From: Candidatus Thorarchaeota archaeon
Lineage (GTDB): Archaea; Asgardarchaeota; Thorarchaeia; Thorarchaeales; Thorarchaeaceae
Assembly: GCA_029858305.1 (NCBI GenBank)
Contig: JAOUFI010000023.1
Span: 1 to 31,221, forward strand
Direction of reading: 5' to 3'
DNA length: 31,221 nucleotides
Shown: positions 1-31,221 of the stretch, one piece after another
Numbering within the stretch: the first letter of the stretch is position 1
How the letters are laid out: each line of letters begins with the position of its first letter
The notes under the pieces: model-generated
Seen by the model: only the letters and a program-made list of their open reading frames with translations
Told to the model about the DNA's origin: nothing
The model's database searches: none
Translations under genes and position numbers: made by a program

Positions 1-47
1 ACAATCGCAATAGTCACCGCAACAATAGCCAGTTTCTTAGGTTCCAT
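1..47 (-). CDS. 5' fragment of a gene running off the left edge; probable secreted or membrane-anchored protein
   Basis: Read by eye: ATG at 47..45 gives MEPKKLAIVAVTIAI..., basic residues then a hydrophobic stretch (signal or anchor-like); GAGG lies a few nt upstream on the minus strand. Confidence 0.55.
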   Translation of the reverse strand, partial: MEPKKLAIVAVTIAI

Positions 48-132
48 ATTCAAACCTCAAGATACAAAGGATACAGAACCCTATTCAATCGCCTTTTAAC
101 GTTTGTGCAACGTGTATGCACAACCGAACAGG

Positions 133-822
133 CTATGGGTATAGTATCCGATTAGAAACGTTGAGAGTTTCTTGCGTGGTATCAAGTGTGTGCTGAATTT
201 CGTGTTCAGATGCAGACCACGGGCAGGAGAGAAAAATTACAGAATGAGGTTTTGTCTTTCTATCTATCGCAACATACCCACGAGCCATTAACTCCTTGAC
301 AAGCTTACGTGACTTCGCCTTACTGAGTCCAGTTCTATCTGTTAGCTGATCGTAGGACATTCGCCTATTCTTGCGAATAATCTCAAGCATACTGAATTCA
401 GGAATAGAAATTATCGCTACACGGAGAGCTTCGTTTTCTCTACGAATTGTATTAGCATCACCAGAAAGGGCTCGAGATAAAGAATTTCGAAGATCATTGA
501 TTTCTTCTTGAAGCGAAGCTCTCTCAGCTTCATAACGTGTGATAATTCCATTTGACGCATGGATAAGCTCTGAGCCTAAATCATTGCCGAGACCATCAAT
601 TGCCTCACGGGATGCTAACCGAGATTCACGAATTATCCCAGCCAAATCCTCTGAGTCAAACCACTGACCTTCTAGCAAGGACTCAATCTGGTTATAATAC
701 GAATCCAATCTCCGTACCCAGCTATCTCGTATTTCTTGAAAGACTCCAGCAATTCGAATTGTTGTTCTAGCAGCAATCTCATTTGGACTCGCCATGATAC
801 TCACTGAGAAAACTCCGCGCAC
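133..822 (-). CDS. Hypothetical protein: helical/coiled-coil N-terminus plus C-terminal winged helix-turn-helix
   Basis: Heptad-like segment YEAERASLQEEINDLRNSLSRA; C-terminal FSMLEIIRKNRRMSYDQLTDRTGLSKAKSRKLVKELMARGYVAI fits a wHTH (TrmB/MarR-like). The true start may be the ATG of MASPNE. Confidence 0.65.
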   Translation of the reverse strand: MRGVFSVSIMASPNEIAARTTIRIAGVFQEIRDSWVRRLDSYYNQIESLLEGQWFDSEDLAGIIRESRLASREAIDGLGNDLGSELIHASNGIITRYEAERASLQEEINDLRNSLSRALSGDANTIRRENEALRVAIISIPEFSMLEIIRKNRRMSYDQLTDRTGLSKAKSRKLVKELMARGYVAIDRKTKPHSVIFLSCPWSASEHEIQHTLDTTQETLNVSNRILYP

Positions 823-857
823 AGATTAGATTAGAGCTAGTGTCACCGAGATATGAC

Positions 858-1718
858 CTAGTGTTGACCAATCCAGAAGACACGAGATAGATCTGCTGCG
901 ATAGCAGGGTTCCATTTCATTGTCTGGAGTTCAATATCAGCCATTAATGGAACAGCTTCATCAATCATGAATGATTCGAGATCACTGCAATGATATAGTG
1001 GACTAATATCAACTGTCTTCATCTGGTTTTCACTCAAATCTAGCCAGAGTAGATTCTTGCAGTCTTTGAGAGGAAGTAAATCGATACTAAGAATTCCTGA
1101 GTTTCGCAACCAGAGCCCTTCAAGATTCTCACAACGACCTAGAGGTCGAAGATCAATTCCGTCAATCTTGTTTTGCTCAAGAAAGAGTTCTTGAAGATGA
1201 GTACAATGACTCAAAGGATCTAAATCAATGACATATAGCTCATTGCTATCCAATCTCAAAAAGCGTAGGAGAGAATTATAACTCAGAGAAGATAGGTCAA
1301 TCTGATGAATTTCATTAGATTGAAGATATAACTCCTCAAGCTGATAACATCGAGCAAGTGGATGAATATCGATTCGATTTAATTTATTGACGTCGAGTGA
1401 AAGAGAAATCAAATTGGTACATTCAGATAGAGGAGCAAGATTAATTGATGAGAGTAGATTGGAGCCTATTCGAAGTTTCTCAAGGCTTGGACATTCTTCA
1501 AGAGGTACTAAATCAATATAACGCAGCCAATTGCCGGTGAGGTCTAGTTCTCTAAGATTCTTGCAATTAGCTAAAGGTCCTAAACTCAACTCGACGATAT
1601 TTCGTCCACTCATATCTACTCTCGTTGCAGACTCATCTATCTGCATATAGAGCTCCACACCATTCTCGATTCGATAATCAATTTGAAGTTCAGTCATAAG
1701 TGTCCTCACCTGTTTCAT
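858..1718 (-). CDS. Leucine-rich repeat protein (about 9 repeats of 24 aa)
   Basis: Repeats of consensus LxxLxLxxNxLxxIDLxPLxxCxx, e.g. LRELDLTGNWLRYIDLVPLEECPS; no signal peptide or TM segment. Confidence 0.9.
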   Translation of the reverse strand: MKQVRTLMTELQIDYRIENGVELYMQIDESATRVDMSGRNIVELSLGPLANCKNLRELDLTGNWLRYIDLVPLEECPSLEKLRIGSNLLSSINLAPLSECTNLISLSLDVNKLNRIDIHPLARCYQLEELYLQSNEIHQIDLSSLSYNSLLRFLRLDSNELYVIDLDPLSHCTHLQELFLEQNKIDGIDLRPLGRCENLEGLWLRNSGILSIDLLPLKDCKNLLWLDLSENQMKTVDISPLYHCSDLESFMIDEAVPLMADIELQTMKWNPAIAADLSRVFWIGQH

Positions 1719-1837
1719 ACCGACAGATTAGCACAACCAGATTATTCCTAAATATCTACTGTCATCCTCGAAACTACATTGAGCTTGGGGAAAGTCATAA
1801 TAAATCGCCGAGTCAAATCCCTGTAATATTAATTTGA

Positions 1838-2560
1838 TTATCCGAACCTTCCATCCTCACCTTGCTCATGATGCCATTCTATTGTATTAATGATTTCATT
1901 GATTGGCTCAGGGAAATAATGTTGATGCTTTAATTTGTGGTTTGCCCTGATTAATACATAGTCATCAAGTACAAAGGACTCCAGCTGTTCACAATGAAAT
2001 AGTACTGAAATATCAATTGAACTAATCGCGTTCTCATTTAAGTGGAGATATCTCAAATCAAGTGAGTGTTCCAGCGGCGCTAAATCAATATTGGAGAGTC
2101 TATTTCCAGAGAGAACAAGGTATTGGAGTTTTGAATGACCATTCAGGGGACTAAGATCAATTTCATGAAGCTGATTATCAGCTAGATATAGCCACTTCAG
2201 ATTTTTACAATTTCTGAGCGGTTGTAGGTCAATCTCACTCAGAAGATTGTCCGATAGCTCAATAGCTTCTAATTCCCGACACCTAGCTAAAGGATGTAAA
2301 TCGATGTTTTCAAGCCTGTTTGATGTTATGCTGAGGATCTTCATTTTTGTACATGCGGAGAGAGGCATCAAGTCTATGGCAGATATGATGTTCGTATTGA
2401 GAATCAGTTTTTCAAGACGGGGACAATTGCCGATAGGCTCAAGACTCACTGATTTTATTCCAAGGTCAGACAAGTCAATCTCGGAATGATAATCATCCTT
2501 CTCAACCTGATACCTTTCGCCTTCTGAATCTATGTATCTAATGGTGAATCTGGCCACCAT
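1838..2560 (-). CDS. Leucine-rich repeat protein (about 7 repeats of 24 aa), paralogue of 858..1718
   Basis: Same repeat consensus (LEAIELSDNLLSEIDLQPLRNCKN) and same caps (N-terminal IxYxxxxG, C-terminal LESFxxD...W). Confidence 0.9.
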   Translation of the reverse strand: MVARFTIRYIDSEGERYQVEKDDYHSEIDLSDLGIKSVSLEPIGNCPRLEKLILNTNIISAIDLMPLSACTKMKILSITSNRLENIDLHPLARCRELEAIELSDNLLSEIDLQPLRNCKNLKWLYLADNQLHEIDLSPLNGHSKLQYLVLSGNRLSNIDLAPLEHSLDLRYLHLNENAISSIDISVLFHCEQLESFVLDDYVLIRANHKLKHQHYFPEPINEIINTIEWHHEQGEDGRFG

Positions 2561-2711
2561 CTACATCTCCAGCCTCTTCATTGTATGAACGTTGATGTCA
2601 ATTGTCACAGAGGTTTATAGATTTGTTCAGAAGGAATCCTTTGTATAAAAAAAGACCTATTAAAAGAAGAAACTACCCAAAATCATGTCAATCCTGAGAA
2701 AGAAGATGATT

Positions 2712-3287
2712 CTATTTTCTATCAAGATGCTTCCAAGGTACGGGGTCTGGGATAGACTGCATAAATCTGGTAATAATTTCCTTAACGCCTTCAGGATTGT
2801 GTACCTCATCGAAGACTATTAGAGGATTATCTTTTGATTCTGTGGAGCAGATCTCTACATCACCCATACCAACTCGTTTCTCTTCAGCATTACTATTTGT
2901 TCGACAAAGTGAAATCTCATCATAAAACACACGAGTGGTCTTGCGTCTGAAAATCCCTTTTCTTACGCGTACATTCCAAGTTGTGATGATGTAAAGTGTG
3001 AAGTAATATCTAGATTCTGCTCCGATAATTAGAAGAACTCCAAAAACCATTGCTGAGAGACTCAACAACCAAGAAAGATTACTACGTGGAATTGTGCCGA
3101 GTGATGTCAAGGTCATGAAGATGAGGCCTACCAGAAAAGCCACTACTCCAAAAACGTAGTAGAAAATCGATGAAGCCCTTTTTGGATGGAGAATCAGAAC
3201 AAGACGTTCCCGCTTATCCGAAGGAAATTTGGTAACCGGGATTTCTGCACTCATATCCATATCACAAAGACTATCCAGCATGTTCAA
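2712..3287 (-). CDS. Membrane protein with bacterial PH (bPH_2, YdbS/YdbT-like) domain
   Basis: Two TM helices followed by YIITTWNVRVRKGIFRRKT...I......E...GMGDVEI, the usual bPH_2 pattern. Confidence 0.75.
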   Translation of the reverse strand: MNMLDSLCDMDMSAEIPVTKFPSDKRERLVLILHPKRASSIFYYVFGVVAFLVGLIFMTLTSLGTIPRSNLSWLLSLSAMVFGVLLIIGAESRYYFTLYIITTWNVRVRKGIFRRKTTRVFYDEISLCRTNSNAEEKRVGMGDVEICSTESKDNPLIVFDEVHNPEGVKEIITRFMQSIPDPVPWKHLDRK

Positions 3288-3368
3288 CTTATCAAAGTGT
3301 CGACTACTTATCGAATTTTGAAATAATAGCTGGTCCTCAGTTAATACTGCCCCAATTCCAACAAATCT

Positions 3369-3770
3369 CTATCCAGGATAGATCTCCCAAAGAGTGTCAC
3401 ATGCGTGTACAACATGTCCCACAAGAGTTCTAATTTCATCAGGCGTCAGGTCTGTGTCATTCGTTTCAGCTATAACGATGATATCGTCATCTTCATCAAT
3501 AGCATATTTCACACCATTCGCTTTCCATGACTCTTTGAGCATATCATATGCAAGTTTCATTCTCTTGGCTTCCTCGACTTGGTAGAAATTCGTGAATGGT
3601 GCAACGATATATGCCCAAGTCTCATCCTTATTTGAGATGACCTTGATTTTCAGGTCCTCAAAGTGATCGGTTTTCCAACGCATCATTAGAGCTCCGGATT
3701 CCCGCTCATATTTGATATCAACCTGATCAAGCAACGAAGCAATATGTTCAATGATACTCACTACAAGCAC
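3369..3770 (-). CDS. YbjN-like (T3SS-chaperone fold) protein
   Basis: Small and acidic; pattern LAYDMLKESWKANGVKYAIDEDDDIIV...LTPDEIRTLV resembles YbjN/CesT-fold proteins. Confidence 0.55.
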   Translation of the reverse strand: MLVVSIIEHIASLLDQVDIKYERESGALMMRWKTDHFEDLKIKVISNKDETWAYIVAPFTNFYQVEEAKRMKLAYDMLKESWKANGVKYAIDEDDDIIVIAETNDTDLTPDEIRTLVGHVVHACDTLWEIYPG

Positions 3771-3845
3771 CTAGGATGGCGAATGACCAATGTTCTATAT
3801 TAAGATGTTTCGGACCTGTCGTAAAACCAACAAAACCGTAAATTA

Positions 3846-3879
3846 TATATCGTGTCACATACTATATCGTTATACATAC
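3846..3879 (+). promoter_or_regulatory. Tandem 17-bp direct repeat upstream of padR; candidate PadR operator pair
   Basis: TATATCGTGTCACATAC (3846-3862) and TATATCGTTATACATAC (3863-3879), 14/17 identical, ending 33 bp before the PadR start. Confidence 0.55.
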
Positions 3880-3912
3880 TAGCCTTCACACTCAGTACGG
3901 AGAAGGGGACTC

Positions 3913-4290
3913 ATGACTGATGAGGAAGTAAAACCCGACCCTGAAAGGGAATATGAACATTGGTCCCTTGAGATTAGGAGGGGCGCTCTTTCTCTCGCAA
4001 TCCTGGCTATCATCATAGAGGGTGAGTCTTACGGGTATGACATTATGAAGAAACTCAGTCGAGAAGCATACGAGGGTCTGCAAGTAGAACCTAGTACTAC
4101 TTATCCTCTTCTGCGAAGACTTGAGAAGAGAGGTATTCTAGAGGGACGTTGGTCAGATGCATCTGGAAAGAGACGCAGACTCTATTATGTTACTAGAGAT
4201 GGAAGAAGGATATTGAGAAGGATGGTCAAATCGTGGGAAGGTTTGAATGAACAATTAAATCAACTCATAATGGAGGCAGGGCTTAAATGA
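3913..4290 (+). CDS. PadR-family transcriptional regulator
   Basis: RRGALSLAIL...SYGYDI...STTYPLLRRLEKRGIL...RRRLYYVTRDG, the PadR signature; the stop overlaps the next start (ATGA). Confidence 0.93.
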   Translation: MTDEEVKPDPEREYEHWSLEIRRGALSLAILAIIIEGESYGYDIMKKLSREAYEGLQVEPSTTYPLLRRLEKRGILEGRWSDASGKRRRLYYVTRDGRRILRRMVKSWEGLNEQLNQLIMEAGLK

Positions 4291-6137
4291 ATGATGAGGG
4301 AGAGCGTGTCATTGAAGAATATCTTCTACTAGTACGAGAAAAATTGCCAGATTCAATTGCTGATGATGTAATCAGTGAGCTTCGGTCCTACATGCATGAA
4401 TCTGCGAGAGACCAGGGGGAGGGAGAAATCACAGTCCAATCAGCTAAGAAAGTTGTAGCTCAATTTGGCGCGCCTGGTGAAGTTGCTGATGAATACAAAT
4501 ACTCGATGCTTCCTGAAACTATCCCTGACGAAACAGTTCAGCCAGAGATCATTCGCGAGTCGCAGGAACTTGTTCAACATGAGCCATTGCAGCAGGCACA
4601 GCCACAACTTACTCCTATCTCTCAAGAAGATCCAACTGTAAGCTATTTCTCATTCTTTCTAACGACAAGCGTTCAATCATGGATTTGGATACTGATTGCA
4701 TCGATGCTGACATTCGTCGTAGGCCCTCTTGGTGAACCTCTCTGGACGCTTCTAATACCCATTTGTCAAGCAGCCCTTGTGACATGTGTGCTGTTCTTTC
4801 ATTCAAACAACCTGAAGTGGAATAAAATTATACTCTGGCGCAGAGCCTATCGAGAATGGTCTGCTCTTCAGAACTTTGTAACATTACCTGAGAATTCAAT
4901 TCCGGAAGCAGGAATCAATGTCCTAAGACTCGACTCTCTGATTTCTTTCATAGGAATTGTCCTTTTTCTTATTGCTACGCTCATGGGTAATAGCCCATTC
5001 TTCATCATGTTCTGTGGAGTTCCAGTCTGTCTTCTACTTGGAGCCAGAATCTATTATCGTTTGGTCACATTCCGTGATGATAAGGATCCCATCAGGAATT
5101 CTCGAAAGCAATTTATCATCAATCTAGCACTCCTCGTAGGACTAAATGCATCTGTCTTTTGGATTTCTTACTCCTCAATGTATTATTATTGGTCTATTCT
5201 TTCAAATCTCAGTCCATTCCTTCTGCCTTTCATTGTAGGTTATGGTTCAGTTGTGCTTTTCAATGTTGTAACTGGTACTCAGAATCTGTGGTGGAAGACT
5301 CAAGATGAGCCAAAAACGAGTTCTGTTAGAGAGAAGGAAATTCTTCGTGAGGATAAAGCAGAGCTACTAGCATGTTTGCCCAACACTATGGGGAGGCTCT
5401 ATCTGAAGATAATTGGCTGGATTGTTGTCTTTAACTTGCCCCAGATATACGTCAGCTTTGATCATTCATCATTTGATTTTGTATCCAGTGAATTTTACAA
5501 TTGGATTAGTTTTCTTATCGTGGAGATAGCTGTAACCGGGCTTCTAATCGTTTTCTATTTTCCCTATCGAAGGTTTGTCATAAATAGGTTGGATTCGAGA
5601 AGTATTTTTGGACGACGAACTCGAATAGAGGCAACAATTGATACATTGATTTGCTCAATCTTTCTGGTAATGATTTTAGGGTTCTTACTCAACAATGGCA
5701 TCTACAATATTGTCACTTATTCAATCATAGACTACCAACGACACTTAGGGACACGGTGGAGTCTCATTTTGGCAACCATGCAAATAGGCGCCTATCCCAT
5801 AGGAGCCATTGCATTGATAACTCGTATCATTGGAAATATTCATGAATTCAGAGCAGTATGGAAGAGGAGAGCAATCAGTTTGGTAGAACAATCAGGTGTT
5901 CTTCTGTTTCTTGCAATAACTGCATTCGCGGGTGTTGAATATCTCAGGGTGATAGTCTATCATCATTGGTTTGGTGGCTTCATTATGATGTCTGCCATGA
6001 TTATGCCCCTGATAATATTCTTAGCTTTTCAAATAGGATCCTCGTCTTTGAAAGGAAAAATGATGAAGAAGCATAATCATGACAAAAAAGGTAATTCTGT
6101 AAAATCGCGCGACGTGTACAGCAGTATTGCGAACTAG
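4287..6137 (+). CDS. Polytopic membrane protein with N-terminal HAAS/DUF1700-like domain (PadR-associated)
   Basis: IEEYLLLVREKLP...DVISELRSYMHE...VVAQFGAPGEVADEY matches the HAAS pattern typical downstream of padR; followed by a Q/P/E linker and about 12 hydrophobic segments. Confidence 0.75.
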   Translation: MNDEGERVIEEYLLLVREKLPDSIADDVISELRSYMHESARDQGEGEITVQSAKKVVAQFGAPGEVADEYKYSMLPETIPDETVQPEIIRESQELVQHEPLQQAQPQLTPISQEDPTVSYFSFFLTTSVQSWIWILIASMLTFVVGPLGEPLWTLLIPICQAALVTCVLFFHSNNLKWNKIILWRRAYREWSALQNFVTLPENSIPEAGINVLRLDSLISFIGIVLFLIATLMGNSPFFIMFCGVPVCLLLGARIYYRLVTFRDDKDPIRNSRKQFIINLALLVGLNASVFWISYSSMYYYWSILSNLSPFLLPFIVGYGSVVLFNVVTGTQNLWWKTQDEPKTSSVREKEILREDKAELLACLPNTMGRLYLKIIGWIVVFNLPQIYVSFDHSSFDFVSSEFYNWISFLIVEIAVTGLLIVFYFPYRRFVINRLDSRSIFGRRTRIEATIDTLICSIFLVMILGFLLNNGIYNIVTYSIIDYQRHLGTRWSLILATMQIGAYPIGAIALITRIIGNIHEFRAVWKRRAISLVEQSGVLLFLAITAFAGVEYLRVIVYHHWFGGFIMMSAMIMPLIIFLAFQIGSSSLKGKMMKKHNHDKKGNSVKSRDVYSSIAN

Positions 6138-6297
6138 ATTCCTTAAATGAAGCACTAGATGCGCAGTTTGTGATTGCTAATCATAATGTGCTCGGTTTGC
6201 ATCTATTGCTGGAAGACGCCCGCTCAGATTTATTTGGTTTCGTGAGAATAATCAATCAAGTAATGGAAGTCAGGCGTACTTCACATACTTAGAGTGG

Positions 6298-7308
6298 TTG
6301 ATGGAAATGCAGGATCTAGTAGCAATTGCAGCTCTCTTGAGGGAAATCTCATTTGGTATTTTGATAGCAGGCCTGTTCTATACGTTTGGTATGTTCTTTC
6401 TAGGCAAAGTATTCGCCGCAATCTCTGAACATGCTCATGAGGTTGAACATGACGTTGACCATGATATAGACCACTCAGTTGAACATGGAGAAGTCGAGCA
6501 TGATATTGATCATTCGGTCGAACATGAAATGGACCACGATGTTGATCACGCTGTCGAACATGAAGTGGAACACGATGTTGATCATGCTGTTGAACATGAA
6601 GTGGAGCATGATTATGACCACGAGGTCGACCATGATGTCGATTATGACATCTCACATGAAGTAGAACATGACTTCGACCACGATGTGTCTCATGAAGTTG
6701 AACATGATGTTGACCACGGAGTCGAACATGTTGACCATGATATAGAGCATCACGAGGTGGGTCATGATACGGAACATGACACTGATCACGACGTCGATGT
6801 TGATCATGACATTGAACATAGTCACTCTGGATTCTTTGAGGCAGAGCGCGGAGCACCCCTTGGAGTCACAATTGGTACGACTCTTGTCACCTTTGGTTTC
6901 CTGGGCGTGATTATGTACTATGAAGAAGTTGCTTTCCCCTTTGTAGTTAAGATATTCATACAGGTGGGCGGAACTGCGCTTCTCGTCTGGATGATGCGTA
7001 CAATCCTTGGTAAGTTCTTTGTTGAAACTGGTTTCAACATCAAGCCTCAACACATTGTCGGTCTTGAGGTCGAAGCAGTTAGCACAATACGCGACGATTT
7101 CGGAGAGATTCGCGTGCACACTGAGATGGGTCTGAGAAGATTCTATGCTAGACCTTTCCAAAAAGGAGTTGTCTTCCAGAAGGGCACACACCTCTATGCT
7201 GTGTCTGCAAGCGATAAATTCGTGTATGTTGATCCTCGGAAAGAAGTTGTAAAGTGGGTCCAGAAACAGAGCCGAAGAAGAGACGAACCAAAAAAGGTAG
7301 AGGAATAG
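6298..7308 (+). CDS. NfeD-like/YqiJ-like membrane protein with long His/Asp/Glu repeat insert
   Basis: One TM, then the acidic His-rich repeat, then 2 TMs (APLGVTIGTTLVTFGFLG...), then an OB-fold-like C-terminus (IVGLEVEAVSTIRDDFGEIRV...KGTHLYAV...VYVDP). It lies directly upstream of an SPFH gene, as in yqiJ-yqiK and yuaF-floT. Confidence 0.8.
   Translation: MMEMQDLVAIAALLREISFGILIAGLFYTFGMFFLGKVFAAISEHAHEVEHDVDHDIDHSVEHGEVEHDIDHSVEHEMDHDVDHAVEHEVEHDVDHAVEHEVEHDYDHEVDHDVDYDISHEVEHDFDHDVSHEVEHDVDHGVEHVDHDIEHHEVGHDTEHDTDHDVDVDHDIEHSHSGFFEAERGAPLGVTIGTTLVTFGFLGVIMYYEEVAFPFVVKIFIQVGGTALLVWMMRTILGKFFVETGFNIKPQHIVGLEVEAVSTIRDDFGEIRVHTEMGLRRFYARPFQKGVVFQKGTHLYAVSASDKFVYVDPRKEVVKWVQKQSRRRDEPKKVEE
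6427..6825 (+). repeat. Coding tandem repeat with 12-nt / 4-aa period, H-[DESA]-[VI]-[DE]
   Basis: HEVEHDVDHDIDHSVEH...HDIEHSH; about 34 His in about 133 aa by manual count; codons are diversified at synonymous positions. Confidence 0.92.
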
Positions 7309-7545
7309 ATTTCAGCACTTTTTTCTACGAGAGTTTATAATCCCTCAAACCAAAATATACACAAGTGCGTCTGAAAGTTGCCATCAAACTGCTCTGAGAG
7401 ATGCAAACGATGGAAAGTCAGAGGTCAGGGAAGCGGGAGATATCAAGAACTTGGCTGAAGACTTAGGGTGGAGTAGACCAATCCAGCTAGTAGTGTCTCA
7501 AGGAGTAATGAGGCAAGCATTGAAGATGCCAAAGTACAGAATGTT

Positions 7546-8895
7546 GTGAGTAGAACTCAAATGCAAGCTGATATATTCAACTGGTTCTCCAGTAATCTGG
7601 GAATAGCAATTGCTTTCCTAATCATATTATTTGTTCTGCTGACGGCCTTCTACGTGAAGAAGTACGTACGTATCTTTGATCCAAACATCTTCTACGTCCA
7701 TCTACGGAAGGGTAAGGCCATAAAGCAAGGGGAAGGAGGCATGGTAGTCAGAATACCCTTCTTGGATAGGATTCTTGCTGTGGATAGAACTGTACAGCAG
7801 TTAAATATCTCAGCGGAGTCTGTTCTCTCCAAGGAGAAACAGAAGATCAGGCTAAGCGCAGTCCTTCAATGGCAGGCGGATAATGCTATTGCCACTATTA
7901 ACAACGTGATATGGAAGGAAATACCAAATCGATTAACAGCCATTATCGAGTCTGTTATGCGAACAGCGTGCGCACAACTGGCGGTAGAAGAGATACTGGA
8001 AGAACGACAACTGATAATTGAGGCTGTAAAGAAAGAACTGATTGACATAGTCAGTGAGTGGGGACTAAAAATAGTCACGGTCGAATTGGTAGATGTTATG
8101 GTTGTCAATGAATCATTCCTGAGGGACATGTCAAAGCCTCGTGAGGCTGAGATGCACCGCCTGGCACAGATTGCGTTGATTGAGGCAGACCAGGCAACTG
8201 GCACCAGAGACATCGAAAGATCAAAAGTCCTCAGAGCTCAGGAGATTGAACGTGACGTGCTAGTAGGTGTTCAGGAGCAACAGCAGCTGAGAGACATTCA
8301 AGAGGCCGAGAAGCAGCGTGAACAGAGTGTTCTAGAGATCGGGCTTCAAAAAGACCTGATGCAGAAGAAGTACGAAAAGCAGCAAGCTGAGGTTGAGGCT
8401 GCAAAAGACCTAGAGGTTGCCAAGCTGAATGCCGAAGCTGAGAAACAACGTAAGATTAAGGAAGAGGTTGAGGTACAAGCTCAACGCATTCTTCAGGAGG
8501 CTAAGGCTGATGCTGAGAAGATTAGCATTACAGCTGAGGCTGAAGCTGGTCAGATTCTAAAGGTCACTTCTGCTCAGGCAGAGGGTATCAAAAAGACCCT
8601 AGCTGCTGCAAAGGATTATTCACCACAGGCGTTTGCTAGAGACTTTCTCCAGATGCTCCCCGAGATCTATAAACAGATAGACATCGGCGACATAACTCTC
8701 TTCGGAGGGGGTGGAGCTATGGGTGCTGAAGGGACTGAAGAAGGCGGAGCTGGGGCTGGAGCCTTCCAAGTCTTTGGTAATGTACTTCTACCAATGATGC
8801 TGATGTCAAAAATGATGGGCTTTGATTTCAAAGGGCTTATGAAAGAAGCTCTGGGTGAGTTGGCGTCAGAGGATAAAAAGAAGAAACAGCAATAA
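7546..8895 (+). CDS. SPFH/Band-7 flotillin-like protein
   Basis: N-terminal TM; SPFH core (RIPFLDRI...AESVLSKEKQKI...SVMRTACAQLAVEEILEER...SEWGLKIVTVELVDV); long AEA-rich coiled coil. Start is GTG 7546 or ATG 7561. Confidence 0.9.
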   Translation: MSRTQMQADIFNWFSSNLGIAIAFLIILFVLLTAFYVKKYVRIFDPNIFYVHLRKGKAIKQGEGGMVVRIPFLDRILAVDRTVQQLNISAESVLSKEKQKIRLSAVLQWQADNAIATINNVIWKEIPNRLTAIIESVMRTACAQLAVEEILEERQLIIEAVKKELIDIVSEWGLKIVTVELVDVMVVNESFLRDMSKPREAEMHRLAQIALIEADQATGTRDIERSKVLRAQEIERDVLVGVQEQQQLRDIQEAEKQREQSVLEIGLQKDLMQKKYEKQQAEVEAAKDLEVAKLNAEAEKQRKIKEEVEVQAQRILQEAKADAEKISITAEAEAGQILKVTSAQAEGIKKTLAAAKDYSPQAFARDFLQMLPEIYKQIDIGDITLFGGGGAMGAEGTEEGGAGAGAFQVFGNVLLPMMLMSKMMGFDFKGLMKEALGELASEDKKKKQQ

Positions 8896-8903
8896 AGAAG
8901 TAA

Positions 8904-8970
8904 GGAGGATGATTGTTCCTAGTATATCTTTTAAAGTGAGCTAGGAATCTCCTCCCCATCGTCTTTTTTT
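8904..8970. terminator. Imperfect hairpin plus T-tract between the convergent flotillin and tusA genes
   Basis: GGAGGA..GATT..CCTAG (8904-8922) can pair with CTAGGAATCTCCTCC (8941-8955); T7 at 8964-8970. Confidence 0.4.
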
Positions 8971-8975
8971 CAAAT

Positions 8976-9215
8976 CTATTTGATACGTTTGATGTACCAA
9001 ATGAGCTTATCGCCTTCTTCAACAAGTTCAACTATCTCATTGCCACTTCTCTCAGCCCAGGCGGGGAAATCTTTCTTTGTGCCGATATCTGTGGCTATCA
9101 CTTTGAGAATCTGTCCAACCTCTATTGCTTGGACTTCCTTCTTCGTCTTTAAAATTGGCATGGGGCATCTCAACCCACTTGCATCGAACTCTGCTGCAAA
9201 TTGATGATCGGTCAT
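8976..9215 (-). CDS. tusA: TusA/SirA-family sulfur carrier
   Basis: DASGLRCPMPILKTKK (CPxP motif), GQILKVIATDIG...DFPAWA; 79 aa; GGAG upstream of the start. Confidence 0.93.
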   Translation of the reverse strand: MTDHQFAAEFDASGLRCPMPILKTKKEVQAIEVGQILKVIATDIGTKKDFPAWAERSGNEIVELVEEGDKLIWYIKRIK

Positions 9216-9262
9216 TGTTGTGTCGCTCCTTGCTCGATTAATGAATGGTTTTATGCATTTCT

Positions 9263-9282
9263 CTAGTGATTAATTTCACTAG
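9263..9282. promoter_or_regulatory. Perfect 7-6-7 inverted repeat in the divergent tusA / membrane-dsrE promoter region
   Basis: CTAGTGA-TTAATT-TCACTAG, 47 bp upstream of the tusA start. Confidence 0.4.
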
Positions 9283-9425
9283 TTTTTTTCACATAATTAT
9301 GTACGAAAACAAGCATAAGTTAAGACCTGTATTTACAGAATGAAACCATTACGCTTATGAAAATGTTCCTTTTCGACATGTTTATCTAATATTTTTTTAG
9401 CTCAGAAGACAACAGGTGTAATACT

Positions 9426-9818
9426 ATGGCACTTTTTCAATTGATTCTGTTCGTTCTTCTGGCCTTGAACATTAGTACTATGTTCTCGGGCTTTATGCTT
9501 GCTAGGAGAATGGGCTTCTATCTAATGAACCAAGTCATGGCATTGATGATTGCGATGATGATTGGCATTGCTGCCTTGGTTGTGGGTTTCTTCTTCCCTC
9601 CTGCACCAGCAATGTTTGATTATCTTCACATCATTATATTCCTTGACTTCATTCTTGTTTTACTTGGAACACTCATGCAGTTTGGTCAGATTCTGCCCAC
9701 TCTGCTAAAGACAATGCAAGGCGGTCCGTTTCACAGCTCGCACATGACCAATTTATTGGTCACGTTGTTTTTGCTGCTTGGACTCGTAATTTACTACGTA
9801 GAATTGGCTGTCATGTAG
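9426..9818 (+). CDS. Small Met-rich 4-TM membrane protein of unknown function
   Basis: 130 aa, four hydrophobic helices, FHSSH loop; CAGGTG upstream; 3 bp gap to dsrE suggests an operon. Confidence 0.7.
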   Translation: MALFQLILFVLLALNISTMFSGFMLARRMGFYLMNQVMALMIAMMIGIAALVVGFFFPPAPAMFDYLHIIIFLDFILVLLGTLMQFGQILPTLLKTMQGGPFHSSHMTNLLVTLFLLLGLVIYYVELAVM

Positions 9819-9821
9819 GAG

Positions 9822-10196
9822 ATGAAATCAAAAATGGCTAGTCTATATATTGTTGGACAATGGGGTCCTGAAGCGGCGGAGAGATGCTATGGTCCCTTTG
9901 TAACTGGTACTACTGCACAGACACTTGATGTTTCGGTGACGATCTTCCTCATGATGGATGGAGTCATGTTGATGAAGAAGGGAGCTGCCGAGAAAGTGAA
10001 GGCACCAGGTTTTCCACCGTTGCCGGATCTCATCAATTCCTTCCTCGAAGCTGGTGGAAAGATTCAGGTCTGCTCAAACTCTGTTGAATTCAGAGGAATC
10101 AAGCAGGGAGACCTGAGAGACCCCAGAATTGAGATTGCGGGAGCTGCCACCATGGTGGATGATGTGTTAAAGCACGACCGTACAATGACTTTCTAA
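9822..10196 (+). CDS. DsrE/DsrF-family sulfur-relay protein
   Basis: VTIFLMMDGVMLMKKG...EAGGKIQVCSNSVEFRGI...IAGAATMV with the conserved DsrE Cys, plus an extra N-terminal Cys (ERCYGPF). Confidence 0.88.
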   Translation: MKSKMASLYIVGQWGPEAAERCYGPFVTGTTAQTLDVSVTIFLMMDGVMLMKKGAAEKVKAPGFPPLPDLINSFLEAGGKIQVCSNSVEFRGIKQGDLRDPRIEIAGAATMVDDVLKHDRTMTF

Positions 10197-10207
10197 ACTA
10201 ACAAACT

Positions 10208-10240
10208 TGAGGGAGGCAATCCCTCATTTTCTTTCTTTTT
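10208..10240 (+). terminator. Hairpin plus T-rich tract after dsrE
   Basis: TGAGGGA-GGCAA-TCCCTCA followed by TTTTCTTTCTTTTT. Confidence 0.6.
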
Positions 10241-10253
10241 CTCCATATTCAAA

Positions 10254-12056
10254 TTAGATGAAGTCCGGATAACAATTCCTCAAAGCTAGATTTAGGACTG
10301 CATTCCGAATGGACTCATCGGATATGAATCCCGTTAATTGTTCCTCACAGATCTTGATGAATGGAAGCATTGGAAGCTGATTGCGATCGACCCCCTTCGA
10401 TGGATCATCAACATTGATTTCTTCTATAATCGTGCGAGGCACATTGAGTTCGTCAAGTACTCTTAGAAGTGTTTCCATAGCAGGATCACAGAATACACAA
10501 TGGTTTGATTTGTAGAAGGTAATGCAAGTATAGCGGCCGCAAGGCAATTCCTGTGCTTCAACCCACATTGGAAGCATCATTACAAACTTGGCACCTTTTG
10601 AATGGTTACCTTGGACGCGGTCCTCGACCCTTATCCTACCTCCCAAACTTTTGACTATTTGGTCCACTAATGTGAGTCCTAAACCTCTCCCGATAATTTG
10701 TTGATCTGGACTCCCTGTTCTTCTGAAAATGAATTCTTTCGCTTCATCAGGAACACCAGGACCTTTATCGATGAATTCGATTCTAACCATCTTCAAATTG
10801 TCAATACGCTCTGCATTCACCTCAACTTCTACAATATCATTTTCATCGAAGGACAACGAATTGTGAATAATATTGAAACAGACTTGGTGAAGGTATTCGT
10901 GACCCGCGATCTTGAACTCCCCTTTTCTAATGTTAGTTTTCAACGAGAGCTTCTTCCACGGGAAGTCCTCTTCAGCTGCATACTTGGCTATCTGAATATA
11001 ATCAAAAAGATCCACTTCTTCTAGTGAAGGTGGAGATTCATGGAGTCGCAAAATAGCATGCATATTTGCCGTCATTCGAGCAGAACGTCTAATTTGCCAA
11101 CTTGATTGCTGCATCATAGAACGAATCTGCTCAGACAGTTTGGGCATTGCTTCTACAAGCCCAAGTGAGAATAATAGACTCTGATTGATATTGTTGAGGT
11201 CATGTGTCATCACCTCAAGATAGAGGTTAGCACGCTCCCGTTCATCATTTTCTCTGCCTTCAGCAGTTTTTCTTCTGTCAATATCAATTGCCATTAGACC
11301 TATATTTGAAGACTTGTCAGGATACTCCAAAAGGTTCGCGGTCACACTCACCCATGTAGATCTTCCATCAGATCGCTGAAGTTGCATCTCAAAGTCCTCA
11401 AGGCTCTTGCCTTGTGAAACTTCTGACATGACCGCGGTGAGAATCTCTTTCCTTTCCTCATTTGGGAGAAAAGTCGCAAGATTTCTCCGAAGAAGTTCAT
11501 CTTCCTGATAGCCTAGAAGACGGCACGCAGCCTTGTTGATTTGGAGAATATTTCCTCGAAGACTGAGCGTAATGTAAGCAATGGGAGATGAGTCGAATAG
11601 TGCCCTGTATCGACTCTCGGAGGCATCTATTGCAGCTTCCAATTCTTTCTGGCTCGTGATGTCTCTAACAATTCCAAGCGTTGCAGGGAGACCAGATATC
11701 ACGAAGTATGATGTGCTAATTTCTACATCAAGTAGAGTGCTTCCTTTCATCATGAGGCAAGCACGAAAACTAGGCTGATCTAATTCACCCCAATGAAGAG
11801 CCTCTTGACCTTCCTTATAGTAATGGGCGGTTGCTATGTCGAGGATACTACTGACAGGTTTACCAATTAGCTCACCATCATCAAAACCAAGCATTCTATG
11901 CAGAGCGGGATTTACAATAGCTAATCGATCCTCTTGAATGACCATGATACCATCATTTGCCATCATGACCATATCTTCAAAGTGAATATTATGGTCAGGT
12001 GCGCGCTTCGTGTTCTCATGATCCTGCAAATCTATCACCACTTGGATAATGACCAA
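10254..12056 (-). CDS. Soluble PAS-PAS histidine kinase with C-terminal thioredoxin-like (CVFC) domain
   Basis: Two PAS/PAC units; H box EVMTHDLNN, N box FNIIHNS, G1 DKGPG, G2 GRGLGL; tail ITFYKSNHCVFCDP...INVDD...LPMLPFI...LTGF. The exact start is uncertain. Confidence 0.9.
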   Translation of the reverse strand: MVIIQVVIDLQDHENTKRAPDHNIHFEDMVMMANDGIMVIQEDRLAIVNPALHRMLGFDDGELIGKPVSSILDIATAHYYKEGQEALHWGELDQPSFRACLMMKGSTLLDVEISTSYFVISGLPATLGIVRDITSQKELEAAIDASESRYRALFDSSPIAYITLSLRGNILQINKAACRLLGYQEDELLRRNLATFLPNEERKEILTAVMSEVSQGKSLEDFEMQLQRSDGRSTWVSVTANLLEYPDKSSNIGLMAIDIDRRKTAEGRENDERERANLYLEVMTHDLNNINQSLLFSLGLVEAMPKLSEQIRSMMQQSSWQIRRSARMTANMHAILRLHESPPSLEEVDLFDYIQIAKYAAEEDFPWKKLSLKTNIRKGEFKIAGHEYLHQVCFNIIHNSLSFDENDIVEVEVNAERIDNLKMVRIEFIDKGPGVPDEAKEFIFRRTGSPDQQIIGRGLGLTLVDQIVKSLGGRIRVEDRVQGNHSKGAKFVMMLPMWVEAQELPCGRYTCITFYKSNHCVFCDPAMETLLRVLDELNVPRTIIEEINVDDPSKGVDRNQLPMLPFIKICEEQLTGFISDESIRNAVLNLALRNCYPDFI

Positions 12057-12225
12057 CTATCCGGAGGTGGAGCTACGCTTTCTTTGAATATCAGAAGAGA
12101 GCATGGATTTTGCTGTTCTTTGTGCATGGTGGAATCCCTGTCAATCAAAACAAGTGCTACTTTTCCTAGATAATACTTGTTTGTTCGAAATAACTTTGGA
12201 TCACAAAACGTCTTAGTCAGATAGA

Positions 12226-12261
12226 TAATATTAAAACGCTTGTACAAATGTTTGAATGTTA
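12226..12261. promoter_or_regulatory. Imperfect 36-bp palindrome; candidate ArsR/SmtB/CadC operator
   Basis: TAATATTAAAACGCTTGT | ACAAATGTTTGAATGTTA, 14/18 pairs by manual count, 38 bp upstream of the ArsR gene; the right arm contains TTTGAA as in CadC-type operators. Confidence 0.55.
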
Positions 12262-12299
12262 ATTGTTGAGTGAGACTATATGATCTATTCGATTGAGGA

Positions 12300-12629
12300 G
12301 TGGCGATATTGGTGAGCGAAGGTAAACAGGTTCATCTTGGATATGATGAAGATGAGATCTCTGGTGTCATAGCTATGTTCAAAGCGTTGTCAGATCCAAC
12401 AAGACTTCAAATAATATCTGTATTAACTCAGGAGAGTGGCATCTGTGTTTCCGATATTGCACAGATCTTGAATATGTCAATTAGCCGAGTTAGTCATCAT
12501 CTGAGTATGTTAGAGAAACTGGGTTTTACGCGGCATAAACAACTTGGAAAACAGGTCTATTACAAAATCGATGATGATTGTATTGTAGATATTCTTACGA
12601 GGGCACAAGAACATGTTAGAGGTAGCTGA
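12300..12629 (+). CDS. ArsR/SmtB-family metalloregulator
   Basis: FKALSDPTRLQII...ICVSDIA...SRVSHHLSML...GKQVYYKIDDDCI...EHV; overlaps the ATPase start. Confidence 0.93.
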   Translation: MAILVSEGKQVHLGYDEDEISGVIAMFKALSDPTRLQIISVLTQESGICVSDIAQILNMSISRVSHHLSMLEKLGFTRHKQLGKQVYYKIDDDCIVDILTRAQEHVRGS

Positions 12630-14523
12630 AGACACCTGTACGACTTGTGGTAGTCCACAGGAAGTCACCGATCGCAAGCCAAAGAACTACAAATATGGCA
12701 TCGCAGTATTCTCTGCAGGAATGATCGGCATTGGCTTAATCCTAGAGATTCTTAGCGTAGATTTGATGTGGATCTATGCTGCATTTCTGGCTTCGATGCT
12801 CTCTGCTGGGCAATTCGTTATCCCGAAAGGACTTAGAGGACTCGCTCGATTGAAACTTGATCAACACTTTCTAATGACATCTGCATCTTTTGGAGCGATG
12901 ATAATTGGAGCCCCCGCCGAAGGAGCGGCAGTGATGTTTCTCTTCTACATCTCAATTCTATTGGAGGAGAAAGCAGAGGATAAAGTCAGAGATGAGATAC
13001 AGGCGCTTGTAGAACTAGAACCTCCGTCAGTCACAATCAAAGTGGACGGAACAGAATTCTGTACCACTCCAGAGGATGTTAAAATAGGAGATATCCTGAT
13101 TGTGCGGCCTGGAGGACAGATTGGACTTGATGGAATAATCAAAACAGGTGCAACATCTGTTAATCAATCATCAATCACTGGAGAGTCACTTCCAATACCG
13201 AAGTCAGTCGGCGATCATGTCTATGCAGGCACGATAAACCAAGAGGGATACATCGAAGTAGAAGTTACCGAGAAATCAAATGAATCAGTTCTTTCAAAGA
13301 TTATTAACTTGGTAGATGCCTCTCGCAAGAATCGAGCACCGACAGAGAAGGCAATTTCTAGGTTTTCAGTGATCTATACACCGATAGTCGTCCTTCTGGC
13401 ACTACTAGTAGCAATCATATCGTTTGTGCAGGGACTATCCATTACTGATTCAACATATCGGGGATTAACTCTTCTAGTAATTAGTTGCCCTTGCGCATTT
13501 GCGGTCTCGATTCCAGTTAGTATGGTATCAGCAATTGCGGGCTCAGCAAGAAATGGTATCTTAGTTAAAGGAGGAATTTTCATCGAACAGATGAGCAAGA
13601 CAGGAGTTGTTGCTTTTGACAAAACGGGCACGCTCACAGAAGGCGTGTTGTCAGTCAAGGATGTATGTATGCATAACAACTATTCACGAGACCAAGTTTT
13701 GTCTGCTGCTGCGTCACTCGAAACGATGTCAGAACATCCTATCGGAAGAGCACTTATCGAGGCTACAATTAGAGAAAATGTGGAGAAGGTTCAAGCATCA
13801 GAATTCAGGTCGATACCAGGAAGAGGTGTCATCGGTAATCTAGGTGAAACTGAGTATTTTGTTGGTAATCGAAGACTCCTTCTTGACAATCAAGTTCCTT
13901 TGGATTCGGTAGAAGCACATGATTGCGGAGCTGGAACAATGGTATATGTTGCCAATGGATCAGAACACCTAGGAACAATAGTTCTCTCAGACACATTAAG
14001 GCCAGGAACAAAACGGACAGTTAAGAAACTCAAGGAAATGGGCATACACACAGTCATGTTGACTGGTGATAGCGAGAATGTTGCAAGAGAGATTGCAGAG
14101 GAAATTGGCATTGATGACTATCGAGCAGAGTTATTACCAGATCAGAAAGTAAGCGCAATTGAAGAGCTAAAGAGGAATGGAATCGTCTTAATGGTAGGTG
14201 ACGGAATAAATGACACACCTGCTCTCGCATCAGCAGACGTTGGTGTCGCACTCGGAGCTGCTGCATCAGATGCAGCTTTGGAAGTCGCAGATGTTGCGTT
14301 AATGGAACAGGATCTGACCAAAATACCTGAATTGATTCAAAACTCGAAGAAGACAATGCGAGTCGTACGTCAGAATGTCGCTACTTCTCTTACTGTCAAA
14401 GCGGTGACTGGGATTCTTGCAAGCATTGGTATTCTGACCTTGTGGATGGCAATTGGAGTAGGTGATATGGGTCTTACATTTCTTGTTATTGCCAATGCCC
14501 TCAGATTAGCAGGAAAATGGTGA
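12613..14523 (+). CDS. P1B-type heavy-metal ATPase (ZntA/CadA-like, probably Zn/Cd/Pb)
   Basis: TGES, CPC, DKTGT, SEHP, GDGIND motifs; late-TM N..K and DMG as in P1B-2; only a short N-terminal CTTC instead of an HMA domain. Confidence 0.93.
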   Translation: MLEVAEDTCTTCGSPQEVTDRKPKNYKYGIAVFSAGMIGIGLILEILSVDLMWIYAAFLASMLSAGQFVIPKGLRGLARLKLDQHFLMTSASFGAMIIGAPAEGAAVMFLFYISILLEEKAEDKVRDEIQALVELEPPSVTIKVDGTEFCTTPEDVKIGDILIVRPGGQIGLDGIIKTGATSVNQSSITGESLPIPKSVGDHVYAGTINQEGYIEVEVTEKSNESVLSKIINLVDASRKNRAPTEKAISRFSVIYTPIVVLLALLVAIISFVQGLSITDSTYRGLTLLVISCPCAFAVSIPVSMVSAIAGSARNGILVKGGIFIEQMSKTGVVAFDKTGTLTEGVLSVKDVCMHNNYSRDQVLSAAASLETMSEHPIGRALIEATIRENVEKVQASEFRSIPGRGVIGNLGETEYFVGNRRLLLDNQVPLDSVEAHDCGAGTMVYVANGSEHLGTIVLSDTLRPGTKRTVKKLKEMGIHTVMLTGDSENVAREIAEEIGIDDYRAELLPDQKVSAIEELKRNGIVLMVGDGINDTPALASADVGVALGAAASDAALEVADVALMEQDLTKIPELIQNSKKTMRVVRQNVATSLTVKAVTGILASIGILTLWMAIGVGDMGLTFLVIANALRLAGKW

Positions 14524-14524
14524 T

Positions 14525-16117
14525 TTAAAGATAAGAGTTCAAAGCCTTGGCGGCAATTCCCAAAAAAACGGCCATAAAGCCAACAGAATATAATGGTAGT
14601 ATTAGGAGGAGATATAGATTACCTGCAAAAATAGTAACAATACCTAGTAGTAGCGTACCAAGTGAAAGGTTAATGATAGGGTATGAGAACGCTAGTGGAA
14701 CTGGTAAAGTACGAGGATCATTGGTTAATACAGGCACATATGCTCCAATGGCTATGCCAATTGCCGTGAATAAGATGGTTAGAGGAGCAGCTAGAGTGAT
14801 CAGAGCAATATAACCTTCAATTCGTAAAATATAGATTAATAGCCCGCAAGCAGGAATCACTGCAATACCAACCTCAAAGAGGCTCAGTAGGAATTTGGCT
14901 AGGATTATATCTCTCGACCTAAAAGGACTAGCCTTCAAAAGGTACACATTTTCTTTCTCATCTACAAAGCTCAGCATCGATGTTACACTCGACATTTGAA
15001 TTAGCAGAATTAGCATTAAGAGAAAGGCGGGTACAACTGCGAAAGCAAGATTGGGAGGTATTTGAACTGATCTAAACCATTCAGGATGGAACAAGTTCAA
15101 GTACACAACAAAAATCGTTCCAACGACTACATAGACATATTTCCATATCTGAAATGGTGATCGTAAGCGACTGTAGAAGTCCTTCAACATAATCCAAACC
15201 ATTGGGTCTCTGAAACGATTATTTGAGAAGTCCACCTCACCACGAGCAAATCGACTAAAATTGCCTTCCATCTCATCACGCCCTTTTACAAGAGAAAACA
15301 GCTCATAATAATCATAGTTGCAAATGTTTGCCGTGAATAGAAGTGCTATGAAGAAGACAATGAATTGAAGTTGAAAACCAATCATAAAACTAAGATTAAT
15401 TGAAAACACACCAGACATCTCAGTCAATACTAGCCCAAATGCATTCGAAGGCGCTAGAAAGGCTGGAGTGAAGGTAGAGGTGAATTCAGGGAAAACAGGA
15501 TAAAAGACTATCATGCCCAAGAGCACAGCAAGAAAATAGCGTAAGCGGCTTCGTGTTCGTCTTTCGACGGTAATTCTGATGTATGAACTCACTGCACCAA
15601 GAAAATAGTTTGTTTCTAAAAATACTATAAAACTAATTATCAAGAAGAATGCATTGAAAAACAATAGATTGGCTTCAGTCAGTAAAGGGAGAATTGCAAG
15701 CACGCCCAAAAAAGCAAAGACTAGCCTTCGTATAATTCGACGGACATAGTTGCCCAAGAAGACCTGATGAGGGAGTACAGGGGCTGGGAGTAGCACATTT
15801 TCTTGAATAGAAGTAAGCCCTGAAGCTGGTCCGAGCCCAAAAAAACCACTCACAACAGATGTAACACTCAAGAGTCCAAAAGCTGCAAAGAGCATTCCTC
15901 TATCAATAATATCTTCTAGAATTGTACCTAGTTGGAAAAACACTGGGGACAAAGTCAGTAATGATGATACAATCATACTCACAAAAAAGATACCAAATAC
16001 TGTTACGCAATAAAACAGGAGCATTGAAGGTGTTGTGATAGTCTGCTTGAATTGATTGTAAAGCATTCGAACCTCATTCTTGAATAGTTCGTACATTTGT
16101 GACTTCACAACATTCAC
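14525..16117 (-). CDS. ABC exporter permease (duplicated ABC-2-like membrane domains)
   Basis: About 12-14 TMs; two repeats of LLxAP....I/V.L (VLLPAPVLPHQVFL, LLKASPFRSRDIILAK); abuts the ATPase gene. Confidence 0.8.
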   Translation of the reverse strand: MNVVKSQMYELFKNEVRMLYNQFKQTITTPSMLLFYCVTVFGIFFVSMIVSSLLTLSPVFFQLGTILEDIIDRGMLFAAFGLLSVTSVVSGFFGLGPASGLTSIQENVLLPAPVLPHQVFLGNYVRRIIRRLVFAFLGVLAILPLLTEANLLFFNAFFLIISFIVFLETNYFLGAVSSYIRITVERRTRSRLRYFLAVLLGMIVFYPVFPEFTSTFTPAFLAPSNAFGLVLTEMSGVFSINLSFMIGFQLQFIVFFIALLFTANICNYDYYELFSLVKGRDEMEGNFSRFARGEVDFSNNRFRDPMVWIMLKDFYSRLRSPFQIWKYVYVVVGTIFVVYLNLFHPEWFRSVQIPPNLAFAVVPAFLLMLILLIQMSSVTSMLSFVDEKENVYLLKASPFRSRDIILAKFLLSLFEVGIAVIPACGLLIYILRIEGYIALITLAAPLTILFTAIGIAIGAYVPVLTNDPRTLPVPLAFSYPIINLSLGTLLLGIVTIFAGNLYLLLILPLYSVGFMAVFLGIAAKALNSYL

Positions 16118-17002
16118 CTACTGGGGGATTCCACCGGTTAAACCTAGGAACACTTCCTCAAGATTTCGGGCATTTTTATGATTACTCAAAAGAGTATCAA
16201 GAGTTCCGCGACCAACTGCCTCACCTTCATTCATAATGACAAACCTGTTACAGAGTTCTGATGCCACCTCTAGGATGTGTGTTGATATTAAAATGGCAGA
16301 ACCCTCGTCTCTTAGACGTTTTAACAATGCCTTGAGATTCCACGCTCCCCGCGGATCCAGTCCGTAAATGGGTTCATCAAGTGCTAGAACATATGGTGGA
16401 TTTCTTACAAAAATACCAACTAGGAGGACTCGTTGGAGATTTCCCTTGGATAATGTACCTATGTACGAATCTAGAAATTCGTCAAGTTGGAATACATCAA
16501 CGAAATACCTCATTCGAACAAGAGCAATTTCGGTAGGTAAATCATAGATTCTTGCCATGAACATGACATACTCCCGGGCGGTAAGACTTGGATAGCATGT
16601 GGGTTTTTCAGGGATATATCCGATGCTGTGCTTTGCGCGCAGAGTTTCTTTAAACATATCGAAACCATTGACCTTAACCGTGCCTTTAGTGGGTTTTATG
16701 ATACCTGTAAGCACGCGAAGTGTGGTTGTTTTCCCAGCACCATTGGGACCTACAAGACCTACAATTTCTCCTGGATTGACTTTTAGCTCGAAATCCCGTA
16801 CTGCAACCTTTGAACCAAAACGCTTTTCCAAATGTTCGATTTGAATTGCAGGCGAATGAAGTTTTGGCGTTGGAATCTTCTCTGGTTCTCGTCGCTCGAA
16901 CTCAATCACAATCTCATCGATGAGCCAGCTTCGTTTGATTGCCCGCGTTTCAATGGGTATCTTAAGTACTCTTGCCAAACGGAGCAATTCATTGCTCTTC
17001 AT
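16118..17002 (-). CDS. ABC transporter ATP-binding protein with N-terminal helical extension
   Basis: Walker A GPNGAGKTT, signature LSKGN, Walker B LALDEP, ISTH switch. The start may be further upstream at ATA 17035. Confidence 0.92.
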   Translation of the reverse strand: MKSNELLRLARVLKIPIETRAIKRSWLIDEIVIEFERREPEKIPTPKLHSPAIQIEHLEKRFGSKVAVRDFELKVNPGEIVGLVGPNGAGKTTTLRVLTGIIKPTKGTVKVNGFDMFKETLRAKHSIGYIPEKPTCYPSLTAREYVMFMARIYDLPTEIALVRMRYFVDVFQLDEFLDSYIGTLSKGNLQRVLLVGIFVRNPPYVLALDEPIYGLDPRGAWNLKALLKRLRDEGSAILISTHILEVASELCNRFVIMNEGEAVGRGTLDTLLSNHKNARNLEEVFLGLTGGIPQ

Positions 17003-17122
17003 CCGCGTTATATCTTCGCGTTCAATCGCGTTTATGTTCGCTCCCGCCTTTCAGTCAGATTGCCAATCTGTTTGATGCATTTTCAACAATAATAAGTCAA
17101 TGGTTCAAGTACGGATGTACTA

Positions 17123-17890
17123 TCAATTCTTGAAATTCAAAGGGCCTCGGATAAAGGGAATGCGTCTTTGCAGATGAAGGTTCCAATTGATAACTCTAGT
17201 TACAATGGGGATGATATCAACTCCAGAGTCATGGGCAGCTCGAAGTGCGCTACCAAAATCTGGATCATTCCCATCATGGGGAGCGAAACTCATCGCATCA
17301 TGTCGCTGGACGACAAATATTACAGCAGCTTTAGTTGCGACACCATCTTCTAAAGCTCTGACAAGATCCTTCATGTGTCTTGTGCCTCGGAGCGTTGGAG
17401 CATCAGGAAAGAGAGCTTGGCCATCTTCCACAAGTGTACAAGATTTGACCTCAATTAATGTAGTATTATCTTCACCCTCCAAACGAAAATCAAACCGTCC
17501 TTGAAAGTGACGGGGTTCAGGGATTACCTTTTCATAAGGCGAAAAAAATGGAAGGGAATGTTTCTCAAGAAGACTCCGGACAAATCGATTGGGAAGATTG
17601 CTATCAATTGACACTTGAATCCCATCGTGAAGGACGCCAATCATATCATACTCAGTTCTTCTATGTTCAGCTGAATTCTCACGTAAATAAATCACCTTAC
17701 CAGGGACCATAAATTCAAGCATTCTACCGGGATTAGGCACAAACGATTCCACAATTCTACCCTTAATGTCAACTTTCGCGAGAAATCTATTGGGCCTTTC
17801 AATGAATTTTCCTTTCAATATATTTCCTTGGCTAGACACCTGTTTGGAACTCCTTCTCCGCTTTGAAATCATTGTAAAATTAATATTCAT
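17123..17890 (-). CDS. sfsA: SfsA (sugar fermentation stimulation) family nuclease-fold protein
   Basis: RPNRF, PNPGRM, RFDF, IEVKSCTL, FPDAPTLRGTRH, F.P....DPDF motifs. Confidence 0.93.
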   Translation of the reverse strand: MNINFTMISKRRRSSKQVSSQGNILKGKFIERPNRFLAKVDIKGRIVESFVPNPGRMLEFMVPGKVIYLRENSAEHRRTEYDMIGVLHDGIQVSIDSNLPNRFVRSLLEKHSLPFFSPYEKVIPEPRHFQGRFDFRLEGEDNTTLIEVKSCTLVEDGQALFPDAPTLRGTRHMKDLVRALEDGVATKAAVIFVVQRHDAMSFAPHDGNDPDFGSALRAAHDSGVDIIPIVTRVINWNLHLQRRIPFIRGPLNFKN

Positions 17891-17973
17891 CGACTTCTAG
17901 TCGCGGGTTATACAACGCGAAAACCTATGTACTGCCCAGTGAATATTATGCAACTTCTTGGGAGTGCAGGCAA

Positions 17974-18597
17974 ATGAAAGTTCGCGTGCTATTTGTTGAT
18001 GACAATGCGGAGCTTCTGGATATTGCCAGAATTCTCTTCCAGCAAACAGATCCAAATCTCGAATTGGTAGTAGCACTATCTGTTAAAGATGCCCTTGGGA
18101 TCATGGAAAAGGAAGAGTTCGATATTATCATTTCAGACTATCTTATGCCTGATGCGACTGGTCTCGATTTCTTGGAAGCCCTTCGCTGTGCAGGCGATGA
18201 GATTGGTTTTATCATGTGGACAGGACACTCACGGGAAGAGGTTGTAATAAAGGCCCTGAATCTGGGTGCTGATTATTATGTGCTTAAGGGAACAGACATA
18301 CGGGAGCAATTCAAAGCAATTCATGACATTATCGGAAAAGTCATCGATGCAAAGTACCAATTGAAAGAGCAGATTGCACCAAAAGGAATACCATCAAATG
18401 TTGCAAGTGAGTTCATCCACAGGTTATCACATGACTTAACGGGAATCCTGCAGAACATTATGGGGTATACAACACTTTTAGAGGAAGATTTTAACAAGTC
18501 CTACATCCAAGGAATTGTGAGAATGGTAGCCAAGCTATCAGATCGCGTAAAGGAAGCGGTTATGGAAATAGACGAAGAAAGACTCATTCTGAAGTAG
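17974..18597 (+). CDS. Response regulator receiver fused to a HisKA/DHp-like helical hairpin (no ATPase domain)
   Basis: REC: LFVDDN, ISDYLMPDATG, WTG, YVLKG; C-terminal FIHRLSHDLTGILQNIMGYTTLL is an H box; the protein ends about 40 aa later. Confidence 0.85.
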   Translation: MKVRVLFVDDNAELLDIARILFQQTDPNLELVVALSVKDALGIMEKEEFDIIISDYLMPDATGLDFLEALRCAGDEIGFIMWTGHSREEVVIKALNLGADYYVLKGTDIREQFKAIHDIIGKVIDAKYQLKEQIAPKGIPSNVASEFIHRLSHDLTGILQNIMGYTTLLEEDFNKSYIQGIVRMVAKLSDRVKEAVMEIDEERLILK

Positions 18598-18605
18598 ATT
18601 GATTA

Positions 18606-19706
18606 CTACATGAACTCGGTCAAACATAATTGCTCAGACACATCACTCAGTCCAGAAACCTTCACACCTACTAATCTGATTGGTTTGAGTGAATTTCTCT
18701 TTTGATCAAAAATCTCCAGAGCCAATCTTTCAAGCAGTTTTGTATCATTGGTTTCAACTGGGATACTTCGACTTCTCTGGATTGTTGTAAAATCATTGTA
18801 TCGTATTTTCACTGTAACAGTTCTAAATCTCAACGCTTTCTTGATTAATTTATCACCAATTCGTGAACACATGTTTTTCAGAGATTCATGGATGTACACA
18901 ATAGCATCAGGTCTAATGTCTTCAAAAAATGTCATGTCTTTGCTAATAGATTTTCTAACCCTTGCCCCATTATCTATAAGAGGTCTATCATCAATCCCAA
19001 GGGCTCTATTGTGCAACCAGACTGATCCTCTACCCATAACAGGCCAGAGTTCTGGAAGTGTCATCGTTTGTATCTGTCCAAGCGTTTCGATTCCGAATTT
19101 ATGCAACCAGTCCGCTGTCTTCTTTCCAACTCCATTGAGTGCATCAACAGGAAGTGGTGCTAGGAAGCTTTCAACATCTGACTGGGTGGGACCTACTAAA
19201 GTGATGCCACGTGGTTTATTCATGCCTGTGGCAATTTTTGCAACAGACATGTTAGGCGCAATACCAATTGAACAAGGAAGGGATGTACGCATCCGTATTG
19301 ATTCTTGTATCTCTATGGCTAGTTCTCTAGGGCTGTCATATGACAGGCAAGTCTGAGAAACCTCAATGTATGCCTCATCAATACTAGCTCTTCTCACACG
19401 TCCATCATCAGCAAAATCTCTTAGAACCTCCATAAACTCATCAGATGCTGCAACATAGCTTTCAAACGAGCCTTCGACAAATGCGGCATTTGGACATAGT
19501 CTGTAAGCTTGTGAAACAGGCATCCCAGCATGAATACCTTTGGCACGAGCTTCATATGATGCAGCTCGTACAACACCTCTTCCATTGCCACCTTTTGGAT
19601 CATGACCTACACAAACAGGACGTCCGATAAGCTCTGGATGATTTCTATACTGCTCTACACTAGCAAAGAAAGCATCTAGATCGATGTGCATTATCCAACG
19701 TGACAT
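18606..19706 (-). CDS. dinB: Y-family DNA polymerase IV (DinB/Dpo4)
   Basis: HIDLDAFFASVE, ASYEARAKG, SIDEAY, KPRG, GVGKKT, little-finger IRLVGV; C-terminal QLCLTEFM clamp-binding motif. Confidence 0.95.
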   Translation of the reverse strand: MSRWIMHIDLDAFFASVEQYRNHPELIGRPVCVGHDPKGGNGRGVVRAASYEARAKGIHAGMPVSQAYRLCPNAAFVEGSFESYVAASDEFMEVLRDFADDGRVRRASIDEAYIEVSQTCLSYDSPRELAIEIQESIRMRTSLPCSIGIAPNMSVAKIATGMNKPRGITLVGPTQSDVESFLAPLPVDALNGVGKKTADWLHKFGIETLGQIQTMTLPELWPVMGRGSVWLHNRALGIDDRPLIDNGARVRKSISKDMTFFEDIRPDAIVYIHESLKNMCSRIGDKLIKKALRFRTVTVKIRYNDFTTIQRSRSIPVETNDTKLLERLALEIFDQKRNSLKPIRLVGVKVSGLSDVSEQLCLTEFM

Positions 19707-19865
19707 ATCGGTCGCCTGATTACATCAACTAGATAGCATTAGCAGTTGCTGAGATACAGAGTATATTGAATAGTATCGCTAATGCCCGGAGAGATAGCCG
19801 AACATATTACGTAGATTGAGTGATGAAATGACTACATCGTAGAGAATTCTATATGTGTTGCATTA

Positions 19866-22202
19866 ATGCATAATGAAAAAGCAATCAAAGTTATACGAGA
19901 GCAGAACAGGAATATGGCCGAAAAATCGGGAAATGGTTCTGAGAATGAATCATCTCATAAAGAAGAAGCAATCCGATACAGGGCATTAGTAGAATCCATG
20001 AATGATGGATTTGGTATTGTCAATAATGAAGGCATCTTCACATATGTCAATCCTCGTTTTGCTAAAATGCTTGAATACCTTCCTGAAGAGATGATTGGCA
20101 AGGCTCTGACCGATTTCCTCGATGATGCAAATAAGAAAATACTTCGTGAGAATATTCGACAGCGGACAAAGGGGCAGGCAACGCAATATGAGATGGAATG
20201 GATCAAGAGCTCAGGAGAAGGAGTATTCACTATTGTTTCTGGAGCGCCCCTTATGAATGGAGATGGCAAGCACAAAGGATCATTTGCAGTCATAACTGAT
20301 ATTTCAGAGCTGAAAGAATCACGTGAAGCACTTGAAGAAAGTGCAGAAATGATGAGGCGAATTTTCGAAGATTCACAAGTAGGACTTGAACTCTTCGATT
20401 CTGAAGGTATTTTGATTGCAGCAAATCAGGCGGCCCTAGACATTGGAGGTGTTTCAAGAATTGAAGAACTTCTTGGATTTAGTCTCTTTGATGATCCCAA
20501 TGTCCCTTCGGAGATCAAAGCTAAACTGATTCGTGGAGAACCTGTAAGATACCAAGTAACTTTTGATTTTGATAAAGTTAGAGAGAAGAAGCTATACGAT
20601 ACAAAACGTTCAGGTACAATGGTTGTTGATGCGTGGGTTACACCTTTAGGACTTGAGAAAGGTGGTGCACTCAAAGGGTATTTGGGACAAATCACGGAGA
20701 AAACAGAACATCTTGCTACAGAAGCTGCGCTTCAAGACAGTGAAAAACGATATCAGCTACTTGCAGAGAATGTTACCGATGTCATCTTCACGACCGACCT
20801 TGAGTTAAATCTCACGTATGTGAGCACATCAGTTGGACTATTACTTGGGTATACTGCTGAAGAATTATTAGGAAAATCCATGATTGAACTGATGACTGCG
20901 GATTCGGTCTGGGCTGCCATAGGAACAATGGCTGAAGCACTTGAGCATGAGAAGAAGTCAGACCAAATTCAACATCATGGAGAGTCGCCGCCTATTGAGT
21001 TAAAACTGAAGCACATGAATGGGTCAATAATTTGGACTGAAGTTGCTCGTACCTTCTTGCGAGATGAAAATGGTAAACCAATTGGTGTATTGGGTGTTGC
21101 CAGAAATATTGAGGAACGAAAGGAAGCGGAAGAAGCCCTGAAAGCATCAGAACTAAAATACAGGACTCTCATTGATCAGTCATTTCAAGGAAGTGTAATC
21201 ATTCAACCTCTGCCATTAGCTGTTAAATTCACCAATCCTGCCTTTGCAGGTTTTCTTGGCTTAGAAGTCAATGAAGTGCTTGCTCTTAGTCCACGAAACA
21301 TTCAGAATATTATCCATCCAGATGATTGGGATAAACTCACCAATCGACTTCAGGACCTGATGGCGGGAGAGCCGCCTCGGAGTAATCCGTTAATCATGCG
21401 AGTCTTTCACAAGGATGGGAGCCTTCAACACTTAGAGGTGTTCGGAAGACGTGTAGAGTTTGAGGGAGATCCAGCACTTCAAGTAGTGGCAATGAATTTT
21501 ACTGAACGGATTAATGCGGATAAACATATACGAACACAGAAAGAACGGGCAATGCTCTACCTTGATTTAATGTCCCATGATTTCAGAAATCAATTACAGG
21601 TTATTCTCGGGAGTACAATGGTCTTAGAGGAAAAACTGCGGGATCCGAACGACAGAAGATTACTTGGACAGATCGTTTCAGCGGTTGAACGATGCCAGAG
21701 TATGATTTCTAAGGTGAAGGTGACAGAGCCACTCATGTCTGTGCCACTTCATCCTAGAAGGCTTGATCCTACTATTGAGGAAATTGTGGAGTTACAGAGA
21801 AAGCAACACGAGGGTGTAGAAATAGACCTTGCTATAAAGAGCAAGGGTGCGATCGTTGAGGCAGATGAATTCCTAGAACAGCTGCTGACGAATCTGATCG
21901 AGAATGCAGTTGAGCACAATCCCAATCCCGAGAAGAAAGTCTGGGTCACTCTATTCAAGAGCGGCGATGGCTTTGAGATTTCAGTTTCCGATAATGGGCA
22001 TGGATTATCAGAAGCCCTAAAGATAGCTATCTTTGATGTAACGAGAAGATATGGAGGAGTAGGTCTTCTACAATCAAAGCAAATTTGTGACAAATATGGT
22101 GGACGTATCGCAGTCCGAGATAGAGTGCAAGGACAGCCTGGAGAGGGTGCAGAGTTCTCTATATGGCTACCAAAGGCGAAAAATTCGGAAAATGGCTCAT
22201 AG
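19866..22202 (+). CDS. Soluble multi-PAS (4x) histidine kinase
   Basis: Four PAS/PAC units; H box LMSHDFRNQL, N box NLIENA, G1 DNGHG, G2 GVGL; no TM. The start may be MAEKSG. Confidence 0.92.
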   Translation: MHNEKAIKVIREQNRNMAEKSGNGSENESSHKEEAIRYRALVESMNDGFGIVNNEGIFTYVNPRFAKMLEYLPEEMIGKALTDFLDDANKKILRENIRQRTKGQATQYEMEWIKSSGEGVFTIVSGAPLMNGDGKHKGSFAVITDISELKESREALEESAEMMRRIFEDSQVGLELFDSEGILIAANQAALDIGGVSRIEELLGFSLFDDPNVPSEIKAKLIRGEPVRYQVTFDFDKVREKKLYDTKRSGTMVVDAWVTPLGLEKGGALKGYLGQITEKTEHLATEAALQDSEKRYQLLAENVTDVIFTTDLELNLTYVSTSVGLLLGYTAEELLGKSMIELMTADSVWAAIGTMAEALEHEKKSDQIQHHGESPPIELKLKHMNGSIIWTEVARTFLRDENGKPIGVLGVARNIEERKEAEEALKASELKYRTLIDQSFQGSVIIQPLPLAVKFTNPAFAGFLGLEVNEVLALSPRNIQNIIHPDDWDKLTNRLQDLMAGEPPRSNPLIMRVFHKDGSLQHLEVFGRRVEFEGDPALQVVAMNFTERINADKHIRTQKERAMLYLDLMSHDFRNQLQVILGSTMVLEEKLRDPNDRRLLGQIVSAVERCQSMISKVKVTEPLMSVPLHPRRLDPTIEEIVELQRKQHEGVEIDLAIKSKGAIVEADEFLEQLLTNLIENAVEHNPNPEKKVWVTLFKSGDGFEISVSDNGHGLSEALKIAIFDVTRRYGGVGLLQSKQICDKYGGRIAVRDRVQGQPGEGAEFSIWLPKAKNSENGS

Positions 22203-23144
22203 AAGAGTATTGAAGAACTTCGTCAGATCTATATTCCCACCGCTGATCATTACACCGATTTTTTTATGCTTAACTTTGTCTTTTAGTTTAAGCAATCCCG
22301 CTAAAGAAACCGCACCTGACGGTTCAACGACAAGTTTCATTCGTTCCCAAATGAATTTCATTGCATGAACAATCTCTTCTTCAGTGACAGTTATAATATC
22401 ATCCACATATTCTTGAATAATCCTGAATGTGAGCTCTCCTAATTGAGTTCGAAGACCATCTGCAATCGTGTTTGGATTAAGACTGGGGAATATCTTGCCT
22501 GCCTTGAAAGAACGAAAAGCATCATCAGCATTTGCAGGTTCAACTGCTATCACTTTTGAATCGTGACAGAGTCCCTTAGTGGCAATTGAGGTTCCACTCA
22601 GGAATCCTCCGCCGCCAACTGGAGCGAATACATAATCTAATGGACCCGCCTCTTCAATGAGTTCAAGAGCTGCAGTGCCAGCGCCTGCTATTATTCTTGA
22701 ATCATTATAAGGATGAACGAGCGTGAAATCGTTCTGTTTGATTAGTAAATCACAGACAGCAACTCTGCTCTCAGTAGTATTTTCACAAAAGACAATCTCT
22801 GCCCCATAGCCGCGTGTCGCCTCAATTTTCACTTGTGGAGAGTTCTTTGGCATGACAATAGTCGCCTTTACTCCAAGAATCGAAGCGGCTAAAGCAAGGG
22901 CTTGCGCGTGATTGCCAGAAGAGTGGGTGATGACACCTTTCCTACGTTCCTCTGAGCTCAACTGGCTAACAGTGTTGAAGGCGCCTCTGAATTTGAAGGC
23001 ACCAGCTCTTTGGAAATTTTCACACTTGAAGAAGACTTCGCCTTCTATTATTGTATCGAGGGTCGTTGATGTCATGACAGGTGTCTTCAATGCAACATCC
23101 TGAATTCTTACTCTGGCATCAAGGACATCTTGAAGAACGACCAT
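22197..23144 (-). CDS. PLP-dependent serine racemase / Ser-Thr dehydratase-like enzyme (fold type II)
   Basis: KCENFQRAGAFKFRGA (PLP Lys), HSSGNH, PVGGGG, EPANADD metal site, TIADG, ISGGN; no ACT domain. Confidence 0.88.
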   Translation of the reverse strand: MVVLQDVLDARVRIQDVALKTPVMTSTTLDTIIEGEVFFKCENFQRAGAFKFRGAFNTVSQLSSEERRKGVITHSSGNHAQALALAASILGVKATIVMPKNSPQVKIEATRGYGAEIVFCENTTESRVAVCDLLIKQNDFTLVHPYNDSRIIAGAGTAALELIEEAGPLDYVFAPVGGGGFLSGTSIATKGLCHDSKVIAVEPANADDAFRSFKAGKIFPSLNPNTIADGLRTQLGELTFRIIQEYVDDIITVTEEEIVHAMKFIWERMKLVVEPSGAVSLAGLLKLKDKVKHKKIGVMISGGNIDLTKFFNTLL

Positions 23145-23235
23145 AACTCAGTCACAATTTGAAGTACTGAAAAGCATTGCTTCGGAGATGCTTATTAGTC
23201 AGAAATCTATAACACTGGGCCTTGTTCATTGATTA

Positions 23236-24006
23236 ATGGATACGGTTTGTGAAAATATGACTGAGAAGTACCTGAAATCAATCATTGATTACGTAAGATT
23301 GCTCGCGATTATTGGTATCCTAATCCTTGTAAGTGCATTTATCGTGACCGGAGATACAATTCCCTGGTTTCTCTCATCATCAATTGCTATAGCAATATTG
23401 GCGTTCGTGAATTTTATAGATCTTTATCAAGAAAATAACAAGGAATGGAAGACATACGCATTATTACTCCTCTTAGCTATGCTCTGTGGCACCTTCGGCG
23501 ATTTCTTAATGGCTGGAATAATCTATATCACTCCTGAACGGCTAATCAATGGCATCCTACTGTTTGGAATCGGGCACGTATTCTACCTTCTAGGTCTGAG
23601 GAATCGGTCGCCCCTCCTTATTCAGAAGAGAGAGAATAATGGCAATCAAATAATTAGTAGAAACTTGGTCGTATGGATACTATCAGTTATTGTTATCTTG
23701 GTAATCTTCTACCTAACAGTCTTCAATCCCACGATGCTAGAGATGAGTATCGGTGCGTTGGGATATGGAATTATACTCGTGACAGTACTAGCCTTTTCAA
23801 TAACAAAATGGCTTGATCGATTAACATTATCATATCGACTTGCAATTATCCTAGGATTCCTACTATTCCTGTTTTCGGACTGGCTATTGGCATATCAGTA
23901 CTTTACTGATCCAACGTTTCTATCAGGTCCTTATGTAGGGATCACCTATGCGTTTGGTCAACTCTTGATACAATTAACGACGTATCTTGGATCGAGAGGG
24001 ATATAA
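23236..24006 (+). CDS. YhhN/TMEM86 lysoplasmalogenase-family membrane protein
   Basis: GDFL, G..LFGIGHVFY, Y...L, GFLLFLFSDWLLA and TYAFGQLLI motifs; about 8 TMs. Confidence 0.85.
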   Translation: MDTVCENMTEKYLKSIIDYVRLLAIIGILILVSAFIVTGDTIPWFLSSSIAIAILAFVNFIDLYQENNKEWKTYALLLLLAMLCGTFGDFLMAGIIYITPERLINGILLFGIGHVFYLLGLRNRSPLLIQKRENNGNQIISRNLVVWILSVIVILVIFYLTVFNPTMLEMSIGALGYGIILVTVLAFSITKWLDRLTLSYRLAIILGFLLFLFSDWLLAYQYFTDPTFLSGPYVGITYAFGQLLIQLTTYLGSRGI

Positions 24007-24039
24007 TAACAATATTATCAATCTCCGGAAAGTGGTATA

Positions 24040-24531
24040 ATGAGAGGGATTCGAAGGAAAGAGAAATCTATAGAATCAGAGGAAGAGATGTTTGCAGTTA
24101 TAGAGAAGGCAAAATATGTGACCATTGCAATGTGTCAAGACAACGAACCATATCTTGTAACACTAAGTCACGGACTTGATCGAAACAAACGCTGCATCTA
24201 TTTCCATTGTGCACAAGAAGGAAAGAAAATCGATATCCTTCGTGTTAACAATACTGTATGGGGACAGGCAATAAACGATGGCGGTTATATTGATGGTTCT
24301 TGTGACCATCTATTTGTTACTACTCAATTCAAGGGTACTGTCACATTCATCAAGAACATTAAAGAAAAAGAACAGGCACTCCGAGTCATGATTCACCATC
24401 TTGAACAATATCCGGAGAAAGTGATTGCAGCTCAAATAACTCCAAAGTCACTGAAACGTGTTAACATTGGACGTATTGACATCCATTTCTTAAGTGGTAA
24501 GAAATCCAAAGAAGTCATCATTTCGATTTAG
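24040..24531 (+). CDS. Pyridoxamine-5'-phosphate oxidase-like (NimA-type) flavin-binding protein
   Basis: RRKEK, PYLVTLSHG, IYFHCAQEGKKIDIL, C-terminal LSGKK. Confidence 0.85.
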   Translation: MRGIRRKEKSIESEEEMFAVIEKAKYVTIAMCQDNEPYLVTLSHGLDRNKRCIYFHCAQEGKKIDILRVNNTVWGQAINDGGYIDGSCDHLFVTTQFKGTVTFIKNIKEKEQALRVMIHHLEQYPEKVIAAQITPKSLKRVNIGRIDIHFLSGKKSKEVIISI

Positions 24532-24928
24532 TGTGAGCAGCCTCTAAAAGGATACTGTGAGCCTCAGAGGTTCTATCATACGGGACAAAGAGATGATCAT
24601 GATGATACGCCGAAACCACATTCACACTTAGCCGGGCTCTTGCAAGAACTTGCGTTATTTCAGCTAGAAAGCCAATAGCAGAGAGGTTGGAATGAACTGA
24701 GAGCGTAATCAGTCCCCAAGTATCCTCATATAGGAGAGAATGAGCATCAGCAATATCCTTCTGTACTATGACTGTAATCGCCTCTTTTTCTCGAAATATC
24801 AAAATCGCTATATCTGAGAGTTCCTTGAGAATCTCCTCACTAACTGCTACAAAGACATATTCGCCTGAAACAATCTCAGGAGCCAGATTCTCGAGTAGGA
24901 ATTCTAAATTCTTCGACCCGCTCATCAT
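24518..24928 (-). CDS. Tandem ACT-domain protein (DUF2241/ACT_7, CASTOR-related fold)
   Basis: GEYVF, FREKEAITVI, ITLSVHSNLSAIGF, SVNVVSAYHHDHLFVP. Confidence 0.88.
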   Translation of the reverse strand: MMSGSKNLEFLLENLAPEIVSGEYVFVAVSEEILKELSDIAILIFREKEAITVIVQKDIADAHSLLYEDTWGLITLSVHSNLSAIGFLAEITQVLARARLSVNVVSAYHHDHLFVPYDRTSEAHSILLEAAHTKSK

Positions 24929-25210
24929 TCATCACTTGGTCATATTGCCATTCTTCTCCAATGACATTAGCTCTTTCAAATATACACTAATGCTTGTTCG
25001 TTCTTGATCTCCGTCCTTAACTGATACTGCATTTATTACACGTAAGTTTTTTGGAATACAAAGAATTTCCCTAATTCTTCAGTGAAATCCAATATATTTC
25101 ATATAGAGATTCAATCAGCATAATGTAATCTATGAGACTCTATTCAATCAGATAGCACTAATCACAAACCTAAAAGCCTCAATGAAAATTCGAACTTTGC
25201 AATACGACTT

Positions 25211-26662
25211 GTGGAGCGGATAGAAATTCTAAAAACCCAGCGAAGACAACTTACCAGTGTCGGAATCGATATTGGCTCCTCAACTTCTCATGTTGTATTC
25301 AGTAAGATTGTACTAGAAAAGAATACAAAGTCTCCAACTGAAAAATTTGAGATCGTTGACCGTGAGGTGCTTCATTCTGGTCCTATCCATCTCACACCAT
25401 TTAAGGATGCAAGAAATATTGACTTCCCATCATTGAGAGACCTACTTCTTGAAGACTATAGAACAGCTCAAATTGCCATTTCTGACATTGATACAGGAGC
25501 GGTAATAATCACTGGAGAAACAGCTAAGAAAAGCAATGCTGAGTGGATAGTTAATGCCCTTGCAGGTGAATCCGGTAAATTTGTCGCTGCAACCGCGGGT
25601 CCCAATTTTGAAGCAGTTCTTGCAGCGTATGGATCTGGCGCAGTGGCAAAATCACTCATTACAGGCAAAACAATAATGAACGCTGATGTTGGAGGGGGCT
25701 CATCCAATATCGCGGTATGCAAGGAAGGGAGAGTGGTGGCAACAGCGGCAATTAATGTTGGAGGACGTCTTGTTGCTACTGACGAAGCCAGAAAAATCAC
25801 CCGATTAGAAGAAACTGGTAAGAAACTTGCAACTCTCATTGGACTCAACCTTGAATTAGGAGATACTCTTGATGAGCGTGATGCATGCAGACTTGCTGAT
25901 GCATTAGCTGATGCCCTTATTGAAGGATTACTTGGCAAGATTAGCCTTCAGAGTACACAGCTATTAATGATGACACCACCTCTCCAATTCATGGATCATA
26001 TTGATGTGATCACATTCTCAGGAGGAGTTGCAGAATACTTCTATGGAATTGAGGAAAAGCAATTCAATGATCTAGGTGTTCAACTAGCGAACTCGATCAA
26101 AGTCAAGACAAAAACACTCGGAATACCAATCGAAAAACCAGACCAAAGAATCCGAGCAACGGTAATTGGTGCTGGAAATTTCAGCCTACAGGTTAGCGGA
26201 TCAACAACATTTCTCTCAACTGGTCTTGAGTATCCAATCCGAAATCTTCCCGTGATTGTCCCCTTCACTCCTAAAAGAAAGGCAATCGCAGAGGATGTTG
26301 AGAAAGCTATTGTGAATGCACTCACAAGATTCGATTTACGCGAGGGAGAAGACAGAATGATTCTCTCATTCAACGATGCAGTCCGACCATCTTATGAGAA
26401 TCTTACCGAGTTTTCTAGGGGCGTCGTTGCAGCCCTACCCAATACAATATCTAAGAATCAGCCTATTATGATGTGTTTCGATACAGATATTGGTAATAGC
26501 GTAGGAAATATCATGAGGCGGGAAACAGGAATAACAAATGAGATACTCTCCATCGATGAGATTTCTCTCAGAGAAGGAGATTTCATCGATATTGGAGCGC
26601 CGATCATTGAGGATGTAGTTGTGCCAGTTATCGTGAAGACACTTGTATTCGATGCAGACTGA
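25211..26662 (+). CDS. eutA: EutA-like reactivating factor for ethanolamine ammonia-lyase (actin-like ATPase fold)
   Basis: SVGIDIGSSTSH, DTGAVIITGETA...NA, FVAATAGPNFE..LAAYGSGA, NADVGGGSSN, INVGGRL, FSGGVA, IRATVIGAG, SGST, IDEI, GDFIDIG, VPVIVKTLVF. Confidence 0.9.
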   Translation: MERIEILKTQRRQLTSVGIDIGSSTSHVVFSKIVLEKNTKSPTEKFEIVDREVLHSGPIHLTPFKDARNIDFPSLRDLLLEDYRTAQIAISDIDTGAVIITGETAKKSNAEWIVNALAGESGKFVAATAGPNFEAVLAAYGSGAVAKSLITGKTIMNADVGGGSSNIAVCKEGRVVATAAINVGGRLVATDEARKITRLEETGKKLATLIGLNLELGDTLDERDACRLADALADALIEGLLGKISLQSTQLLMMTPPLQFMDHIDVITFSGGVAEYFYGIEEKQFNDLGVQLANSIKVKTKTLGIPIEKPDQRIRATVIGAGNFSLQVSGSTTFLSTGLEYPIRNLPVIVPFTPKRKAIAEDVEKAIVNALTRFDLREGEDRMILSFNDAVRPSYENLTEFSRGVVAALPNTISKNQPIMMCFDTDIGNSVGNIMRRETGITNEILSIDEISLREGDFIDIGAPIIEDVVVPVIVKTLVFDAD

Positions 26663-26728
26663 GAATGACAGCTAGATAGTCTCTCTGCTAGCCACTACTC
26701 GTCCTGACTATATAGAATGCAAATGTAG

Positions 26729-27937
26729 TCAATCTTCATTATCATGGCGGGAGTAGTTGTTGTGACGCCTTTTTCGAATATGTGAGATGACCATATATCC
26801 AAAGGGAACAGTAATTTGTTCTTCAGATGGACGATAGGGTTTTTCAGGCACTACAATTATGGGCCTTGTTTCTTGTTCTTCAAACCACATTCGAGTATCA
26901 ACATCCGCCCATATGCGACTTCCAAAGCGTAGAACAGATCTATGAAGTCTGGCTAACAGTAATCCTATGAAGAACAGAAATGGAAGTGGAAACATGCTTG
27001 TTATAGATAGGCTCCAAGGTGAAATGAATATAGATATTGCAATATAACCAATTACTGGAAAGATATCACCGAGAATTCCCATAAACATCATTCTGCGATG
27101 CGTGATATCATGCTTGAGATATCTGTAGATATCTCTGACATAAAGAAAACGAACAGCACTTAGAATCCCCAATATAGGAAGATAGAAGAATGGCATTCCC
27201 ATTCCTGAGATAATCGAAGATCCGATATCAACAATGACATAGATTCCGGAATTTATATTCATAGTATATGAAAAAGAAAGAATGGCAGCATACGTGTTAT
27301 AGAAAGTATACTGATAAAGCATAAAGAAAGGTAGAAAGAACAAAGCCATCCAAAGAATTGTTGCGAGGAACTTTTCTCGTCTGACCCTCAATTGAGGATT
27401 CATCTCAATCTCTCTCATAGTGTGACTATGCAATTCTTCTGGAGAAGCAATAATTACAGCTTGCCGTTGTATCATTGGTAGAATCACGAAAGCACCAATT
27501 ACAAATGTTGGAAAAATTTGAATATTTTGAATGAGTTGATAATTATAATAATAGACTGGATTGAAAATAGGCATCAGAATTAGTTCAGCCATGAAGATCA
27601 TGAAGGAAGAAAGGATCATTATCCCAATCGCTAAATTTCGAAAAGGCTTGTCTGCAGGACTATGCATCAATCGATAGTTGAAGGAAATGGCTGGAAATGC
27701 AAGAAACACACCCATAAGAAAATTCCTCATAATATCAGACATCAAAATGGGTTGAGCAGTTACCTGCTCTACAAAATAATAGATAAAATTGTTCGATGGA
27801 GTAAAAAGCAGTCCATTTAATGGAAGGAAGAGTATGTCTATTCCACTCCTGATGTTGAATTGAAGTGGAACAAGCATCACTAATAGTGCTTTCAGTAGCA
27901 ATCTTAGCCAAGTAGGTAAATGGATAGATTGTCGCAC
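26729..27937 (-). CDS. Polytopic membrane protein of unknown function
   Basis: About 8-9 hydrophobic helices in two similar halves and a basic C-terminal tail; no motif recognised. Confidence 0.7.
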   Translation of the reverse strand: MRQSIHLPTWLRLLLKALLVMLVPLQFNIRSGIDILFLPLNGLLFTPSNNFIYYFVEQVTAQPILMSDIMRNFLMGVFLAFPAISFNYRLMHSPADKPFRNLAIGIMILSSFMIFMAELILMPIFNPVYYYNYQLIQNIQIFPTFVIGAFVILPMIQRQAVIIASPEELHSHTMREIEMNPQLRVRREKFLATILWMALFFLPFFMLYQYTFYNTYAAILSFSYTMNINSGIYVIVDIGSSIISGMGMPFFYLPILGILSAVRFLYVRDIYRYLKHDITHRRMMFMGILGDIFPVIGYIAISIFISPWSLSITSMFPLPFLFFIGLLLARLHRSVLRFGSRIWADVDTRMWFEEQETRPIIVVPEKPYRPSEEQITVPFGYMVISHIRKRRHNNYSRHDNED

Positions 27938-28016
27938 TAACGAAGCCTCAGGGATATATTGCGTTATTACCTAATAAAAATGTCCAACTAAGAATTTCTG
28001 TACTGATATAATATTT

Positions 28017-28460
28017 CTAGAAATACTTTTTTTCTAGATTCCTAAACCATGGTGCGACCTTGGCATTTTCAACTCTATCCGAGGATGGCAAGTAGGGTTT
28101 AATATCGAGGAGAGGGGTTCCATCATCTGCATCCATGTGATCGACAATAATGTAGGAATTTAATTTGTCAATCTCTTTAATTCTAACTATCGTATGACCT
28201 ATAGGATTTGGTCTTGCAGGAGACCTACAAGCAAAGACGCCTGAAGCAGTCAATCCCTTTTTCTTCGGAGGGTCTGCAAGGATTGTTCGTCGAGCTTCAG
28301 GAGTATCCATTCGGTTAATCCACCAAAGCACAATAATATGAGAAAACAAATCAAGGTGGACTGTGGCATCCCAGAATTCTTTCTCGATAACGAGCCAAAT
28401 GCCCGAGTCCGTTTTTCTGACGTGACCAATTGAAATGAGATTATATATCATCTCCAGCAC
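28017..28460 (-). CDS. trmO: TrmO/TsaA (YaeB)-family SAM-binding tRNA methyltransferase, single-domain form
   Basis: FSHIIVLWW, GVFACRSPARPNPIG, DADDGTPLLDIKPY. Confidence 0.88.
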   Translation of the reverse strand: MLEMIYNLISIGHVRKTDSGIWLVIEKEFWDATVHLDLFSHIIVLWWINRMDTPEARRTILADPPKKKGLTASGVFACRSPARPNPIGHTIVRIKEIDKLNSYIIVDHMDADDGTPLLDIKPYLPSSDRVENAKVAPWFRNLEKKYF

Positions 28461-28664
28461 CTTTAATGATATTTGTTAGTAATCGATAGAATAGATTAAT
28501 CAAACGATTCAGAATAAGTGATGTAAGATGGAAAACAAATACAAAAAAATGCATTCAATGCTTCTTGATAGTTGTCGACATAGATTCATTTAGAATATTT
28601 CAATAGTCTGAAATAGAGGTCTCGATGCATTAAAAGGACTGTATGACTCAAATTAAGGATTAGG

Positions 28665-29783
28665 TTGAATGCTATGAAAGCAATCAAGATTGGCAATGTT
28701 AAAAGTGAACCAGGCAAGATTAACTACGGATTCATTGATGCAATGGCTCTACCTACTGGCACAGTAGATAGAATTCCAGTAGTTATCGCTCAGGGCAATA
28801 AAGAAGGACCAACATTTTTCCTTACTGCTAATATCCATGGCAATGAACTAACTGGTGTTGCAGTTCTCCATGAATTAGTAACGGAAGATTTAGTTAGGGA
28901 TCTAAAGGGGACAATTGTTTCGATTCCAACCCTAAATCCAACAGCTTTGAGACTTTATCAACGGCATCCAGAGTATCAAGATGAAGATCCAAATCGTCAA
29001 TTTCCAGAAGGCAGATTTGCGAAACCAGACGAAGAAGATGAAGATAAGAAGTATCCAAAACCCTTCGAACAGGTAGCCAATCTTCTCTATTCATACTTCG
29101 AAAAATATGCAGACTATCATTTGGATATTCACAATCATTCCCTTCGCTCTGTTCCCTACTCAATCCTAGATCGCATCTTTTATGACGGTGTTGAAGAAAG
29201 AGCAGAGGCTGAAGAGCTGGCCAAAAAGCAACTTGGCATGGTTGAAGCATTTGGCGCAGGAGCTATGATAACTACAGATTTTCCACCCAAGAAATACATG
29301 AATTTGAAATATCACAGGTCATTATCTGGCGCGGTATTGAATACTCTTAGAATACCAGCCTTCACAGTTGAACTTGGAAGTAACAGCGTACTTATTCCGG
29401 AGATTGTTACTGGTGCGGTAAAAGCAACAAGGAATCTTCTGAGATGGGCAGGTATGCTAGAGTCACCAAAGGAGAAAATCACGGAATACAAGGTACCGAT
29501 ACCTGAGTATCGAATTAGACGTATCGAGCATCCCCGTGGAAAACATTCGGGTATTGTGAAACTACTCGTCGGTCCTGGTGAGAAAGTGGCAAAGGGCCAA
29601 GTTATTGCTAAGATTACGGATATTCATGGAAGACCACTAGGTGATGGTGTCATCAGAACTGAGCATGAAGGGTATATGATAGCTCTTCGGGATCAGATGA
29701 CTGTTTACCCGAATATGGGAATAGCTGAAATGGGAATCAAAGATGAGGATGAGATCCTATCTCCTATGCCTCCAAAAGACTGA
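28665..29783 (+). CDS. Succinylglutamate desuccinylase/aspartoacylase-family (M14) zinc hydrolase
   Basis: HGNELTG, DPNRQFP, LDIH, FTVELG; C-terminal barrel-sandwich segment (GIVKLLVGPGEKVAKGQVIA). Confidence 0.9.
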   Translation: MNAMKAIKIGNVKSEPGKINYGFIDAMALPTGTVDRIPVVIAQGNKEGPTFFLTANIHGNELTGVAVLHELVTEDLVRDLKGTIVSIPTLNPTALRLYQRHPEYQDEDPNRQFPEGRFAKPDEEDEDKKYPKPFEQVANLLYSYFEKYADYHLDIHNHSLRSVPYSILDRIFYDGVEERAEAEELAKKQLGMVEAFGAGAMITTDFPPKKYMNLKYHRSLSGAVLNTLRIPAFTVELGSNSVLIPEIVTGAVKATRNLLRWAGMLESPKEKITEYKVPIPEYRIRRIEHPRGKHSGIVKLLVGPGEKVAKGQVIAKITDIHGRPLGDGVIRTEHEGYMIALRDQMTVYPNMGIAEMGIKDEDEILSPMPPKD

Positions 29784-29788
29784 ATCAA

Positions 29789-31221
29789 TCAACCAGCTGT
29801 AAAGATCATCCTTGAAACAGCGGAGCGTAAGTCCTCTTCTGAGAGATACCCAGACAACTGTTCAGGGCCTAAATAGATAGTAGGCAAAGCAGGGAGATCA
29901 TCCTCAGAAACCTCGTTTGTAGGATCATCAACATTGATGATGTTTACAATAAACGGATCAATACCCATCTCTGCAAGAACAGAAGTTAGACTTGCTAATA
30001 CTGGACCACAGAAGACACAGTGATCGGATTTGTAGAAGAGAATCTGTGGAATCGGTAATGCTTCTTTCCATGCTGGTATTAGCACAACAAACTTGGAACC
30101 TTGAATCCGTTTTCCCTCGAGGATGTCCTCAATCCAAATCCTGCCACCTAAGTGTGAGATATATCTATCAACAACTGTGAGACCAAGACCCCTTCCGGCT
30201 AATGGGTCCTTGGACTCTCCCGCTCTTCTAAAGATACGCGCTTTCTCCTCATCAGAGATTCTTAGGTCTGTGTCCTCAAATTCTATTCTCACCATATTAT
30301 CGACTTCTGTTCTGTGAGCTTGAATATTTAGATGGACTATCTCACCCAAATCGACGCTTGCGCAATAGTGAATGATATTGAAAAATATGTACCACATGAA
30401 CGCATGACCAGTCACAATAAATGCATTATCTGCAATATTTGAGGAGATTTGAATGGTCTTCCATTCAAAGTCTCTCAGAGCTTCTCTAACTGCTTTATTA
30501 AAATGAGGTAATAGGCGAGTTTGAGTCTTCTCAGGAGGAGATTGGTCAAGAGATATTAGGACACCCATATTAGCAATCATACGTGCTGCGTTCCGCAGAC
30601 TCCAGGCAGTCTCACTTAGGAGGTTCTTTAGACGTTCAGGAAGGTCAATTGAAATGCTCAAGTCTTCTAGTGCAAAAAGGACATTCTGATTCGTCATATT
30701 CAAATCGCTGGTCATAACATCAAGGTAGAGATTTGCTCTTTCACTCTCTTCTCGAAGATTTTGTTCCATTGCGCGACGTCGTGTTATATCAACCGCAGTC
30801 AGAGCAATTTCAATTGGTTTGTCAGGGACCGATGCTAACGATCGCGCGGATACACTTGCCCAAAGGCTTTTTCCTTCCCTACCTCGAAATTCCATCTCAA
30901 GGTCCTTAATGCTTTTACCGATGAGTACTTCTCGTATAATGTCTGTACCAGGATTATAACCCGGTTTTGGTTCAGGAAGGAAATCGGAAATCGGCCGCCC
31001 TATAATGTCCTCGGCATTTGATCTGAGGAGTTCTTCGGTTGCAGCATTAACTTGTTCTATCATCCCATTTCGATTCAATGTAAAGTAAGCAACCGGAGAA
31101 ACATCATAAAGAGATGCGAATCGATTTTCTAACTCTGTCACTGCAGCCTCCAATGCAATTTGCTTTGATATGTTCTTAATACTAGCAAGAGTGGCTGGTT
31201 TTCCCTTTAGAGTGACATGGG
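29789..31221 (-). CDS. PAS pseudo-histidine kinase with C-terminal thioredoxin-like (CVFC) domain; 5' end lies beyond the window
   Basis: The frame stays open from 31153 to the edge (HVTLKGKPATLASIKNISKQIALEAA, the PAC end of a previous PAS). It is colinear with 10254..12056, but the H box reads DVMTSDL, the N box NIIHYC and G1 DTDLR; tail FYKSDHCVFC...LPALPTI. Confidence 0.88.
   Translation of the reverse strand, partial: HVTLKGKPATLASIKNISKQIALEAAVTELENRFASLYDVSPVAYFTLNRNGMIEQVNAATEELLRSNAEDIIGRPISDFLPEPKPGYNPGTDIIREVLIGKSIKDLEMEFRGREGKSLWASVSARSLASVPDKPIEIALTAVDITRRRAMEQNLREESERANLYLDVMTSDLNMTNQNVLFALEDLSISIDLPERLKNLLSETAWSLRNAARMIANMGVLISLDQSPPEKTQTRLLPHFNKAVREALRDFEWKTIQISSNIADNAFIVTGHAFMWYIFFNIIHYCASVDLGEIVHLNIQAHRTEVDNMVRIEFEDTDLRISDEEKARIFRRAGESKDPLAGRGLGLTVVDRYISHLGGRIWIEDILEGKRIQGSKFVVLIPAWKEALPIPQILFYKSDHCVFCGPVLASLTSVLAEMGIDPFIVNIINVDDPTNEVSEDDLPALPTIYLGPEQLSGYLSEEDLRSAVSRMIFTAG

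Follow-up and report, generated by a model that had tools for sequence, protein, structure and literature searches.

A histidine-less paralogue of a kinase-thioredoxin protein is conserved as a putative pseudokinase in Thorarchaeota

Results

The DNA analysed here (the window) is a 31,221-nt stretch of contig JAOUFI010000023.1 from a Candidatus Thorarchaeota archaeon. It carries genes for 2 related proteins, which we designate A and B. The features are as follows.

10254..12056, minus strand: His-bearing paralogue A (600 aa), in which the H, N, G1 and G2 boxes are intact and a thioredoxin-like domain is present
10524-10544 (PCGRYTC), 10347-10358 (IKIC) and 10269-10277 (NCY), minus strand: the four accessory Cys of A, besides its CxxC
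29789..31219, minus strand: B, a His-less PAS-DHp-CA-thioredoxin-like ORF of 476 aa, uninterrupted and 5'-open
30785..31123, minus strand: second PAS domain of B, residues 33-145 in the numbering of the window ORF, as in the entries below (Pfam PAS_9, E 4.7e-10; PAS_4, E 8.3e-10; AF2 model)
30542..30784, minus strand: two-helix hairpin of the B DHp domain, residues 146-226 (AF2 helices 146-190 and 195-226)
30707..30709, minus strand: Ser171 of B (AGC) at the phospho-acceptor His position (CAT in A, 11202-11204)
30071..30532, minus strand: degenerate CA domain of B (HATPase_c), residues 230-383 (Pfam 39.5 bits, cut-off 26.4)
30365..30367, minus strand: Tyr285 of B (TAT) in place of the second N-box Asn, in the column aligned to N380 of HK853
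30260..30274, minus strand: G1 remnant of B, DTDLR (DKGPG in A); Asp kept, both Gly gone
30179..30196, minus strand: G2 box of B, GRGLGL, kept in the alignment
29792..30070, minus strand: C-terminal thioredoxin-fold domain of B, residues 384-476 (AF2 pLDDT 88.3; beta-alpha-beta-beta-beta-alpha)
30008..30022, minus strand: H-C-V-F-C active-site-like motif of B; the H, both C, the F and the next P are invariant in a 55-sequence alignment
29882..29896, minus strand: LPALP of B, with the equivalent of the cis-Pro (invariant P63 of the domain alignment)

B is a soluble archaeal protein with the full PAS-PAS-DHp-CA sensor kinase fold and a small C-terminal thioredoxin-fold domain. The reading frame in the window corresponds to residues about 125-600 of a full protein of ~600 aa. 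Its 5' end, recovery of which had been proposed as a check when B was first noted, was found on a second contig, C198 (positions 148-519, minus strand), which supplies the N-terminal 124 aa including the first PAS domain; the overlap of C198 with the window end, as read from the contig ends, is 149 nt with 1 synonymous mismatch and a 100% match in protein. Alignment of B with A gave 193/473 identities (41%, E 4e-126), and the two proteins have the same architecture, PAS-PAS-DHp-CA-thioredoxin-like, with H-CxxC-xP and cis-Pro motifs common to both. The AF2 model of B (pLDDT 78.9) matched PAS-histidine kinases in Foldseek searches with E values of 1e-10 to 1e-20, including DivL (4q20) at a TM of 0.69 on target. 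Pfam HisKA did not match A or B, and the HATPase_c match in B started only at profile position 24.

The original prediction described B as an apparently catalytically dead paralogue of A that is kept by selection, and the sequence changes on which this was based were all found where it had placed them: Ser in place of the acceptor His, NIIHYC (30362-30379) in place of the NIIHNS of A, and DTDLR in place of DKGPG. The altered N-box position is that of the Mg-binding Asn. The frame is intact as had been noted, and IFRRAG, HCVFC, INVDDP and LPALP are conserved between A and B, in addition to G2. The H-box peptide itself is kept in B, minus the His (RANLYLDVMT-S-DLN), and the alignment contains no other invariant His in the B DHp domain. 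Contigs from independent metagenome runs in three other studies (X3, X4 and X7) carried the His, N-box and G1 lesions unchanged, with the same letters for DTDLR in contigs of X4 and X7, and the lesions are therefore not assembly errors, which bears out the earlier statement that the His codon change was not a read error. Compared with class I (HisKA-type) kinases, B lacks the His, the N-box Asn and the G1 DxGxG, and retains the G2/Bergerat fold and, in its model, the DHp hairpin. A canonical phosphatase role for B was also considered and set aside: the DxxN motif next to the His (positions +1/+4), which marks phosphatase activity, is intact in A, but position +4 is Met in B.

The history of these changes was traced in a tree, rooted with an outgroup, of 92 kinase-thioredoxin proteins from Thorarchaeota (50 His-less, 42 His-bearing), with motif counts taken from the same 92 proteins by alignment-based extraction. 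All 50 His-less proteins formed one clade with support of 1.0, which spans several genera and is nested among the 42 His-bearing proteins. Every member of this clade lacks the His, as had been asked of the B orthologues; the residue at the old His position is Ser in 38, Gln in 6, Asn in 3, and Lys, Arg and Thr in 1 each. The His-bearing proteins retained the N-box Asn in 42/42, G1 in 41/42 and G2 in 42/42 cases, as compared with 23/50, 39/50 and 42/50, respectively, for the His-less proteins. Within the genus, the His is gone from 25/25 B orthologues and the N-box Asn from 24/24 scorable ones; each of the 26 tips of the genus-level clade has Y, F or H in the Asn column. The claim that G1 is lost was correct for the copy in the window and did not extend to the genus: DxGxG is kept in 15/24 scorable B orthologues and is partly degenerate in 8 others, and complete loss, of both Gly, is specific to this copy. 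G2 is degenerate in B of the sister species, and the G1 Asp, F-box and G2 are still conserved among B orthologues.

These patterns indicate a single, early loss of the His within Thorarchaeota, after which the ATP-site motifs decayed, stepwise and in the His-less clade only. As read from the aligned sequences, the order of losses is the His, then the four accessory Cys, then the N-box Asn (in this genus), then G1 (in this copy only). The deep His-less relatives have retained a complete ATP site, so that use of ATP may have persisted in the ancestor of the His-less proteins.

Reading frames are unbroken in B and in every full-length B orthologue. Among 8 pairs with computable dS, dN/dS in B was 0.03-0.17 across the PAS, DHp, CA and thioredoxin-like domains, dS being saturated in parts of 2 pairs; for A the range was 0.02-0.20 (6 pairs). 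There was no relaxation of the kind that the proposed dN/dS check might have revealed, and purifying selection on all domains of B is, by these estimates, as strong as on the active paralogue. The clade-wide loss of the His and these dN/dS values together uphold the view of B as a dead paralogue maintained by selection. The best-conserved domain of B is DHp, in which 52/78 columns are conserved at 90% or above, versus 42/78 in A. Twelve of the 42 fixed, clade-specific differences between A and B lie in this domain, grouped between +4 and +15 relative to the old His position, and the two proteins have diverged at the positions beside it. The H-box helix is near-identical in A and B, despite differing synonymous sites. 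We rejected gene conversion between the two genes as the source of the common peptide: the codon is shared at just 4/18 identical residues, and in the most similar segment B has 58% nucleotide identity with its own A and 55-58% with A of other genomes. The shared H-box peptide is thus maintained by selection rather than by gene conversion.

The best Foldseek matches of the C-terminal tail were thioredoxins (TM 0.6-0.7, E 4e-4), and C18 and C21, at the N-terminus of helix 1, together with P63, line up with the CxxC and 'VPT' loop of the thioredoxins 1fo5 (M. jannaschii) and 6mos (Thermosipho). The tail resembles these proteins in its minimal fold of about 85-90 aa, its CxxC and its cis-Pro loop; it differs in the H-C-V-F-C motif and in being fused to a kinase core, and these matches, the best in profile searches, were marginal (6mos, E 0.007; 1fo5, E 0.016). 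Pfam gave no match to the isolated B tail, and the best E values for the 55 members of the family, 0.002-0.007, did not reach the thresholds of the Thioredoxin, Glutaredoxin and Glrx-like models. In 48/48 scorable His-less proteins the cis-Pro was retained, as was the CxxC together with the His before it, as the original prediction had anticipated for the CxxC, and the PAS and DHp domains were conserved as well. The nearest true relatives of the tail are stand-alone, six-Cys proteins of about 105-120 aa from Thorarchaeota, one of which is encoded in this genome. The four accessory Cys are kept in A and in these stand-alone relatives, but are gone in B.

A and B occurred together in 23/25 genomes of the genus and in 15/19 other genomes checked (11/15 from other genera, plus 4/4), in keeping with the expected co-occurrence of B with an active paralogue; in the assemblies as they stand, 2 other-genus genomes have B only and 2 have A only. 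The 2 genes are often 17-34 kb apart on one contig. They are separated by 110 kb in a complete chromosome, and so are not operonic, and the conserved neighbours of A differ from those of B. The neighbours of A encode ArsR, a CPC-type P-type ATPase, DsrE, DUF5400 and TusA, of which TusA, DsrE and the ArsR/P-type ATPase pair flank A and not B. No receiver gene, and no gene for a thioredoxin reductase or an obvious substrate, was present beside B in the neighbourhoods examined. The REC-DHp gene (17974-18597 in the window) was present in 13/24 other genomes of the genus; the wider redox network that had been drawn from REC-DHp, TusA and DsrE is a suggestion from synteny.

Discussion

We are confident that B is a conserved, non-phosphorylating pseudokinase. 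From the residues that have been lost, B probably does not autophosphorylate and, in this genus, probably does not bind Mg-ATP productively; given its conserved G1 Asp (the adenine contact), F-box and G2, it may bind nucleotide without Mg. Signalling by B is probably through partner binding or thiol chemistry instead of phosphate transfer. A partner-binding mechanism in particular is a plausible, still tentative proposal, to which the conservation of DHp lends indirect support; the reading that blends it with the pseudokinase claim, in which B is a selected, DivL-like pseudo-histidine kinase that acts independently of phosphate, is the one towards which we lean on balance. B would then dimerise through its DHp domain, take its input from both PAS domains and from the H-CxxC-xP site, according to the thiol/disulfide (or metal) state of that site, and convey the output through its conserved DHp/CA surface to a partner, which could be A itself, a receiver or some other protein.

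One candidate partner deserves separate consideration, in that the DHp domains of A and B might form a mixed four-helix bundle in which B modulates A, with the CxxC domains setting the state of the pair; in a variant of this proposal, ancestral B trans-phosphorylated A. The high co-occurrence of A and B within and outside the genus, the frequent spacing of the 2 genes at 17-34 kb on one contig, and an H-box helix that is near-identical although synonymous sites differ are all consistent with such pairing, and the Asn kept in 23/50 His-less proteins would, as part of an intact ATP site, fit a CA domain acting on the His of a partner. Old paralogues, however, are expected to co-occur through vertical descent alone, and there are 2 genomes with B only and 2 with A only. 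The genes do not form an operon, their conserved neighbours differ, 12 fixed differences separate their DHp domains, and paralogous kinases usually diverge so as not to cross-dimerise; we regard the A-B pair, its variant included, as rather unlikely. Still less probable, in our judgement, is that the thioredoxin-like domain is the output, with the dead kinase core serving as a dimeric transducer from PAS to CxxC. A PAS-controlled oxidoreductase of this kind would accord with the thioredoxin fold, with the cis-Pro loop and a helix 1 whose N-terminus carries the CxxC, with the invariance of H, C, F, C and P, with a CxxC that has outlasted kinase function in all scorable His-less proteins, and with the existence of stand-alone relatives of the tail. 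Yet the most constrained part of B is DHp and not the thioredoxin-like domain, a C-V-F-C preceded by His is atypical for thioredoxins and glutaredoxins and brings no Pfam model over threshold, B has lost the four accessory Cys of A and the stand-alone proteins, and neither a reductase gene nor that of an obvious substrate adjoins it.

That B is still an ATP-using kinase, with Ser as acceptor or with an external substrate, as might be imagined from the H-box-less RdmS/MsmS, seems to us very unlikely. Ser occupies the old His position in 38/50 proteins, and the G1 Asp, F-box and G2 are kept in B; but all 26 genus-level tips have Y, F or H in place of the Mg-binding Asn, both G1 Gly are gone from this copy, and in 12/50 the old His position holds Q, K, R, N or T, which makes a conserved phospho-Ser unlikely. 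Isolated pseudogenisation of a functionless copy is scarcely credible. Such decay could account for the CA domain being the least conserved relative to the nearest orthologue (75% identity, dN 0.142 vs 0.074 for A in the same species pair), and also for the G1 loss in this copy and the degenerate G2 of the sister species; against it stand the intact frame of B and all full-length orthologues, a dN/dS of 0.06 overall and 0.09 even in CA, a 50-member clade distributed over several genera, and recovery of the same sequence from independent metagenomes.

A more elaborate proposal, improbable when its parts are taken jointly, is that A and B are two arms of an undescribed Asgard module in which the thioredoxin-fold domain would link two-component signalling to the state of thiols, sulfur or metals. 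The accessory four-Cys site would possibly be a metal or Fe-S site, with A tied to its metal-efflux/sulfur-carrier neighbourhood, and B would have begun as a His-less but ATP-competent protein (for example, one that trans-phosphorylated A) before becoming a non-catalytic, allosteric regulator. If this were true, living lineages of the 50-member clade would represent every intermediate step in the evolution of a pseudoenzyme.

Signalling in archaea has scarcely been characterised, Thorarchaeota are uncultured, and the known pseudo-histidine kinases are a handful of bacterial cases, of which DivL is the best studied. DivL is a membrane-anchored bacterial protein with Tyr at the His position, and its partners are DivK~P and CckA. 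As described for Caulobacter crescentus, it senses a response regulator, and it is like B in having multiple PAS domains and a DHp-CA core without the acceptor His, kept as a non-catalytic regulator (PMC4211667). Unlike B, DivL has no thioredoxin-like tail; in B the His is replaced by Ser, and the N-box Asn and G1 are missing as well. The 2 proteins have the kinase fold in common but no homology more specific than that. The kinases RdmS and MsmS of Methanosarcina acetivorans (MA_type 2) lack the whole H-box and, by their published description, still bind and hydrolyse ATP without autokinase activity; they resemble B in being archaeal, cytosolic and sensor-rich, without a phosphorylatable His, and are linked to thiol/redox sensing (PMC11784639). 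Compared by description, RdmS and MsmS have no thioredoxin-fold domain, and B differs from them in keeping the H-box peptide and losing ATP-site residues. The definition of MA_type 2, absence of the H-box with retention of ATP use, would accordingly not describe the B sequence, in which the peptide is present and the N-box Asn and G1 are gone.

We found no kinase-thioredoxin fusion in the main text of an archaeal two-component census, and no mention of thioredoxin in that of an Asgard census, although supplementary files of either could list such proteins; full-text literature searches likewise found no description of this fusion. B is a lineage-wide, strongly selected pseudokinase with an active twin, both carrying a thioredoxin-fold CxxC domain. 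The graded natural series in which the His, the accessory Cys, the Mg-Asn and G1 are lost in turn provides a set of constructs for studying the role of a kinase core without phosphotransfer, and for asking whether the thioredoxin fold works as signalling input or output.

Two further comparisons bear on the thioredoxin-like domain. SasA of Synechococcus, as described, likewise joins a histidine kinase to a thioredoxin-like (KaiB-like) fold that serves signalling and not bulk redox metabolism; in SasA, which is active as a kinase, the domain lies at the N-terminus and binds KaiC. The KaiB-like domain of SasA is not known to carry a CxxC. In ArcB, RegB and SrrB, kinase activity is tied to thiol/disulfide state, which is a likeness to the chemistry proposed for A and B, but these are active kinases whose redox Cys lie within PAS, DHp or CA and are not known from a dedicated thioredoxin-fold domain. 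SrrB (6paj) was among the sequence matches.

Reading frame and domains of B

We compared the His-less, kinase-like ORF at the edge of the window (B) with its His-bearing paralogue (A, 600 aa). Both consist of PAS domains, a dimerisation hairpin (DHp), a HATPase_c domain (CA) and a C-terminal thioredoxin-fold domain with an H-CxxC-xP motif (the tail).

29789-31219, minus strand: B, a single open frame of 476 codons, open at the window edge
10254-12056, minus strand: A
11202-11204: acceptor codon of A, CAT (His)
30707-30709: corresponding codon of B, AGC (Ser)

The 2 proteins align over 473 residues at 41% identity (E 4e-126). Each has Pfam matches to PAS and HATPase_c and none to HisKA; the HATPase_c match begins at profile position 24 in B, downstream of the N-box, and at position 5 in A. 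Reading of the codons located all of the motif differences that the original prediction had claimed: in addition to the His-to-Ser change, NIIHNS of the A N-box is NIIHYC in B and DKGPG of the G1 box is DTDLR, and IFRR.G, GRGLGL, HCVFC, INVDDP and LP.LP are common to A and B. The Ser, Tyr and DTDLR codons are identical in contigs from three independent metagenome studies, so these differences are not assembly errors. By profile alignment, the Asn-to-Tyr change occupies the column of HK853 N380, the Mg ligand, and the retained Asp of DTDLR occupies the G1 Asp column of HK853.

The 5' end of B, which had been singled out for recovery, was found on another contig of this assembly, C198. Positions 1-149 of C198 overlap the window end (31073-31221) inside B with one synonymous mismatch, and the frame continues for 124 residues, which include the first PAS domain, up to an ATG (MSTDDS...). 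Like A, B thus has the order PAS-PAS-DHp-CA-tail and a length of about 600 aa, summed over the two contig pieces. The 149-nt overlap with its single mismatch is probably a trace of strain variation at which the assembly broke.

An AF2 model of B (476 residues, 45-sequence alignment, pLDDT 78.9) contained PAS, the two helices of the DHp, a CA of alpha/beta type with a disordered lid at residues 333-342, and a small beta-alpha-beta-beta-beta-alpha domain; Foldseek matched it to PAS-histidine kinases (YF1, WalK, HK853) and also to DivL (4q20) and NifL. No Pfam model scored above threshold in the tail. Modelled alone, the last 93 residues (pLDDT 88.3) matched thioredoxins at TM 0.6-0.7 (Foldseek, best E 4e-4), and the tail-domain profile picked out two thioredoxins, 6mos (E 0.007) and 1fo5 of M. 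jannaschii (E 0.016), whose CxxC and cis-Pro align with those of the tail. The name kinase-thioredoxin thus holds at the fold level, and the tail is a divergent member.

Loss of the acceptor His and order of motif losses

Orthologues of B were present in 24/24 other genomes of the genus (59-84% identity, three partial) and those of A in 22/24, the two genomes without a match being G003 and G017 (each 85% complete). The expectation that B orthologues would lack the His was borne out in 25/25 genus sequences, which have Ser (23) or Asn (2) at that position; the N-box Asn column holds Tyr in 22/24 and Phe in 2/24. The A-type sequences together with one third-paralogue sequence have His and Asn at these positions in 23/23. 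CxxC occurs in all scorable genus B sequences and in all A-type and third-paralogue sequences. The claim that G1 is lost is correct for the window copy (DTDLR) but not beyond it, since DxGxG is intact in 15/24 genus B sequences (23/23 for A-type plus the one third-paralogue sequence).

We also built an outgroup-rooted FastTree phylogeny from 92 kinase-thioredoxin proteins, each 450 aa or longer, other genera added and shorter fragments excluded, with 4 other Thorarchaeota kinases. One clade (support 1.0) holds all 50 His-less proteins; it is nested within 42 His-bearing proteins and is sister to a small His-bearing group (support 0.984). Because the backbone that joins the His-bearing groups is poorly supported (0.2-0.7), we rely on these two nodes only. 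Judged from these sequences, the His loss in B is not isolated decay. The sister group is a third set of His-bearing kinase-thioredoxins (L037 of G024; L099, L102, L103, L104). In several other-genus genomes, the third His-bearing paralogue is the companion of Gln-type His-less proteins.

Motif retention in the His-bearing and His-less proteins of the tree
Motif; His-bearing; His-less
N-box Asn; 42/42; 23/50 (otherwise Y 23, F 2, H 1, S 1)
G1 intact; 41/42; 39/50
G2 'GLGL'; 42/42; 42/50
CxxC; 42/42; 48/48 scorable
Four accessory Cys; 40/42 (other two truncated); 13/50

The former His position of the 50 proteins is occupied by S (38), Q (6), N (3), K (1), R (1) or T (1). On the tree, His was lost a single time; as a second step the accessory Cys were lost together (37-tip clade, support 0.986, which includes B), then Asn (26-tip genus-level clade, support 1.0, and one independent case), and lastly G1, in the window copy only. 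The nearest species has a degenerate G2 instead (GRSLSL). ATP-site motifs thus decay only after His loss, as expected if ATP use became dispensable, and the His-less clade keeps a series of decay intermediates of a pseudokinase.

The accessory Cys lie in the tail, where CG(R/K)xxC precedes strand 1, 'IC' follows strand 3 and 'xC(Y/F)' is C-terminal.

10269-10277, 10347-10358 and 10524-10544: accessory Cys of A, tail domain

They are also found in deep His-less relatives and in ~110-aa stand-alone proteins. Their joint loss suggests one functional unit, for instance structural disulfides or a site that binds a metal or Fe-S.

Selection on B

For 8 close B pairs with computable dS (parts of 2 saturated), Nei-Gojobori dN/dS was 0.03-0.17 in every domain (PAS1, PAS2, DHp, CA and tail), as against 0.02-0.20 for A (6 pairs); selection on B is thus not relaxed. 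Between the window species and its nearest relative, no part of B is less conserved than the CA (75% identity, dN 0.142, omega 0.09); dN of A's CA over this pair is 0.074. The DHp is the most conserved B domain within the genus, with 52/78 columns at least 90% conserved (42/78 in A). Of the 42 positions at which A and B are fixed for different residues, 12 fall in the DHp (CA, 6 in 155 columns) and gather there at +4, +8, +9, +12, +14 and +15, counted from the former His; in canonical kinases, the DHp region after the His contacts the receiver.

Identical A/B residues share the same codon at 22/35 sites over B residues 361-440 (29900-30139) and at about one third elsewhere. Set against A of other genomes, this segment bears no mark of recent gene conversion, and we rejected gene conversion as the source of the H-box peptide shared by A and B.

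Co-occurrence and gene context

As predicted, A and B co-occur: in 23/25 genomes of the genus, in 11/15 other-genus genomes searched (only A was found in 2 and only B in 2, in genomes that may be incomplete) and in 4 further genomes from a genome scan. In many genomes one contig carries both, 17-34 kb from each other; in a complete chromosome the distance is 110 kb.

8976-9215: TusA-like ORF with a CPMP motif, near A
17974-18597, plus strand: REC-DHp gene, REC plus a DHp-like helix with H-box RLSHDLTG
28017-28460, minus strand: TrmO_N-like gene (147 aa), same strand after B
28665-29783, plus strand: AstE/M14-like gene, between B and the TrmO_N-like gene in the window lineage

One flank of A (8976-10196) carries the TusA-like ORF, DUF5400 and DsrE; the opposite, divergent flank (12300-14523) carries an ArsR-family regulator and a P-type ATPase, whose window copy has a CPC motif and no HMA domain match. 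ArsR, P-type ATPase and DsrE neighbour A at 49, 37 and 47 loci, respectively, other genera included, in counts that contain duplicates because many genomes were fetched twice. This context hints that A may relate to metal or sulfur status.

At many loci (e.g. L065, L069, L071, L110, L129), other genera included, the TrmO_N-like gene comes after B on B's own strand; in L069 it starts just 17 nt past the B stop. None of the loci examined has a receiver gene next to B. The REC-DHp gene, located between A and B in 13/24 other genomes of the genus, has no CA domain and would need a kinase domain in trans. The window also encodes two adjoining leucine-rich-repeat proteins of 286 and 240 aa (858-2560, minus strand; LRR_8 E 2e-22 and 4e-19).

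Interpretation

B is a conserved, selected kinase-fold protein without the canonical phospho-His, Mg-Asn and G1. We infer that it is a DivL-like pseudokinase whose function is borne by the PAS domains, the DHp surface and CxxC; DivL is the classic pseudo-histidine kinase (PMC4211667). The observation behind the original prediction thus stands, and its interpretation is only partly supported. A kinase/pseudokinase heterodimer of A and B, which it had put forward, is possible in view of their co-occurrence but doubtful, as the DHp domains have diverged and the 2 genes sit in separate contexts.

Other readings appear, from sequence, less likely than a DivL-like pseudokinase. That B is purely a redox-enzyme output would fit its invariant CxxC, and is unlikely with the DHp so conserved. 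Residual kinase activity on a non-His acceptor is very improbable, the ATP-site motifs having decayed. The H-box-less RdmS/MsmS bind and hydrolyse ATP and show no autokinase activity (PMC11784639). A decay product, for which the lost motifs might speak, is scarcely credible at the dN/dS values of B.

Family range

The main text of an archaeal two-component census (PMC5847659) mentions no kinase-thioredoxin fusion; its one use of the word thioredoxin is for thioredoxin reductase in fusions with receivers. The main text of an Asgard kinase paper (PMC10343646) never names thioredoxin and reports one Lokiarchaeal kinase without the catalytic His. In SasA the thioredoxin-like fold is N-terminal, whereas in B and A it is C-terminal. 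The B family is apparently an archaeal, thioredoxin-tailed, lineage-wide pseudo-histidine kinase undescribed in the literature searched.

Searching a single genome from each prokaryotic species gave 101 relatives, and the titles of the 80 kept read Thorarchaeota, Promethearchaeota or uncultured/unclassified archaeon without exception. Against 1.84 billion representative proteins, the tail-domain profile had only 97 matches (E <= 1e-3); the best 22 comprise 13 proteins of 453-593 aa with a C-terminal tail and fragments, and the others are mostly stand-alone proteins, about 105-130 aa long. This genome encodes one such homologue.

L007:1432-1767: stand-alone tail homologue

In a protein atlas, it clusters with Thorarchaeota 'hypothetical' and Thioredoxin_3/glutaredoxin-like groups. 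This six-Cys gene adjoins an M14 carboxypeptidase-like ORF (L007:2-1093, minus strand), assigned by eye from HxxE; that it and B both have an M14-like neighbour is possibly a coincidence.
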